A stretch of DNA of 64,000 bases from contig CBDCUM010000010.1 in assembly GCA_965222665.1 (NCBI GenBank), positions 1,640,853 to 1,704,852 of the forward strand. The letters are read 5' to 3'. Of the stretch, positions 1 to 64,000 are shown piece by piece (the stretch's first letter is position 1; the number at the start of each line of letters is the position of its first letter). A program made the translations under genes and the position numbers. The notes under the pieces were generated by a model. It saw only the letters and a list, made by a program, of their open reading frames with translations. It had not been told where the DNA came from and searched no databases. The DNA comes from Rhodobacterales bacterium. GTDB taxonomy: Bacteria > Pseudomonadota > Alphaproteobacteria > Rhodobacterales > CAZPXZ01.

Positions 1-1759
1 TTCCGGACCTTGCCTCGCATGTGCTGGCGCAGGCGACAGGTCGGGTTGCGGACGACTGGGAAGCGCGGCATGGTGATCGGCCGGTGCTGGCGTACAGCTA
101 TGTCGGCCCCGAGCATGCCGGGACCTCGTACCGTGCGGCGGGCTGGGAGGATGCTGGCGCGACATCGGGCTGCCCGCCGGGCCGGCGCGGAGCGGGGCCG
201 GTGCGCCGGGTGTGGATGAAGTCCCTGCAGGCGGGCTGGCGGGAAGCATTGTGTGAGGAGCCGGAGCGGGTTGCGGGGCGGATGGGGTCGCTGCATCTTG
301 GCGCCGATGCCGACTGGGCGGAGCGCGAGTTCGGCCGGGGCACCCATCCCGACGGGCGGGTGCGGCGCCGGATCGAGGAGATGGGGCGGTGTTGGGAGAA
401 GCGCCCGGGAACGCCGCTTCCGGAGATCTTTCCGGACCGTGCATCGCAGGAGGCTGCGTACCGCCTGCTTTCGAACGAAAGGGTTGCTGTGGACGACATC
501 CTCGAGGGGCATCGCGAGACAACGGTGGAGCGCTGCCAGCATGCGGGTGTGGTGCTGATGGTGCAGGACACCACCATGCTGAACTATGACAACCTTCGCG
601 ACGCGACCAGCGGGCTGGCGGCGCTGGGCGGCGGCGGCAAGGGCACCGTGGGGGTTCCCGTGCATGCGACGCTGGCGGTGGCACAGGGCGGGCGCCCGCT
701 TGGCGTTTGCGCGCTTGAGGGCGACTTCCGCGAAAGCGTCGAAGCCAAGGCCGCCCGGGAACCGGGCGTGGCGCAGGAGCCCGAGAGCGCCCGCTGGCTG
801 CGCTCGCTGGAACAGGCGGCGGCGGTTGGACACGCCTGCTCGAACACCCGCGTCATTTCCGTCGCCGACCGCGAGGGAGACATCTGGGGTCTGTACGCCC
901 GCCAGGCCGAGGATCCCGCCGCCGCCGGCCTGCTGGTGCGCGCCTGCCGCTCGAAACAGCGCAAGGTGCTGGTGGACGGCAAAAAGCTGGACCTCGGCAA
1001 GCACATGGACACTCTCCCGCCCTGCGCATCGCGCAGCATCGAGATTTCCGCGCGGGGCGGCAGGGCGGCACGCAAGAAGCGCAAGGCCGTGCTGGCGTTG
1101 CGCATCGCTCGCGTCGAACTCATCGCGCCCGAAGGCAAGTCGCCGCACACGCTGCCCATGACCGCCGTGCTCGTTGCCGAGCGCAACCCGCCGTCCGGCG
1201 CTCGCCAGCCACTCCGCTGGCTGCTGCTTTGCTCCGAAGGCGAGGCCACGCCCGAATGGGCCGACCGCATCCGCCAGTGGTACGAAACGCGCTGGTCCAT
1301 CGAAGAGTTCTTCCGCGTCCTCAAGACCGGAACCCGCATCGAGGACCGCCGCCTCGACGATGCCGAGGACTTGCGCAAGTGCCTCGCGTTCGACGCCATC
1401 ACCGCGTGGCGCGTGTTCGATCTGGATCGCGCCGCCAGGGAAACTCCCGACAGGCCCGCCGACGAGATCATGTCCCGAGACGAAATCTTCATGCTCTATC
1501 TGGGCCTGTACGACTACCGCGTGATCCGCTGCCGGGCCCCGCCCGACTATATCCCCGACCTCCGAACCTTCGCCATCGATCTCGGTCGATATGTCGGCTT
1601 CATCCCATCCAAACGACAGCCAATGCCCGGTACCGCAAAACTCTGGACAGGAATGACATACCTCATGCAAGACACTGCCGCACTCCAACGGATGAGAAGG
1701 GCCGGAATGCTCCGCGAAACTGAACAATGATCTCTGCGTCAACTGTGTGGTAGTGACAG
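1..1759 (+). mobile_element. IS4-family (IS50/Tn5-like) element with DUF4338-fused transposase, copy 1, cut by the window start
   Basis: Right end GTCAACTGTGTGGTAGTGACAG (to 1759) resembles the TIRs of the other copies; it sits in the 3' end of the serine recombinase gene. Confidence 0.85.
21..1730 (+). CDS. DUF4338/DruA-like domain fused to IS50-type DDE transposase (5'-partial)
   Basis: DW..YG.RPVL...YRAAGW tail of the N-terminal domain, then WAEREF, AAYRLLSN, VQDTT, ADREGD, YETRWSIEEFFRVLKTG, GFIPSKRQPMPG. Confidence 0.9.
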   Translation: MLAQATGRVADDWEARHGDRPVLAYSYVGPEHAGTSYRAAGWEDAGATSGCPPGRRGAGPVRRVWMKSLQAGWREALCEEPERVAGRMGSLHLGADADWAEREFGRGTHPDGRVRRRIEEMGRCWEKRPGTPLPEIFPDRASQEAAYRLLSNERVAVDDILEGHRETTVERCQHAGVVLMVQDTTMLNYDNLRDATSGLAALGGGGKGTVGVPVHATLAVAQGGRPLGVCALEGDFRESVEAKAAREPGVAQEPESARWLRSLEQAAAVGHACSNTRVISVADREGDIWGLYARQAEDPAAAGLLVRACRSKQRKVLVDGKKLDLGKHMDTLPPCASRSIEISARGGRAARKKRKAVLALRIARVELIAPEGKSPHTLPMTAVLVAERNPPSGARQPLRWLLLCSEGEATPEWADRIRQWYETRWSIEEFFRVLKTGTRIEDRRLDDAEDLRKCLAFDAITAWRVFDLDRAARETPDRPADEIMSRDEIFMLYLGLYDYRVIRCRAPPDYIPDLRTFAIDLGRYVGFIPSKRQPMPGTAKLWTGMTYLMQDTAALQRMRRAGMLRETEQ

Positions 1760-3666
1760 GCCCCGGAGACCTCCGGATGGACCGACGGTACCAGCCCCTT
1801 GCGGATCCAGCGATAGAGCGTTGTTCCCGTCACACCGAGTTCGGCGGCGGCTTCAGATACGCTCAGAGCCGGCACCCCGGAGGCATCCGCCTCCGACGGC
1901 GGGCAGACGGCAATGCCATGGCGGCCCCGCAACGCGGCAACCCGGGATGCCGTGTACGGCAACCCCCGGGCCGTCACGCGCTTCTGACGATTGAGAATCC
2001 GGGCGATCTCCCCATCCGGATAGAATGCCGCCAGCCGGCGCAGGAGGTCCACCGTGTCCGCATCGTCGCGCTTGATCTCCCGATGTCCAGTGAGGATCGG
2101 CAGTTGGTGTTGATCGCTCCGCCCGCCCTTCCATTGCAAGACCACACTGATCTGCATGGCATTCCGGTCGATGTTCAGGATCACTTCATCAAGCAGGCAG
2201 GAGAGCAGACGCTTGCGGTCCCGCGCCGTTGTCCCCTCAGCCTCCCACAGCGCCGGAAGATCCCGGCCGAGAGACGCAAGCCGTTGAGGGTCCGGCGCCC
2301 GGGGCTGTTCGGCCTCGGCCACCTCAAGCTGCTGTTGCGCGCGCTCCAGCGCCCGCAACGCCTGTTCCCACTCCCCTTCCAGCGTCGCCGCAATCAGGCG
2401 GTTGTCGGGATCAACCTGCCGATAACGGCGCGCCGCAAGAGACGCTTCGTAGGTGCACCGCTCCAACTCAAGGCGATAACTACGCTGCGCCGTCTCCCTC
2501 TCAACGACCAGCTGCTGCTCGGCCTGCAGTGCCGCCTCCAATCCTGCCGGGCCCACCGCCTCCAGAAAGCACTGCGAGACCAATCGGTCAATGCGAACGC
2601 CTCCGACCGAAAAACAGCCGTCGTGGCTGCCAAGGGTGTTCATGCGCCCCGAGCAGAGATAACGCCAGGACTTGTTGTACCGGCTGCTCATCGAGCGGCC
2701 GCAGTGGCCACACACCGCCAGACCCTGCAGCAACGCTGGGCCTTCGCGCAACGCACCACGGTCCGAAGCCCGCTTCCCCTGGTTGCGGAACAGCTGTTCC
2801 TGGATCCGGTACCAGCTCGGCAGATCCACATACGCCTCATGATGGTCCGGGATCCACACCCTCCATTGCTCGCAAATCGGCCCGTCCACCGGCCCGCCCT
2901 GGCGGGCCCAGGCATAGACGCCGGCCATCATCGGGTTCTTCAGAACCGCCTGAATACGGCCGTAGTCCGCATCCCGCCAACTCACCTGACCATGTCTGCA
3001 AACCGGAAAACGCACCCCCGAACCGCGAAGAAGTTGCGCCGCCGCACGGGCCGAACCAGCCTCGAGAAAGGCACGGAACACACCCTCGATCGACGCCTGG
3101 ACCTGCTGGTCCGGATCCTTCGACAGCCGCTCCCCGTTCAGCACATACCCGGCAGGAAGATGGCTGTACAAAGCCCCGCGCATCGCCTTGTTGCGCTTGC
3201 CGCCCTCCAGGCGAGCCTTGATGATCGACAACTCCGAGGCGGAAATTGTACCCTTAATTCCGAGCACCAGGTCGTCGTCGTTGCGACCCGGAGCATAGAC
3301 ATGACTGTCCTCGACGATCACCGTGTTGCTCCGGCGGCACAGATCCAGAAGTTGAAACCATTCCACCGTGTTCCTCGCCAAGCGCGACACCTCAATCCCG
3401 AACACCGCACCCACTTCGCTCACGGCAATCTGCCGGCACAGCTGGTCAAACCCCCGACGCCGCCCAGCAACCGCGCCGCTCATCCCGAGGTCGCCATCGA
3501 TCGTCTCGACGCGACCCTCGGGCCAGCCAAACTCCCGCGCACGCTCCACCAGCGCATACTGACGCTCGGTCGATTCCCGGTGGTTCCGCACCTGCCCCGG
3601 ACTCGACTGGCGCACATACACGATCGCAAGACGCGACAGCTGCTCAGCCGTGATCCGGTCCGTCAC
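1760..3666 (-). CDS. Large serine recombinase (resolvase, recombinase, Zn-ribbon, C-terminal HTH); C-terminus disrupted by the IS at 1759
   Basis: AIVYVRQSS catalytic motif, SRLARN, CGHCG zinc ribbon, AAELGVTGTTLYRWIRKG HTH; the ORF runs on into the IS end. Confidence 0.9.
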
Positions 3667-3847
3667 CGTCCCGCTCCCGAACCGCCAGATGGACCATCAA
3701 TCTCGCCAGCTCCGCCACAAACTCTCTGCGCGCATCCTCCGGGATCGCTTCCCATCGATGCTGGCGATCCTGCCATTCCAGCAGGCTGAACAGCGTGTGT
3801 TCCTGATCCGCGTCCATCCGCCTCTCGTCGCTCCAACGCACCAACAA
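3644..3847 (-). CDS. Small hypothetical protein overlapping the recombinase start
   Basis: WEAIPEDARREFVAELARLM; position typical of small ORFs upstream of y4bA-like recombinases. Confidence 0.5.
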   Translation of the reverse strand: MLVRWSDERRMDADQEHTLFSLLEWQDRQHRWEAIPEDARREFVAELARLMVHLAVRERDGDGPDHG

Positions 3848-4065
3848 GTTCAGCCAATGCTACAAAATCCGACAACCAGCCATATAGTGCAACCTCGCAA
3901 GGCATGCTCGCCTCAAGGCTCGTCCAGCGGGCAGGAATCCACCGCCGCCGACCGTCCGCAAATTCAGCCTCCACGATCAGCCGGCCCGATCCTTCCCGGC
4001 GACGGCGGTTGCCAATCCTGATCGTCTGACCGTCGAAAGGGTGCCCGCGGCGGCAGAGAACAATC
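3663..4065 (-). CDS. DUF5372/y4bD-like small accessory protein, start and stop uncertain
   Basis: The frame of ORF 3663..3974 extends upstream as RRGHPFDGQT...WIPARWTSL (HPFxG and PxxWT motifs). Confidence 0.5.
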
Positions 4066-4108
4066 GCTTGCTGCTCAATTCCGTGTTTTATAGCAATAGA
4101 AAAGGGAC

Positions 4109-4651
4109 GTGTGGAGCTTCTGCGAGGAAGCCTTTCCGGGCGCGACCCAGGTGTTGGACTGTTGGCACGCCTTGCAGCATTTGAAAGAGGCGCTGGACAC
4201 CGCCTACGGGGAGGGATCGCCGAAGGCGTGGAACCGGTTCGAGACGCTCCGCGAGACCCTGAAGGAAGGGAAGGACGGCATCGGCAAGGTCATCCGCGCG
4301 CTGCGACACCTCGCGAAGAAGCATCCCCGTCGGAAGCCCATTACCCGCGTGCTCAACTTCTTCCGAAAGCATCAGCACCGCATGCGATATGCCGAAGTCC
4401 ACACCCGAGGGATGCCAATCGGAAGCGGCGCAGTCGAGTCTTCCAACAAGGTCTTGATCAAAAGCAGGATGAAGGGCGCCGGGATGCGCTGGTCGGAGAA
4501 CGGCACAGGACAGCCAATCCTCACATTCCGTGCCTTGTGGAAGTCAGGCCGCTTCGGGGCAGCGTGGCGGCAAATCTCCCGCGCACTGGAGCCGCCGGAG
4601 TTCGAATTCCGAAGCCGGAAACGACACAACATCTTGAAAATGGCAAATTAG
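4109..4651 (+). pseudogene. ISKra4/ISLre2-like (UPF0236-type) transposase, C-terminal fragment
   Basis: LDCWHALQHL, GMPIGSGAVESSNK, RMKGAGMRWS motifs; N-terminus missing. Confidence 0.8.
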
Positions 4652-4718
4652 CCGGATTTACGCTCTGAAAAATTTGCACCCCCGTCCCACCCAATACGGG
4701 CATGGCAGAACTGCAATT

Positions 4719-4759
4719 CCTTAAGCGAACGCCAAAATTTCCCTAACCGAATGCCATTG
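4719..4759 (+). mobile_element. Orphan IS4-family terminal sequence
   Basis: CCTTAAGCGAACGCCAAAATTTCCCTAACCGAATGCCATTG aligns with the reverse complement of 60006..60046. Confidence 0.6.
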
Positions 4760-4844
4760 CATCCCCCGGCGCCTCTATGTCGACCAGGGGGCATGCTTCC
4801 GGTCGAAATGGCTGGCACTTGTATGCGCCAGGCTGGGCGTCGCA

Positions 4845-5393
4845 TTGATCCATGCGCGCGCATTTCACCCGGCGGGGAAGGGCAAGATCGAGCGAAAATT
4901 TCGGACCACAAGATCACAGTTCCTGCCCTTGGTGGACGACGCAGCGAAGCGCAGCCTGGAGGCGCTGAACCGGAAGTACTGGGCCTGGCTGGAGGGGGAG
5001 TACCACCAGGCCCCGCATCGCGGGCTCGACAACCTGTCGCCCCTGGACAAGTGGGCGCAGTGCGGCGAGCGCGTTCGGCACGCCGGGCCGGAGATCGATC
5101 TCGAGGACCTGTTCCTGTTCGAGGCGACGCGGCTGGTCTCCAATGCGCGTACCGTGAGTCTCAACGCCCGGCTCTACGAGGTCGACGCGGCGCTCTGCGG
5201 CCAGCGCGTCGTCCTCCGCTTCGATCCCCTCGCTCCTCCGGAACGCCCGATGCAGGTCATCCACGAGGGCAAGCCGGCCGGCGTTGCAACGCCCCTCGAC
5301 CTGCACGGGAACGCCCGCACGAAGCGGGACGGACCGTCGCAGCCGCTCTCCTTCCGGTCGCTCGACGACAAGAAGGAGGAGGAGGACGAGTGA
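4845..5393 (+). pseudogene. Mu/IS481-like DDE transposase, C-terminal fragment
   Basis: GKGKIERKFRT, EYHQAPHRGL, RTVSLNARLYEV...VVLRFDP (Mu C-terminal-like domain). Confidence 0.8.
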
Positions 5394-6193
5394 TGCACAA
5401 GAACCACTTTGCGCTCAAGCACTATCCCTTCGAGCGCACGCTGCACGCGGACGAACTCTTCAAAGGCCAGACACAGGGCGAGGCACAGTCGCGGATCCGG
5501 CACCTGCTGGAGCTGCGCGGGATCGGCCTGCTCACCGGAGAAGCCGGCAGCGGCAAGACAACCGTCTGCCGTCAGGCCACCTCCGGACTGCACGCGGGCC
5601 TGTTTCGGGTCTGCTACGTGTCCCTCTCCACCGGAAGCGTCCTCGACACCTACAACGCCATCGCCAGCGAGTTCGGCCTGCCCGCCTTCGCCGGACGTGC
5701 CGCGGCCTACCGCGCCATCCGCACGGAAGTCTCGCGCATGGTGGCAGAATCGAACCAGCTTCCGGCGCTCATCTTCGACGAGGCGCACCACCTCCGCAAC
5801 GAGATCCTCGAGGAACTCCGGATCCTCACCAGCTACCAGATGGACTCCGAGAAGCGGCTCTGCCTGCTGCTGGTCGGCCTGACAGAACTGCGGCGCAGGC
5901 TCGCCATGTCCGCACATGAGTCCCTCGCGCAGCGCATCGTGGTCCGCTTCCACCTCGGCGGCTTCAGCCGCGAGGAAGTCGGCGCCTATCTCGAGCACCG
6001 ATTGCACCTCGCCGGAGCCAAGGTGCCGATCTTCGAGCCCGGCGCCGTCAAGGCCGTCGCCCTGGCCAGCAACGGCATCCCAAGGCGCATCGACCGCATC
6101 GCTCACTACGCGCTGCATGCCGCGACCGCGGCCAAGGCGCACAGCGTGGACATCGCCCATGTGGAGGCCGCCAACGCCGAGCTGGGTCCGTGA
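5393..6193 (+). CDS. ExeA-type AAA+ ATPase (transposition helper)
   Basis: Walker A GEAGSGKT, Walker B LIFDEAH, LLVGLTEL, SNGIPRRI; ATG overlaps the transposase TGA. Confidence 0.85.
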   Translation: MHKNHFALKHYPFERTLHADELFKGQTQGEAQSRIRHLLELRGIGLLTGEAGSGKTTVCRQATSGLHAGLFRVCYVSLSTGSVLDTYNAIASEFGLPAFAGRAAAYRAIRTEVSRMVAESNQLPALIFDEAHHLRNEILEELRILTSYQMDSEKRLCLLLVGLTELRRRLAMSAHESLAQRIVVRFHLGGFSREEVGAYLEHRLHLAGAKVPIFEPGAVKAVALASNGIPRRIDRIAHYALHAATAAKAHSVDIAHVEAANAELGP

Positions 6194-7038
6194 GGAATCG
6201 CAGCAAGCTGCGGGCCGACGCGCTCCGGGGCATCCCCCTGGAGCGCGTCGCTACCGCCCTCGGATACCACCGCGACAGCCGCGACCATACTCGCTGGAAG
6301 CGCCCAGGCTCCATCCTCAGCATCAACGGCGCCAAGTTCTACGATCATCTCTCCGGACAGGGAGGCGGTGGCGCCGTCGACCTCGTCATGTATGCCAGCA
6401 ACTGCTCCTTCCTCAAGGCCCTCGAAACCCTCGCCAACATCGCGCCGCCCCCCGGAAAGCCGTTCCGAAAGCTCCTCGATCCCGCATCCTGGCCCGCCGC
6501 GCTGGAATACCTCTCCCGGCACCGCAGCCTCAATCCCGCAATCCTCGACGCAGGCTTCCGACAGCGCATCCTCGGCGCCGACCATCGCGCCAATGCCGTC
6601 TTCATCACCCGTGATGCCGAGCGCACCCCCGCCGGAGCCGAACTCCTCGGCACCCAACCAGATCACCCCTTCCGGGGCATGGCGCCCGGTTCCCGCAAAG
6701 CCAGGGGCGGGTTCTGGATCACGCGCCGAACGCTACCCCAATCCGCCCTCATCGTCGAAAGCGCACTCGACGCACTCTCCGCCTTCGAACTCTCCTGCAT
6801 GCAGGACACCGACCTCTTCCTGTCCACCGCCGGCCTCTCGCCGCGAATGCCACCATGGATCGCCGCCTTCCGCCTACAGGACATCGCATGCGGATACGAC
6901 GCAGATCCCCCCGGTGATCAGGCCGCCGAGCGTCTCATCCGCATAAATCCAAACATCCGGCGAAGCCGACCCACCGGCGAAAAGGACTGGAACGACATCC
7001 TGCAATCACGCAAACGCAACCCTCTACAGAACCCTTAG
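6190..7038 (+). CDS. DUF3991/TOPRIM primase-like protein
   Basis: GGGAVDLVM, IVESALDALS, STAG, GYDADPPG, KDWND; 4-nt overlap with the ATPase. Confidence 0.75.
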   Translation: MRNRSKLRADALRGIPLERVATALGYHRDSRDHTRWKRPGSILSINGAKFYDHLSGQGGGGAVDLVMYASNCSFLKALETLANIAPPPGKPFRKLLDPASWPAALEYLSRHRSLNPAILDAGFRQRILGADHRANAVFITRDAERTPAGAELLGTQPDHPFRGMAPGSRKARGGFWITRRTLPQSALIVESALDALSAFELSCMQDTDLFLSTAGLSPRMPPWIAAFRLQDIACGYDADPPGDQAAERLIRINPNIRRSRPTGEKDWNDILQSRKRNPLQNP

Positions 7039-7244
7039 GCAACACTCCGAACACACCGATACCGGTCCGCGAGCCGGATGCCCACTCCGAACCGGCCAAC
7101 CATGCCGCAGCGCCGGAAGCAACCCCGAGCCACTACACGCCTGCCGGGAAAGAAAAATCCCCGACGAAAAGCGATCACTCCAATAAATCCGGAAGAGCGT
7201 GGGAAATTTTGTCCCACTCCGATCGGATTAATCCGGGAAAGACA

Positions 7245-7430
7245 TTCCGACCCAATGCGAAAAACAACAATCGCCGCTCATCCCGCCATACTCCTCTCGC
7301 CACCGATAGAAGGTGACCTCACTGATCCCAAGCTGCCGGATCGCTACCGCCATCGACATGCCCTGGCCGAGTAGTTCATCAGCCCGACGGAGCAGGCTGA
7401 CGATCTCCTCAGGCTTGTAGCGTTTCCCTG
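7245..7430 (-). pseudogene. IS3-family OrfA (HTH) fragment
   Basis: KRYKPEEIVSLLR...LGISEVTFYRWREEYGGM. Confidence 0.75.
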
Positions 7431-7713
7431 CTGTCGCTGCTGGTCCTCCTCGTTCCAAAACATGAACATGGACCAATGTGAGGGGGGAGGATAAGTCCAA
7501 GGGCACAGCGTCGGCCAAACAGCGCCCGAGAATGGAACGAAATCATCCGCATGAAATCCGGACCATCAGAATGCGCCTCAAAACCCTCAAGAAACCCGAG
7601 CAGTACGCTATCCCTGGTTGTGAGCATGCTCACCACGCGCGAGATCGCCGAACATCGCGTCTCCGAATGCGATCACATCATCGCCCGATTTCAATCAACC
7701 AAGGAAATGCAAG

Positions 7714-8139
7714 ATGCAACTCTCGCACCATATGGCCCTCCGCCAACGGACAGAAGCTAGGTTGAATGCTGCATTGCAGCGCCTCGTCGACGGCCAACCA
7801 CTACATCCGTCCCTCCAAGGCCGCCCGCACACCCTCTCAGTCACCAACCTCTCCCGAGAAGCAAACGTAAGCCGCAACAGCATCTATACACGCCATTCCA
7901 GCTTCTTCGACAAACTCCAAGAGGCTAGAGCCAAACAAGAAGGCACACTTCCACCGCCCCGCCCACCTCGCGAGAAAATCAATGAATTGCGTGCTATTGT
8001 CGACGACCTCCGTTCCGACGTTCGTAATCGCGTCACCCAAAATGCCTCCCTTCAGCTACGCGCCACCCAAGCCGAGACCGCGCTCAACGCCGAAAAGTGC
8101 CGAATTGAAGCATTACCGCTCACTCAGCTATCCGATTGA
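7714..8139 (+). CDS. TnpC/DUF6262-like HTH plus coiled-coil protein
   Basis: LSVTNLSREANVSRNSIY HTH followed by a heptad-rich tail. Confidence 0.55.
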   Translation: MQLSHHMALRQRTEARLNAALQRLVDGQPLHPSLQGRPHTLSVTNLSREANVSRNSIYTRHSSFFDKLQEARAKQEGTLPPPRPPREKINELRAIVDDLRSDVRNRVTQNASLQLRATQAETALNAEKCRIEALPLTQLSD

Positions 8140-8200
8140 ATTCTCTGCACACCCTCAAAGGTTTACTTAAAACATTACACACTGAAAGGTAACCTAAGAA

Positions 8201-9064
8201 ATGAGCAACCGGATCATCCGGCCCCGCCGCAGCCTCATCTTCGCCCCCGGAAACCGGCCGGAGATGATTCCCAAGGCGCTTGCAACCGGAGCCGACATCG
8301 TCACGGTCGACCTTGAGGACGCGATTGCGCCAAGCGACAAGGCATCTGCCCGAGAACGTACTCTCGGCTGGTTTGCGGAGAATGACGACTTTGGCCCCGT
8401 GGAACCCGTGGTCCGGATCAATTGCCTTCGCTCCCTGGACGGGCTCGCGGACCTGCAGGCAATCCTCGAGTCTCCACGGCCCCCGCCCGCCATCATGCTG
8501 CCGAAAGTGAAGTCGCCGGCGGAAGTGCTGGTGCACGAGGAGCTGATCGCGCAGGCGGCAGCGCCGATCCGCCTCCATGTCATCATCGAGACGAACGAGG
8601 GACTCGACGCATGCGTGGAAATCGCGCGATCGAGCGAACTCGTGGACACGCTGCTCTTTGGCGGCGTGGACATGGCGGCCGAGCTCCGGGTGGAGCCGAC
8701 TTGGAATGCCCTGCTCCACGCTCGCTCGCGAGTGGTCCACGCAGCGGCATCCGCCGGGATTGACTTGATCGACGTGCCCTTTCTCGATCTGAACGATATG
8801 GAGGGGCTGGCACGCGAGGCGAACGCCTGTGCCGAAATCGGATTCACCGGGAAGGGCGCGATCCACCCGAAGCAGATCCCCGTTCTGAACAACTGCTTCA
8901 GCCCGAGCGAAGAGGAGGTCGAGCGCGCCCGACGTGTGGTCGCGGAGTTTGACACGGCCGACAGCGGACTCGTTGTCATTGACGGCAAACTCATCGAGAA
9001 GCCGGTCCTGAGAAGCATGCATCGCATCCTCGCAATCGCGGAGCGGATCGAGAGCGGCCCGTAG
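8201..9064 (+). CDS. CitE/HpcH-HpaI family CoA-ester lyase (citrate lyase beta / malyl-CoA lyase-like)
   Basis: RRSLIFAPG, VDLEDAIA, VRIN, MLPKV, IIET, GFTGKGAIHPKQI. Confidence 0.92.
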   Translation: MSNRIIRPRRSLIFAPGNRPEMIPKALATGADIVTVDLEDAIAPSDKASARERTLGWFAENDDFGPVEPVVRINCLRSLDGLADLQAILESPRPPPAIMLPKVKSPAEVLVHEELIAQAAAPIRLHVIIETNEGLDACVEIARSSELVDTLLFGGVDMAAELRVEPTWNALLHARSRVVHAAASAGIDLIDVPFLDLNDMEGLAREANACAEIGFTGKGAIHPKQIPVLNNCFSPSEEEVERARRVVAEFDTADSGLVVIDGKLIEKPVLRSMHRILAIAERIESGP

Positions 9065-9100
9065 TCACCGCCACATCCGTGGTTCTGTCGAAATTCGAAC

Positions 9101-9484
9101 TCACGGTCGGCTCGCATGCGTTCCCTTCGCGGGAGGGAACGTGCGCATCCGACATGGAGACGACTTCTTCCTATATTCCGAAACACGGTCTTCCACGGCC
9201 ATGCAGAAATGGCTGAAACCGGGGTTGGCCACGGAGCGATCAGAATCCGCATGGATGATGGCGGGTCCGGAAAACTCGATGATCGCGATCGATGCCGCTC
9301 CGAGACGCAGCATCACGAGCCGGCCGGCACTTCGCTTCATACCCAGTCTTGCGTCGAATTCCTCCTCGCCGGCGCTCCAGCCGAAAGTACGCACCACCTC
9401 GCCGAGGAAGAGGTCCCGATATGACGCGACGAGCCGATCCGGATTCCGTGCCGTCGGGCCCACAGGATGAAGCCCCTTGATCAT
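9101..9484 (-). pseudogene. VOC/glyoxalase family protein, truncated copy
   Basis: YRDLF, GFSHFCMAVED; close paralogue at about 17.4-17.9 kb. Confidence 0.65.
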
Positions 9485-10080
9485 GGCAAGCAAATCGCGC
9501 GCGTAAGGAGACGTACAGAGCGACTGGAAACCGACAGGTTCTGCTTGGCACGTAGGGTGCCCCCCGGCTGACGACGTGGTCGAGCTGGCCTTCCTCTTCG
9601 GTGCTCGAATTCTCGAACCGGCCGTATGTCGTCGACTGCGGTGTCGGCGTAACCCGGCAATTCGTCGAAGCAGGCTATACGCTCGCCGACCTCCATACGA
9701 TCCTGATCACCCACTTGCATTCCTACCATGTCCTGGAGCTCGGGCCGCTGCTGCACACGGCCTGGACGAGTTCGCCGAAACGCGAGATCCGCGTGTACAG
9801 ACCACCGGGTCTAAGCGCCATGGTCCGCGATTTCTTCCGGCTCATGGACTACGACGTGCGGATGCGGATGGAAGACGAGAAACAGGCCGATCCGCAGGGA
9901 ATGTTTCGTACGTCCGAGTTCACGGAGGGTCCGGCATTCGAGGATGATCTGGTCGCGGTGACCGCGCTGCGGGTCGTGCGTCCGCCGATGGACCACGTCT
10001 ACGCCCTGAAGATCCGCAGCACCGATCGCACCTTCGTGTCTTCCGCGGACACTTGTTACTTTCCGCCTCTCATAGAGTTT
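9165..10080. repeat. Segmental duplication (VOC plus MBL hydrolase 5' part) of about 17530..18450
   Basis: Colinear high-identity alignment by eye, ending at CTCATAGAGTTT. Confidence 0.9.
9520..10080 (+). pseudogene. MBL-fold hydrolase, degenerate truncated copy
   Basis: THLHSYH (altered from THLHSDH), 5' indels, cut at 10080. Confidence 0.85.
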
Positions 10081-11895
10081 CCGCATCTGGCGAGCCATGT
10101 GCTCGGCCGCATCCTGCGGCGCTTGCCCCGGGATTTGGAGATGCGGTACGGGTTTCGTCCCTTGCTCGTGGAGAGCTTCGCCGATGCGGGCTACGATTGC
10201 ACCTGCCTCAGAGCGGCCAACTTCCTGTGCGTCGGCGAGACCACGTACCGTGGCCGTCAGGACCGGGAGAAGCGGCGCGGGAAGACGGTAAAGACGGTCT
10301 TCCTGTACGAACTGGCCCGGAACTGGCGGCAGAAGCTCGGGGTTTCGCGGGTCAACAACGCACCGGTTCTGGAACCGGGCGAGGGTCTGAACGCGGTGGA
10401 TTGGGCCGAGAACGAGTTTGGAGGAGCACCCTTGGGCGACAAGCGCCTGTCGGTGCGTCTGGTGAAGAGCCTGGGTCTGCTGGCGGCCTATCCGGGGCAG
10501 AAGATCAACGCCAACAGCGAAAGCGACAGCACCGCGATCAATGCATTCTACCGTCTGATCGAGATGCCGGCGGAGAGGGAAGTCACGGCGCGGAACATCC
10601 TGGCGCCGCATCGTGAGCGGAGCGTCCAGCGGATCCGCGCTCAGCGCACGGTGCTCGTGATCCAGGACGGCACGGATCTGAACTTATCCACCCCTCCGGG
10701 CTCTGACGGGTTGCAGGTGATCGGCGAGAACCAGACCGGAGCGAAGAGCCTGGGTCTGCACATGCACGCCACGCTGGCGGTTACCGATACAGGTCTTCCG
10801 CTGGGCGTGCTCAGGCTGGGCTTTGATCCGGCGAAGAACCGGTCTGCGGCGGCCGATGCGCGTCGGACGACCCGGCGTTGGCGCGACGGTTTCGCCGACA
10901 TTGCACGAGCCGTGCGCGAGGTTGGCGGCAAGACGCGCGTGATCTCTGTGTGCGATCGGGAGGCGGACTGCTTTGAACTGTTCGACGCACAGCGCCGCTG
11001 TCCACGGGTGGAAGTGCTGGTGCGCACGAGGCATGATCGGGTCCTCGGCGAGCGGCAGCCGAAGCTGTTCGCGACGATGAGCGGCGGCGCGCCGGATGGC
11101 CGGATCGATGTCGAGATCGACGGGCGGACGGCGCGGCCCAGGTCCAGCAAGAGGAAGGCACGGCCCTCTCGCCGCAAGCGCTTGGCGAACTGTGAATTGC
11201 GGCTTCGACGCGTCACGCTGCCGGCAACGGAGACCATGGAAGGTGTCGAACCGGTGACCGTGTCCGCGGTCCATATCGTGGAGACCACGCCGCCCGAGGA
11301 CGAGGACCCGGTTCAGTGGTTCCTGCGGACCACACTCAAGGTCGACGCCGCCAAAGAGGCGGCCGAAATCGTCGGCTTCTACCTTCAGCGCTGGCGGATC
11401 GAGGACTTTTTCCGGGTGCTGAAATCCGGCTGCCGGATCGAGTTTCTGCTGTTCCGCACTGCCGAAAGGCTGCAGCGGGCAATCACCATCAACGCCGTGA
11501 TTGCCTAGCGCATCATGGTCATGACGCTTCTCGGCCGCCAGGCACCCGATTGCGAACCGCAACTGATGTTCGCCGACCATGAACTCGACTTCCTGCGCGA
11601 CTATGCCCTCGAGAATGACCTGGCGACGCCGGACCGGCTCGGCGATGCCGTCCGACTCGTCGCCCATCTTGGCGGATATCGCGACCGCAAGCATGATCGG
11701 GCTCCCGGCAACCAGATCATGTGGCATGGCCAGACCCGGCTGAGCAGTGCCGCGCTGGGCCACCGAATCGGGTTTCGGACCGGCCAAAGGCAAGCACCGA
11801 GACAGAGCGAGTAGCCTGTTGTTATTTCACAATTATCATGACACGGTAGCCTTGGCCCTCAACCACATGCCGTGGAATTTCTTGTTACGGCGCAG
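10081..11895 (+). pseudogene. DUF4338-IS50-like transposase element remnant (copy 2), 5'-deleted with a premature stop
   Basis: HLASHVL...YGFRPLLVESF, WAENEFG, IQDGTDLN, CDREAD, RWRIEDFFRVLKSG; TAG at 11506-11508 replaces a conserved Trp and the frame resumes to 11814; right end position approximate. Confidence 0.85.
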
Positions 11896-12030
11896 GCTCC
11901 TGGGTCACCGCCGGGTCGAAACCACCGCACGCCACGCCCATCTCGCGCGCGGCGTAGGTCAGGAAATCCGCCGAACGGATCGCCACCAGGATCGCCACCG
12001 AATTCCTCCAGGCCCTTCAATTCCGGTTAC
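11896..12030 (+). pseudogene. Tyrosine integrase C-terminal remnant
   Basis: LLGHRRVETTARHAHL resembles the box II motif LLGH..V.TT..Y.HL. Confidence 0.6.
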
Positions 12031-12385
12031 GTGAGGCATGTTCATGCGTCAATTGCCAGAGTGGCCGCAGGCAGATGCAGAAAGCCCTCTAACCCGTTGG
12101 CCCTGAATACCTATTCTGAAAGACTGAAATCAGGGTTCGATACCCTATCATCGTACCGCAATCTGCCGGAATTGACTTCCTGTCCTTGGATGGCCGTCCT
12201 GGCCAACGCGTACACCAAAGGGCTTCCGCAACATCGCCAACGAACCGAGCGAAAACGATGTAGGCTGGAAACAGTTGCCGGTTTCTGGTATCTGCCGAAA
12301 ATTGACCGGTTCGCAAGAAACCGCACCTTGGCAAGCCATGCCCGCTTTGTCGATGACGAAAGACGGGAAGGGCAGAGGAAGTTGC

Positions 12386-13990
<1,605 letters not shown>

Positions 13991-14015
13991 CGATTCGGGA
14001 ACTGAAGGGGTAGCC

Positions 14016-14432
14016 ATGATCGACTATGACAAGTTCCGGTTGTCTCTGAAGCGCCTGGAGGAACAGCACGACAATCACCGGGAGTTGGACGACGCGTTAC
14101 CCGAGCTGATCCGTGAGGGCATCGCCGAGTCCGTCATCCAGCGCTTCGAGACCTGCTACGACTGCCTTTGGAAGGTGTTGAAGAGATACCTAAACCAGGA
14201 ACTGGGCATTGCCGAGCCACCCAACAGCCCCAAACCCCTCATCAGGCTGGCCCATGAGAACGACATGTTCGCGTCCTCGTTGGACCAGTGGCTACAATAC
14301 GCCGATGCTCGCGTGGCCACGTCGCACGATTACGACGGCGAGAAGGCGAAGGCCTGTCTCGAGTTGATCCCCGACTTCATCGACGACGCCATCGGCCTCT
14401 ATCAGACGATGACCTGTGAAACATGGGAGTAG
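14016..14432 (+). CDS. HEPN protein (HI0074 / nucleotidyltransferase substrate-binding family), predicted RNase toxin
   Basis: IQRFETCYDCLWKVLKRYL and RVATSHDY (RX4HXY). Confidence 0.88.
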   Translation: MIDYDKFRLSLKRLEEQHDNHRELDDALPELIREGIAESVIQRFETCYDCLWKVLKRYLNQELGIAEPPNSPKPLIRLAHENDMFASSLDQWLQYADARVATSHDYDGEKAKACLELIPDFIDDAIGLYQTMTCETWE

Positions 14433-16084
14433 ACCGGCCCATCGACGTCACCACCGGGCAGCGCAAGACGATCACGGCACTGCTCGAACAGTATCTGCCC
14501 GGCACGGCCGCCTGGGTCTACGGTTCCCGCGCAAACTGGACCTCGCATTCCCAATCCGATCTCGATTTGGTGGTATTCGCCGGACCCGGACAAGCCCGGC
14601 AGGTCGGCGACCTGCGGGAAGCATCCGAGGAAAGCGACCTCCCGTTCCGGGTGGACCTGTTCGTCTGGGATGAAGTTCCCGAGTCGTTTCGTCAGCAGAT
14701 CGAGGTAGAGCACGTTGTGCTTGTGCCCGCTCACCATGCGGGCCTCGAGGCGCAAGTACCGCGAGTGTCGGAAACATGGCCAAAAGTTCCATTTGAGAAC
14801 CTACTTGCTGAACCGGTTCGCAATGGAATTTGCAAGCCAAAGGAATTTCACGGTCGCGGAACTAAGATCGTAAACATGGATGAACTGTTTGCTCACCCGA
14901 GACTCTCTCCCGTGCCCATGAAGCGAGTGGAGCTTTCGGAATCCGAAGCGGGCCGATTCCTTGTCAAGGCAGGTGACTTGCTCTTCGCGCGCCGTTCGTC
15001 AGTGGCGGAAAGTGCTGGCAAGTGCTGTGTGGTCCTTGATGTTGACGAGCCGACTACCTTTGAATCCTCAATCATCCGTGCACGGCCGGATTTCACAAAG
15101 GCGGACTACCTTTATCTTTATTACTTTTTTAGCTCACCCTTGGCGCTACATCAATTTGACACAATCCGACGGCAGGTAGCGGTAGCCGGGATTGCTGGAA
15201 GAGACCTTTCGCAACTCCTGGTTCCGGTCCCACCCATTCCTCAACAACACACCATCGCCCGCTTCCTAGGCAGGCTAGACGACAAGATCGAGTTGAACCG
15301 TCACATGAACGAGACGCTGGAGGCGATGGCACGCGCTCTGTTCAAGTCATGGTTCGTCGATTTCGATCCCGTCCGCGCCAAAATGGACGGCCGCGACTCC
15401 GGGCTGCCGCGGCTCCTGGCCGACCTGTTCCCCGATAGGCTCGTCCACTCCGAACTCGGCCAGATTCCAGAAGGTTGGAAGATCTCGACAATCGGCGCGG
15501 AGGTGGACGCCCTGGGAGGCGCAACCCCTAGCACGAAAGATCCCGCGTACTGGAATGGAGGCCAGAATAATTGGGCTACACCGAAAGACCTTTCCAAATT
15601 GTCCTCTCGTGTTTTGTTAGAAACTAGTCGAAAGATCACCGACGCGGGTGTTGACAAGATTGGCTCCGGCCTCCTGCCGGTAGGTTCGTTACTCCTGTCT
15701 TCACGAGCACCCATCGGCTACTTGGCTATTGCCGGGAAACCGACTGCTGTAAACCAGGACTTCATCGCGATGGTCTGTGAAAAGCGTCTATCAAACCTCT
15801 TTGTCCTGTTCTGGTGTTACCAGAACCTCGACCACATTAAGAGTATTGCCGACGGTTCCACCTTCGCTGAGATTAGCAAGAAACTATTCCGCCCCATCCC
15901 GCTTGTCGTCCCGTCCAAACACATTCTCTCCGAATACGACAAGGTGGCTCGCCCGCTTTTTGATCAGATTGTCGTAAACGCGAAGGAATTGGAGATACTG
16001 ATCGATCTTCGTGACACACTCCTTCCCGATCTCATTTCTGGCAAGCTATGTGTGAAAGGCCTCCAGACACACTTCGCGAAGTAA
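14423..16084 (+). CDS. hsdS: Minimal nucleotidyltransferase (MNT) fused to type I specificity subunit
   Basis: First ~105 aa contain GSRANWTSHSQSDLD (GSX10DXD); then two TRDs with LDDKIELN..MNETLEAMARALFKSWF, IPEGW, LRDTLLP. Confidence 0.9.
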   Translation: MGVDRPIDVTTGQRKTITALLEQYLPGTAAWVYGSRANWTSHSQSDLDLVVFAGPGQARQVGDLREASEESDLPFRVDLFVWDEVPESFRQQIEVEHVVLVPAHHAGLEAQVPRVSETWPKVPFENLLAEPVRNGICKPKEFHGRGTKIVNMDELFAHPRLSPVPMKRVELSESEAGRFLVKAGDLLFARRSSVAESAGKCCVVLDVDEPTTFESSIIRARPDFTKADYLYLYYFFSSPLALHQFDTIRRQVAVAGIAGRDLSQLLVPVPPIPQQHTIARFLGRLDDKIELNRHMNETLEAMARALFKSWFVDFDPVRAKMDGRDSGLPRLLADLFPDRLVHSELGQIPEGWKISTIGAEVDALGGATPSTKDPAYWNGGQNNWATPKDLSKLSSRVLLETSRKITDAGVDKIGSGLLPVGSLLLSSRAPIGYLAIAGKPTAVNQDFIAMVCEKRLSNLFVLFWCYQNLDHIKSIADGSTFAEISKKLFRPIPLVVPSKHILSEYDKVARPLFDQIVVNAKELEILIDLRDTLLPDLISGKLCVKGLQTHFAK

Positions 16085-16406
16085 TGGCGATGACTATATC
16101 TGCTTCATGACCCTTCGCAATTCATGCAGCCCGCGACGCGTCCGCGAAAATCCGCGAGCCACCGCGGTCTCCGCACAGGGCGGCGGCATCACATGGTTCC
16201 GGTATCGAATACGCAATTGTGGGCGGTTACATCCTCCGGACGGCCAACAGTGCGGCAATCCAGCCCGAGGCGAAGAGCCACCGCGTTCGCGCCGTCATCC
16301 AGATTCCGCCGAGCTTCGTGTATTGCACTTGCAAGCGACCCTTCCGCGTAGAAGAGCAGACCGATCGTTCCGAACGCACATGCAATGCAATATCCTGCTT
16401 CGATGA

Positions 16407-17410
16407 ATGAGCTGGCACCCATCCCTGTCCAGGCGATCGCGTCGCCGCCTGGCCCGCACACGCCGTTTCCGCGCCAGCCGGCCTGGGCAGGGGGCAGGGG
16501 GAGCGGGATATGTCGCGGGTGACTTTCGGCCAATCTCGGAGTCGGCGGTCCCCATAACGGATCTGGGTTTCATTCGGGCGGACGCAGTCTACGACGTGGT
16601 GTCCGTCAACCGCGGACAGTTTTTCCGCCTTGACGATCACCAGGACCGCTTTGAACGGTCGTCCCCACGAATGCGGCTACGCCGACCCTTCGACCGTACG
16701 AAGCAGGCGGCAGTCTTGAATGAACTGGTAGCTCGCACGGGCCTGAAGGACGCATATGTCTGGTGGTGTGTGACCCGCGGTCCAAATCCGATCCGGCCAG
16801 CAGATCGGCTGTTCGCGGAACGCTTCCGGAATCGCTTCTACGCATTTGCGATCCCCTACGTGTTCATCAAGGATGACGCAGACCGGCAGGCCGGACTGCA
16901 CTTGCATGTCAGCGAAGACTACATCCGCATCCCACCCGACGCGGTAGACCCGACGCGGTAGACCCGCGCGCGAAGAATTTCCGCTCTCTCGATCTTGCCA
17001 TGGCGCTCATGGAGGCGGGTGATGCGGGTGCCGGCTGGAGTGTGCTGACGGATGGCGCGGGACATCTGGCCGAGGCGCCGGGAAGCAATATCTTCGTGGC
17101 CGGAAACGGGAGAGTGCGGACGCCTGATCGCGGCTGTCTCGAGGGGATCACCCGCATGACGGCGCTGGAGCTTGCAGCGGAGCTCGGCCTGAAGGTCGAG
17201 GTCGCGCCGGTCTCGGTCAACGAGTTGAAACAGGCAGACGAAGCCTTTCTCACGTCCACTGCCGGGGGCATCCTGCCCGTGTCAACCGTGAATGGCCAGC
17301 GGCTCTGCCAGGGAGCCGGACCGGTTTCGACCAGGATCCACAACCTCTACCGGGAGAAGGTCTGGGACGGATGGTACGGAACACCCGTCGACTACCAGGT
17401 CGCGCAATGA
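16407..17410 (+). pseudogene. Class IV (fold IV PLP) aminotransferase, (R)-amine transaminase-like, frameshifted
   Basis: PITDLGF.RADAVYDV, FFRLDDH, EAPGSNIF, LEGITR, STAGG; a 14-bp tandem duplication at 16935-16962 breaks the frame just before the catalytic Lys (DPRAKN). Confidence 0.88.
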
Positions 17411-17860
17411 TGGCGCAAGCGCGCGGCGGCTCCAGAATCTCGACGATGCTGTTTTCGGAATCGCGACCAAATGCGAACCGGGCTACGCTTGAGATCCGCA
17501 GTGGCAGGGCACGAGAGTCCATGCCCGCCGCGCGACGGTGCTCATGTTCCGCAATACGGTCGTCAACGGCCAGGCAGACATGGCTGAATCCGGGGTTGGC
17601 CACGGAGCGATCAGAATCCGCATGGACGATGGCGGGCCGGGAAAACTCGATGATCTCGATCGATGCCGCTCCGAGGCGCAGCATCACGAGCCGGCAGGCA
17701 CTTCGCTTCACACCCAGTCTTGCGTCAAATTCCTCCTCGCCGGGGCTCCAGCGGAGGGTACGCACCACCTCGCCAAGAAATGAGGTCCCGATTGAACGCG
17801 ACGAGCCGATCCGGATTCCGGGCCTTCAGGCCCATATGATGAAGCCCCGCGATCATGGCA
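17410..17860 (-). pseudogene. VOC/glyoxalase family protein, frameshifted
   Basis: IEIIEF, GFSHVCLAVDD, GRDSENSIVEILE; N-terminus in another frame. Confidence 0.7.
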
Positions 17861-17891
17861 AGGAAATGGCGCGCGTAAGGAGACATCCACA

Positions 17892-18749
17892 ATGACCGCA
17901 AACCGACTGGTTCTTCTTGGCACGAAGGGTGGTCCCCGACTGACCACCGGGTCGAGCTGGCCGTCCTCTTCGGTGGTCGAATTTTCGAACCGGCCGTATG
18001 TCGTCGATTGCGGCATCGGCGTCACCCGGCAATTCGTCGAGGCAGGCTATTCGCTCGCCGACCTCCATACGATCCTGATCACCCACTTGCATTCCGATCA
18101 TGTCCTGGAGCTCGGGCCGCTGCTGCACACTGCCTGGACGAGTTCGCCGAAGCGCGAGATCCGGGTGTACGGGCCTCCAGGTCTCAGCGCCATGGTTCGC
18201 GACTTCTTTCGGCTCATGGACCACGATGTGCAGATGCGGATCGCCGACGAGAAGCAGGCCGATCCGCAGGGAATGTTTCGAACGGCCGAGTTCACGGAAG
18301 GTCCGGTATTCGAGGATGATCTGGTCGCGGTGACCGCGCTACGGGTCGTGCATCCGCCGATGGACCACGTCTACGCCCTGAGGATCCGCAGCGCCGATCG
18401 CACCGTCGTGTTTTCTGCTGACACTTGTTACTTTCCGCCTCTCATAGAGTTTTCGCGTGGAGCCGACGTTCTGGTGCACGAAGTCATGCACCTTGAGGGC
18501 GCCAGGCGCATGTGCGAGCGTCTGAAGGACATCAAACCGAATCTCATGGCGCACATTATCGCCGCGCACTGCCCCGGAGACGATGTTGGGCGCATTGCCT
18601 CGGAAGCCGGCGTGGGTCGACTCGTCGTACAGCATTTCATCCCCGGCGACGACCCGGCGACCGGGATCGCGGAATTCGAGGCGCTGATCCGCGAGACATG
18701 GAACGGTCCCTTGACCATCGGTCACGATCTGGCGACCATTCCATTCTGA
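17892..18749 (+). CDS. MBL-fold metallo-hydrolase (RNase Z/AtsA-like)
   Basis: LLGTKGGP, VDCG, THLHSDH, FSADT, LVHE, H motifs. Confidence 0.92.
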   Translation: MTANRLVLLGTKGGPRLTTGSSWPSSSVVEFSNRPYVVDCGIGVTRQFVEAGYSLADLHTILITHLHSDHVLELGPLLHTAWTSSPKREIRVYGPPGLSAMVRDFFRLMDHDVQMRIADEKQADPQGMFRTAEFTEGPVFEDDLVAVTALRVVHPPMDHVYALRIRSADRTVVFSADTCYFPPLIEFSRGADVLVHEVMHLEGARRMCERLKDIKPNLMAHIIAAHCPGDDVGRIASEAGVGRLVVQHFIPGDDPATGIAEFEALIRETWNGPLTIGHDLATIPF

Positions 18750-19668
18750 TCCGTTTCAGCGATCCAGTTGGCATTCCGGGCTCGGCTGGCGCGCCCGGAC
18801 GGGGCATGAAGAATCGAGTAGCGACGGGTCCAGCCGAATGAAGGCGGATCTTCCTCTTGAGCGGAACCGAAACATCCGTGGCACAAGGGCGGCGACAGGT
18901 CGCCGCACGCAAACGCCGCCTCCATCGGCTGTGCGCAGACAGGTGGATCCTGATGCTCTTCGCGGGATGCATCGGTCGCCCCCAGCGCGGTATCCGACAT
19001 GCTGGGTGGCTGGCTTCGGCATCCCGATCGCTCCCGCTCGCCGCAGGGCGGGCAACGCCGTGAGAGGCGCCGTGACCCGTTCAGGCGGCAATGCGATTTG
19101 CGATGCAGTCAAGCGCCCGCGGGGACGCGCCCGGTTTCGAGCTGCACGTCATCCACACGCGGCGCACGGATTCCCGAGGCTGGCAACTGACGCATCTGGA
19201 AGTCGCAATCGAAGGCGGGGGACCGGCGACAATCAGGATGAGACTCTGGGCACACCGCGTGTGCGCCAACGCCTTCATGAACCGCTCGTACCGCATCCGG
19301 TCGACAAGATCCCGATCCTGAAACCCCTGGAACAGCAAAGGGAGCTGCGTTCGCAGCATGGTCCCGAGATCATGCGCCCCTGAACTCCGCCGCCGCGGTT
19401 TCGCGACGATCCTCTCAAACCAGGAAACATTCCCCGACCTCTCCCGCAACTACCGGGTGATCATCGGCGACACCCGATGGTCAGGAAGGTCCGTTCCATG
19501 CGGGTCGCCTCCATCAACCTGCGCAAGGGAGCCCGATACGGTGTGGACCACCGAAATTCCGGCGAGCGAATATTTCGGCAGACGGGGCTCCATGCCGCGG
19601 GCGCGGAAAACTGCCCCGCCGAGTCAACTCAACCGCCTCAAGGGTACAACGTCTGCCGATTGCCGACC

Positions 19669-20967
19669 CTACCCCGTCCAGTCGCGTACCCGATAGTACG
19701 TGGCCACGGCACCGACGCCCGCGGTGTGAAAGCGATGGAACGGGATTGTGGCAATGCGCTCCTGCAGCGGTAGCGGCAGCACCTCGTCGCAACCGGTGTC
19801 CAACCATTGCGCGATGTACTCACCCAAGGCGGAGTACAAGGCGACGCCCCGGCCGTTGCAACCCACAAGTGCCAGTCCGCGCGAGCCCAGCCGATGGAAG
19901 CGGGGCATGGAATCCAGTGTCATGGCGACGTAACCGTACCAGCGATGTGCAATCGCCAAGTCGCTCGCCTGGGGATAGAGGTGCCGGAGCATGCCTTCAA
20001 GCGGTGCGAAGCTGCGCGCTGACCGTGGCGTGCGAAAACTGGACCGTCCGCCGATCATCAAGCGGTTCTGCGGATCACGCCGCCAATAGAGGAGTAGCCG
20101 CCGCGTATCCGAAGCGCCATGCCCCGCGGGCAGGACCGTGTCAGCCACAGCGTCCGGCAACGGCGTGGTCGCCACCTGAAAACTGCGAACCGGCACAAAG
20201 CTGCGGACAAGTCCGGGCCATAGACCATCGGAATAGGCGTTGGTGAGCAAGGCGAGAGCGTCGCAAGTCACCGACGCGGTGCCTGTCGACACGCGCCACC
20301 GCTGGTTCTTGCGCTCGATGCGGGTTGCGCGAGATCCGGTGAAGAGGCCGACGCCGCGCTTGGCAGCCACGCCGGCTAGGCCGCGGACGTATTTCAACGG
20401 GTGCAGGGTGCCGCCGCGGCGATCGATCCAGCCGCCGACATAGGCATCGGATCCGAGCAATCGCGTCATCCCATCGGCGTTCAGAACCTCGACGGGCGCA
20501 CCGCGCCGCTCCCATTGCGCACAACGCCGCTCCAGCATGGCCAATGACCTTGTATCGACTGCCGGCTGCACGAAGCCGCCCCGGATGGCGTCGCAGTCGA
20601 TTCCGAGCCGGGCGTTCAGCTCGAAGGTCGCTGCAGCGGTACCGCCGGCGAAGGCGACAAGCGCCGGCGCTCGCTCAGGGCCGTAAACCGTTTCGATCTC
20701 GTCCGGGTCATACTTGATTCCCGGATTCACTTGCCCGCCGCTCAACCCCGAGGCGCCGAGTCCGATTTCGGCGGCGGCCTCGAGGACGACCACATCTGCG
20801 CCTCGCTCGGCAAGATGGATGGCGGTCGACAATCCCGCGTAGCCGCCACCGACGATCGCCACATCGGCGCTCGTATCGCCAGCAAGCCGGGGTGAGGCTG
20901 GCAACGGCGTGGCGGTGGCGTGCCACAGCGACGCCAGGAAAGGTGCTGGCGGTTCGGCGACGATCAT
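19669..20967 (-). CDS. FAD-dependent oxidoreductase (DAO/PuuB-like)
   Basis: DVAIVGGGYAGLS, GASGLSGG, GCNGRGVA. Confidence 0.92.
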   Translation of the reverse strand: MIVAEPPAPFLASLWHATATPLPASPRLAGDTSADVAIVGGGYAGLSTAIHLAERGADVVVLEAAAEIGLGASGLSGGQVNPGIKYDPDEIETVYGPERAPALVAFAGGTAAATFELNARLGIDCDAIRGGFVQPAVDTRSLAMLERRCAQWERRGAPVEVLNADGMTRLLGSDAYVGGWIDRRGGTLHPLKYVRGLAGVAAKRGVGLFTGSRATRIERKNQRWRVSTGTASVTCDALALLTNAYSDGLWPGLVRSFVPVRSFQVATTPLPDAVADTVLPAGHGASDTRRLLLYWRRDPQNRLMIGGRSSFRTPRSARSFAPLEGMLRHLYPQASDLAIAHRWYGYVAMTLDSMPRFHRLGSRGLALVGCNGRGVALYSALGEYIAQWLDTGCDEVLPLPLQERIATIPFHRFHTAGVGAVATYYRVRDWTG

Positions 20968-23051
20968 GGCGCAGGGTTCTCCGGCGGTTGGTCCGCAGCG
21001 CGTGACTCCTGCGGCGCCGGCAAGAAGACGGGCGGTACGGAGCGCAGGGTTTCCACAGGGATGTGGCAGCGAATAGCATGTCCCTTCGCAACCTCCCGAA
21101 GCGGCGGAGCCACGCGGTCACACAGGTCCCCCGCAAGCTTGCGTGGACAGCGTGAGGCAAACCCGCACCCACTGGCCTGTACCAACAGGCTCGGCGCTTC
21201 GCCTTGCAGTTTCATTCGACGTTGCCCGATTCCGGTGTCGACGACCGGCACGGCGGCGAGCAGGGATTCCGTATAGGGGTGGTATGGAGGCGCAAACACT
21301 GCGTCGACCGGACCGATTTCGACGATCTCACCGGCATGCATGACGATCACGCGGTCAGCAATGTACCGGACGATGCCGAGATCGTGGGAAATGAACAACA
21401 GCGCCGTGTTGTAGGCCTGTTGGGTTGCGAGCAGCAGCTCGATGATGGCGGTCTTTACCGACGTATCGAGCGCGGAGATCGGCTCGTCGGCGATGACGAT
21501 CGACGGGCGACCGGCGAAGGCGCGCGCGATGGCGACGCGTTGTTTCTGCCCCCCGGAAAGCTGAGACGGCAGCATGTCGGCAACCTCCGCCGGCAGGCGC
21601 ACCTGGTCGAGGAGACGCCACATCTCGATGGCACGCTGCTCGCGTGAACCGAAGTCTCCCAGCCGCGCCAAGGCACGCTTGAGCATGGCGCCTACCGTCC
21701 AGGCCGGATTGAGCGTACTGTCCGGATTCTGGAAGATCATCTGCACGGCACGAATCTGGTCGCTACTGCGACGGCGAGTCCCAAACCGGCCGACATCCCT
21801 GTCGCCGAGGAACACCTTGCCCTCCGTGGCGACCTCCAGCCCGATCAAGATGCGCCCCAGCGTCGACTTGCCCGACCCGGATTCCCCGACCACGGCGACC
21901 GTCTCCCCCGCCGAGAGAGCCATGGAAACGTCGTGGTTGGCCACGATCTCACGTCCACCAGGCAGGCGAAACCGCTTGGTCAGCGATTCGACGCGCAGTA
22001 CAGGCTGCTGTGCGTTTTCAGCCGGTGGCGCGAAGTGAGAGCCGGGGGGATCGGCATCGACGACAGGAGACCCATCCGGACGGAAGCAACGGACGAGATG
22101 CACGGACCCGGGGTCCGCGGCCTCAAGCAGGGGATTGGCCGCATCGCAGAGGCCGCCACGAGCACGCTCGCAGCGAGCAAGGAACGTGCACGCCCTGGGT
22201 TTCTCGCTCAGCCGTGCCACTTGACCACCGATGGCGTGGAGCCGTTGCACGCGCTTGTTGCCGTCGATCCGCGGCAGACAGGCCAGGAGGCCCCTCGTAT
22301 AGGGATGGCGCGGGTCCGCGAACAGGTCCTCGGCAGGCCCTTCCTCGACAATCTGGCCACCGTACATCACGCCAACACGGCCACAGATCTGGCGCACCAG
22401 CGCAAGGTTGTGCGAAATGAACAGGGCGGTCGTGCCATGCGAGCGCTGCATCGCGATGAGCAGGTCGATGATGTCACGCTCTACGGTAACGTCGAGCGCC
22501 GACGTCGGTTCGTCGAGCAGCAGCAGTTCGGGCTTGGCGAGGAACGCCATCGAGATGACGACGCGTTGCTGCTGCCCTCCGGAAAGCTGATGAGGATATC
22601 GCCGGAGCATCGTCTCGGGGTCGGCCAGTTGCACGTCGCGCAGGCTGTCGAGCACACGCCGGCGCGCCTCCACCGAACTCGTACCCCCATGGTGCGTCAA
22701 CACCTCGACAAGCTGAGCACCGATGCGCTTGGACGGGTTCAACGCGGTTGCCGGATCCTGATAGATCATGGCGATGCGATTGCCGCGCAGCCGTCGAAGA
22801 TCGCCCTTTGACAGCGCCGCGAGGTCGAGGCCGTTGAAACAAACCGAACCGGCTGCGATGCGACCGCGACGGCCCAGATGTCGCATGATTGCCATCGCGA
22901 CACTGGATTTTCCCGAGCCCGACTCGCCCACGAGTCCGTAGGTCTCGCCGCGTTGAAGTGCGAGGGACAATCCCGCCACCGCCAACACATCGGGGCCGTC
23001 TACGGCGTAACGGACTTCCAGATCAGCAATGTTCAGTACCGACGTCGTCAT
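20964..23051 (-). CDS. Peptide/opine ABC transporter ATP-binding protein (fused DppD/DppF-type)
   Basis: Two GESGSGKS Walker A and two LSGGQ signatures, HPYT C-terminal motifs. Confidence 0.95.
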   Translation of the reverse strand: MTTSVLNIADLEVRYAVDGPDVLAVAGLSLALQRGETYGLVGESGSGKSSVAMAIMRHLGRRGRIAAGSVCFNGLDLAALSKGDLRRLRGNRIAMIYQDPATALNPSKRIGAQLVEVLTHHGGTSSVEARRRVLDSLRDVQLADPETMLRRYPHQLSGGQQQRVVISMAFLAKPELLLLDEPTSALDVTVERDIIDLLIAMQRSHGTTALFISHNLALVRQICGRVGVMYGGQIVEEGPAEDLFADPRHPYTRGLLACLPRIDGNKRVQRLHAIGGQVARLSEKPRACTFLARCERARGGLCDAANPLLEAADPGSVHLVRCFRPDGSPVVDADPPGSHFAPPAENAQQPVLRVESLTKRFRLPGGREIVANHDVSMALSAGETVAVVGESGSGKSTLGRILIGLEVATEGKVFLGDRDVGRFGTRRRSSDQIRAVQMIFQNPDSTLNPAWTVGAMLKRALARLGDFGSREQRAIEMWRLLDQVRLPAEVADMLPSQLSGGQKQRVAIARAFAGRPSIVIADEPISALDTSVKTAIIELLLATQQAYNTALLFISHDLGIVRYIADRVIVMHAGEIVEIGPVDAVFAPPYHPYTESLLAAVPVVDTGIGQRRMKLQGEAPSLLVQASGCGFASRCPRKLAGDLCDRVAPPLREVAKGHAIRCHIPVETLRSVPPVFLPAPQESRAADQPPENPAP

Positions 23052-23057
23052 GAGGCC

Positions 23058-23957
23058 TCAGGCGCGCGACTGCAGATCCTGCAGACCATCGGCCAGCAGA
23101 TTGAACCCGAGAACCAGCGAGACCACGGCGAAGCACGGTATCAGCGCCATGTGCGGAAAGACGATCAGCATTGGTGTGGCCTCGCGCACCATGCCGCCCC
23201 AGTCCGGATTGGGCGGTGGCAGCCCGAGGCCGAGAAATCCCAGGACACCGATCGCGATGATCGTGTAGCCCATGCGCATGCACGCATCGACAATCAGCAT
23301 TGAGCGCGCATTGGGCAGGATTTCCGCCACCATGATGAAGATCGCGTTCTCTCCGCGGGTCTGGGCTGCCGCTACGTAGTCGTTGGTTTTGAGATCGAGA
23401 GTCAGCCCTCGCGTGAGGCGCGCGATGCCCGGGCTGGCAACGAGAACGACTGCGGCAACGATGTTTGCGCTTGACGGGCCGACCGTTGAGATGAGCACGA
23501 CGTACATCACGAGCTTCGGGAACGACAGCAGTACATCGACAGCGCGGCTGATCACGTCGTCGATCCAGCCTCCAAAATATCCCGCGATCAGACCCAACGA
23601 TATGCCAACCAGATAGGCGATGCTCAGTGCCAGAGGCGCCAATGTCAGGACCGGACGCGCTCCCCACATGATACGCGACAGGAGGTCGCGCTTGAGGGCA
23701 TCCGCACCCAGCCAATGATGCATCGACGGCAGCATGTCTATAGCCGTCATGTGCTGCGCGGTCGGTGAATAGGGTGCGAGTACCGGCGCAAGAGCGGCAA
23801 TGACCACCCAGGTGAAGATCAGCGCAAGGCCAACCAGCGCAACCGGAGAGCGGGCGAGCGCCCGCCAGCGCGGCGCTGGAGCCGGACGGACGGGCTCGAA
23901 TGTGCCAGGTTGCAGCCCGTCCATCCTGTTCGGAGAGGGCTGAACAATGTCACTCAT
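23058..23957 (-). CDS. ABC transporter permease (DppC-like)
   Basis: HWLGAD..RD, YVAAAQTRG loop, LGFLGLG...PDWG. Confidence 0.95.
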   Translation of the reverse strand: MSDIVQPSPNRMDGLQPGTFEPVRPAPAPRWRALARSPVALVGLALIFTWVVIAALAPVLAPYSPTAQHMTAIDMLPSMHHWLGADALKRDLLSRIMWGARPVLTLAPLALSIAYLVGISLGLIAGYFGGWIDDVISRAVDVLLSFPKLVMYVVLISTVGPSSANIVAAVVLVASPGIARLTRGLTLDLKTNDYVAAAQTRGENAIFIMVAEILPNARSMLIVDACMRMGYTIIAIGVLGFLGLGLPPPNPDWGGMVREATPMLIVFPHMALIPCFAVVSLVLGFNLLADGLQDLQSRA

Positions 23958-25096
23958 TTCAGGCGGATCCGCGGATTGAGCAACATGTAGCCAATGTCGC
24001 CCACAAGCTGGGTCGTCGTGGCGAGGCAGACGGCGATCAGCGTCGTCGCCTCAATCACCGCAATGTCGCCAAACAGCGCGGCCTCCAGCAGCAGTCGGCC
24101 GATCCCGGGATAGGCAAAGACAACCTCGGTAACCACGACGCCACTGAGCAGCCAGTTCAACTGGAGCAGGATTACGGTGAACGGCGCGATCATGGCGTTG
24201 CGAAACGCATGGTTGAACACGACCGAATGCAGCGGCAGGCCCTTGAGAATCGCGGTTCGTATATAGGGCGTTGCCAGGACCTCGATAAAAGCGGTGCGCA
24301 CGAAACGCGCCACGTAGGCCGTCACATAAAGAGAGAGCACCGCAACCGGCAGAAGAAGCTGGACATAGACCGGCCAGCGCCCGCTGGGCAACAACGGACT
24401 CGTGCCCGGTAGCCATCCGAGCAGGACGACGAAGATACTGACCAGAATGACGCCGGAAGCGAATTCGGGCACCGAGGCAAGCACGGTCCCCACAACCGTG
24501 ATCATGCGATCGAACACGCTTCCCTCATTGAGCGCGGCAACCATTCCCATGGCAAGAGCCAGAGGCACGATGACCAGGACGGCCAGCCCGGCGAGGAGGA
24601 GCGAGTTGCCAAGCCGATCCCAAAGCACTTCGGACACCGGTTGCTTCATCTGGGTGGAAAAGCCGAAATTGCCGAAATATTGCTCGCCGCGCTTGTCCTG
24701 GAAACCAAGATTCAGTTCCGGGCTCGCCAAGGGATCGGCGACGACGCCGGTAAGCACGCCGAGCCAGCGGAAGTAGCGCTGGATGAGCGGATCGCCCAGA
24801 TTCAGGCTTTCGTGCAGCATTTGCACCTGCTCGGCCGTGGCGAAGGGGCCAAGCATCTTGCGCGCAACGGTACCCGGCGAGGACTCGACAAGAACGAAGA
24901 CAACAAATGACGCCGCGACAAGTGTCACGACCGTCTGGCCGAGTCGACGAACGATAAATCGCAACAACGTCCGAGACCCTCCCGAATTCAGGCTTCTTGG
25001 CCCGGTGGACGGATCGGTTTCACTCCGGGCAGTTGCAACGTTCAATGCCGTCCAGGAATTCCTGTCCGAATCGGAGCCTGTCGCCTGAACAGACAT
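23954..25096 (-). CDS. ABC transporter permease (DppB-like)
   Basis: YIRTAILKGL, EVVFAYPGIG, LNPRIR. Confidence 0.95.
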   Translation of the reverse strand: MSVQATGSDSDRNSWTALNVATARSETDPSTGPRSLNSGGSRTLLRFIVRRLGQTVVTLVAASFVVFVLVESSPGTVARKMLGPFATAEQVQMLHESLNLGDPLIQRYFRWLGVLTGVVADPLASPELNLGFQDKRGEQYFGNFGFSTQMKQPVSEVLWDRLGNSLLLAGLAVLVIVPLALAMGMVAALNEGSVFDRMITVVGTVLASVPEFASGVILVSIFVVLLGWLPGTSPLLPSGRWPVYVQLLLPVAVLSLYVTAYVARFVRTAFIEVLATPYIRTAILKGLPLHSVVFNHAFRNAMIAPFTVILLQLNWLLSGVVVTEVVFAYPGIGRLLLEAALFGDIAVIEATTLIAVCLATTTQLVGDIGYMLLNPRIRLK

Positions 25097-25279
25097 CCTT
25101 TGTGTCGATCAAGGTGGCCTGATCCATTTTCGAGAACAGCGGTGGTCAGTATTCCGATTACATCAAGCTGTACAAAACACATGGATTCCTGCTGCCTTAG
25201 GGACCAAGCCGAGAAAGGATCAATCTCCTTGCACCGGGTCAGGAAATCTGAGGGTCGGCCGCCGCGCAACCGGCGCGGC

Positions 25280-27708
25280 CTGCCCATGCTACACAAGTTT
25301 TCACTTGACACGGTTTGGGATCGGGTGCATTCTATGAAGTATGTACGAGCAGAACCGTATTTTGTCGAGCGTTTCCAGCGCTGCGGGCGTGGCCCGCGTC
25401 CGCATGCTGATGGCTACGGAGAGATTCGCCAGTCGTTCCGCGCTCGGCCGTCGGGTGTGCGAAGTGTTCGGATTTCACGATGCGCTTGGCCGGCCGCAAC
25501 AGGCGGGCTGCATGAAAGCGCTGCGAACGCTTGCCGAACGAGACCGGATCATGCTGCCAGCACCGCGCAATGGCGGCGGCGGCGGCGCGCCTCGCGGCCT
25601 TGGGCACCCGGTTCCGGTTCCGGAGGGGCTTCCTTCGCGTGTTGACGCTGTGGCGGGGTTGTCGCTGGTGCTGGTGGATAGCGATGGCGAGCGCCGGATC
25701 TGGAACGAGTTGATGGCACGGGAGCATCCTCGCGGGGCGGCGCGGCATGCGGGAGCGCAGCTTCGCTATCTGATTGTCTCGGATCACGGTGTTCTGGGGG
25801 CTTTGGGCTTTGCGGCCTCGGCGCTGGCGGTGGCGGCACGGGACCAGTGGATCGGTTGGGACACGGCCCTGCGAGAGCGCCAGTTGCATCGGGTGGTGGG
25901 ACTGAGCCGGTTCCTGATCCGTCCGTCAGTGCACTGCCGGAACCTGGCCTCGAAGGCGCTGGGTCTTTGCTTGCGGCGTCTGGGTGCAGACTTTGAGCAG
26001 CACTATGGTTACCGGCCGCTGCTGGTGGAGACTTTTCTCGATTCTGCACAGCACGACGGCGCCAGCCTCGCCGCGTCGAACTGGAACCGAGTCGGCGAGA
26101 CGACCGGCCGCGGTCGGTTTTCGGCGACCGGTGCCCAGGTGCCGGTGAAGTCGGTGTGGGTGTTTCCCTTGACCAGGAACTGGCGTCGGCGGCTGGGGAT
26201 CCCGCCACGCGCGCCGCTCCCCGCGATCGGCGCCGGCGACGGCCTGGATCGCGAGCAATGGGCGCAGAACGAGTTTGGTTCGGCACCGCTCGGCGATATA
26301 CGGTTGAGCAGGCGGCTGGTGAAGAGCGCCGCGGTTCAGGCCGACCACCCGATGTCGTCCTTTCCGGCGGCCGCGCAGGCGGACAAGGCGATGGTGATGG
26401 GCTACTACCGGATGATCGACCAGCCGGCGGATTCGGAGGTGTCGCCGACGAACATTCTGGCGCCGCACCGGGCGCGCACGCTGCAACGGATGCAGGGGTC
26501 GGATGTGGTTCTGTGCATCCAGGACGGAAGCGATCTGAACTTCGCCGAGCATCCCGGCTGCGCGGGCCTCGGGCTGATCGGCCGGAACAAGGGATCTTCG
26601 GGAACGTTGGGGCTGCACATGCACTCGATGCTGGCGGTCAATGGCGACGGCATCCCGCTGGGGGTTCCGCACATCCAGTACGAGGCGCCGGACGGTGCGG
26701 CGGAGAAGGACAAGCCGCCCGAAGAGCGCAAGACGCAGCGGTGGGTGCGGGGACTGCAGGACTGCGACCGGCTGGCCCGCGAACTGGACGGTGTGCGCCC
26801 GGTGTCGATTGCCGACCGGGAGGGCGATGTGTTCGAGTTGTTTGTCGAGCAGCGCCGCCTCGGTAGCGTCGATCTGCTGGTACGCGCGAAGCACAACCGG
26901 TCGCTCGGACGTCGGAAGCAGAAGCTCTTTGATCTGGCCCAGGCACAACCGGTACGCAAGCGGCTCGAGATCCATGTGGCGCACAGTTCGGCGCGCCGGG
27001 GAACGCGACGGCAGAAGGCGCGCGGGAAACGGGAAGCGCGCACGGCGATTGTCGAACTGCGCTGGTGTGCGGTCGACTTGCCGCCGCCCGAGACGAGCGG
27101 CTTCCGGAACGAGGCGCCGATCCGCCTGAACCTCGTGCATGTCCACGAGCCGGAGCCGCCGGACGGGGACAAGCCCCTCGAATGGTTCCTGCTGACCAGC
27201 CTGCCGGTGGCCTCCGACCGCGACGCGGAGCGGATCCTCAAATGGTATCGCCTGCGCTGGCGCATCGAGGACTGGCATCGGGTCCTGAAATCAGGCTGCA
27301 AGGTCGAATACCTCGGTCATCGCACCGGCGATCGCATCGAGCGGGCCGTAACCATCAACGCGGTCATTGCATGGCGGCTGATGGCAATGACGATGATGGG
27401 CCGCGAGACACCGGAACTGCCGGCAGACATCCTGTTCTCCGACATCGAGATCATGGCGCTCAAGGACTTTGCCACCGACCGCAAGCTGACCGCGCCCGAC
27501 AATCTCGGGCTGGCGGTGCTTACGATGGCCATGCTCGGCGGATACCTCAACCGCAAGAACGATCCGTGGCCAGGCCACGAGAAAATCTGGGAGGGCTATA
27601 CGCGCCTTGCGGTCGCCGTGCAGACCTACGAAAGACTCATCCGGATGGACCGAACCAGCGACTTGTATCAGAGGCTGCGTCCTGACAAGACTTGTGGCTA
27701 AAAGGCAG
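25280..27708 (+). mobile_element. Complete DUF4338-IS50-like element (copy 3)
   Basis: Ends CTGCCCATGCTACACAAGT and ACTTGTGGCTAAAAGGCAG; 8-bp direct repeat GGCGCGGC at 25272-25279 and 27709-27716. Confidence 0.9.
25341..27701 (+). CDS. DUF4338/DruA-like domain fused to IS50-type transposase (786 aa)
   Basis: RSALGRRVC N-terminus, GAQLRYL...RDQWIGW...RFLI..NLAS, then QDGSDLN, ADREGD, YRLRWRIEDWHRVLKSG. Confidence 0.92.
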   Translation: MYEQNRILSSVSSAAGVARVRMLMATERFASRSALGRRVCEVFGFHDALGRPQQAGCMKALRTLAERDRIMLPAPRNGGGGGAPRGLGHPVPVPEGLPSRVDAVAGLSLVLVDSDGERRIWNELMAREHPRGAARHAGAQLRYLIVSDHGVLGALGFAASALAVAARDQWIGWDTALRERQLHRVVGLSRFLIRPSVHCRNLASKALGLCLRRLGADFEQHYGYRPLLVETFLDSAQHDGASLAASNWNRVGETTGRGRFSATGAQVPVKSVWVFPLTRNWRRRLGIPPRAPLPAIGAGDGLDREQWAQNEFGSAPLGDIRLSRRLVKSAAVQADHPMSSFPAAAQADKAMVMGYYRMIDQPADSEVSPTNILAPHRARTLQRMQGSDVVLCIQDGSDLNFAEHPGCAGLGLIGRNKGSSGTLGLHMHSMLAVNGDGIPLGVPHIQYEAPDGAAEKDKPPEERKTQRWVRGLQDCDRLARELDGVRPVSIADREGDVFELFVEQRRLGSVDLLVRAKHNRSLGRRKQKLFDLAQAQPVRKRLEIHVAHSSARRGTRRQKARGKREARTAIVELRWCAVDLPPPETSGFRNEAPIRLNLVHVHEPEPPDGDKPLEWFLLTSLPVASDRDAERILKWYRLRWRIEDWHRVLKSGCKVEYLGHRTGDRIERAVTINAVIAWRLMAMTMMGRETPELPADILFSDIEIMALKDFATDRKLTAPDNLGLAVLTMAMLGGYLNRKNDPWPGHEKIWEGYTRLAVAVQTYERLIRMDRTSDLYQRLRPDKTCG

Positions 27709-27903
27709 GGCGCGGCGGCCTCCCGGTTCAGTTTGGCCATGAACTGACCATTGACGACGTCGTGACACAAAGGCAGGGAGAAATTTTCCCGATCAACGGT
27801 TCTTGAACCCTGGCGGTTGCTTCCGTCAGCGCCTTGTGTTCCTTACCGCTTGTTTCAGGAAATCTCATGCCGGCCTACATCGCCCGACTTCGCCAATAAT
27901 TTC

Positions 27904-29586
27904 CTAGCCCTCGATCCAGACGTCCTTGTAATAGTTGAAGTTTGTCGGATGCATCGTAAAGTTCTTCACGCGACTCCGGTACGCACCGAAGATCGAGCGG
28001 AAGACCGGCTGAATGATCGGACCATCTTCCAGGAGAATTGTCTGCAACTTGCCCATCGCGGCCCGGCGTTCGTCGATGCCCACCTTGCCTTCGGCTTCGA
28101 CAAGGAGCCTGTCGAATTCCGGGTTCGAATAGCCGGACTCATTCCACGACGCATCCGTGCGGAAACACAGACCCAGCAACATGATGCCGAGCGGACGGTG
28201 GTTCCAGTCCGTGAAGCCGACCGGAACCTTCTTCCATACTTCCCAATACTGCGTCGAGGGAACCGGATTCATCTTTATGCGAATGCCGACTTCGCTCCAC
28301 TGTTCGACCATGGACTGGACCACCTGACTCTCCCAGGCCGGAGAGGATTTCAGATAGACCTCTGAATCAATGCCGTTCGGATAGCCGGCCTCGGCCAGCA
28401 GCTTCTTCGCGGCACCGGGATCGAAGGGCAGAGGGGGTACGGGCCCGTAGTCCGGATGGGTCCTGGAGACGAGGTGATGTTCTCCCACGGTGCCCAGACC
28501 ACCGATTCCGAGATCGAGAACCGACTGGCAGTCGATGGCGAGCCGCATCGCCTTGCGCACTCGCGGGTCGTCGAAGGGTTTCGCCTCGGGCCGTACTCGT
28601 ACCGCACCGGTGTTCGCGGTATGGGCCTCGTAGACGTTCACACCGTCGAGCGTCCTGACCGCCTGGAGCGAAGCATTGTCGACAGACGGCCAACCGTCGA
28701 TCTGGTCGGCCGCGAGAGCCGCCATGGCGGCCGGCGCGTTGTCACCAAGGTCAAGGAGTTCAAGCGTCTCCACGTGCGGGGCGCCACCCCAGTAGTTGGC
28801 ACGCGCAGTCATCACGGCCCGCTTGCCCTGTTCGTAGCTTACGATCTGATAAGGCCCGGTGAAGTTCGCGCCGATCCCGAACTCGCCTCCGTCGTCCGGA
28901 TCCATCATGAAGAGTTGATGATGGTACAGGTGCTCGGGCACGGCCAGGTTCGGCACCTTGGCGTTCAAGCGAACGGTATAGTCGTCGACCTTCTCGATCG
29001 CATTGGCGTCCCACAGGCGACGGCTGAATTTTGGCTGGCCCTTATCGTCCTTTTCACCCGTGTCATAGCGTTCCAGCATGTAGCCCGCCATCAGCCCGAC
29101 GGTGGCCGAGCCGGTCGCCGGATCGAGCGCGTGCTTCAGGTTCCAGATCACGTCGTCGGCAACCAGAGGCCGCCCGCTGTGCCAGGTCACATCACGGCGA
29201 ATCCGCAGTATCCAGGTCTTGAGATCGGCACTGGGTTCCCAACCCTCCAGGAGCAGCGGGCGGGTGACGTTGTCAATGCCCGTCAAGGTCAGATGCTCCA
29301 GGGTCTGGCGCATGAAATCCCCTTGGCCCCAGCTATAGGTATGGGGATCCTTTATGTCCCCAAGCCGCATGGCCAGGCGCAGCGTGCCGCCCTTGACCGG
29401 TTCCTGCGCCCGCGCGGATGGGATCAGACCAGGGTCGCCACCCATGCCCGCGACGGCATAGGCCGCGCTGGCGGACAACCCCAACAGCGTGGCGGTTCGC
29501 AGAAAATCTCGCCGACCGATGCGACGATTTTCCAGTTGCTCGTACAACACGTTTACATATGGGTGAATCTGATTCTTTTCCGTCAT
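27904..29586 (-). CDS. ABC transporter substrate-binding protein (SBP family 5), Tat-exported
   Basis: RRDFL Tat motif, GGTLR, PFDDPRVRKAM, AKKLLAEAGYPNG. Confidence 0.95.
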   Translation of the reverse strand: MTEKNQIHPYVNVLYEQLENRRIGRRDFLRTATLLGLSASAAYAVAGMGGDPGLIPSARAQEPVKGGTLRLAMRLGDIKDPHTYSWGQGDFMRQTLEHLTLTGIDNVTRPLLLEGWEPSADLKTWILRIRRDVTWHSGRPLVADDVIWNLKHALDPATGSATVGLMAGYMLERYDTGEKDDKGQPKFSRRLWDANAIEKVDDYTVRLNAKVPNLAVPEHLYHHQLFMMDPDDGGEFGIGANFTGPYQIVSYEQGKRAVMTARANYWGGAPHVETLELLDLGDNAPAAMAALAADQIDGWPSVDNASLQAVRTLDGVNVYEAHTANTGAVRVRPEAKPFDDPRVRKAMRLAIDCQSVLDLGIGGLGTVGEHHLVSRTHPDYGPVPPLPFDPGAAKKLLAEAGYPNGIDSEVYLKSSPAWESQVVQSMVEQWSEVGIRIKMNPVPSTQYWEVWKKVPVGFTDWNHRPLGIMLLGLCFRTDASWNESGYSNPEFDRLLVEAEGKVGIDERRAAMGKLQTILLEDGPIIQPVFRSIFGAYRSRVKNFTMHPTNFNYYKDVWIEG

Positions 29587-29752
29587 ATCGTCCTCCCTTC
29601 GTTCACAGCCCCGGATCGAGCCGTGATACGTTTCTTACCGCCACCTTGTACACGGCCACGGAGGGCGGGTCATCCGCAGCCGGTTCTTGACGTCGCACGC
29701 CACGACGACCGCGTCCGGAGCGGCCGTCTCGTCTTGTGTTGTGCGCGTCGGT

Positions 29753-30895
29753 TCAGTACCCCCGCGCTTGATCGTAGACATGGGTCAGAATGTCGCCGCC
29801 CTGATAGCGTCTGATGTCGACCGCAACCGACTTCGCCGCCGTGCGCGGCAGGAGCTCGCCCGCCGTATGCGGCGTGACAATCACTTTTGGATGCCGCCAA
29901 TAGGGATGCTCGCCTGGCAACGGCTCCTCGGTGAACACGTCGAGAAACGCACCGCCGATCTGACCGCTGTCAAGCGCCGCCAGGAGATCGCTGTCAACAA
30001 TGTGAATGCCGCGGCCGAGGTTGACCAGAAACGCGCCCCGCGGCATCAATGCCAGGCGCTGCGCGTTGATCAACCTCTGAGTGGCCGGAGTCGGCGGCAG
30101 GACGTTTACGACATATTGGCAAACAGGCAGCATCTTCGCCAGACCGTCCAGCCCATGGTGGCAGGTCACGCCCGGGAGCGTCCGTGGTGTCCTGGTCCAA
30201 CCGTGTATCTGAAATCCGAAGGCGCCGAGTTTGGCGGCAATGTCGCGTCCAATATCACCCAGGCCGAGTACACCGACTGCCAAGTCGGGCGTATAGAGAA
30301 CGTCTGGTTCCTGCCACAGTGCTTGCACCTGATTGCGGGCATAGTCCGGCAACGCCCGGTGAAACGACAGAACGGCCGCGACGGCAAACTCGCTCATCAT
30401 CGCGACTTGATACGGATCGTGCATGCGGACGATGGGGATGCCCTTCGGCAAGTCGGGGTCGCACAGGATGTGATCGACGCCCGCCGCGATCGAGAAAATG
30501 ACCTTGAGATTCGTCAGTCTCTTGAGCAGGCCAAGCTCGGGCATCCACACCAAGACGTAGTCGATGGCGGTGGGATCGCCGATGTCAGGATGATGACGCA
30601 CCTCAAGCGCGGGTAGATGGCGTTTGAGCTCATTCACCCAGCGCTCGTCGGTGGAAACGAGGAGAAGTACCGGCAGTTCTGAAACCCTCGCTAGTTTCCC
30701 GTACAACAGGTGTTGTCGACGGGTGACGCGGACATGCACAGTCGACGTCGCTGCACGAAGGTCCTGGCGATCCGGTGCCCACAGCCATGATAGGGGCGCA
30801 CATGGCCATCGACAAACGGATGCTCCAACGCCTCGGGCTCGGCCCTGACCCGGCGCCCGGCTCCGCTGTCGGCATGCATGCGCGACAGCTTCCAC
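29753..30895 (-). CDS. ghrA: Glyoxylate/hydroxypyruvate reductase A-like D-2-hydroxyacid dehydrogenase; true start probably near 30690
   Basis: AAGVDH, GVLGLGDIG, VNLGRG, LDVF..EPLP, TPHTAG. Confidence 0.85.
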   Translation of the reverse strand: MEAVAHACRQRSRAPGQGRARGVGASVCRWPCAPLSWLWAPDRQDLRAATSTVHVRVTRRQHLLYGKLARVSELPVLLLVSTDERWVNELKRHLPALEVRHHPDIGDPTAIDYVLVWMPELGLLKRLTNLKVIFSIAAGVDHILCDPDLPKGIPIVRMHDPYQVAMMSEFAVAAVLSFHRALPDYARNQVQALWQEPDVLYTPDLAVGVLGLGDIGRDIAAKLGAFGFQIHGWTRTPRTLPGVTCHHGLDGLAKMLPVCQYVVNVLPPTPATQRLINAQRLALMPRGAFLVNLGRGIHIVDSDLLAALDSGQIGGAFLDVFTEEPLPGEHPYWRHPKVIVTPHTAGELLPRTAAKSVAVDIRRYQGGDILTHVYDQARGY

Positions 30896-31495
30896 TGGCC
30901 GATCTCTCTCAGCCTGCGGCGCAGGGTCTTCCCCTCCGGTGCCTGGCGGAGGCCCAGTGAAAGGCCCGACTCTCCCGGCGCATGGCCCTTGCGCTGTTCC
31001 GGGCTCCTGATGCCCAACCGCACCATGGCCATCGGGGTTTCCTTACGCTGTGGAGACCCTGGAGGCCGTTTCCGAGAAGGACATAGAGCCCTTTCGTCGG
31101 TCGCGAAGCCCTTCATCGAGGCGCGCAGGAGACGCCACCATCAAGGCACCTTCGACCGTCCCGGCCGCCTCAATGCGTAGCGGCAACTTCCCAAGCTTAC
31201 TGGTGCTCGCCGAGAGCGACTCTTCCCAACACTTGACCCCGACCCCGGCCGAGCGCACCGAGAGGCGTGGTTCGGATCCGTTCGGATCCGGCACTGCGGG
31301 GCTCGGCTGCCGCAACCGGCCCTGTTCCATCACGCGCGACAGCGCCATGAGGCTGTGTCCGACCGCCGTCGCCGGTACGCGGAGCGAACCTCCGCGATTT
31401 GGCAAAGCGTGTACCTCAACGAGATTGTCCCCGTTCAGCTTGTCGCCACCCTTCGAGGTGCGTGTCGCCTTCCGCGCATCAACGCCACCTGCCAC
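30700..31495 (-). pseudogene. Degenerate putative transposase fragment
   Basis: LGLRQAPEGKTLRRRL...VDGHVRPYHG...RRRLCM motifs, frameshifted. Confidence 0.55.
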
Positions 31496-31499
31496 ATGG

Positions 31500-31780
31500 G
31501 CCTATTTGCTGCGATAGACGGCGCCGCGCGAAACCGCGAACGCCGCGGCCAGGTCCGTCACGATCGCCAGACGAAGAGCGCGCAGCATCCCCGGCGCCGC
31601 GCGCCAGCGCTGGCGAATCGAAGACCGGTTCCGGGTGCTCAGGTTCGGCTGCAGCGTCGAAGACGCCGCATTCCTCTCGGCATGCCGCTTGCAGCGCACC
31701 GCCACCATCGACGCCGTCATCGCATGGCGCATGGGGCCGCATTGGTCCAGGCAACGGCGTCATGGGGGCTCGAACCAGCC
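31500..31780 (+). pseudogene. IS50-like transposase remnant of the same family as copies 2 and 3
   Basis: WRIEDRFRVLRFGCSVE...RLQRTATIDAVIAWRM. Confidence 0.7.
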
Positions 31781-31824
31781 ATGGGGACCATGTTGCCCTG
31801 CGCAACTCGCTGAAACATCGCCCT

Positions 31825-32075
31825 CTCGACTACTTCCACCGGACGTTGCCGATACGGCCACGCGTAGCTCGGGCGGGGCGATCCAGCTCGCCATGGAGTT
31901 CTTCGGAGCGGGCAACGTCGTTCTCGCAAGTGATACGCCTTTCGTTCCGGGAGGAGGAGAGATGTTCATTCGCGGGACAATTCGGGCGATTGACGGGCTT
32001 CCCGTTACCGAGCAGAAGCGCCCCGGTATCTATCACGGCAACTTGGGACGGTTGGTCGATCGGTCATTCGCGTGA
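31825..32075 (+). pseudogene. Amidohydrolase-family C-terminal fragment
   Basis: ADTA...EFFGAGNVVLASDTPF...IYHGN. Confidence 0.6.
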
Positions 32076-32243
32076 ATTGCGCATGTCTATCTTCAGGGGG
32101 AGTCCTTTCCCAAGGGCAATCCGAGACGGAATTCGAGCCCTGCGAGCGGCCTGCGGCGGCGGGAACAGTCCTTCGGCACCGCCCGGTAGCGGCACACGCA
32201 CCCTTCGCCCGCTTCGACCTCGCGGTGAACGCGACATGATCGT

Positions 32244-34226
32244 CTATTGGGGTATCGCCCCGGAGGTGTCGCTGCCAACCGCATCCGGCAGACCGGAGTT
32301 GATGGCGGCCAGAAACGGTCGCGCAAACTGTCTCAGCTTGGCCGCACCGACACCGTTGACTTCGGCGAATTCAGACTCGGTGCGCGGGCGGCGGCGCGCC
32401 ATGTCGATCAGGGTTCGGTCCGGAAAAATCACGTAGGCCGGCACGCCGCGCGCTCTTGCCAATTCCAGCCGCAATGCCTTGAGATCGTTCAGCAGCACGG
32501 TCTCGCCGTCGCTCAAAGTCGGTTCAGCCCGGTCGCCGCTCGGCGCCCGAGACTTCCGCGCCGGCGCCGGCTTCCGCGCGACCGCGGTATCCTCACGGTA
32601 CAGGAACTCGCCCTCGCCCCGCAGCATCGCACGGCCCATGTCCGTGACTTCGATCCCTCCGTAGCCTGCGATGTCGAGCCGGAGGTATCCGGTCGCGACC
32701 ATCTGGCGGATGAGCGAGCGCCACTCGTTCTTGCCCCGGCCAGCACCCGCCCCAAAGATCGGCAGGCGGTGATGGCCGGTTCGCGTAATCTTCTCCGTCT
32801 CCGTCCCCCTCAGGATGTCGATCAGGTGCGCCGCGCCGAAACGCTCCCCGGACTGGCTGGCTGCGGACAGGACCTTCCGGGCATCCCCGGTTCCATCGAT
32901 GTGCCCCCGCGGATCGAGGCAGACATCGCAGTTGCCGCAAGTCTCGATGCGCTCCCCGAAATAGTCGAGCAGCGCCACCCGCCGGCAGGCCGGCGCCTCG
33001 CAGTAGCCGAGCAGCGCATCGAGCCGCTTGTGCTCCCGGCGCTTGCGTTCGGGACCCGCATCCTCTTGGTCGATGAACTGGCGGCGCATCCGGATGTCGG
33101 AGAGGCCGTAGATCATGTGCGCATCCGCGGGCTTGCCATCGCGCCCGGCCCGGCCGATCTCCTGGTTGTATGCCTCGACGCTGCCGGGCAGATCCGCGTG
33201 AAACACAAAGCGCACATCCGCCTTGTCGATCCCCATGCCAAAGGCGATCGTGGCGACGATGACAACGCCGGGCTCGGTCATGAAGACGTTCTGGTGGTCC
33301 TCCCGGTCCGCCGTCTCCATGCCTGCGTGATAGGGTAGCGCGCGGACACCCTCCGCCTGGAGCAATGAGGCGGTCTCCTCCGTCTTCCGGCGCGACAGGC
33401 AGTAGACGATGCCGCTCTCGCCATCATGGCGGGCAATGAAGTCCCGCAGCTGTCGTTTCCATTCCCGCTTCATCTTCACCGTCAAGCGGATGTTGCGGCG
33501 GTCAAAGCCGAGCACGAACTGCTCGACATTGCCGCTGAACAGCTTGTCGACAATATCGGCCCGGGTCACCTCGTCGGCAGTTGCCGTCAACGCCACGATC
33601 GGTACCCCCGGGAAGAGATCCCGAAGTCGGCAAAGGTCGGCGTATTCCGGCCGGAAAGCCGGTCCCCATTGAGAGATGCAATGCGCCTCGTCGATCGCGA
33701 AGAGCTTCACCGGCAATCGATTCAATGCTGCAATCATGCGCTCGGTCATGAGCCGCTCCGGGGCCATGTAGAGAAGCCGGGTGTGGCCCGCCGCGGCGCG
33801 CTTCCACGCAGCGACGTTCCGGGCCCGGCCATTGCCGGAGTTGATGCTGTCCGCCGCGACTCCCGCGAGCCTCAGTGCCGCCACCTGATCCTTCATCAGC
33901 GCAACCAGCGGCGAAACCACCACGGTCAGGCCGTTCATGAGCAGGGCCGGAACCTGGAAGCACAGCGACTTGCCGGATCCCGTCGGCATCACGGTCAGCG
34001 CATTCTGCCCTGCCAGGAGCGCCTCGATGGCATCCTCCTGGCCCGGGCGAAACTCGTCGAACCCGAACACTTCGCGGAGAACCCGACGCGCGGCTGCGGT
34101 CTGGGCTCCTTCCCGGCCACATATTTGCGACGCGTCACCCGCCGGCGATGTGGGCGCCCCATCCCTTGTCACTGGCACGAACGTCACGGCGAGAGCTGCC
34201 GGTTTTCCATGCGGCCGCGCCAACAA
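32244..34226 (-). CDS. recQ: ATP-dependent DNA helicase RecQ (start uncertain)
   Basis: FRPGQ, MPTGSGKS, DEAHCISQWG, ATIAFGMGIDK, QEIGRAGRDG, RQC and HRDC domains. Confidence 0.96.
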   Translation of the reverse strand: MLARPHGKPAALAVTFVPVTRDGAPTSPAGDASQICGREGAQTAAARRVLREVFGFDEFRPGQEDAIEALLAGQNALTVMPTGSGKSLCFQVPALLMNGLTVVVSPLVALMKDQVAALRLAGVAADSINSGNGRARNVAAWKRAAAGHTRLLYMAPERLMTERMIAALNRLPVKLFAIDEAHCISQWGPAFRPEYADLCRLRDLFPGVPIVALTATADEVTRADIVDKLFSGNVEQFVLGFDRRNIRLTVKMKREWKRQLRDFIARHDGESGIVYCLSRRKTEETASLLQAEGVRALPYHAGMETADREDHQNVFMTEPGVVIVATIAFGMGIDKADVRFVFHADLPGSVEAYNQEIGRAGRDGKPADAHMIYGLSDIRMRRQFIDQEDAGPERKRREHKRLDALLGYCEAPACRRVALLDYFGERIETCGNCDVCLDPRGHIDGTGDARKVLSAASQSGERFGAAHLIDILRGTETEKITRTGHHRLPIFGAGAGRGKNEWRSLIRQMVATGYLRLDIAGYGGIEVTDMGRAMLRGEGEFLYREDTAVARKPAPARKSRAPSGDRAEPTLSDGETVLLNDLKALRLELARARGVPAYVIFPDRTLIDMARRRPRTESEFAEVNGVGAAKLRQFARPFLAAINSGLPDAVGSDTSGAIPQ

Positions 34227-35277
34227 CCATGCGCCGCGCCGCCTGACGGCGCCATGAACCTTCCGGGCATCCGGACCCCCCGTTTGACCGAGCGCCGTCT
34301 ACGACCGCCCTGATTCCGGGGAATCACGGAGCTGGAATCATGGACCTGGCGACAGTTCCAGCAACATTGACCGGGCAGGGCAAGAATACTTGTTAGCATG
34401 AATCTCCTCGCGCATCGATCCAAGCGAAAGAGTCCAGCCTCTTTCAACCCGCCCGGGTACCTTCACACCACAATGCGAAGACCCGATTGAGAGCCTGTAA
34501 CTATTTGAGCAGCCAACCGACGCGAGGACTTTCGGCATCACGGCGCAGCCCATCGGTCCATTTCTGGACACATTCCCGTTCGAATGGGCTGCGGTGGATC
34601 CAAGGTGGCGGTGTAGACATCATTTGCCGACAGCCGCGACTGCCTGGCACGGCCTGCATCCCGCAGTCCAACGCGCACCGGACAAAGGAATCGCAGAATC
34701 GCGACCTCGAAACGGGGTTCGTCCGGGCTCGCGCTGTCGCGGATGCCCGCCAAATCGGATCAGGCGATTGCGTCCGGCAGTTGGGCCCGCGACCTCGCCA
34801 AACGCCACCGCACGTTCGATTTCGGGATATCGTAGCCAGGCAGAGCAATGCAGTTCCCGGTGCAGTCGACTGCCGGATCCGGCGGATATACGAACACGTA
34901 GCGCAACTCCATCCGATTGCCGATCCCCAGTCAGCCTGGATGAAGCCAAGCGTGATGATGCCGGCGGTCGTTTTCTCCAACACCGGCGTCCTGCCTGTGC
35001 CGACGGCCACCGCTGCCGGCGTTGTAACCGTCTTCGGGAAGCTCGCGCCTGGCGCTGCCGCAACCTCCCTTTGGGGTGGTTGACGTTCTGTCAGGTTCAG
35101 ACATCTGCGTCCAGGAAACCCTCGCGGTAAATTGCCTCGATTCGCGTGACTTCCTCATCAGTAACTACTCACTCCCTCCTGCGTCTGGCTTGAGTTCGGG
35201 GTGACTGTCGACGAGCCTCCCGGGAGGTGATTGAGCGGGGTGGTGTCTGGTTGCGGATCGCTGAAGGCGACGGGAGG

Positions 35278-35306
35278 TTGACACTCCAGCGAAATCTGAC
35301 TATGAG
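35278..35306 (+). promoter_or_regulatory. Putative sigma70 promoter for the MTase-transposase operon
   Basis: TTGACA-17 bp-TATGAG; similar in copy B (TTGACA at 47511, TAAGAG). Confidence 0.5.
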
Positions 35307-35334
35307 TGGTCATCGCTGTTGACGGGGACCACCG

Positions 35335-35994
35335 ATGGGGTGTTTCGGATCCAAGGCGACGACCGGGCTTTGTCAGGCGCTACTGGGGCTCCAGCCTCCC
35401 CACGATCTGTATATAGAGACGCATCTCGGAGGCGGTGCCCTGATGCGGCGCAAGGCCCCGGCGATGCGCAGCATCGGGATTGACCGCGATCAACGCGCGC
35501 TTGACGGGTTCAGGTGCGACTACCCGGTGGAGCTGGTACAGGGCTGTGCCCACGAGTTCCTGGCCAGCTTCCCGTTGCGGGGTACGGAACTGGTCTACAG
35601 CGATCCGCCGTATCTGCATGCGACCCGTCGGTCGGACCGGCGGTACCGCTACGAGTATACGGATGCCGACCACGCAACCCTTCTTGATCTGCTCACGGGC
35701 CTGCCGTGCCAGGTGATGGTTTCGGGACACCCCTCGGCGCTGTATGACGAGATGCTGTCGGACTGGCGCCGGGTCGCACTACAGGTGACCACCCAGGCCC
35801 AGGTCCGCACCGAGGTGGTCTGGTTCAACTTCACGCCCGAGCGGATGCACTGGGCCAGCCATGCCGGCCGGAACGCCACCGACCGTCAGCGCATCAAGCG
35901 CAAGGCGACCCGCTGGGCACAAGGCTACAAGAACCTGCCGGCGGGTGAACGTCTCGCGGTGATCTCGGCGATCATGGCGGTCGAGGCCGAGTGA
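35335..35994 (+). CDS. DNA adenine methyltransferase (small Dam/D12-like)
   Basis: FGSK, ETHLGGGA (motif I), IGID, VYSDPPY, VMVSG. Confidence 0.88.
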   Translation: MGCFGSKATTGLCQALLGLQPPHDLYIETHLGGGALMRRKAPAMRSIGIDRDQRALDGFRCDYPVELVQGCAHEFLASFPLRGTELVYSDPPYLHATRRSDRRYRYEYTDADHATLLDLLTGLPCQVMVSGHPSALYDEMLSDWRRVALQVTTQAQVRTEVVWFNFTPERMHWASHAGRNATDRQRIKRKATRWAQGYKNLPAGERLAVISAIMAVEAE

Positions 35995-37460
35995 TGGCGC
36001 GGATCAACCCGGCCTCGCTGCGCGCGCAGCTGGACGACTGCCGAGCCCGGTTCGATGCCATCAAGCAGAAGGGCGAGGCAAGCGCGGACACCCTCGCGCT
36101 GATCAATGCCCTGTTCATGCTGGTGGATATCGTGGTGGCGGTGTTCCTCGAGAAGACAACACCAAAGACCTCGCGCAACTCCAGTCTGCCGAGTTCACGG
36201 GACGGCACCGACAGCGAGACCCACACCGCGGGCAGGTCCGGATCCCGGAGCCGCGGACCGAAGGCACGCCACGCACGCTCCGACACCCTGCGCACGGTCA
36301 CCACGACGCACACCAGCCCGGTCACCGAGTGCCGGCAGTGTGGCCACGACTTGACCGGGACCGCGTGCACCGGACACGAGCAGCGCATCGAGGTCGACAT
36401 CGTCTTCGAGACCGTCGAACGTCGGGTCACCGCCGAGATCAAGGCCTGTCCGCGCTGCCAATCCCGGACCAAGGGCCGCTTCCCCGACACCATGCCCGGT
36501 CCTCTGCAGTACGGACCCGGGATCGTCGCCTATGTCGTGCACCTGCTCTGTGCCCAGATGGTCCCGCTCAAGCGGACGGCGGCCATGATCCAGGCGATGA
36601 CCGGACGGCTGCTCTCCGAGGCCACCCTGCTCGCCTTCGTCTGGCGCCTGCATCAGGCCCTGGAATCCTGGGAAGCTGCCGCCATCGACAAGCTCCTTGA
36701 CATGCCGGTGCTGCATGTCGACGAAACCTCGTTGCGCGTGGACCGCAAAAACTACTGGATCCATGTCTGTGCCGGCGGGCCCATCACCGTCAAGGGCCTG
36801 CACCGGAACCGCGGCTGTGAGGCGATCAACACCCTCGGGATCATCCCCCGATACGGGGGCCTCATCGTCCATGACTGCTGGAAACCCTATTTCACCTACA
36901 CCCAGTGCAAGCATCAACTCTGCGGCGCGCACCTGCTCAGGGAACTTCAGGCCGTGACCGACAGCAACGGCTATCCGTGGGCACGCAAAATGCACAAGCT
37001 GCTCCTCATCGCACGGCGACAGGTCATCCAACGCCCGCAACAGCGGCTGTCCATGCGCCACTACAAGCGCATCGCACGATGCTACAAGGCGATCCTCGAG
37101 CAGGGACGCACAGAGATGCCCGAAATCCCACCGCCAAAAAAAGGCCAACGCGGACCGGTCGCCAAGTCCGACGCCCATAACCTCCACCAACGCCTCGTCG
37201 TCCAGAGAAAAAACGTCCTGCGCTTTACCAGACGCGCCGACACTCCGTTCACAAATAATCGTGGCGAGCGCGACATACGTATGGCCAAGGTCAAGCAGAA
37301 GGTCTCCGGGTGCTTCCGAACCGTATCCTTCGCACACGCCTACTGTCGAATCTCGAGCTACCTCCAGACCATGGCGGCACTCGGATACAACCCCCTGGTC
37401 GCCATCAACATCGCCCTGCAGGGAAAGGCCGTCCACTGCCTCAACCAGGACACCGAATAG
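35991..37460 (+). CDS. IS66-family transposase
   Basis: SRNSSLPSS, CRQCG and CPRC zinc finger, HVDET, VHDCW, QLCGAHLLREL, TNNRGERDIR..KVKQKVSG. Confidence 0.95.
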   Translation: MMARINPASLRAQLDDCRARFDAIKQKGEASADTLALINALFMLVDIVVAVFLEKTTPKTSRNSSLPSSRDGTDSETHTAGRSGSRSRGPKARHARSDTLRTVTTTHTSPVTECRQCGHDLTGTACTGHEQRIEVDIVFETVERRVTAEIKACPRCQSRTKGRFPDTMPGPLQYGPGIVAYVVHLLCAQMVPLKRTAAMIQAMTGRLLSEATLLAFVWRLHQALESWEAAAIDKLLDMPVLHVDETSLRVDRKNYWIHVCAGGPITVKGLHRNRGCEAINTLGIIPRYGGLIVHDCWKPYFTYTQCKHQLCGAHLLRELQAVTDSNGYPWARKMHKLLLIARRQVIQRPQQRLSMRHYKRIARCYKAILEQGRTEMPEIPPPKKGQRGPVAKSDAHNLHQRLVVQRKNVLRFTRRADTPFTNNRGERDIRMAKVKQKVSGCFRTVSFAHAYCRISSYLQTMAALGYNPLVAINIALQGKAVHCLNQDTE

Positions 37461-39441
37461 CCACTCGAACCACCGGGTGAGCAGTTACCCTCATCATTCA
37501 GTTCCGCGAACTCCCTTTTCCGGCCGCGGCGCGACAGCTTGCCTCCGTTGTTGTGCAGGAACCGGAACAATAGATCGCACAGCCTCTCCGGCATATCGAC
37601 CATCAGGCTCAGCTCCGCACGGAACCGGTCATAGCGCCGCAGGAATGCGGATTCCTCAGGCAGGTCGCGTTCGACAGTGTGCTGGACGCATCCATAGAGA
37701 AACTCGGTTTGCGGTGTCGCGTCAAAGAACCGGTAGAGGTCTCCGGTATCGTTCTGCACGCGGACATTGCCGTTATCGGTCGGTTCCCAATCCACCACGG
37801 GCAGCAGTCGCCGCGAATAGTCTTCGAGTACAGCGCGATAGTCGTCAATCCGTTCCAGAATTGCCGACGATACGGGGAAGACGACACCTGGTGGATTGAA
37901 GCCTCGCCTGGCAAGGACATGGTGAATGAGGTAGCGGTGAAGCCTGCCATTGCCGTCCTCGAACGGGTGGGTATTGACCAAGCCAAAGGCGAGAGTCGAA
38001 GCTGCCACAACCGGGTCAAGTTGCGGAGCTGTCCGCTTGTCAAACGAAATCATGCCCTTCACCAGCCCTGCCAAGTCGTCAGGCCGAGCGCTGATATGGA
38101 CCGGAATCGGCATGCGAGTTTGGCGATCCCTTTCGCCAACGAAACCGCCCTCCGTGCGTAGACCGAGGCGCACGAAGCGGGCATCACCAATCATGATACG
38201 CTGCAGGCGCAACAATTCGTCGAGATCGATGGGCGGTTGACCTGCCAGTCCGATGGCTCGGCCCCATCGTTGGATTCTGTCCTGCGGCGGATGCTCGCCT
38301 TCGATGGCAAAGCTCGACCTCGAATCCTTGTGCAGCAGGACGATTGCTGTCCGCACCAACAGGTCTCTCGGGATTGCACCACTCGTTTCCTGCGCGCGCG
38401 CCTGCAAGTCCATCGCAACAAATCGCTCCATCGCATCAGTGCGAAAGACCAGCGGACAGAATTCTGGCGTACCCGGCAGGTTGTTCTTCACTCGGTGCCG
38501 CGGCGAGACTTCCGGGCGGGCTGCAAACTGGCGGTCCGGATCAAGGACGGTCGGATAGGCTCCGCGATCAGCATTCGGAAGATTAAGCCGCCGTCCGGCC
38601 AACCACTCATAGAGAAACCAGATACGCCTGGCACAGGCGCCCGTCGGCTTGGCCTTGACGAGTTCTTCGATCGGTGCGGATCCGGTCGCGAGAAACAGGC
38701 ACTTGAGGATCGCGAGATCGAGCCCCTCATACTTCAGGGCGAAGGTGAGGTGGGCCTCAAGACTGCCGCTGGGCGCATGTCGAGGCGAATTGATCCGCCA
38801 GCCGTGTTCCTCAAGCAGCTTGTGCCGTTCCCTTGTAGCGCACAGGATACGCGGTAGTGGCGCACGCAGCCCGTACGCGTCGATCAACGCAGCGTATCCG
38901 GACGGAGTGGCGGACACCGGCAGCCTTCGTTCCTGAAAAACGGTAACAGGCCCTGAAAAAAAACGATTCCGGTCAGGGATGTTCGTATCTGAACCTCTTA
39001 CTCGACTGACGCATCGCGAACGTTGCGGCATATCCATGAAAAAGAGTACTTCGGCGCGAATAGCGATAACGCTATCCCTCTTTGATGAAAAGCGATAACT
39101 GTCGGAGGCCCCAAGCGATCGAACTGCCAGGAAGGAGAATGCGTTTTCCTCTAGCGGCAGCGACGGTTGGCTGGTCTGTGCAAGAGCTCGCCGCCAATGC
39201 CGGATTCCTGACTACGGTGGTTTGATCCAGATATTTCTCGGGGGCGCGGGATATCGAAGTGCTTGACGGTGAACTTGTACAATCGACATTTGGGTCCTGA
39301 GTTTCAATTCAACTCGTGTGACTCCGGACGGCGTGAAGTGTCATCAATAGGATTCTTGTATGTTCGTCAATGTATTACACCACGCTGCGTTGCCAATCGT
39401 AGCCCACGGACATCGTCAAGTCCGATGTATTTGCCGTAAGT

Positions 39442-39816
39442 GTGTCCTGTTTGCCAATCGTTGGCCACGCCGACCTACTCCCCACGACGGTCAACCGCGT
39501 CCCTCGTATCTCCGAGCGGTCCATCGACGCCACCAGACCCGTTGGGACCGATGCCGTCCGCCGGGATGGGGAGCTTGCTGGCTTCGGGCTGCGCGTACGT
39601 CAGCCGGGACGCAAGGTGTATGGCGTGCAGAACTGTGTTGCCGGACAGCTCCGCTGGTTCACGATCGGTGCCCATGGACCGATATCTCCGGATCAGGCAG
39701 GGGGGAGGCTTCGGAGATCCTGGCCCTCGCCAAGATCGGTACCGATCCCCCGTTGCCGGACAATCCTGGCTTGGGTGCCGGTTGAACACCAGTGCGGAAA
39801 GCAGCATGGATGGTAG
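39442..39816 (+). pseudogene. Integrase arm-type DNA-binding (DUF4102-like) N-terminal remnant
   Basis: DGELAGFGLRV...GRKVY...FTIGAHGPISPDQA. Confidence 0.7.
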
Positions 39817-40301
39817 TGTATTCCTCGCGCGACACGGTCTCTCGACCCCGGCGTTGCTGTGGCTGCCGGCGGGGATCGTCGCGACGGAGGACGGCGGGAC
39901 GGCGGGACGGCGGCGGAGCCCGGCGCATGGTTCGCCATGGCGCTGCAATCGGTTCCTGCGCTGACCGTCGCCGCCCCCTGCGGCCTGCCGCTAGCGCTGG
40001 GGTGCTGGCGGCCGTGGCGGCCGGGTCACCGGGCGGCCGCCTGGGTTTCGTGCGTGGCACTCATCGCGGTCACCGAGACGGAGGCGCTGGTCGGCGACGG
40101 GCACGTCGTCAAGCGCGTCGAGCCCGCCCACGAGCCCGGCGCCCCGAAGCTGCGTGCTCTCGGCCAATCCCGCCTGTCCGCCCCATACGTACCTCGCCGC
40201 CGACGTCCACATCCTCAGGACGGTGCTCTGGAAGGTCATCCGGGCGTAGGGCGCAACGCGCCTCGGGCGCGAGACCAGGTCCTGGACCGCGCCACCGCCG
40301 C

Positions 40302-42300
40302 CTACCAGGTCACGCCGACCCGCAAGCCCACCCCGTGCTCGGCCTCGTTGTCGTTCGCGCTCTCGCGCCGCGTTGCCTCGAGCCCGAGCTCGAACGACGT
40401 CCCGCCGCCGGAGCACAGCCCAAGCTGCCAGCCGAGGCGGTAGTCGCGGCCCGTGCCGGAGAGCCCGATGCCGTGTTCCGGCGTGCCCGTGAAGCGCCCG
40501 CCGAACATCGCAATGCCATAGCCCGCGGTCAACTGCACTTGCCGGGTGTCGCTGTCGTCGTTCGCCCCGAGCCCGCTCAGGGTCTCGCGGCCCATCAGCG
40601 CGTTCACCCCGCCCGTCGACGCAACCCCCAGGGTCTGGTTCAGGCTCATCGTGAGCCCGCGGTCCGTCGACGGAAGCGGGTCGAAGCTGAGTGCAGCCGT
40701 GATGCCGCGCTCGCGGAATCCCGACTCCTCATGCGCCAACAGCGTGCGCGTCGCCGCTGTCATGGCGCACGCCCAGCGCCAACGACGGCGTCAGCGCCAC
40801 ATCGCCCGCGAGAACGAAGCGCCAGGAGCCGTCGAGCGCGAGCCGCAGCCGGGTTACGTCCGCCGAGGCAGCCGCAAGACCGGCCGTTCGCTCCGATTCC
40901 GTGCGCACGAACATCCCGTCGCTCACCAGCGACAGCGCCGGGCCACCGGCATCGCCCGGCGGCTCCAGCAGCGCGCCCCGCGCGGCGGCCGCCCCCATCG
41001 CGAGCGACAGGTCCGCCTGCATCGGCGCCTGGTTCTTGCCCGCTTCGTTCTTCGGCGTCAGCGTCAGCGTGCCCTCGCCGTAGCCCGAGGCGCCCCACAC
41101 CGAGAGACGCTCGCTCACCGCGCAACGCGCCCAGGGATGCACACCCGTCAGCGTCGACGACACCGTGCGCTCGCCCAAACCCCGGTAGCTGCCCTCGCCC
41201 CGACTGTGCGAGGCGAACAGACCCATCAGCCAGCTCCCGCGCCCGTAGTCCGCACCGAGCAGGCCCGTGGTTACGGTGCCGTCGAGCGAGAGCTCCCCCT
41301 CGCGCCCGTCGAAGCCCGAGAGCGCCGCACGGCCCCAGAACCCCGCCGTGCCGCCGTCCGGGGTCTCCTCGGTCAGCGAGAGGGCCGAGCCGAGAACCAG
41401 CTCCCGACCGGTCACCGTGCGCGACCCGATGCGCCGCGCCTCGTCGCCATTGTCGCGGGTCTCGCCGTTCAGCCAGTCCGACAGCGCCTTCGCGCGGACC
41501 TCCGCCTCGCGCGCCTCCGCGTCCGTGGGCCGCGCGGCCGTGTCGCCGGAGAGGTTCGTGCCCGGCAGCGCCTGGCCGCCAGGCGTGGCGCTCAACCCCG
41601 CGCGGCGCCCTCATCCGCTCGGCCACTCCGTCCAGCACATGGCCCGCCACCGTGCGCCCGAAGCGCGCGATCCACGCATTCGGCATCGCATCGGTGTTGT
41701 TGATGGTCCCCGTCTCCTTGGCGTCGCAGAGCTTCACGCGCGTCGGGCTCTGGTTCGAGAGCGTCCGTGTCATCGCCTCCGAGCCCTCGTCATGCGCGTC
41801 GTCGAGCACCGGTACCGAGACCGTCTTCGTTGTCTCGCCCGCGTCGAAGGTGAACGTGTCGCTCGTGTTCGTGTAGTCCTCTCCCGCGCTCGCGGTTCCG
41901 TCCGCGGTCCCATATTTGACCGTCACCGTCGCGGGGAGCGCCCGGCTCAGCGTCACCGCGAAGTCGAGCACCGTGCCCGAGTCCTCGTCGACCTCTCCGC
42001 GTCGGCCACCGAGAGCGTGGCCGGGCCGGCAATCGTCGCCTGCAGCCCGCTCCCGGGCATCCGCCCATCGGATGTGCAGATCCCGGGCGTGCCCGCGCGG
42101 TCTGTCGTGGCGCGCAGCGCAAACGTCACATCGCCGAAGCCCGAGGGCTCGATTCGAAGTCCCCAGCCCGCGCAGTGTGCGATCTTCCGGTTCCGGGCGA
42201 TACAGCGCCAGGATGCCCATTGCCAGCCGGTCTGGCGGGCCATCCACTACTGCTTCGATCCTTGCTTCGGCCTGCGGGTCGAACTGATTTCCCGCCGCCC
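40302..42300 (-). pseudogene. Autotransporter-like surface protein (Calx-beta plus beta-barrel), truncated and frameshifted
   Basis: Three frames (40760..42487, 40729..41595, 40302..40763) each homologous to 54059..59740; ends VGLRVGVTW. Confidence 0.85.
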
Positions 42301-43606
42301 GTCGTCGTGCGGGGTCAATCCTTGCGTCCGTATGCCGGACGGACGCCCGTTGGCAATCCGGGAATGGATGACCCGGCCGGATGCAAACCTGACCGGCGGG
42401 GGACACGCCGGACCGCCCGACCTCCGGATTCCCCCCGGGCGGCGGGTTCACCGCGCCCGGGAGCGTCCTGCCGAACCGCTCGGCCAACCTCCTGAACCCT
42501 AGGCAGAACGGCCTCTACCGCCGCATCGGCGGCTACAACGCCGGATCCCGTCCCGCCGGCCGCACCGTCTCAAATCCGATCATCCCGACTCACCTCTCCT
42601 GCCGATCCCTCAGAACTGAGCCCTGAGCCGCAAGCCGACCTCGTGCGCCGGCGGGGTGTCCTCATGGGCGCTCTCGCGACGGCGCGCCTCGAAGGAAAGT
42701 TCGAGCGAGCCGTCGTCCGGTCCGGTCCCCGCGCCGCCGCGCACCAGCCGCCAGCCGAGGCCGTAGTCGCGCCCGGTGTCCGACAGTCCGAAACCGGCCT
42801 CCGGCGTCCAGGTAAAACGGTCGTCGAAGACGGACAGGCCGTAGCCGAGCTCCAGCTCCAGCCGGCGGCGCCCGAGGTCGTCATTGTCGCGGTTGTCGTT
42901 TGCTGCCAGCCCTTCCAGCGTGCCGCGCGCGAGCAGCGCATCGGCGCCGCCCGAGGACGAACCGCCGACCGTCTGGGAAATCGTCAGCTGCGCGCCCCGG
43001 TCCGAGGAGGGCCTCTCCTCCCAGGCGAGCGAGCCCGAGAAGCCGAGGTCGCGGAAGCCCTCCGACTCGTGGGCGAGCAGCCCCCGCCCGCGCAGCTCGA
43101 CCTTGAGGCCGCGCTCCGGGTTGCTCAGCGCAAGCCCGCCGCCCAGGTCGAAGCCGAAGCCGGTCTCGGCATCGCCGCCGTCATGGCGCACGCCAACCTC
43201 CAGGCTCGGCGTCAGCGCCGCCCCGCCGCCGAACCCGATCGTCCGGCTCGCCTCAAGGCCGAGGCGCAGTCGGGTCACGGTCGCCTGGGCCGGCACGAGA
43301 TTGACGCCGTAGGTGCCCCGCCCGCGTTCGGAGGTCGTCTGCACGACCATCGCGTCAGTCTTGCCCGAGAGCGTCAGGCCGTCGCCGCCACCGTCCAGCA
43401 TCGTCCCGCGCAGCCCGGCCACCGCCATCCGGAGGTCGAGGTCGGCGCGGCTCGCAGCACTGTCCTCGTCGGTCCCTGGCCTCACCGTGAGCTCGCCCGC
43501 GCCGTAACCGGCCGCGCCCCATGCCTCCAGCCGCTCCGAGAGCGCACGGCGCACCCACGGGAAGAGGCTGGTCAGCGTCGCCTCGACCTTGCCGCCCGTC
43601 CCGGAC

Positions 43607-45963
43607 CTATCAAGCTCACACACTTGACTCGCGGGTGATTTCGTGCGATTTATTCGGGCATGCAGATTGGCATGCGTCAGATTTCAGCGGAGACGGTAGA
43701 GTGGTTCAAGACCGCCTGCAACAGCGGTGAGCTGTCGCGGAGTGCGCTGGCCCGGGAGCTCTGTCTTCAGGAGAACTGGTTTGGCCGCGTCGGCAGGCTG
43801 TGTCTTGCGTCGGCGCGCAAGCTCTTGCCGCGCCTGGCGGAGGAGTTGGGTGTGCGCCTGCCGGAAGCGGAGGCGATGGAGTTTGATCCGCACGCCCGCC
43901 CGGCATCGGACTTCGCCGACAGTTCTGTCTCGTGTTCGCTTCGGGAACTCGGTCCGCTGTCGCTTGAGCCGGTGGCGTCACCGGAGGAGCGCCGCCGCTG
44001 GGAGGCAATGATCGAGACGCATCATCCGGAGGGATGGCGCCGGCCGCCGGGAGGGCAGGTCCGTTACCGGGTTCGTTCGGAGCGGTATGGGGTGCTGGGC
44101 GGCATTGGCTTCACAGCGGCGGGGATGCAGCTTGGGCCGCGCGACGATGTCGTCGGCTGGTCGGGCGATGCCCGCGTGGCCAACATCGGCAGGGTTGTGT
44201 GCAACCATCGCTTTCTGCTGCTTCCGGGTGTTCGGGTGAAGGGTCTTGCGTCGCGGGTTCTGCGTCTTGCGACGGGCCGGATTGCCGACGACTGGGCGGC
44301 GGCCTACGGTGAGCGGCCGGTGCTGGTGCAGAGTTTCACGGGGCCGGGGCAGTCCGGGCTGAGTTACCGGGCCGCGGGGTGGAAGTGTTGCCCGCAGCTG
44401 ACTTCGGGGCGCCGTTCGGGGGTGCGCCGCGCGGTCTGGCTCCGGCCGCTCGTGGAGGGCTGGCAACAGGTTCTGTGCGGTGAGCCGGAGCGCGTTCTCG
44501 GCTGGTCCGGATCGATATATTGTGCGGGGGGATGGGCGGCACGGGAATACGGGCGGAGCACGCACCCTGACGGTCGGATCCGGCGTCGGATTTCGCAGAT
44601 GGGTGCGGCCTGGGTCAATCGGCTTGGCGAACATCTGCCGTCGATCTTCCCGGGGCGGGCGGAGCAGACGGCGGCCTACCGGTTGCTGTCCAATGACGCG
44701 GTGACGATGGACCACATTCTGGATTCGCATTTCGAGCAGACGGTTGAGCGGTGCGGTGCCGAGCGGCTTGTGCTGGCTGTTCAGGACACGACGACGCTGA
44801 ATTATGACGGCCTGTCAACGACGTCGGGCCTCGACGAGCTTGGCGGGGGCGGCAAGGGCAGCGCGGGCATCCTGGCCCATTTCGGCGTGGCGGTGAACGC
44901 GGTGGGCCGGCCTCTCGGGATGTATACGGTGGACACCGACTTCCGTCAGGCCGATGACAAGGACAGTGTCCGCTGGGTGGACGGCCTGGAGCGGGCGCAG
45001 GAACTCGCGCGCGCCTGCCCGGACAGCCGGGTGGTGACGGTCTGCGACCGCGAGGGCGACTTCTGGGAGCTGCTCTCGCGTGCGGAGCAGACCGGGGCGG
45101 CATTGCTGGTCCGGGCCAGCCGAGGGACGCAGCGTCGGGTGGCGCTGGCCTCGGGCGGAGACGCGGACCTGTGGGACCATGTGCTGGAGACGGACCCGGT
45201 GGGCGGGCGGAAGATCGAGGTGCCCGCCTGCGGGGGACCGAACCGTCGGCGCGGCCGCACGGCGAAGCTGACCCTGCGTTGCACGCCGGTGGACCTGCTT
45301 CCCCCGAAGGACCGGGAGAGTGAACCACCGGTCCGCATGATCGCCGTCTCGGCCCTTGAGGAGGACCCGCCCCGTCGCCCGGCGCTGCCGGCATCGAAGC
45401 AAAGGAAGCAGAAGAACAAACCGCTGCACTGGATGCTGCTGACCACCGAGGGCCAGGCCGACCTCGACACCGCCCGAACCGTGCTGCGCTGGTACGAACT
45501 GCGCTGGCGGATCGAACGGTTCTTCCATGCGCTGAAGGTCGGCACCCGCATCGAGGACCGCCGCCTCGACGAGGCCGACGACCTGCGCAAGTGTCTCGCC
45601 TTTGACGCGATCACCGCCTTCCGGGTCTGGGACCTTTCCCTCCTGGCCCGCGAGAGGCCGGACGACCCGGCCAGCCGACATGTCACCGAGGACGACATCC
45701 GGGCACTCTGTGCCCTCGCCTCCCGCTATGGCTTCAAGGTGCCCCGGGGACCGCCGGACATGACCATCGCGGGCTTCGTCGTGCTCACCGGCGGCCTGGC
45801 GGGCTTCCATCCCTCGAAGCGCCAGCCGCTACCCGGCACGCAGAAGCTCTGGGAAGGCGTGAAGTTCCTGTCTCAAGCCGTCTTCGCCATCCAGGCCATG
45901 CAGGAATGGAACAGGAAAAAAACGAAAGGAGAAGTCCCGGAGTCAAGTGTGATAGATTGATAG
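43607..45963 (+). mobile_element. Complete DUF4338-IS50-like element (copy 4)
   Basis: TIRs CTATCAAGCTCACACACTTGACTC and GAGTCAAGTGTGATAGATTGATAG; 9-bp TSD GTCCCGGAC at 43598-43606 and 45964-45972. Confidence 0.95.
43660..45960 (+). CDS. DUF4338/DruA-like domain fused to IS50-type transposase (766 aa)
   Basis: MQIG start, PGGQVRY, NHRFLLLP, VQDTTTLNY, CDREGD, YELRWRIE. Confidence 0.93.
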   Translation: MQIGMRQISAETVEWFKTACNSGELSRSALARELCLQENWFGRVGRLCLASARKLLPRLAEELGVRLPEAEAMEFDPHARPASDFADSSVSCSLRELGPLSLEPVASPEERRRWEAMIETHHPEGWRRPPGGQVRYRVRSERYGVLGGIGFTAAGMQLGPRDDVVGWSGDARVANIGRVVCNHRFLLLPGVRVKGLASRVLRLATGRIADDWAAAYGERPVLVQSFTGPGQSGLSYRAAGWKCCPQLTSGRRSGVRRAVWLRPLVEGWQQVLCGEPERVLGWSGSIYCAGGWAAREYGRSTHPDGRIRRRISQMGAAWVNRLGEHLPSIFPGRAEQTAAYRLLSNDAVTMDHILDSHFEQTVERCGAERLVLAVQDTTTLNYDGLSTTSGLDELGGGGKGSAGILAHFGVAVNAVGRPLGMYTVDTDFRQADDKDSVRWVDGLERAQELARACPDSRVVTVCDREGDFWELLSRAEQTGAALLVRASRGTQRRVALASGGDADLWDHVLETDPVGGRKIEVPACGGPNRRRGRTAKLTLRCTPVDLLPPKDRESEPPVRMIAVSALEEDPPRRPALPASKQRKQKNKPLHWMLLTTEGQADLDTARTVLRWYELRWRIERFFHALKVGTRIEDRRLDEADDLRKCLAFDAITAFRVWDLSLLARERPDDPASRHVTEDDIRALCALASRYGFKVPRGPPDMTIAGFVVLTGGLAGFHPSKRQPLPGTQKLWEGVKFLSQAVFAIQAMQEWNRKKTKGEVPESSVID

Positions 45964-47567
45964 GTCCCGGACCCCGATCCGTCCCTGTAGCCACCCTCGC
46001 CGACGCTGCGGGAGACGATCAGCCCGGCGGTCCAGCGCGCCCCGGTCCAATCGGTGCCGAGCATGCCGGTCACGACCTCGCCGTCCAGCGTGAGCTCGCC
46101 CTCGCGGCCGTCGAAGCGCGTGACCGCGCCCCGGCCCCAGAGGGAGACCAGGTCCTCGCCGACCGTCTCCGCCGTGAGCGCGAAAGCGGAGCCGGTCAGC
46201 AGGCCGCGGTGCGTCATCGCGCGGGACTGGCGCTGCGCCTCCTCCGGGTCGGTCTCGCCCCGCAGCCAGTCGGCGAGCCGCAATGCATCGCCCCGCGTCT
46301 CCTCTTCCCGCCGTGCGTCCCGTTCCCCCTCGCTGCCAGGCTCGGAGCTTCCGCCGATCCGCTCGCCGGCGAGCGCAACCTCGACCCCGGGCTTGAGAGT
46401 CGCGCGCATCCGCCCCTCGATCGCCTCGAGCGCCTGTTCGGCCACGGTGCGCCCGAAGCGCGCGATCCACGCCTTCGGGGTCAATTCGACTTCGCGGATC
46501 GTGCCGGTTCCCTCGGCGTCGACGATCACCGCCTCCGCTGCGTTGGACAGCACCAGTGTCATCGTCTCGCGGCCTTCGTTGTGGCTGTCCGCCAGCACCG
46601 GGACTTCGACCGTCTTCAGCTTGTCGCCGGACGCGAAGGTCAGCGTGCCGCTCGTCGCGGTATAGTCGTCCCCGGCCTGTGCGGTGCCGTCGCGCGTCTC
46701 ATACCGCACCGTCACCGTCACCGTCACGTTCTCGGTGTAGGCCGGCTCCAGCACCACCTCGAAGACCAGCGGAGACGGCGTGCCGGGCGCGGTCGGCTCC
46801 TGCACCGAGGCGTCCTGCACGCTGAGCGAGGGCGGCGCCGCCATGGCGGTGTCGGTGCCTACGGCGATGCCGCTGCTAAACCCACCGGTGCCGCTCCCGG
46901 TCACGGTGAGGGTAAAGGTAAGCAGGGTGTTGTTCTGCGGCAGCGCCGAGATCGTCACCACCGTCGTGGCGCTCGCGGCGTCTTCAAACGTCACTGTCAC
47001 CCCGCTCGGCGCATTGGTCAGCGCCCAGGAGTAGGTCACATTCTTGCGCCACGGCCCGCCGCTGCCGCTTCCGTCGAGCGTCACCCTGCCCCCGGCGCTC
47101 GAAACCGCTCCGCCATCCGGCAGGGCCACCGCCGCCGGTGCGAAGGGCGCCCCCGGATTGCCCGCCAATTTCAGCGTCGTCAGCGAGATCAGCGGCTGGA
47201 GCACGTCGTCGGGAAGCGTAGTCAGACCGTTGTCTTGCAGTTCCAACTGTTTCAGAGCGGTCAGCCCGTCGAACACCCCGGGGGAAAGCGTGGTCAGACC
47301 GTTGTTGTACAGAATCAGCTTCGTCAGCGAAGTCAACCCGTCGAACACCCCGGCGGGAAGCTCGGTCAGACCGTTGTCGCGGAGTTCCAGCCGCGTAACT
47401 ACTCAATCCCTCCTGCGTATGGTTTGAGGTCGGTGTGCCTGTTGACGAGCCTCCCGGGAGGTGATTGAGCGGGTGGTGTCTGGTTGCGGATCGCTGATGG
47501 CGACGTGAGGTTGACACTCTAGCGAGATCTGACTAAGAGTGGTCATCGCTGTCGACGGGGACCACTG

Positions 47568-48227
47568 ATGGGGTATTTCGGATCCAAGGCCACGACCGGG
47601 CTCTGCCAGGCGCTACTGGGGCTCCAGCCTCCCCACGATCTGTATGTCGAGACGCATCTCGGAGGCGGTGCCCTGATGCGGCGCAAGGCCCCGGCGATGC
47701 GCAGCATCGGAATTGACCGCGATCAACGCGCGCTTGACGGGTTCCGATGCGACTACCCGGTGGAACTGGTGCATGGCTGTGCCCACGAGTTCCTGGCCCG
47801 CTTCCCGTTCCGCGGTACGGAACTGGTCTACAGCGATCCGCCGTATCTGCATGCGACCCGTCGGTCGGACCGACGGTACCGCTACGAGTATACCGATGCC
47901 GACCACGCAACCCTTCTCGAGCTGCTCACGGGCCTGCCGTGCCAAGTGATGGTCTCGGGACACCCCTCGGCGCTGTATGACGAGATGCTGTCGGACTGGC
48001 GCCGGGTCGCTCTGCAGGTGACGACCCAGGCCCAGGTCCGCACCGAGGTGGCCTGGTTCAACTTCACGCCCGAGCGGATGCACTGGGCCAGCCATGCCGG
48101 CCGGAACGCCACCGACCGTCAGCGCATCAAGCGCAAGGCCACCCGCTGGGCACAGGGCTACAAGAACCTGCCGGCGGGTGAACGTCTCGCGGTGATCTCG
48201 GCGATCATGGCGGTCGAGGCCGAGTGA
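47568..48227 (+). CDS. DNA adenine methyltransferase (copy B)
   Basis: Near-identical to 35335..35994; DPPY intact. Confidence 0.88.
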   Translation: MGYFGSKATTGLCQALLGLQPPHDLYVETHLGGGALMRRKAPAMRSIGIDRDQRALDGFRCDYPVELVHGCAHEFLARFPFRGTELVYSDPPYLHATRRSDRRYRYEYTDADHATLLELLTGLPCQVMVSGHPSALYDEMLSDWRRVALQVTTQAQVRTEVAWFNFTPERMHWASHAGRNATDRQRIKRKATRWAQGYKNLPAGERLAVISAIMAVEAE

Positions 48228-48598
48228 TGGCGCGGATCAACCAGGCCTCGCTGCGCGTGCAGCTGGACGAATGCCGAGCCCAGTTCGATGCCATCAAGCA
48301 GAAGGGCGAGGCAAGCGCGGACACCCTCGCGCTGATCAATGCCCTGTTCATGCTGGTGGATATCCTGGTGGCGGTGTTCCTTGAGAAGACAACACCAAAG
48401 ACCTCGCGCAACTCCAGTCTGCCGAGTTCACGGGACGGCACCGACGAAGGCGAGACCCACACCGCGGGCAGGTCCGGGAGCCGCGGACCGAAGGCACGCC
48501 ACGCACGCTCCGACACCCTGCGCACGGTCACCACGACGCACACCAGCCCGGTCACCGAGTGCCGGCAGTGCGGCCACGACCTGACCGGGACCGCGTGC

Positions 48599-50937
48599 CT
48601 TTCATTTAGACACAGTTAACACGGTTGTTCGATTGGCGCATATTCCGGGCATGCAAATCGGGCTTCGACATTTCCGTTCCGCGACGATCGACTGGCTGAT
48701 CGGTGCGGTTGCGGCAGAGGGTGGCACGCGCCATGGGCTTGCGCGCGAGCTTTGCGAACGGGAGAACTGGCGCAATCCGCGGGGCGTTGCGTGTCTGGCG
48801 CAGGCGAGCAAGGCGCTGCCGCGGCTGGCGGCCCGGCTGAACCTGTCGTTGCCCGCGGCGCGGCCGATGCCGTCGCTACCGGTTGCCGCGGAGAGGGCGT
48901 TCCCGGACCTGACGCTGACCTGCCGGCTTGCGGAGCTCGGCGTGGTGACGCTGGAGCCTGTCGGCGACGCCGACCGCGGTCTGTGGCGGGCGATGATGGC
49001 GAGCCATCATCCCGAGGGAAGTTCGCGAATGCCGGGTGCCCAGCTTCGCCATTGGGTCCGGTCTTCGGTTCACGGCAGGCTTGGCGGGATCGGGTTCTGT
49101 GCCGCAAGCTGGCACCAGAAGGCGCGCGATGCGTTCCTTGGCTGGTCGCCCGACGCACGGGTTGCGAATCTCGGGCTTGTAGTCAATAACGACCGTTATC
49201 TTCTGTTGCCCGGGGTACGGGTCGACAACCTGGCGTCGCATGTGCTGGCGCTGGCGGCGGCCCGCGTTGCGGACGACTGGGAAGCAGCGTATGGGGTAAG
49301 GCCGTTGGCGGCCTATACCTACGTGGCTCCCGACCGGCTCGGAACCTGCTACCGGGCCGCAGGCTGGAAGTGTTGTGCGGCGCGAACCTCGGGATGTCCG
49401 CCCGGGCGGCGCGCGGTCGCGCCGAAAGCGGTATGGATCAAGCCGTTGGCCGCGGGATGGCGCGAGAGATTGTGCCAGGAACCACACCGCAGGCTTGGCG
49501 CGGCACCGACGCCGCATGTGCCGAAGGATACGGACTGGGCCGATATCGAGTACCGGCGCGGCAGCCATCCCGACGGCCGCCTGCGTGACCGGGTGGTGGC
49601 GATGGGCCGGGCGTGGGAACATGCCCCGGGTGCGTCGCTGCCGGCGATCTTCCCCGGCGCGGCGGAACAAAAGGCCGCCTATCGGCTGCTCTCGAACGAC
49701 AGGATCAAGATGGAGCATATTCTTCAACCCCATCAAGAGGCTACGGTCGACCGCTGCCGGCTGGAACCGGTGGTTCTCGCGCTCCAGGACACAACGACCC
49801 TCAACTACAACGGCCACCAGAAGACGGCGGGTCTGGTCAATCTCGGCGGCGGCGGATCGGGAACCTGGGGCTTGCTCGCCCATGTCGGGCTTGCAGTCAC
49901 CGAAGCCCGACGCCCGCTCGGAGTGTTCGAAATCAACGCGACACAGCGCGACGGCACGCTGGCCGCCGAAACGCCGGACAACGTGCCGGAAAGCGTGCGC
50001 TGGCTGCGCGGCCTTGAGCGCGCCGGGCAGATCGCGGCAGCCTGTCCCGACAGCCGCGTGATTACGGTCTGTGATCGCGAAGGAGACATATGGGACCTGT
50101 TGCAAACGGCACGGCAGACCGGCAACGGGCTCGTGGTGCGTTCCGACCGCGGCCGCCAGCGCCGGGTCGCCGTCGACGGCGGCACCCGTGAGTTGTGGGA
50201 CTTCATGGATGGGCAACCGGTTCTGGGCACAAAGACCATCACCATCAGCCCCTATGGTGGTCCCCGCAAGCGCCGCGAACGCAAGGCCCGGCTTGAACTC
50301 CGTGCCGCGATGGTCGACCTCGTTCCACCGTCGAACAGGGCCGGCGACGAAGCACCGCTCGCCATGCTTGCCGTCTCGGTCCTCGAACCCGAACCGCCGA
50401 AAGGCAAGATGCCGCTCCACTGGGTGCTCCTCACCACCGAGGGCGAGGCCGAAATCGACAATGCCCGGCGCGTCGTCGCATGGTACGAAGCACGCTGGAC
50501 CATCGAGGAATACTTCCGGATCCTCAAGGTCGGCACTCGGGTCGAGGATCGCAAACTCGATCACGCCGACGATCTGCGCAAGTGCCTCGCATTCGATGCC
50601 GTGACCGCATGGCGTGTCATGGACCTGGAACGACGCGCCCGCGACACGCCAGACATGCAGGCACTCAAAATGTTCTCCGAACACGAGATCAACGTGCTCT
50701 ACGTCTGGCTCAAACACCGCCGTGTCATTCGCGCTCCACCCGAAACGCCCCCGGATATCCGAACCTTCGTGGTCGACCTCGCTCGCCTCGCCGGATTCCG
50801 TCCCAGCAAGCGGCAACCGCTCCCCGGAACCGAAAAAATCTGGCAGGCATGGAGAAGCTACAAGGAAGGTCTCGATGCCGTCAATGCATGGGAGAAACGA
50901 TCAGACGATAACCGTGTCAACAGTGGGTAGTTGAAAG
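48599..50937 (+). mobile_element. Complete DUF4338-IS50-like element (copy 5)
   Basis: TIRs CTTTCATTTAGACACAGTTAACACGGTT and AACCGTGTCAACAGTGGGTAGTTGAAAG; 9-bp TSD ACCGCGTGC, single in the empty site at 36360-36368. Confidence 0.96.
48651..50930 (+). CDS. DUF4338/DruA-like domain fused to IS50-type transposase
   Basis: MQIG start at 48651 matches the paralogues; DDE motifs intact. Confidence 0.93.
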   Translation: MQIGLRHFRSATIDWLIGAVAAEGGTRHGLARELCERENWRNPRGVACLAQASKALPRLAARLNLSLPAARPMPSLPVAAERAFPDLTLTCRLAELGVVTLEPVGDADRGLWRAMMASHHPEGSSRMPGAQLRHWVRSSVHGRLGGIGFCAASWHQKARDAFLGWSPDARVANLGLVVNNDRYLLLPGVRVDNLASHVLALAAARVADDWEAAYGVRPLAAYTYVAPDRLGTCYRAAGWKCCAARTSGCPPGRRAVAPKAVWIKPLAAGWRERLCQEPHRRLGAAPTPHVPKDTDWADIEYRRGSHPDGRLRDRVVAMGRAWEHAPGASLPAIFPGAAEQKAAYRLLSNDRIKMEHILQPHQEATVDRCRLEPVVLALQDTTTLNYNGHQKTAGLVNLGGGGSGTWGLLAHVGLAVTEARRPLGVFEINATQRDGTLAAETPDNVPESVRWLRGLERAGQIAAACPDSRVITVCDREGDIWDLLQTARQTGNGLVVRSDRGRQRRVAVDGGTRELWDFMDGQPVLGTKTITISPYGGPRKRRERKARLELRAAMVDLVPPSNRAGDEAPLAMLAVSVLEPEPPKGKMPLHWVLLTTEGEAEIDNARRVVAWYEARWTIEEYFRILKVGTRVEDRKLDHADDLRKCLAFDAVTAWRVMDLERRARDTPDMQALKMFSEHEINVLYVWLKHRRVIRAPPETPPDIRTFVVDLARLAGFRPSKRQPLPGTEKIWQAWRSYKEGLDAVNAWEKRSDDNRVNSG

Positions 50938-51259
50938 ACCGCGTGCACCGGACACGAGCAGCGCATCGAGGTCGACATCGTCTTCGAGACCGTCGAACGT
51001 CGGGTCACCGCCGAGATCAAGGCCTGTCCGCGCTGCCACACCCGGACCAAGGGCCGTTTCCCCGACACCATGCCCGGTCCTCTGCAGTACGGACCCGGGA
51101 TCGTCGCCTATGTCGTGCACCTGCTCTGTGCCCAGATGGTCCCGCTCAAGCGGACTGCGGCCATGATCCAGGCGATGACCGGACGGCTGCTCTCCGAGGC
51201 CACCCTGCTCGCCTTCGTCTGGCGCCTGCATCAGGCCCTGGAATGCTTGTATGACGAGA

Positions 51260-51580
51260 CACAGCAAGAAGAGAGGAAAGAGTTATCAACAACTCCTTCC
51301 CGGCGGCCTGGCGGGGGAAAACGTGTTTACGAGGGCTCTTCGCTGTTGGCTGCGCGGGTTTTTGCTTATCCTCTTGCTTGAGTTTCCGGGTCCGCTTGCG
51401 CTGACTGAGCGCGGTGGACCGGAAAGCGCGGAGCGACGGCTTTGCGCGAAGGTGGGCCGGACCGTGGAATCCTTGGAACAGTACCGTTTCCCAGCTTGGT
51501 CGACCCACCTTCCTTTGTTCCCGGCGTCCTGGATGGGATGCAAGGGTTGGACCCGTATCATCGCAAGATTAGGAGCGAGG
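51260..51580 (+). ncRNA. Putative bridge RNA (boundaries approximate)
   Basis: Stem AAGGTGGG/CCCACCTT encloses TGGAATCCT (51465-51473) and TTCCCAG (51488-51494), matching both strands of the target; a second loop has donor-like segments. Confidence 0.75.
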
Positions 51581-51585
51581 GAACG

Positions 51586-52536
51586 ATGACGACTACAGTA
51601 GTTGCTGGCCTCGATGTTGGCAAGGATGAGGTTCACGTGCATGCGAATGGGCTGGGGCGCAGTTACGCCAATGTTCCCGCGGGCTTCCGCGGCTTGCGGA
51701 ACTGGCTGTCGCAACAGGGCGTCCAGCGTGTGGTGATGGAGCCGACGGGCCGCTATCACCGGCGCGTCCACCAATCCCTGGCGGCGGCCGGATTTGAGGT
51801 TGTGGTGATCAATCCCCTGCGCAGCCGGCGCTTCGGCGAGTCGCTGTTCGGACCGGCGAAGACGGACCGGATTGACGCGGCGATGCTGTCCCGGCTCGGG
51901 GCCGCGATGCCGGATCTGAGGGTCGCAAAGCCCAGAGATGGCTATGAGGAAGAGCTTGAGGGGCTTCTGGTTGCTCGCAGCTGCCTTGTCGATGTTCGGA
52001 CCAAAGTGAAGCAGACCGCCGACGAGGTGAGCGGCCGCGGCGAGAAGCATCTGCGAAAGGTGGGTGCCACGACCGACAAGCGCATCGCGGATCTGGATGC
52101 GGCGATCCTCGCGCATATCCAGTCGGACCCGGAATGGGCCAGGCGCTATGGAATCTTGTTGTCGATCCCAGGCATCGGGCCTGTCAACGCGGCCCAGCTT
52201 CTCTGCTGGATGCCGGAACTTGGCTCCATCCGGAACCGCCAGGCCGCCAGCCTGCTGGGGGTGGCGCCGTTCGACAAGGACAGCGGCAAGAGCCGAGGCG
52301 CCCGCCATATTGCCGGAGGCCGGCGTCGTCCGCGCGATGGCATGTACATGGCGGCGACATGCGCCGCCATCCACAACCCGGATATGAAAATCGTCTCGGA
52401 TCGCCTGAAGGGGGCCGGCAAGAAGCACAAGGTTGTCATCGTCGCCATCATGCGGAAGCTCGTGATTCTGGCCAATGTGCTTCTCCGGGATGGACGCCAC
52501 TGGACGCCGGAAGCCTCTGCATCAGCCCGAGGATAA
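51586..52536 (+). CDS. IS110-family DEDD recombinase
   Basis: GLDVGK, VMEPTG, AKTDRIDA, SIPGIGP, DSG; purine-rich RBS before ATG 51586. Confidence 0.95.
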   Translation: MTTTVVAGLDVGKDEVHVHANGLGRSYANVPAGFRGLRNWLSQQGVQRVVMEPTGRYHRRVHQSLAAAGFEVVVINPLRSRRFGESLFGPAKTDRIDAAMLSRLGAAMPDLRVAKPRDGYEEELEGLLVARSCLVDVRTKVKQTADEVSGRGEKHLRKVGATTDKRIADLDAAILAHIQSDPEWARRYGILLSIPGIGPVNAAQLLCWMPELGSIRNRQAASLLGVAPFDKDSGKSRGARHIAGGRRRPRDGMYMAATCAAIHNPDMKIVSDRLKGAGKKHKVVIVAIMRKLVILANVLLRDGRHWTPEASASARG

Positions 52537-53446
52537 GTCGTGGAAAAGCTGTGGAAAACACGGGAGGGGCGCATGCCCGGAAGCACCAAAGGGGCCTGAA
52601 TCGGGCTTGACTGCAAACATAGATGCTGGGAAGCTGCCGCCATCGACAAGCTCCTTGACATGCTGGTGCTGCATGTCGACGAAACCTCGTTGCGCGTGGA
52701 CCGGAAAAACTACTGGATCCATGTCTGTGCCGGCGGGCCCATCACCGTCAAGGGCCTGCACCGGAACCGCGGCTGTGAGGCGATCAACTCCCTCGGGATC
52801 ATCCCCCGATACCGGGGCCTCATCGTCCATGACTGCTGGAAAGCCTATCTCACCTACACCCAGTGCAAGCATCAACTCTGCGGCGCGCACCTGCTCCGGG
52901 AACTTCAGGCCGTGACCGACAGCAACGGCTATCCGTGGGCACGCAAAATGCACAAGCGGCTGCTCATCGCACGGCGACAGGTCATCCAACGCCCGCAACA
53001 GCGGCTGTCCATGCGACACTACAAGCGCATCGCACGATGCTACAAGGCGATCCTCGAGCAGGGACGCTCGGAGATGCCCGAAATCCCGCCGCCAAAAAAG
53101 GGCCAACGCGGTCCGGTCGCCAAGTCCGACGCCCATAACCTCCACCAACGCCTCGTCGTCCAGAGAAAGAACGTCCTGCACTTTACCAGGCGCGCCGACA
53201 CTCCGTTCACAAACAATCGTAGCGAGCGCGACATACGCATGGCCAAGGTCAAGCAGAAGGTCTCCGGGTGCTTCCGAACCGTATCCTTCGCACACGCCTA
53301 CTGTCGAATCTCGAGCTACCTCCAGACCATGGCGGCACTCGGATACAACCCCCTGGTCGCCATCACCATCGCCCTGCAGGGAAAGGCCGTCCACTGCCTC
53401 AACCAGGACACCGAATAACCACTCAAACCACCGGGTGAGCAGTTAC

Positions 53447-53993
53447 CCTGAAAGGATTGATCGGAGACAGAATCCCGGAAAACATCATTGTCGCCAACTG
53501 GCCTGACATCCTTCGTAGCGCGGCTACGATGGCTGCCGGTGTCATGCGCCCCAGCCAACTCCTCCGGAAGTTCGCCGCCTATCCGCGGCGGCACGATCTG
53601 GCGACCGCACTTCGAGAAATCGGCCGAATTGAGCGAACATTGTTCATCATGGACTGGCTGCTTGACGTCGACATGCAACGCCAGGCGCAAGTCGGGCTGA
53701 ACAAGGGAGAGGCACACCACGCCCTGAAAAATGCCCTTCGGATCGGTCGTCAGGGTGAAATCCGTGACCGGACAAGCGAGGGCCAGCACTTTCGGATCGC
53801 TGAGCTCAACCTTCTCGCAGCAATCATCATCTATTGGAACACCGAACACCTCGGTCGCGCCCTACTACAGCGGAGGCGAGCCAGCATTGCTACTCCCGAA
53901 CAACTCCTGGCACACATCTCACCCCTCGGATGGGCGCATATCCTTCTCACGGGGGAATACCGATGGCGAAAGATACCGACCAAACGCCCTTAG
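53447..53993 (+). pseudogene. Tn3-family transposase C-terminal fragment
   Basis: LREIGRIERTLF, LNKGEAHHAL, IIYWNT, HISPLGWAHILLTGEYRW. Confidence 0.92.
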
Positions 53994-54026
53994 CGTAGGA
54001 TTTAGCACTAAATCGGAACAGACCCC
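53989..54026. repeat. Tn3-family 38-bp terminal inverted repeat
   Basis: Reverse complement reads GGGGTCTG...CGCTAAG, 38 bp. Confidence 0.88.
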
Positions 54027-54058
54027 TGTTACGGCAGGAACGCCCGCTGGCCTGACGT

Positions 54059-57000
54059 TCAGAATCGGGCGTTGACCCGGAACCCGACCGCATGCTCGGG
54101 TTCCGAGCCTGCCCCGGCCCCCGAGCCGGGGTTGGCGCTCTCGCGGCGGCGCGCCTCGACGGCGAGTTCCAGTGAGCCGCCTCCAGGGGCGCTGCCGCGC
54201 ACCAGCCGCCAGCCGAGGCTGTAGTCCCGCCCGGCGTTCGACAGGCCGACGGCGACCTCCGGTACCGATGTGAAGCGGTCTCCGAAGGCCGCGAAGCCGT
54301 AGCCGAACCGCGCCTCCAGGCGCTGCCGCTGCAGGTCGCCGCCGTTGTCGTTGGCGGCCAGTCCGGTGAGGGTGTCGCGCGCCAGCAGCGCGTTCATCCC
54401 GCCGCTCGCCGATCCGCCCAGTGTCTGGGCGAGCGAAGCCCGCGGGCCCCGGTCCGACGCCGGCCGCGGGTCCCAGGAGAGCGAGCCGGAAAGGCCCCGC
54501 TCCCGGAAGCCGTCCGCCTCGTGGGTCAGCAGCCCGCGGCCGCGGAACGCCGTGGTGATCCCGCGCCGGCTATCCGACCAGGCCAGGCCGCCGCCGATAT
54601 CCACCCCGAACCCGGTCTCGGCGTCGCCGCCGTCGTGGCGCACGCCGATCTCGACGCTGGGTGTGAGGGTCGCCCCGTCCCCGACCCGGAAACGCTGCGA
54701 TCCCTCGAGACCCAGGCGCAGCCGGGTCACCCCGGCCTCCGCCGCCGCCATGCCGCCCCTGCCGGACACCGCGTCCGACGAGGTCCGCACGATCATCGCG
54801 TCCGTCTTGGCCGCGAGCGTCGGCCCGTCATTGCCGCCGTCGAGCAGCACGCCGCGCAGCCCCGCCGCCGCCATCCACAGGTCGAGGTCCGTCCGGATCT
54901 TCGCCTCGTCCTCCGGTTCCAGCGTGAGCGAGCCTTCGCCGTATCCCGCGACGCCCCAGACCGAGAGCCGCTTGCCCAGCGCATGGCGCACCCAGGGGAA
55001 GATCCCCGTCAGCGTCGAGGTCATCGTGCCCGCGCTGGCGCCCCGGTAGCCGCCGTCGCCCAGGCTGTGCGAGACCAGAAGCCCCGTCTTCCAGGCGCCC
55101 TGCGTCCAGTCCGCGCCCAGCATGCCGGTCGCGACCTCGCCGTCCACGGAGAGATCGCCTTCCCGGCCGTCGAAGCGCGTCACCGCGCCCCGGCCCCAGA
55201 TCGAGACCAGGCCGCTGCCCTGCGTCGCCGCCGTCAGCGCGAAGGACGACCCGGTCAGCAGGTCGCGCGCCGTGATCGTGCGCGAGCCGAGGTCCCGGCG
55301 CTGCGGGTCCGTCCCGCTCTTCAGCCAGTCCGCCAGGTTCTTGCTGCGCTCTATCTCCTGCCGTTCGGCAACATCCTCCGGCAAGGCCGCGCCGCCGATC
55401 CGCTGACCCGCAAGGCTCGCTTCCATGCCCGGCTTCGCCCCGCCCTCCCGCCGGGCTTCCACCGCATCCAGCACATGCTCCGCCACGGTGCGCCCGAAGC
55501 GGGCGATCCACGCCTGCGGCATCGCACCGGTGTTGCTGATCGTTCCCGTCGCCTCGGCGTCGGCGAGCTTCACGCGCGTCGGGGCCGGGTTCGAGAGTGT
55601 CAGCGTCAACGTCTCGCTGCCTTCGTCCAGCTCGTCGTCGAGCACCGGCACCGCGACCGTCTTCGAGGTCTCGCCCGCGGCGAAGGTGAGCGTGCCGCTC
55701 GTGTTCGTATAGTCCGCCCCCGCGCTCGCGCTGCCGTCTGCGGTCCCGTACTCGACCGTCACCGTCTCCATGAGCCGCCGGCTCAGGGTCACCGTGAAGT
55801 CGAGCACCGCGCCCGAGTCCTCGTCGACCTCGGCGTCGGCGACCGACAGCGTGGCCGGGCCGGCGATGGTCGCCTGCAGTCCGCCCCCGAGCTTCCGCCC
55901 GTCGGACATGCAGACCCCGGGCGTGCCCGCGCAGTCCGTGGTCGCGCGCACCGTGAGCGTCACGTCGCCGAAGCCCGAGGGTTCGACACGAATCCCCCAG
56001 CCTTCGTTGTTGCCCTTCCGGAGGCGCCAGGCGCGCCCGATGCTCGCCCCGGTGACGTCGAACAACCCGTTGTGCACGGTCCGGTAGCTCAAGCCCGCCG
56101 GCGCCGCGCTCAGCCGGAACCGGAGCTCGAACGGACTCGTCCCGTCATGCTCGGCCGGCACGTTGGAGTACGATGCCGTCAAGGGCACTTCGGAAGGCGG
56201 TTCCGTGGAACTTGTGCCGAGCACCGTCGCCTCGGCGGCCTGCGCCAGCGGCCGCCCACCGACGCAGACCGCGTTCGGGCTGCCGCAGGGCCGCGCCGGC
56301 AGCCGGACCCTGACATCGCCCGCGCCGGACGGCGCCACCGTCACGCGCCAGCCCAGGTTGCTGCCGGGCGTGCTGCGCGCCGCGCGCGTCACCGTGCCGC
56401 CCTCAACTTCCAGCAGCCCGCCGGCGACCGTCCGGAAGCTCAGCCCCTCGGGCTCCGCATTGAAATGCAGCTCGACCGTGAACGCCGTCGCCCCGTCGTG
56501 GCTTTCGGGCACGCCCTCAAAGCGCGCGTCCGGACCTGCGGGGGCGCCCCCCGCATCGCCCCTGACCAGCGTGCCGACGTGCCCGAGCGCCGCGTCCGCG
56601 TTCGTCGCGACGCTTCGGATCGCACCGCCGTTCAGCGCCAGGCTGTCCGGCGTGACCGCCATCACGGTGTGGGCGCCGTCGCCCGTGATCAGCGTGTAGC
56701 CGAACACCAGATCCGCCGTGCCGCCGCCGCGCAGATAGCCCGCGTTGCGGGTCTCCGTGCCGCTGAGTCCGATTGTGACCGAAGGTGTGCCCCCGGTGGT
56801 GTCGACCTCGACCGCCTCGCTGAAAGCGATTGTGACCTCTACCGTTTTGCCTTCGGTCCACTGCCCGTCCGAGCCCGCTTCGCTTACTTCGGGCGTGCTC
56901 GTCACGGTGGGCGATTCGACCTCGACCTGGCGCCCGCTTGCCGGCCCCGTCAACCGCACGATGACCCGGTCCCCCGGCGTCCAGCCGGGATCGGCGCCGC

Positions 57001-59740
57001 TCGTCCAACCTAAGAAGCCATCGCCTGGGCCAATCACATGCGCGGGGAACGAGACGGAATGGGTCCCCAGGTGCAGACGGAAGCCAGCATTGTTGAAGAT
57101 GGAGTGCCCCGTAGTGGGAGAAACGACGAAGACCAACTGTCCATTGCCGACGTCATAATTTGTTAGCGGAACGCTGTATTGAGTCCCACCGTAGTCAAAT
57201 TGCCCGTCGGACAGGCTCCCGAAGTTGCCTTGATGGAAACCTGTCACTGCAATAGGATTTCCCCCCACCGTCAGTTCCGCGCACCAGATTTCGTCGGGGA
57301 ACGACGCCCCGCAGGATGGGAGGGTTGTGGTGGAGGCGGAGGCGGATGGACCGAAGCCCGAGCCACTCCCAGTGCCATAAGGCCCCACGGCGGCCTGCAC
57401 GCGGTAGTGGCGTGTCGCCCCCTGCGGCACGCCACTGTGCGTGTAGGTCAGGGCCGTGCTGTTGGTGTCGCGGACGAGCGTGCGCCAGCTCGTGCCGTCC
57501 TCCGAAACCTGGATTTCGTATGCCTCCACGGGTTGACCGCACACCGTGGTGACAGCGGTCCAGCTCACGTCGATGGACTCGTAGGGGTTCGTCGTGCTCC
57601 GTACTGCGGTCGCGACCGGCCTGCTCTGCGCCGGAGCTCCGGGTGAAGACACCCGCAGAAGCTTCACCTGGACTGTATCGCCCGCCGACCAGCTCCCACC
57701 ATAGGGGTACATGTCGAAATGTATCCGTGGCCCCGGCTGGACGACCAAGGGGGCGGTCTTCTTGTTCCCGCCGGTTCCGAATTCCAGCGTCAAACGCGAG
57801 CTGCCGAGGCGACTCAGGAGACACTCGTGGAAGTTCGTGGAGTAGTCCGGGTCGAAATAACGACCGAGTACGAACCTCAGACTTCGCGCGGGCTTGCCGT
57901 TGTTTGCAAGCGCATTCACGACGAAGGTCTTGCCGTTGTGCGTGAACCTGTCGGGCGTGATGCTCCCCGTCCCGGTGAATCTGTTATATCCGTAACGCGG
58001 TGAACCGCTCTGGTTGCCCACCGTCATGGCGCCGCACCAGAGCTCGTTGCTTTGCGGCGAGGTGCAATGCGCAAGCAGGGTGGCCGAGGGCGGATCCCCG
58101 GCGGTGTCGGTGCCGGCGGCGACGCCGGTGCTATACGTACCTGTGCTGCCGCGCCCGGTCACGGTGAGGGTGAAGGTCAGCGGGGTGCCCGGCGGCAGCG
58201 ACGGGATCGTCACCACAGGCGTGGCGCTCGCGGCATCGTCGAACGTCACCGTCACCCCGTTAGCCGGATAGGTCAGCGCCCAGGAATAGGTCACATTCGT
58301 GCCCCACGGCCCGCCATCGCTGCTGCTGCCGTCGAGCGTCACCATGCCCCCGGCACTCAGTCCGCCATCCGGCAGGGCCACCGCCACCGGCGCGAAGGGC
58401 GCCCCCGGGTTGCCGGACAGACCCAGCGTCGTCAGCGCGGTCAGCGGCTCCAACACCCCGGCGGGAAGCGTCGTCAGACGGTTGTCGTACAGATTCAGCT
58501 CCGTCAACGAGGTCAGCCCGGCGAACACCCCGGCGGGAAGCGTCGTCAGACGGTTCTCGTGCAGATTCAGCGCCGTCAGCGCGGTCAGCCCGGCGAACAC
58601 CCCGGCGGGAAGCGTCGTCAGACGGTTGTCGTACAGATTCAGCGCCGTCAACGAGGTCAGCCCGGCGAACACCCCGGCGGGAAGCGTCGTCAGACGACGG
58701 TTCTCGTGCAGATCCAGCGCCGTCAGCGCGGTCAACCCGTCGAACACCTCGGCGTGAAGCGTCGTCAGCAGGTTGTTGCGCAGAGTCAGGGTCTCCAGCG
58801 CGGTCAGCTCGTCGAACACCCCGGTGGGAAGCGTCCTCAGCGCGTTGTTGTCCAGCCATAGCCCCGTCAGCGCGGTCAGCCCGTCGAACACCCCGGAGGG
58901 AAGCATGGTCAGCGCGTTATTGGTCAGACCCAGCACCGTCAGCGCGGTCAGCCCGTCGAACACCCCGGCGGGAAGCGTCATCAGCGCGTTGTCGATCAGA
59001 TCCAGCGCCGTCAGCGCGGTCAGCCCGTCGAACACCCCGGCGGGAAGCGTGCTCAGCAGGTTGTTGCGCAGAGTCAGCCCCGTCAGCGAGGTCAGCCCGG
59101 CGAAATCCCCCGCCGCAAGGGCGGCGATTTCCTGATCTTTCAGCAGTAGCGAGCCGGTGATGGCGGCGAGATGGTCGGCGGTGACATTGGCGCAGTCGTC
59201 GACGTTGGGGATTTCGGCAAGGATCGCGGTTTGCACCGCAGCCGTGCGCCCGCAGATGCCGGACAGCTGCGCATGGGCCGGCGCGGCGGCCAGCGTCGTG
59301 AGCAACAACAGGAGCCCGGCCACCGCGCACCGGGCCCAACCTGCGCGGGCACGCACCGGGCCGCCGTCAACGGCGAACGTACCGGGCTGCCCCCCTCCGT
59401 CGCTCGCCACGCCCTGGGACGCGTCCGGCACGGGCGCCTCGCAACGCGGGACGGCCGACAAGGTATCGACGGAAGAACGGGAAGCGGCCGCGCCGGAACC
59501 GCGCGGCGGAGGAAGATCTGGGCCGGCAGATCCGCCGGGACGGCGCGCTATGCCGAGATACGGAGCGCCCCGGCGGACATGACGGAACCGTAAGCTCCCG
59601 GCTCTCGCCTCTCTATGAGAATCAGCGTACATTGAATCGCCGTCGCAGGTAACCGATAAACCGACACAACCCGTTGATTCTGTCTGCCCTTCCGACTCAC
59701 CGAGCCGTATCTGAAAGTCGAAACTGTCCATGATGAGCAC
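54059..59740 (-). CDS. Giant autotransporter-like surface protein: signal peptide, LRRs, Ig-like, FN3, Calx-beta, C-terminal beta-barrel (start uncertain)
   Basis: LLLLLTTLAAAPAHAQ signal; about 10 LRRs; FN3 W..Y..Y pattern; Calx-beta TADGSASAGADY; terminal VGFRVNARF. Confidence 0.9.
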   Translation of the reverse strand: MLIMDSFDFQIRLGESEGQTESTGCVGLSVTCDGDSMYADSHREARAGSLRFRHVRRGAPYLGIARRPGGSAGPDLPPPRGSGAAASRSSVDTLSAVPRCEAPVPDASQGVASDGGGQPGTFAVDGGPVRARAGWARCAVAGLLLLLTTLAAAPAHAQLSGICGRTAAVQTAILAEIPNVDDCANVTADHLAAITGSLLLKDQEIAALAAGDFAGLTSLTGLTLRNNLLSTLPAGVFDGLTALTALDLIDNALMTLPAGVFDGLTALTVLGLTNNALTMLPSGVFDGLTALTGLWLDNNALRTLPTGVFDELTALETLTLRNNLLTTLHAEVFDGLTALTALDLHENRRLTTLPAGVFAGLTSLTALNLYDNRLTTLPAGVFAGLTALTALNLHENRLTTLPAGVFAGLTSLTELNLYDNRLTTLPAGVLEPLTALTTLGLSGNPGAPFAPVAVALPDGGLSAGGMVTLDGSSSDGGPWGTNVTYSWALTYPANGVTVTFDDAASATPVVTIPSLPPGTPLTFTLTVTGRGSTGTYSTGVAAGTDTAGDPPSATLLAHCTSPQSNELWCGAMTVGNQSGSPRYGYNRFTGTGSITPDRFTHNGKTFVVNALANNGKPARSLRFVLGRYFDPDYSTNFHECLLSRLGSSRLTLEFGTGGNKKTAPLVVQPGPRIHFDMYPYGGSWSAGDTVQVKLLRVSSPGAPAQSRPVATAVRSTTNPYESIDVSWTAVTTVCGQPVEAYEIQVSEDGTSWRTLVRDTNSTALTYTHSGVPQGATRHYRVQAAVGPYGTGSGSGFGPSASASTTTLPSCGASFPDEIWCAELTVGGNPIAVTGFHQGNFGSLSDGQFDYGGTQYSVPLTNYDVGNGQLVFVVSPTTGHSIFNNAGFRLHLGTHSVSFPAHVIGPGDGFLGWTSGADPGWTPGDRVIVRLTGPASGRQVEVESPTVTSTPEVSEAGSDGQWTEGKTVEVTIAFSEAVEVDTTGGTPSVTIGLSGTETRNAGYLRGGGTADLVFGYTLITGDGAHTVMAVTPDSLALNGGAIRSVATNADAALGHVGTLVRGDAGGAPAGPDARFEGVPESHDGATAFTVELHFNAEPEGLSFRTVAGGLLEVEGGTVTRAARSTPGSNLGWRVTVAPSGAGDVRVRLPARPCGSPNAVCVGGRPLAQAAEATVLGTSSTEPPSEVPLTASYSNVPAEHDGTSPFELRFRLSAAPAGLSYRTVHNGLFDVTGASIGRAWRLRKGNNEGWGIRVEPSGFGDVTLTVRATTDCAGTPGVCMSDGRKLGGGLQATIAGPATLSVADAEVDEDSGAVLDFTVTLSRRLMETVTVEYGTADGSASAGADYTNTSGTLTFAAGETSKTVAVPVLDDELDEGSETLTLTLSNPAPTRVKLADAEATGTISNTGAMPQAWIARFGRTVAEHVLDAVEARREGGAKPGMEASLAGQRIGGAALPEDVAERQEIERSKNLADWLKSGTDPQRRDLGSRTITARDLLTGSSFALTAATQGSGLVSIWGRGAVTRFDGREGDLSVDGEVATGMLGADWTQGAWKTGLLVSHSLGDGGYRGASAGTMTSTLTGIFPWVRHALGKRLSVWGVAGYGEGSLTLEPEDEAKIRTDLDLWMAAAGLRGVLLDGGNDGPTLAAKTDAMIVRTSSDAVSGRGGMAAAEAGVTRLRLGLEGSQRFRVGDGATLTPSVEIGVRHDGGDAETGFGVDIGGGLAWSDSRRGITTAFRGRGLLTHEADGFRERGLSGSLSWDPRPASDRGPRASLAQTLGGSASGGMNALLARDTLTGLAANDNGGDLQRQRLEARFGYGFAAFGDRFTSVPEVAVGLSNAGRDYSLGWRLVRGSAPGGGSLELAVEARRRESANPGSGAGAGSEPEHAVGFRVNARF
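58405..59150 (-). repeat. Coding tandem repeat, 72-bp unit (24-aa LRR), about 10 units
   Basis: Recurrent CAGCGCGGTCAGCCCGTCGAACACCCCGGCGGGAAGCGTC every 72 nt (one unit of 75 nt). Confidence 0.95.
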
Positions 59741-60005
59741 CCGAAGTTGTCGTGATATTTAGTGTCGCAATCGACATATAACCAAACTCACTATATACTT
59801 TATTTTATTTTGTCAATGATACGAACGACCCGAATCGCCTCTTTTCGCACAATCACCCGCCCCAGGAAATTCCCGCGCGATGCCCGCTCCCGGCCGTCTC
59901 CGGCCTCCACGGGGTAGCCCCGCGTCCGCCCGGATAGGGGAACCCTGCGGCCGCGCGGCATCCGTCCGCACCGCCGCCGCCCCGCGTTCCGGCGTCCCTG
60001 AACGG

Positions 60006-60046
60006 CAATGGCATTCACTTAACGAGTTTTTGCCATTCACTTAAGG
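60006..60046. repeat. Terminal sequence of the interrupted IS4-family element, with internal repeat CATTCACTTAA twice
   Basis: CAATGGCATTCACTTAACGAGTTTTTGCCATTCACTTAAGG just downstream of the transposase stop. Confidence 0.65.
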
Positions 60047-60829
60047 ATTCGCAGTCCTGACAGCATGTTGGCGCTGCGTTGCGACGTCCTGTGGTTCAGG
60101 TTGTCGAGGCTTCCCTGCGCTTGCCGTGCCACCGGTTGAGGGGTTTGCGGGATCGTCGTTCGTAGCTTCGTCCCGGGCGCGGCTTCTGCCGCCCGGTGGC
60201 GACGCAATCGAGGAACTGCTGGATCGCCTCGGCGACGGTGGCGGCGTGCTTCAGCAGTAGGGCTTCGAGGTTTCGCGCGACGGCGGCGAGGGAGTTCTTG
60301 AAGTTTGCGGTGCGATCGATTGCGGACGGGGACGGCTTGCGGGCGTTGAGCATCGCGTCTCCATGGATTGTGAAGATGCGCGTCATGGCCATGAGGTTGA
60401 AGTGGGCGAAGAGTTCCTGTCGGACGCCGCGCTCGGTCCTGGCATGGAACGGCGCGATTTCCATGATTGACTTGGAGATCTTGACCATCTCCTCGATGCC
60501 CCAGCGCGATCCGTATAGATCGGCGAGTTCGCTGGCAGGATGGGTTTCCGGATCGATGAGTGTGGTGGCGAGGCAGATGGTTGAGCTGCCGGCAGTGTAT
60601 TTGACGAGGCGCAGCCGGACCGGTTCTGCGAAGGCTTGCGGCTGTCTCTGGCGCAGCTTCCAGAGGGAGACCTTGCCGGGCATTGCCTCGACGACGGTAT
60701 CTGTCTGGCTTCCGGCAAGGAAGGCATCCATGATCGTGCTGACGGACTTCTGGATCCGGAAGACGGGATGCAGGCCCCGTTCGCGATGGACGGCCAGCAA
60801 CGCCCAGGAGAAATATCCGCGATCGTAGA

Positions 60830-63214
60830 CTTTCATCACCCCACAGTGGACTCGCGGCGATTGTTCTGGCTTGTTTCCCGCATGTTCACTTGTCTTCTTT
60901 CATTCCGCGGTGGTAGATCAGGATTGGCTTGAACATCAGGTAGGCTTCCCAGAGTTTCCGTGTTCCCGGCAAGGGCTGCCGCTTTGTTGGATCGAATCCG
61001 GCGATGCCCGCCAGATCGATAACGAAGGATTTGATGTCGGGCGCAGGTTCGGGCGGAGCCCGGGCATTGCAGATCCTGAGGAGGTATCGATAGTTGTAGA
61101 GGCAGTCGATGGCCTCCTGCCCGACGACCTCGCTGGCCGGTGTGTGGGGGACCGTCCGGGCCATGAAGTTCAGGTCGTGGATATGGCAGGCGGTAATCAC
61201 ATCGAAGACGAGGCACTTGCGCAAATCGTCGGCATCATCGAGTTGCCGGTCCTTGATCCGGGTGCCGGTTTTCAGCGCGCTGAACCAGGTTTCGATGGAC
61301 CAGCGCTTCTCGTACCACTGGACGATCTGCTGCGCGTGTTCGGCGGTTGGCTCGCCCCGGTTGGCCAGCAGCAGCCAGTGCAACGGCTCCTTGCCTTGCG
61401 GCGGTTGTCGTTCGGTTGCCGAGACTGCGAGCATCTCCGTCGGGGTCTGGTCCGCGGCTTCCTTCGGCGCCAGCAGGACCACCCTGCAGGCGCGAAGGTC
61501 GAGCTTGACCTTGCGTTGCTTGCGCTGGCGCGGGCCGCCGCATGGCGGAACCAGGATTGTCTTGCGTGCCAGCGGCTCCTGTTCTTCGACATGCGTCCAG
61601 AGGTTGCGGGATTTTCCGTCGTTCAGCAGCACCTTGCGCTGGCGCGCCGCATTGGAGCGCACCAGCAACCCGGCATGGTCGATGGCCGCCTTGCGCAGCA
61701 TCTCCCAGGTATCCCCTTCACGATCGCAAACGGTGATCACCTCGGTGTCCGGGCAGGCATCGTCCAGTTCCCGGGCCCGCTGCATCCCTTCCAGCCAGCG
61801 CGCGCTTTCGGTGTCCTTCCCGACACCCGTGACCTTCTCCTGTTCCGTCGTGCGGAAGTCGGCATTCAGGTTGTAAACGCCCAGCGGCCGGCCCACAGGG
61901 TTGACCGCAAGCCCGAAGTGCGCCATCAGTCCGTGCGCGCCCGTGCCGCGTCCGCCGATGGAACAAAGCCCGTCTGTCGCCTTCAGGCCGTGGTAGTTCA
62001 GCGTCGTGGTGTCCTGTATCGCCAGCACCACCTTCTCCATCTGGCAGCGCTCCACCGTGGAGGCCTGGTGGGGCTCAAGGATGTGCTGCATGGACACGCC
62101 CTCGCTGGACAGAAGTCGGTACGCCGCCTTGCGTTCCGCCCGCCGCGGGAACAGCACCGGAATCGAGGCCCCCGCAAGCCGGAGCCACGCCCGCCCCATC
62201 TCCACGATCCGCCTGCGGACGCGCCCGTCGGAATGGCTGCAGCGAGCATATTCCCGCTCCGCCCAGTCGGCGCCCGCCGGCAGATACACCGGCTCGGGCG
62301 GAACAATCCGGCGCTCCGGCAGAATACATAACGTCTCCTCCCAGTGCGCCGACAACGGCTTCATCCAGACCGCGCGCCCGACCCCTGGCCGCGTGCTCCC
62401 CGGCGGCTGGCCGGAGGTCGTCCGCGGGCAGCAGGACCATCCGGCCGCCCGGTAGCTCTCTCCGGCATGTTCTGGGCCGACATAGGTATAGGCCAACACG
62501 GGCCGCGTTGCATAGGCCTCGCTCCAGTCCCCGGCAACTCGATCCGTCGCCATCTCCAGCACCCGCGAGGCCAGCCCGTGAATGCGGGGCAGCAGCAGAA
62601 ACCGGTGATTGCACAGCACAAGCCCGAGATGGGCCGCGCGCGCGTCGGCCGACCAGCCGATCCATTCGTCGCGCGCCTTCTGGTGCCAGCTCGCTGCTGC
62701 AAAGCCGATGCCGCCCAGCACGCCGTAGGCCGAGGAACGTATCCAGTAGCGCAGCTGCCCTCCCGGCGCTCGCTTCCAGCCGAGAGGATGCCAGGCCTCC
62801 AGCATCGCTTCCCAGCAACGCCGGTCGTCGCCCTCCGACACCCTCTCCAGCGACAGGCTGCCGAGATCCCGGATCCCGCACCGAAGCGCCGAAATCGCCT
62901 CAAGACCGTCCGGCGCCGGCACCCTCGCGACCGCATCCGGCACGCCCGGTCTCGCGTCCGGCAACCGGAACCCCGCCTTCGCGGCCACCTTCGGCAACAC
63001 CTTGCGGGCCGACGCCAGCGCCAGCCTGCCCTTGCTATCCTTCCAGTCGGCAAGTTCGCACAGCAGACGCGCCAAGCCGCAACGGGTCGCTCCCGGCTCC
63101 TCGGAAGCCGCGACTACACGGGCAATCGTCTGAGCACCGAAATGGCGCAATCCAATCTGCATGCCGCAGCAGTAGCAGCATCAAGACGGCGAGTCAACAA
63201 TGGCCCGATGAAAG
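60830..63214 (-). mobile_element. Complete DUF4338-IS50-like element (copy 6)
   Basis: TIRs CTTTCATCACCCCACAGTGGACTCGC and GCGAGTCAACAATGGCCCGATGAAAG; 9-bp TSD GATCGTAGA at 60821-60829 and 63215-63223. Confidence 0.95.
60886..63162 (-). CDS. DUF4338/DruA-like domain fused to IS50-type transposase (758 aa)
   Basis: MQIG start, PGGQLRY, SWHQKARD..IGW, NHRFLLLP, IQDTT, CDREGD, YEKRWSIE. Confidence 0.93.
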   Translation of the reverse strand: MQIGLRHFGAQTIARVVAASEEPGATRCGLARLLCELADWKDSKGRLALASARKVLPKVAAKAGFRLPDARPGVPDAVARVPAPDGLEAISALRCGIRDLGSLSLERVSEGDDRRCWEAMLEAWHPLGWKRAPGGQLRYWIRSSAYGVLGGIGFAAASWHQKARDEWIGWSADARAAHLGLVLCNHRFLLLPRIHGLASRVLEMATDRVAGDWSEAYATRPVLAYTYVGPEHAGESYRAAGWSCCPRTTSGQPPGSTRPGVGRAVWMKPLSAHWEETLCILPERRIVPPEPVYLPAGADWAEREYARCSHSDGRVRRRIVEMGRAWLRLAGASIPVLFPRRAERKAAYRLLSSEGVSMQHILEPHQASTVERCQMEKVVLAIQDTTTLNYHGLKATDGLCSIGGRGTGAHGLMAHFGLAVNPVGRPLGVYNLNADFRTTEQEKVTGVGKDTESARWLEGMQRARELDDACPDTEVITVCDREGDTWEMLRKAAIDHAGLLVRSNAARQRKVLLNDGKSRNLWTHVEEQEPLARKTILVPPCGGPRQRKQRKVKLDLRACRVVLLAPKEAADQTPTEMLAVSATERQPPQGKEPLHWLLLANRGEPTAEHAQQIVQWYEKRWSIETWFSALKTGTRIKDRQLDDADDLRKCLVFDVITACHIHDLNFMARTVPHTPASEVVGQEAIDCLYNYRYLLRICNARAPPEPAPDIKSFVIDLAGIAGFDPTKRQPLPGTRKLWEAYLMFKPILIYHRGMKEDK

Positions 63215-64000
63215 GATCGTAGATCACCACGTCCCCGGGCGACAAGGCGGGCAGAAGGTCGAGCGCGGCCCTTCGTTCATTGCCGTGGGCGCAAAGGTCG
63301 AACGCGACCGGAATTCGCTCCGGAAGCTGAACCAGACAACTGAGCAGGCCCTGCGGGTAGTGGCTCGTGTCCGAGGGCGTGCGATACCCGCAACGGATCA
63401 GCGGCCGCGGCAGGTTGAGCTTTGAGCCGTCGATCGCGAACAGGCGGTGTCCCCGCCACGCGGGCGGGCAGGAGGCACGCTTGAGGATCTCGGCATGCAC
63501 GCTCCGGAACACGTTCTCATCGACCTTGGCCCGCGCCCTGCACATCGCCGACGCGGCGACCGGATCCGGCTGCGGAAGCGCGACACCGAGAGCGCGGCAC
63601 TGCTCCCAGAGTTCGGCAAGCGTGGTCGCGTAGCCCTGCTCGCCGCTGGACAGCACCAGCCGGTACACGAACAGCATCACCAGCAGCGTATGCAGAACCC
63701 GCCGCCGCACCTGCCACACCCTGTCATGCTCGGCCGCCACTGCCGTCAGCGCCCCGATGAGATCCCGCCAGAGCAACACGAAGGGATCGTCCGGAGCCAG
63801 CCGGGGCCGCCGAGGACTGCGCCGTGGCGCGCTGCGTTGCGGCCCATGCAGGAGAACCTCCCGGAAGTCCGTGGCCAGCGGATACACATAGGGTTCGTCA
63901 AGAAAAAACCGCGTCGATTTGAGGAGTCGGCAGGAAGGGTTAATTCCACTCGCCATGGAGCTCCGCGCGCCGGATGTCGAGGGCCTCCATTTGAACATCC

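Follow-up and report, generated by a model that had tools for sequence, protein, structure and literature searches.

IS66-family insertion sequences with a Dam-like methylase homologue and a conserved promoter ahead of the transposase: a candidate self-regulatory module

Insertion sequences, by their usual definition, encode transposition functions only. Members of the IS66 family have ends starting with GTAA and an 8-bp target duplication, the canonical form having tnpA and tnpB ahead of the transposase gene, and their relatives in the ISBst12 group carry a transposase alone. The stretch of Rhodobacterales DNA analysed here, 64,000 nucleotides long and hereafter the window, holds an IS66-family element whose first gene is a methylase homologue, which raises the questions of whether this gene belongs to the element and what it may do there. 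The element, 2328 bp at 35161-37488, is bounded by imperfect inverted repeats with an 8-bp duplication outside, and the ORF listing leaves room for two ORFs only between its ends. Its features are as follows.

35153..35160, no strand: left copy of the 8-bp target-site duplication CCTCATCA, read from the sequence
35161..35190, + strand: left terminal inverted repeat, GTAACTACTCAC..., in a 30-nt repeat pair of 70% complementarity
35216..35227, no strand: perfect 12-bp palindrome CCTCCCGGGAGG in the 5' leader, read from the sequence and kept in copy 2
35278..35306, + strand: promoter-like site TTGACA-17 nt-TATGAG, from alignment and profile, 57 nt before the methylase ATG
35335..35994, + strand: methylase homologue (ORF1, 219 aa), of the Dam-like N6-adenine type, without the Dam recognition domain
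35991..37460, + strand: IS66-family DDE transposase (ORF2, 489 aa), its start overlapping the methylase stop
37459..37488, - strand: right terminal inverted repeat of the same 30-nt pair
37489..37496, no strand: right copy of the duplication CCTCATCA, read from the sequence
37497..39037, - strand: Fic-domain gene, struck by the insertion near its 3' end (ORF listing and domain match)

The outermost 12 nt of the two arms are GTAACTaCTCAC and GTAACTgCTCAC, and the family consensus, read from the ends of metagenome loci, is GTAACTACTCRCCCC. Matches of ORF2 to PF03050 (2.5e-42) and NF033517 (244 bits, cut-off 180) identify an IS66 transposase. The methylase stop TGA (35992-35994) shares bases with GTG at 35991 and ATG at 35994, and the 'GTGATG' stop/start overlap described in an earlier note on this DNA is indeed present. 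Profiles and ORFs bear out the same note's reading of an IS66-family element with an adenine methylase homologue as gene 1 and with tnpA and tnpB absent in the window lineage; ORF1 has no match among the TnpB_IS66 profile models. The element resembles the IS66 family in its IS66-type DDE transposase, GTAA ends and 8-bp duplication, and differs from the canonical form in having no tnpA or tnpB upstream. This absence is shared with the ISBst12 group as usually described, from which the conserved methylase ORF sets it apart; relative to the IS66/ISBst12-like branch, gene 1 is extra and comes with its own conserved promoter. The nearest plasmid-borne transposases, from Bacillus and Anoxybacillus IS66 members, are 34-35% identical to that of the window, which is <60% identical to all 222 plasmid records matched.

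The genome contains 17 full-length copies (identity 96-100%), with an intact methylase ORF in 16/17 and an intact transposase ORF in 15/17. Perfect 8-bp duplications, differing in sequence, flank 11 of them; among the remaining copies, whose flanks were read by eye, four depart from a perfect duplication by a single mismatch or by a shift of one base, and two lack any duplication. These full-length copies and perfect duplications establish the window element as a genuine insertion sequence that was active recently. A further copy in the window, copy 2, is found in three pieces.

47395..48598, + strand: piece 1, with the left end, the methylase gene and the 5' part of the transposase
50937..51247, + strand: piece 2, element positions 1199-1509
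52623..53446, + strand: piece 3, element positions 1505-2328, including the right end

The methylase of copy 2 (47568-48227) is intact, differs from the window's at 7/219 residues, and is separated from it by 20 synonymous and 7 non-synonymous changes. The claim that copy 2 keeps its methylase beside a broken transposase was therefore accurate, but the cause is two nested insertions, not point decay: one at 48599-50936, with a 10-bp duplication on its flanks, and a second at 51248-52622. A flanking duplication around copy 2 itself was looked for and not found.

Beyond this genome, a metagenome scan identified 553 relatives. Among the 70 usable loci, those with at least 400 nt downstream, 61 show the same type of transposase coming next, on the methylase strand and no more than 300 nt away, and the gap in 55 pairs is mostly -4 to +25 nt; methylase and transposase, judged by this spacing, form an operon. 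Inverted ends enclose the methylase in 42/50 metagenome loci with a complete transposase, and it also lies within ends and duplications in each of four IS66 lineages that share no more than 23-52% transposase identity. The question posed in the earlier note, whether the methylase lies within the terminal repeats of other copies, is answered in the affirmative by these loci, as well as by other genomes and lineages with 8-bp duplications. Chance adjacency or an assembly artefact, for which the weak Pfam score of ORF1 and nothing more speaks, was rejected as having a negligible chance of being correct, given the 17 near-identical copies with different duplications, the 61 pairings and the 42 sets of enclosing ends.

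Whatever transposase accompanies it, the methylase is 62-76% identical to the window's, and the transposases are mostly 50-55% identical to the window's, with lower values in G006 (33%), L113 (32%) and L023 (23%). The downstream ORFs of L104 and L105 have no match to an IS66 transposase. L025, a related classical IS66 element, carries a TnpB_IS66 gene (1.4e-29) on the opposite strand, and the classical lineage with the methylase also has a weak HTH tnpA-like ORF. The proposal that the methylase sits where tnpA and tnpB normally do consequently fits the window lineage, but in the classical lineage the methylase coexists with a TnpB_IS66 gene. No published description of such a system was found in the literature searched, ISfinder and REBASE lying outside its scope.

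In a methylase tree whose bootstrap is not fully settled (correlation 0.984), and in which the context is known for rows other than 20 'rep' outgroup rows, all 23 methylases with a transposase next downstream (in L105, a 532-aa ORF) form one clade with support of 100/100. Mixed pairs inside it, the window with L150, L023 with L039 and L104 with L035, have 100/98 each, and IncP-1 upf31.0, two other plasmid genes and one P2-like prophage gene, all four included in the tree, fall outside. These sequence relationships show a single capture of the methylase gene into transposons, after which it changed partners between four or more deeply diverged IS66 transposase lineages and, on one occasion, moved to a DDE transposase outside IS66. 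One methylase gene, in each case behind its conserved promoter, has thereby been passed between deeply diverged transposases.

The stand-alone homologues, found on 157 plasmid records (127 conjugative, IncP-1 upf31.0 among them) and in P2-like phages and prophages, share 43-53% identity, a length of about 220-236 aa and C-terminal basic helices with the transposon methylase, and differ from it in having no transposase link. Their occurrence favours the view that the methylase is a passenger that methylates its carrier replicon, be it host chromosome, plasmid or phage vector, and shields it from restriction, the element being maintained by the advantage to carrier or host and the methylase having no role in transposition or its control; shielding on entry is the usual reading for phage genes (phage methylases as anti-restriction are treated in PMC9296519 and PMC11410982). 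The same view gains from the intact methylase beside the dead transposase of copy 2 and from genome G275, in which a same-clade transposase (52% identical, 180 first-look candidates) is abundant without a methylase, so that the methylase is dispensable in cis. A chromosomal insertion sequence at 17 copies, however, profits little from further methylase genes, cargo would not be expected to come first, its stop overlapping the start of the transposase, in four IS66 lineages, and the separate clade of the transposase-linked methylases suggests specialisation. Pure protection is accordingly considered unlikely, though it deserves weight; it is compatible with self-regulation, the reading favoured here, rather than exclusive of it.

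Self-regulation, as proposed here, takes the methylase to be catalytically active. The structure model (pLDDT 91) gives VIA Z values of 17.8 for E. coli Dam, 17.6 for T4 Dam and 16.9 for DpnM, against at most 14.1 for other methylases, with rmsd of 2.1-3.4 across 149-155 residues for the three. Like them, it has the catalytic fold, an N-terminal GxK, a Gly-rich motif I and DPPY (residues 90-93), the AdoMet motif and DPPY both aligning to DpnM; unlike them, it lacks the recognition domain of roughly 100 residues and has an added helical hairpin of 40 residues. Model residues 1-167 cover Dam 7-270, about 150 of them aligned, and skip the Dam recognition domain. Between the AdoMet motifs and DPPY, where the D12 class has its helical target-recognition domain, the distance from IGIDRD to DPPY is only about 35 residues. 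The protein thus models as a Dam catalytic domain minus Dam's DNA-recognition domain, in agreement with the earlier remark that it has little room for a TRD. The conserved C-terminal basic helical hairpin (residues 181-218) could still contact DNA.

Curated D12-class profiles match below threshold (PF02086, 13.8 bits, cut-off 22; TIGR00571, 21.5, cut-off 114.85), both confined to residues 82-154, and phrog_56, 'DNA methyltransferase', matches residues 65-217 at 7e-21. These unreached Pfam and NCBIfam Dam thresholds, the missing recognition domain and the place of the gene in the tnpA/tnpB position of the window lineage could be taken to mean that the methylase fold serves without catalysis, as a DNA-binding or transposase-assisting factor in place of TnpA/TnpB. 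Such a role is very improbable: across 60 diverse homologues, free-standing plasmid and phage genes included, G5, H23, D90, P91, P92, H113, G178 and R184 are invariant, Y93 is nearly so, and the Gly-rich AdoMet motif is invariant or nearly so. Moreover, one lineage also keeps a TnpB_IS66 gene, together with a weak tnpA-like ORF, and the unrelated transposases found as partners argue against a specific protein partner. With dN/dS of 0.12 against copy 2, 0.22 against a 97% copy and 0.1-0.3 against diverged copies overall, the sequences show purifying selection on the methylase, whose catalytic motifs are retained.

What a transposon might gain from such an enzyme is suggested by its promoter, which is conserved upstream of the methylase in every lineage examined, with a TTGACN box that precedes the start by 40-100 nt in 88/89 loci. 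Across 79 distinct sequences, conservation is 97-98% in the T-A-G and C-T-A columns, which flank 10 variable bases, and TTGACAnCATAG-N10-CTATGnT fits 61 of the 79 promoters. The resulting inverted repeat, CATAG-N10-CTATG, lies between the -35 and -10 boxes and overlaps the latter, so conservation of the right half-site is partly that of the -10 box itself. The half-sites covary, CGTAG occurring with CTACG in 6/9 cases and the A form with CTACG in 7/69; 351/395 positions match, a value reached by 0/2000 shuffles, with independence overstated as the sequences are related. Measured between centres, they are 15 bp apart, a spacing unlike the same-face one usual for a dimer. This layout is common to two plasmid stand-alone genes: a Xanthomonas plasmid homologue has CATAG-N10-CTATG upstream, and IncP-1 upf31.0 has TTGACAgCATCG-N10-CGATGCT, a compensatory change in both arms, with a second CATCG-N10-CGATG, read by eye, further upstream. 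The promoter box and inverted repeat are new here, and a candidate regulatory site can now be assigned to upf31.0-type methylase genes of conjugative plasmids; a limited literature search found no description of upf31.0 function.

In the window itself, the promoter is homologous to that of the family, with a decayed left half-site (TCCAG for CATAG) and a -10 box of TATGAG for TATGCT, its last base G; a consensus scan of 35100-37560 called no sigma-70-like site. Since the window lineage has multiplied despite this off-consensus promoter, its expression may come from elsewhere. Speculatively, the decay represents loosened control, consistent with 17 or more copies.

Regulation had been imagined at the element's own ends; the conserved inverted repeat is instead in the operon promoter and not in the ends, which points to expression control. 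Self-regulated methylase genes, such as ccrM and M.SsoII, harbour an operator or a site of methylation in the promoter that drives them, and this feature, a symmetric site, is present here, more weakly in the window's copies. The element may therefore use the methylase to control its own transposition, and a tentative proposal, rated a little short of an even chance, is that methylase and promoter constitute a portable self-regulated module that couples transposase expression to methylase level. A catalytically active methylase would bind the promoter repeat or methylate its adenines and turn off its own promoter; the transposase, on the same message, would track methylase level or methylation state, being high upon arrival in a methylase-free cell and low after the methylase has built up or the copies have become numerous. 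Any transposase that acquired the module would gain an arrival burst and a trans-acting restraint on copy number. A bolder version, which is doubtful, describes the methylase and operator-bearing promoter as an epigenetic switch traded among transposons, with a burst in naive cells followed by dose-dependent silencing, the enzyme perhaps recognising a short motif or being nearly non-specific and rewriting the host methylome according to IS copy number.

The precedent for a brake of this kind is the restraint of the IS10, IS50 and IS903 transposase promoters by host Dam methylation (PMC9296519). By analogy, adenine methylation and a transposase promoter are again the candidate brake; there, the housekeeping Dam of the host acts at GATC, and here the enzyme would be element-encoded, with CATAG-N10-CTATG as candidate site. 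Methylation control of IS10 and IS50 belongs to the host, whereas a widespread IS66 subgroup encodes a Dam-like enzyme in its transposase operon. The same precedent, the predicted Dam-family fold and the opposite-facing, adenine-containing half-sites, one of them over the -10 box, could also be read as a replication sensor, in which the methylase marks ends or promoter so that only hemimethylated copies, newly replicated or newly transferred, are active, many hosts lacking a suitable enzyme. That version is improbable, for no adenine motif common to the terminal repeats of different lineages was found (GTAACTAC... vs GTAAGCGGTT...), no adenine is common to every half-site variant (CATAG, CGTAG, CATCG), and the excess of CTATG inside the element is due to Tyr codons.

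Methylase-carrying transposons have also been described in giant viruses, whose mariner elements encode a methylase and an endonuclease, and Bao and Jurka 2013 likewise ask about transposition control or protection (PMC3627910). Those elements differ in their eukaryotic-virus hosts, their restriction-modification-like pair and their unrelated C5 or Methyltransf_26 methylases, and, as described there, they include no endonuclease-free methylase-transposase operon. With the IS66 elements it can be tested directly whether a mobile element carries a candidate epigenetic writer to regulate or protect itself. The methylase is also a naturally occurring minimal form of the Dam catalytic core, 219 aa long and lacking a recognition domain; its specificity would throw light on the way adenine methylases read DNA, and the protein might serve as a tool.

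Elsewhere in the window, the DUF4338 (DruA) fusion, of a kind that the earlier note had cast as candidate DNA modifiers, is real by domain match, but DNA modification is unsupported here. At the insertion site, the Fic-domain ORF now extends into the element, to 37358, and the frame continuing it beyond the element's far side meets a stop after 20 codons.

The stretch at 35161-37488 is an insertion sequence of the IS66 family in which a methylase gene (ORF1) and a transposase gene (ORF2) are laid out as an operon, the ORF1 stop codon overlapping the GTG/ATG of ORF2. The features concerned are as follows.

35161-37488, ORFs on the + strand: IS66-family element, with its ends and an 8-bp duplication
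35153-35160 and 37489-37496: 8-bp direct repeat CCTCATCA flanking the element
35335-35994, + strand: ORF1, methylase of 219 aa whose DPPY motif occupies residues 90-93
35991-37460, + strand: ORF2, IS66 transposase of 489 aa
37497-39037, - strand: Fic-domain gene, with the element inserted near its 3' end

Sequence, ORF and repeat analysis bore out the earlier note's description of a two-gene unit with terminal inverted repeats, an 8-bp target duplication and overlapping stop and start. The ends form a 30-nt imperfect inverted repeat with 70% complementarity, in which 11 of the outer 12 positions match by sequence reading, and ORF2 matches the profiles PF03050 (2.5e-42) and NF033517 (244 bits, cut-off 180). 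The insertion cost the Fic gene approximately its last 20 codons, its original frame reaching a stop after 20 codons beyond the far side of the element, and the gene now extends into the element; a 75-aa ORF at 34931-35158, considered as the continuation of the Fic gene, was ruled out by frame arithmetic.

The element is an active insertion sequence, present in the 8.85-Mb, 12-contig genome of the window as 17 full-length copies with 96-100% identity, in addition to interrupted copies. Perfect 8-bp duplications, each of different sequence, flank 11 of the 17, while flank reading found one mismatch or a one-base shift in four and no duplication in two. The methylase ORF retains 219 aa in 16 copies, the seventeenth carrying an indel within an open frame of 234 codons, and 15 copies have a full-length transposase, the other two being frameshifted to 237 aa. 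The same genome also contains a 69%-identical relative spanning both genes outside the window (contig G000:C10, 284348-286455). A perfect 12-bp palindrome, CCTCCCGGGAGG, lies at 35216-35227 within a leader segment of about 60 nt that is absent from most relatives, and is kept in the diverged second copy of the element.

ORF1 is a conserved and selected gene for a Dam-type core. No Pfam family matched it at E <=0.01, and its scores against PF02086 (13.8 bits, cut-off 22) and the 'dam' model TIGR00571 (21.5 bits, cut-off 114.85) fall below threshold; the best profile match is phrog_56 'DNA methyltransferase' (7e-21), and a match to the DpnM structure in PDB (E 0.021) aligns both motif I and DPPY. 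Relatives number 3368 proteins at E <=1e-3 among 3707 candidates, the best 120 measuring 183-267 aa, mostly 219-225, and 50%-identity cluster representatives of the family number 6019 at E <=1e-3, including 524 at <=1e-30. Across 60 diverse members, G5, H23, D90, P91, P92, H113, G178 and R184 are invariant, and K7, Y26, E28, G32, G34 and Y93 nearly so; that the product is a catalytically dead accessory protein is very improbable and less well supported. An AlphaFold model built from this 60-member alignment (pLDDT 91, pTM 0.85) superposes residues 1-167 on three Dam-family enzymes, namely E. coli Dam (Z 17.8, rmsd 2.5, 149 residues), T4 Dam (Z 17.6) and DpnM (Z 16.9), the next matches being non-DNA methylases at Z <=14.1. 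Because residues 1-167 span Dam residues 7-270 in these alignments and non-DNA methylases score lower, the protein is, on the model, a Dam catalytic core without the recognition domain of about 100 residues, in agreement with the earlier suggestion that it has little room for a target recognition domain. At its C-terminal end come two basic helices (181-199 and 203-218), conserved and without a match. The predicted homodimer scored 0.33 against a mark of 0.42, which weighs neither for nor against a dimer.

The pairing of this methylase with a transposase recurs well beyond the window. Species-representative genomes yielded relatives at 16 loci, six of which (L021, L028, L029, L031, L033 and L035) have a window-type transposase directly downstream; L035 has the ends GTAACTACTCGCCCCC and the duplication TCCTTTTC. 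Eight more belong to alphaproteobacteria, seven in a single assembly (full-length methylase matches at L023-L027, partial ones at L032 and L034) and L022 in another genome. Among these eight, the downstream gene was typed in L023 alone, where it encodes a TnpC of the classical IS66 kind (PF03050 at 8.8e-77, together with the IS66 C-terminal element) with 23% identity to the window transposase. At L025 and L027, in the same assembly, the methylase belongs to an element of 3212 bp that has the ends GTAAGCGGTTAAA and is flanked by 8-bp duplications.

L025 3876-7087 (also L027): classical IS66 element with methylase, in an unusual convergent layout

In this element, of which the assembly holds at least five full-length loci, the methylase and tnpC point inward from the left end, and a tnpA-like HTH ORF (a weak match) and TnpB_IS66 (1.4e-29) point inward from the right on the opposite strand. 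The earlier placement of the methylase where tnpA and tnpB normally sit therefore holds for the window element, which has two ORFs only, but not for L025, where the methylase is able to coexist with accessory genes rather than replace them.

A metagenome scan with an 11-sequence alignment found 553 methylase relatives. Among the best 80, which were retained, 70 were usable for the downstream gene (>=400 nt downstream). A window-type transposase follows on the same strand within 300 nt at 61 of the 70. The nine exceptions comprise the beginnings of other IS66-type transposases (L108, L129), a non-IS66 transposase of 429 aa and DDE_Tnp_1 type, in a 4-nt overlap with the methylase stop (L104), a 532-aa ORF without a family match (L105, 1050-2645), an Ogg-HhH glycosylase-like ORF (L095, 4164-5027; 2.6e-16), an unrelated binding protein (L084), two loci interrupted by an IS21-type insertion by reading of the translated sequence (L075, L076), and L067.

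L104 86-2046: methylase of the transposon clade plus transposase, behind a consensus promoter, on a single 2.1-kb metagenome contig

A pair of ends enclosing both genes, 2230-2303 bp apart, was found at 42 of 50 metagenome loci with a complete transposase, their consensus reading GTAACTACTCRCCCC from the listed ends; together with L025/L027 and L035, this places the methylase inside the terminal repeats in other copies as well, contrary to the refuting case named in the earlier note. Perfect 8-bp duplications flank 6 of 41 metagenome elements; repeat flanks in metagenome assemblies are frequently chimeric. Chance adjacency of the two genes is excluded. In a sample of 401 genomes of the same class, nine, including the window's, contain a methylase match at E <=1e-10, and only three others have a full-length match with 62-76% identity, two of them in multiple copies, a patchy spread of the kind expected of an insertion sequence.

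The methylase gene is exchanged as a module between transposases. In 55 pairs of methylase and downstream ORF compared with the window genes, methylase identity is 62-76% regardless of transposase type, and transposase identity is 50-55% in most pairs, dropping to 32% in L113 and 23% in L023/L025; the ORFs downstream at L104 and L105 have no IS66 match. The genome G006 combines the closest methylase of all 55 pairs (76%) with a transposase of 33% identity, in a 2431-bp element bounded by GTAACTACCCAGGT, of which two of three copies examined show 8-bp duplications; L113, too, has ends of its own, plus a perfect duplication. In a maximum-likelihood tree of 47 methylases (LG+C20; the bootstrap had yet to settle completely, correlation 0.984), every one of the 23 that are followed by a transposase (by the 532-aa ORF in L105) belongs to one clade with 100/100 support and a long stem. 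Outside it fall three genes from plasmids, one from a prophage, and 20 representatives of undefined context. Within the clade, members with different transposase types pair at 100/98: the window's methylase with L150, L023 with L039, and L104 with L035. L095, with its glycosylase-like ORF downstream, is a clade member too. The single clade and its mixed-partner pairs are read as one capture of the methylase followed by repeated swaps between transposons.

Stand-alone members of the family occur in 157 plasmid records, all less than 60% identical and 127 of them conjugative, with IncP-1 upf31.0 among them, as well as in P2-like phages and in one prophage, where identity is 43-47%. A protective role is presumed for these homologues, and the main rival explanation extends it to the element, the methylase being a protective passenger; this is unlikely, though it is compatible with the self-repression of the promoter considered below. 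Additionally, the methylase is not indispensable in cis, because an abundant transposase in genome G275 (L146, L155 and L160; 180 first-look candidates), 52% identical to the window's and with the same right end, has an in-frame N-terminal extension of 139 codons where the methylase gene would be. G275 also holds methylase remnants, and its promoter is homologous but without the half-sites described next.

When the sequences preceding the methylase gene were aligned irrespective of transposase type (89 loci, 79 distinct sequences), a conserved symmetric site in a shared promoter emerged. Of the 89 loci, 88 carry a TTGACN box 40-100 nt ahead of the start codon, and the 79 sequences give the profile CTTGACAnCATAGnnnnnnnnnnCTATGnT, or the family consensus TTGACAnCATAG-N10-CTATGnT, in which TATGCT is taken as the -10 box because it is spaced 17 nt after the -35 box. 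TTGAC is conserved in 100%, the following A in 96%, T-A-G in 97-98% and C-T-A in 94-98%, the ten bases between the latter two being variable, and the full pattern is present in 61 of 79. CATAG and CTATG form an inverted pair, and the arms vary together: the right arm matches a second-position G of the left arm in 6 of 9 cases, against 7 of 69 in which the same change accompanies a left-arm A. Overall, 351 of 395 arm positions match, a value reached by 0 of 2000 shuffles of the pairing, a covariation that overstates independence because the sequences are related. The repeat also precedes a Xanthomonas plasmid homologue (CATAG-N10-CTATG) and IncP-1 upf31.0 (TTGACAgCATCG-N10-CGATGCT), where both arms have changed together and a second CATCG-N10-CGATG is read farther upstream; the layout was not seen upstream of the Methylomonas plasmid gene or the prophage gene.

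The promoter of the window copies is atypical (TTGACAcTCCAG-N10-CTATGAG), and a consensus scan of 35100-37560 called no promoter and no terminator, the promoter having been passed over because the scan rule does not accept a -10 box with a final G. Elsewhere in the element, CATAG/CTATG is in excess (232 sites in 39 elements, where 143.6 would be expected) and peaks a second time 1600-1800 nt from the left end; a second operator there was rejected, as these are all CTATG in Tyr-codon contexts (such as P-R-Y-G-G) without inverted repeats.

Since the site accompanies methylase genes with or without a transposase, the promoter repeat is most likely acted on by the methylase, through binding or through methylation of the half-site adenines. 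The reading we tentatively prefer, at slightly less than even chances, is repression by the methylase of the promoter from which it is itself transcribed; other methylase genes are known to be autoregulated in their promoters. The promoter shared with the transposase would be shut down, so transposase output would fall as methylase builds up or copies multiply, and would rise when the element enters a methylase-free cell. The nearest precedent is the control of IS10, IS50 and IS903 by host Dam (PMC9296519), whereas here the methylase is encoded in the element itself. A self-supplied sensor of hemimethylation is a less well supported and quite improbable alternative to self-repression.

Both parts belong to known kinds, the transposase to IS66 and the methylase, which pipelines label 'DNA adenine methylase', to the Dam family. 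In the literature, as distinct from ISfinder and REBASE, where an entry may exist, no IS66-family element with a DNA methylase was found described; nor was an IS subgroup defined by the conserved pairing, a shuffled methylase gene that forms a single clade, or the promoter inverted repeat. The available portions of PMC9296519, PMC11410982 and PMC3925955 do not link an IS66 element to a DNA methylase, and a term search of the PMC9296519 supplements gave nothing further. Bao and Jurka described methylases in virus-borne mariners and knew of no earlier case (PMC3627910); those are virus-borne transposons, whereas the window element is of the IS66 family with a Dam-family methylase.

Expression of the element is weakly hinted at by contigs of about 92% identity that cover it in four metatranscriptome runs from two studies, single contigs (35449-37309 and 35440-37488, for example) bridging the methylase-transposase junction; such contigs cannot prove one transcript, and DNA carry-over is possible. 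An RNA-library contig of run X2 joins the right end (37488) to the left end (35161) with 8 other letters between them, which is how a circle or tandem junction would look if its spacer were as long as the duplication; it is a single contig of low depth (4.1) from a relative of the element.

The second copy in the window is likewise as first described, with an intact methylase and a broken transposase, the break consisting of two nested insertions.

47395-48598, 50937-51247 and 52623-53446: pieces of copy 2, its transposase split by two nested insertions
48599-50936: first nested element, 2338 bp, with the 10-bp duplication GACCGCGTGC
51248-52622: second nested insertion, 1375 bp, with ATGCT on either side

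Copy 2 has no flanking duplication, and its methylase differs from the ORF1 product at 7 of 219 residues, through 20 synonymous and 7 non-synonymous changes (ratio 0.12). The product of the first nested element, 765 aa long, combines DruA/DUF4338 (2.4e-20) and Tnp_DNA_bind with a weak match to DDE_Tnp_1, and the second contains a 364-aa ORF that by eye resembles an IS110-type transposase.

Follow-up and report, generated by a model that had tools for sequence, protein, structure and literature searches.

The segment at 51248–52627 of the 64,000-nt stretch of DNA that was analysed (the window) is, with a probability of about 85%, a still functional insertion sequence of the IS110 group whose sequence suggests that it chooses its target through a bridge RNA encoded in its left non-coding end (LE), as in IS621. 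It is an ordinary IS110-type element and a natural case of a known RNA-guided mechanism, not a new mechanism. Judged against its sister copies, a four-letter change in one of its target guides is recent, and the guide now matches a site in another mobile element, an IS66-family insertion sequence.

The element and its recombinase

The element (copy c1, + strand) is 1380 nt long and runs from TGTATG to GATGCT, as delimited by aligning its junctions with an empty IS66 copy, copy A. In this alignment a CT core common to target and donor occurs once per junction, at 51246–51247 just outside the element on the left and at 52626–52627 on the right, and is also present in the empty site. The donor ends read ATAGATG-CT on the right and CT-TGTATG on the left, and the same ends were found genome-wide in four full copies and three fragments. 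Sister copies of c1 (family a) are numbered c2 to c5 below, and copies of a second IS110 family, 66% identical (family b), carry the prefix b.

The gene at 51586–52536 (+ strand) encodes a 316-residue recombinase whose N-terminal domain is of the DEDD RuvC-like type and whose C-terminal Tnp domain has a catalytic-type Ser; the motifs of both are conserved. Pfam returned DEDD_Tnp_IS110 (PF01548, 7.8e-20) and Transposase_20 (PF02371, 2.9e-15). Residues D10, E52, D94, D97 and S233 are all present in c1, c2 and c3, and the c1 open reading frame is intact. A phmmer search of the PDB gave ISCro4 (9t56, 2.9e-26) and IS621 (8wt6, 5.3e-24), and a protein search of the species genomes returned no recombinase closer than 53% identity.

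The LE (51248–51585, + strand) is far longer than the right non-coding end (RE; 52537–52627, + strand, terminating in ATAGATG-CT), at 338 nt versus 91 nt, and places the RNA region 5′ of the gene. Its first ~175 nt form the extra 5′ hairpins that had been described for a left end of ~340 nt, and its last ~160 nt correspond to the bridge RNA; its fold has a z-score of −3.5 against 100 shuffles. An open frame of 113 codons crosses the whole LE in c1–c3 (111 codons in family b). It was rejected as a gene because the c1/c2 differences within it show no third-codon-position bias (hand count), c4 has a 1-nt deletion in it, and transcription is predicted to begin downstream of its putative start.

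On the computed RE–LE circle junction, a −35-like hexamer in RE (TTGACT, 52607–52612, + strand) is followed after 17 nt by a −10-like hexamer (TATGAC, 51250–51255, + strand), with 9/12 sigma-70-like matches by consensus alone. No sigma-70-like site was found in linear 51150–52700. TATGAC is thus predicted, from this consensus match, to become a promoter only once it is joined to RE in the circle. Family b has the same two hexamers at 17-nt spacing when the ends are compared by eye. Two metatranscriptome runs gave one depth-4 contig over 51253–51495, with 15 differences, and no contig on the recombinase gene; the library may contain DNA, and the contig does not show transcription.

A predicted bridge RNA and its guides

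RNAalifold, run on 9 sequences from the two IS110 families, predicted a 5′ hairpin followed by two stem-loops that contain internal loops. The hairpin (51426–51447, + strand) has 9 bp, and 9/9 pairs change on both sides in 33 distinct model-aligned rows. The target-binding stem-loop (51448–51512, + strand), which the covariance model also contains, consists of an outer stem (AAGGTGGG, 51449–51456, with CCCACCTT, 51504–51511), an internal loop and a short inner hairpin; one outer-stem pair is U-A in family a and C-G in family b. The 5′ strand of the internal loop (51465–51473, + strand, TGGAATCCT) carries the left target guide (LTG) plus core, UGGAAUC-CU, and is identical at 9/9 positions to 36661–36669 of copy A. 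The 3′ strand (51486–51494, + strand, GTTTCCCAG) carries the right target guide plus core, GUUUCCC-AG, and pairs with CT-GGGAAGC through 8 Watson-Crick pairs and 1 G-U pair. The target strings coincide exactly with both strands of the predicted internal loop, and the match to an IS66 transposase gene that had been reported for this loop was reproduced in full. The CU that follows the right target guide (51495–51496, + strand) is a putative handshake dinucleotide by analogy with positions 81–82 of IS621, as described in PMC11208158; by that analogy its C can pair with donor G7 and not with target C7.

The donor-binding stem-loop (51518–51583, + strand; RNAalifold and covariance rows) fits the element's own ends less well. 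The left donor guide register, UGGGAUGCA (51534–51542, + strand), matches donor ATAGATG-CT at 5/9 positions (6/9 with G-T), a mismatch at the second core base included. The right donor guide, GCAAG (51563–51567, + strand), pairs with CT-TGT through 4 Watson-Crick pairs and 1 wobble and is followed by a putative handshake AU (51568–51569, + strand). GATGC (51537–51541) and CAAG (51564–51567) lie on either side of a GGGTT..ACCC hairpin. The partial donor match noted in the initial annotation is therefore borne out, and its coordinates and strings for the empty site, stem, guides and donor ends all agree with ours to the base. In family b the donor-guide columns read AUGGAUGCU, which matches the family's own right end at 9/9 positions, and 5 right-donor-guide pairs are formed as well.

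A covariance model of the non-coding end, a check that had been proposed, was built from the RNAalifold alignment and recovered the same fold upstream of distant recombinases. It matched at 36 of 77 loci encoding recombinases 30–53% identical, with 25 matches at E<0.01, and 35 of the 36 lie on the coding strand directly upstream of the recombinase gene. In the model rows 88.8% of paired cells can pair, versus 65.4% in shuffles and 36–49% when the partners are slid; across the 33 distinct rows of the alignment, which was fitted to the model, both partners vary in 41 of 49 model pairs. An Rfam scan of 51100–52800 gave no match at E<0.3, none near a gathering score and none named as a bridge RNA. 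Taken with the Pfam domains, the LE/RE layout and the CT cores, the conserved fold upholds the assignment of an IS110-group element with a bridge-RNA-like LE.

By analogy with IS621, the element would excise as a circle, in which the joined RE and LE would create the promoter (TTGACT, 17 nt, TATGAC) driving both the LE RNA and the recombinase. The first loop would then bind the target, its UGGAAUC-CU pairing to the bottom strand and its GUUUCCC-AG to the top strand, and the second loop would pair, though less perfectly, with the joined ends of the element itself. The CT core would be where the DEDD/Ser recombinase exchanges strands. The anatomy, the matches, the covariation of guides with flanks and the structural covariation are shown by the sequences; production of the RNA, its binding by the protein and the ensuing recombination are inferred.

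Searches for the LE beyond the copies discussed here returned little. In a same-family search of 6 genomes including the host, the LE was absent from 5 of the 5 others. In the metagenome, a 30-letter pattern with a free guide, designed to collect guide variants, gave 0 stretches. An 18-letter stem pattern gave 116, which were rejected as chance matches in GC-rich DNA because none of the 116 has the 3′ partner motif or an in-register CT.

Guide change, target sites and possible scars

The perfect target, TGGAATC-CT-GGGAAGC, is unoccupied at 36661–36676 (+ strand) in copy A, about 15 kb from c1, as had been noted. Copy A is a 2.33-kb IS66-family element (35161–37490, + strand; genome blastn; Pfam DDE_Tnp_IS66, 2.5e-42), and the site falls inside tnpC (35991–37460), in the DDE domain of the transposase gene according to Pfam. 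The exact 16-mer occurs once in the 8.85-Mb genome. Copy c1 itself sits in IS66 copy B (47395–53449, + strand; genome blastn), which is broken into three pieces (47395–48598, 50937–51247 and 52628–53449) by the IS110 element and by a 2.3-kb insert (48599–50936). That insert contains a 765-aa ORF with DruA and Tnp_DNA_bind domains.

Sister copies tie the guides to their insertion sites. The three other full family-a copies are 96–98% identical to c1, carry other guides and lie inside other repeats, mostly RIT (three-recombinase) elements; overall, the family-a copies other than c1 are found in RIT elements, one unique gene and one repeat boundary. A sequence beginning TGAGTGTCGCG after a RIT half-site was considered as a third IS110 and rejected, being chromosomal DNA with a solute-binding-protein gene and no model match. 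The LTG columns read UGAGGAC in c2, c3 and c5 and UGCGGAC in c4, and the c4 guides (UGCGGAC; GUCUCCG-AG) fit its own flanks, TTCGGAC-CT-CGGGGGT, with GUCUCCG-AG pairing with CT-CGGGGGT. The seven copies of family b vary mainly in their two guide strings, and this guide-only variation tracks the flanks: b2, b3, b4, b5 and b8 (right half) fit their own. In all there are 3 guide types in 5 copies of family a and 5 in 7 copies of family b. Most fit their own flanks, and the fit is poor in c2, c3, b1 and b7. The left guides of c2 and c3 match at only 3/7 and 2/7 positions, with a good right side, so guide matching is not strict in family a. The initial annotation had suggested mapping all copies to ask whether they share the IS66 position. 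They do not, but those at unrelated loci have different guides, as guide-directed targeting predicts, and therefore do not refute it.

Against its 98%-identical sisters, c1 has four consecutive LTG positions changed (GAAU for AGGA) and an unchanged right guide. Between c1 and c2 there are 26 differences in 1380 nt, 16 of them in the LE and 4 within the 7 LTG positions, for which we estimate a binomial chance of ~2e-6. The change would move the best target from AGGGGAC-CT-GGGAAGC near a RIT end to TGGAATC-CT-GGGAAGC in a transposase gene that belongs to a minor IS66 subfamily, leaving the right half of the target as it was. The match exceeds chance because the guide strings lie exactly on the loop strands, the same columns track flanks in sister copies, the differences are concentrated in the LTG and the 16-mer is unique. 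A genome scan with wobble allowed everywhere found 3 zero-mismatch sites for the c1 guide versus ~1.2 expected by chance per guide in this genome; such a scan is not very specific and proves little alone.

The IS66 copies that span the site number 21, copy B and 20 unoccupied ones. Among the latter, 15 read TGGAAGA-CT-GGGAGGC and differ at left-target positions 6–7, two read TGGAATG, two read TGGAATCCT with an added T, and copy A alone is perfect. The earlier description of an element that homes into a multicopy insertion sequence is therefore overstated, with 1 of 21 copies occupied and 15 differing at positions 6–7.

These counts lend weight to an unlikely alternative, in which the bridge RNA is real and the IS66 match a one-off: c1 would be stranded and drifting, the copy A match would lack present function, and there would be no ongoing targeting of IS66. 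The sole perfect site is empty, the contigs of two other samples with the element carry UGAGGAC and no c1-type guide was seen in them, and the c1 LE is the most diverged among the intact copies, as its 16 of the 26 differences from c2 indicate. Drift, however, would not be expected to produce four consecutive changes that give a 9/9 match beside an unchanged, already fitting right guide, and the c1 open reading frame is intact with all catalytic residues present. Moreover, six of six minor-type IS66 copies (TC, TG, TC+T) are occupied or show the variant letters expected after a visit.

It is far less probable that the new guide was copied from the target in a templated event instead of arising by point mutations. 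The four adjacent substitutions in a 98%-identical copy and the 12/12 identity (TGGAATCCTTGG) between LE DNA and the two +T IS66 copies would fit such an event, but the flanking homology amounts to a few bases and the extra identity is trivial, since the inserted T meets the UGG of the RNA inner stem. Among the differences listed for the depth-4 RNA-library contig is one that suggests UGGGAUC as an intermediate guide and favours stepwise change, and we know of no mechanism for copying a guide from its target. Least probable of all is that the matches are coincidental, with protein–DNA contacts picking the sites and the LE a mere structured leader: with wobble any guide matches a few sites per genome by chance, and c2 and c3 fit their own guides poorly, but the covariation of guide columns with flanks in two IS families brings this explanation close to refuted, and the strings coincide exactly with loop strands in a fold whose conservation includes compensatory changes, next to a protein homologous to solved RNA-guided recombinases.

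The preferred reading, RNA-guided targeting with a recently changed left guide, is also supported by a junction. At the left junction of copy B the sequence is TGGAATG-CT, with G and not C adjoining the core, a detail absent from the initial annotation. This fits the published mechanism because positions 6–7 are described as mismatched after bottom-strand exchange (PMC13626964) and the donor has TG there; for IS621 the same source gives AT in the donor and GC in the target at these positions. The junction G of c1 is compatible both with a native G and with positions 6–7 derived from the donor. That the odd base adjoining the left core in c1, c2 and c3 is an inserted base was considered and rejected for c2 and c3. 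Empty paralogues show the c2 base to be native, and the c3 flanks join in frame only with the junction G kept (hand-worked from ORF coordinates), so this G was not inserted.

A more tentative proposal, which we rate slightly below even odds, is that empty target sites may be scarred by earlier IS110 visits, either by donor TG at positions 6–7 or by a 1-nt insertion at the top-strand cut. The recurrent insertion point is the top-strand cleavage site between core T9 and position 10. Between −100 and +75, four empty copies of the RIT_c2 family differ only by CC→TG in one copy and by +T in a second. An added T was counted in 2 of 17 RIT_c5, 5 of 8 RIT_c7 (one subfamily) and 2 of 20 IS66 copies, where it is the sole indel within ~97 nt and shifts the transposase frame; an added G stands at this point in a family-b target, within a pair of copies that are 99% identical. 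TG at positions 6–7 was counted in 2 of 20 IS66 copies; a family-b target shows it in 1 of 17 copies, plus a second copy seen separately. If these are scars, they would be an in-vivo record that the bottom strand is exchanged 4 nt leftward of the top strand, an offset that cryo-EM work implies. Double-strand excision or aborted exchange would then occur in nature, which bears on the cut-out versus copy-out dispute, and scarred sites would be poorer targets, amounting to target immunisation. Such scars, which would be of more consequence than the retargeting itself, could be sought in genomes of any kind, both to date and count past IS110 visits and to test the published 4-nt exchange offset in vivo.

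Comparison with known systems

Among solved recombinases the best-scoring relative is ISCro4 (PDB 9t56, E 2.9e-26). In the protein alignment, the basis of this comparison, the D in GLDVG, the E in MEPTG, the two D residues in KTDRIDA and the S in DSGKS align with D, E, D, D and S. IS621 from E. coli, also of the IS110 group, shares the DEDD RuvC-like domain and the Tnp domain with a catalytic Ser. It is further described as having a long LE that codes for a 5′ hairpin and for two stem-loops with internal loops (PMC11208160, PMC11208158), and a loop whose 5′ strand (7 nt plus CT) has the sequence of the top strand and whose 3′ strand is complementary to it (PMC11208160). Its core is CT, its promoter is re-formed where the ends of the circle join, and its targets lie in repeated DNA (PMC11208160, PMC11208158). 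The c1 protein, in contrast, is only distantly related (phmmer E 5e-24), its 338-nt LE has ~175 nt of extra 5′ hairpins before the bridge RNA, and its donor loop matches the donor imperfectly. The targets differ as well, being mobile elements (RIT elements and an IS66 gene) for the c1 family and, as described, REP for IS621.

Other IS110-family elements also insert at one position in repeated DNA, IS4321 and IS5075 in the terminal repeats of Tn21-family transposons and ISPpu9 and ISPpu10 in REP or repeated intergenic sequence; none of these targets is known to lie inside a transposase gene. IS4321 and IS5075 belong to the IS1111 group, in which the RNA lies downstream of the gene. A close parallel to the guide change is the pair ISEc11/ISXne4 (seekRNA; Siddiquee et al., 2024), in which the RNA scaffold is kept, the target-matching segments are replaced and insertion is redirected (PMC11187229). 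These are described there as different insertion sequences from different hosts, with 72% identical transposases, whereas the switch in c1 separates 98%-identical copies in one genome and affects the left guide only. The element is a clean natural example of bridge-RNA retargeting, in which one guide has changed, the other is kept and the target shifts, inside one genome, from RIT elements to the transposase gene of an IS66 element. Its recent sister copies reveal which guide positions tolerate mismatch in nature (in c2 and c3 the left is poor and the right good) and give instances of one mobile element preying on another.

The IS110 element, its predicted RNA and its candidate junction promoter

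The IS110-group element c1 extends from 51248 (TGTATG...) to 52627 (...ATAGATGCT), with CT cores at 51246-51247 and 52626-52627 and non-coding ends of 338 nt (left) and 91 nt (right). Both junctions were aligned with IS66 copy A, an unoccupied 2.33-kb element (35161-37490), and the insertion was clean at TGGAATC-CT-GGGAAGC (36661-36676), in the part of the IS66 transposase gene (35991-37460) that encodes its DDE domain (Pfam 2.5e-42). The strings and coordinates of the initial annotation were all correct on re-checking against the sequence; it had overlooked that the left junction in copy B, the IS66 copy occupied by c1, reads TGGAATG-CT. The recombinase ORF (51586-52536, 316 aa) carries the Pfam domains DEDD_Tnp_IS110 and Transposase_20. 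Its homologues of solved structure are the bridge recombinases of ISCro4 (9t56, E 2.9e-26) and IS621 (8wt6, E 5.3e-24), and D10, E52, D94, D97 and S233 lie inside conserved motifs. Read on the + strand in the frame of 51251, the entire left end (51248-51589) is open for 113 codons, up to an ATGA that overlaps the start of the recombinase gene; a second IS110 family in this genome, family b, has a counterpart frame of 111 open codons. The 113-codon frame was judged non-coding from its substitution pattern and a 1-nt deletion in sister copy c4.

RNAalifold, given four family-a (c1 and its sisters) and five family-b sequences, predicted a 9-bp 5' hairpin (51426-51447), a target stem-loop (51448-51512; internal-loop strands 51465-51473 and 51486-51496) and a donor stem-loop (51518-51583). 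Compensatory changes between the two families were found at 5 of 49 pairs. A covariance model, proposed earlier as a check on the non-coding end, was built from this nine-sequence alignment and run on 77 species-genome loci with recombinases 30-53% identical. Matches to the fold were obtained at 36 of these distant loci (E<=1; 25 with E<0.01), and 35 of the 36 lay on the strand of the gene and ended at most about 100 nt from its start. Pairing cells made up 88.8% of the model-aligned rows, compared with 65.4% for shuffles and 36-49% for slid partners, and 41 of the 49 pairs were changed on both sides; this alignment is fitted to the model and so favours structure, though the margins are large. 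A scan of 51100-52800 matched no Rfam family.

A sigma-70-like site was absent from the linear element. The computed circle junction contains TTGACT (52607-52612) and TATGAC (51250-51255) with a 17-nt spacer (9/12 consensus matches), and by eye both hexamers and their spacing are identical in family b. This candidate promoter agrees with the circle-junction promoter described for IS621 in PMC11208160 and PMC13626964. Transcription from this point would give an RNA with about 165 nt of additional 5' hairpins ahead of the bridge RNA.

Guide variation and flanking sites in two families

The 8.85-Mb assembly (12 contigs, with the window at C10:1640853-1704852; contamination estimate 5.65%, and 2.6-4.7 Mb in five congeneric genomes) is very repeat-rich, with a 2.5-kb element in ~50 copies, IS66 in ~22 and a short repeat in ~136. 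Family a comprises four full copies and three fragments. With c1 as the reference (100%), c2 (C6:448096-449475) and c3 (C7:229754-231133) are 98% identical and c4 (C11:345408-346772) is 96% identical; c4, with 14 nt deleted from the recombinase gene, is a pseudogene. When the left ends were aligned, differences were concentrated in the two guide strings named in the initial annotation, and the flanks vary in step with these strings. As left guide, c1 has UGGAAUC and c4 has UGCGGAC, while c2, c3 and fragment c5 share UGAGGAC; as right guide, c4 has GUCUCCG and all others have GUUUCCC. Of the 26 differences that separate c1 from c2 over 1380 nt, 4 are in the seven left-guide positions. Contigs from two other samples contain this IS110 element with the UGAGGAC guide, not that of c1. 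A metatranscriptome contig (run X19) covering 51253-51495 possibly has an intermediate guide, UGGGAUC, a reading that is unreliable at depth 4 and with an incomplete table of differences.

The c4 flanks, TTCGGAC-CT-CGGGGGT, fit both of its changed guides. Fragments c5 and c7 have the flanks GGGGAC-CT and CGGGAC-CT, and the empty paralogues of these sites read AGGGGAC-CT-GGGAAGC and similar. At the c2 site (CGGGACC-CT-GGGAGGT) the right half is fully paired, with wobble, and the left half matches at just 3/7 positions; c3 lies inside a unique ORF at TTGGACG-CT-GGTAAAG with a poor left fit (2/7). Matching is thus good without being strict, and in poorly fitting copies the right target half seems to matter most. 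This pattern recalls the 'half-match' insertions that have been reported at off-target sites of IS621.

Family b, which served as an independent test, shares 66% DNA identity with family a and has the same RNA scaffold in about 8 copies (C7:187187-188567, C10:1171561-1172942, C10:1516481-1517862, C12:242847-244229, C7:160440-161820 and others). Variation among seven aligned left ends again clustered in two guide strings, giving five left and four right types. In b2, b3, b4 and b5 both flanks agree with the copy's own guides, as does the right flank in b8; for b1 and b7 a sister's guide is the better fit, which would be expected if the RNAs act in trans. The family-b donor loop, AUGGAUGCU, is identical at 9/9 positions to its own right end plus core, which fixes the register. 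The same columns in family a match the donor at 5/9 positions (6/9 with G-T), so that the earlier description of this loop as partly matching was right. The right end of b1 lacks one base at the position of bottom-strand exchange (GGTG-CT vs GGATG-CT in other copies).

RIT and IS66 elements as targets

The sequences on either side of c2, c5 and c7 come from three multicopy families that are related to one another. Elements of the c5 type (~4.1 kb) encode three tandem tyrosine recombinases, all with Pfam Phage_integrase, which is the layout of a recombinase-in-trio (RIT) element; the IS110 site lies ~290 nt from their end. One RIT-like element is at C11:2061900-2066300 (minus strand; ORFs 687-2090, 1688-2629 and 2626-3882). 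The ~4.1-kb element, the main prey of this IS110, is present in about 11-13 full copies plus further solo ends. Two RIT end fragments (C12:1751700-1755200, at position 247, and C12:1769050-1772500) terminate exactly at the IS110 core CT. The DNA beyond is ordinary chromosomal sequence and carries a gene for a solute-binding protein, a pattern that suggests rearrangement at IS110 sites. Given the flanks of c2, c5 and c7, RIT elements are the ancestral prey of family a and c1 is a retargeted variant. The right target half GGGAAGC is common to the c1 and c5-type sites, and the left guide alone changed.

Twenty unoccupied IS66 copies span the site. It reads TGGAAGA-CT-GGGAGGC in 15, TGGAATG-CT-GGGAAGC or TGGAATG-CT-GGGAGGC in two, and TGGAATCCT+T+GGGAAGC, a frameshift, in two; the unoccupied perfect target previously noted, TGGAATC-CT-GGGAAGC, is indeed present, in copy A only. 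A tree of the 1071 nt flanking the site joins copy B to the two TG copies (support 96/97), gives the +T copies an intermediate position and leaves copy A in the unresolved majority clade. IS66 relatives in the two other samples mentioned above have GAAGACTGG or GAACCATGG at the target codon. The junction G in copy B either was already there, in a TG site that c1 entered despite a single mismatch (position 7), or is donor-derived. The c1 donor has TG at positions 6-7, the two bases before the core, and bottom-strand exchange leaves these positions mismatched, according to PMC13626964 and PMC11208158. Copy B also contains a 2.3-kb insert (48599-50936), probably another IS, whose 765-aa product carries DruA and Tnp_DNA_bind domains; copy B is therefore interrupted twice.

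The initial annotation had c1 homing into a multicopy IS and asked where its other copies lie. Only c1 was mapped to IS66, with copy B alone occupied; the others lie in RIT elements, the unique ORF and at one repeat boundary. A fair statement from these comparisons is that one IS110 copy was retargeted to a minor IS66 subfamily; calling the family IS66-homing overstates the case.

Candidate scars and relation to known systems

A T after the core, or the donor TG before it, at empty IS110 sites may be scars of past visits. Across -100 to +75 the four empty c2-type RIT copies differ in two places only: positions 6-7, where one has CC->TG, and the point directly after the core, where another has an inserted T. 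The +T also occurs in 2/17 c5-type copies, 5/8 c7-type copies (one subfamily) and 2/20 IS66 copies, where no other indel lies within about 97 nt; in one family-b target, a pair with 99% identity has +G at this point. TG at positions 6-7, which is what the donor would leave, is found in 2/20 IS66 copies and in 1/17 copies, with a second copy also noted, of a diverse family-b target family, a weak case because background variation there is high. The inserted base lies at the top-strand cut. An inserted T might be either the element's own first base or a duplicate of T9; +G fits neither, and the base could not be derived from the mechanism. Candidate sites are C11:14385, C11:~393165, C11:162334, C6:9341, C10:27006 and four others among empty targets, and C10:~1114650 and C10:~361535 among IS66 copies; the repeats around them are otherwise near-identical. 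Nothing describing such scars turned up in titles and abstracts of the literature on IS110 excision and footprints. PMC13626964 contains neither 'scar' nor 'footprint', and 10.64898/2026.08.14.744561 has 'footprint' and 'scarlessly' once each, neither in this sense.

A search by title or abstract found neither IS66 nor 'recombinase in trio' as an IS110 target. Other mobile elements are reportedly already known as targets of IS4321/IS5075. Natural guide reprogramming is likewise known, from ISEc11/ISXne4 (PMC11187229). The interest of c1 is moderate, as a recent within-genome guide switch, and would be greater if the scars hold up. On all assessable sequence-level criteria for a bridge-RNA IS110, apart from a donor loop that matches only in part, c1 agrees with this class, and it is predicted to work like IS621.
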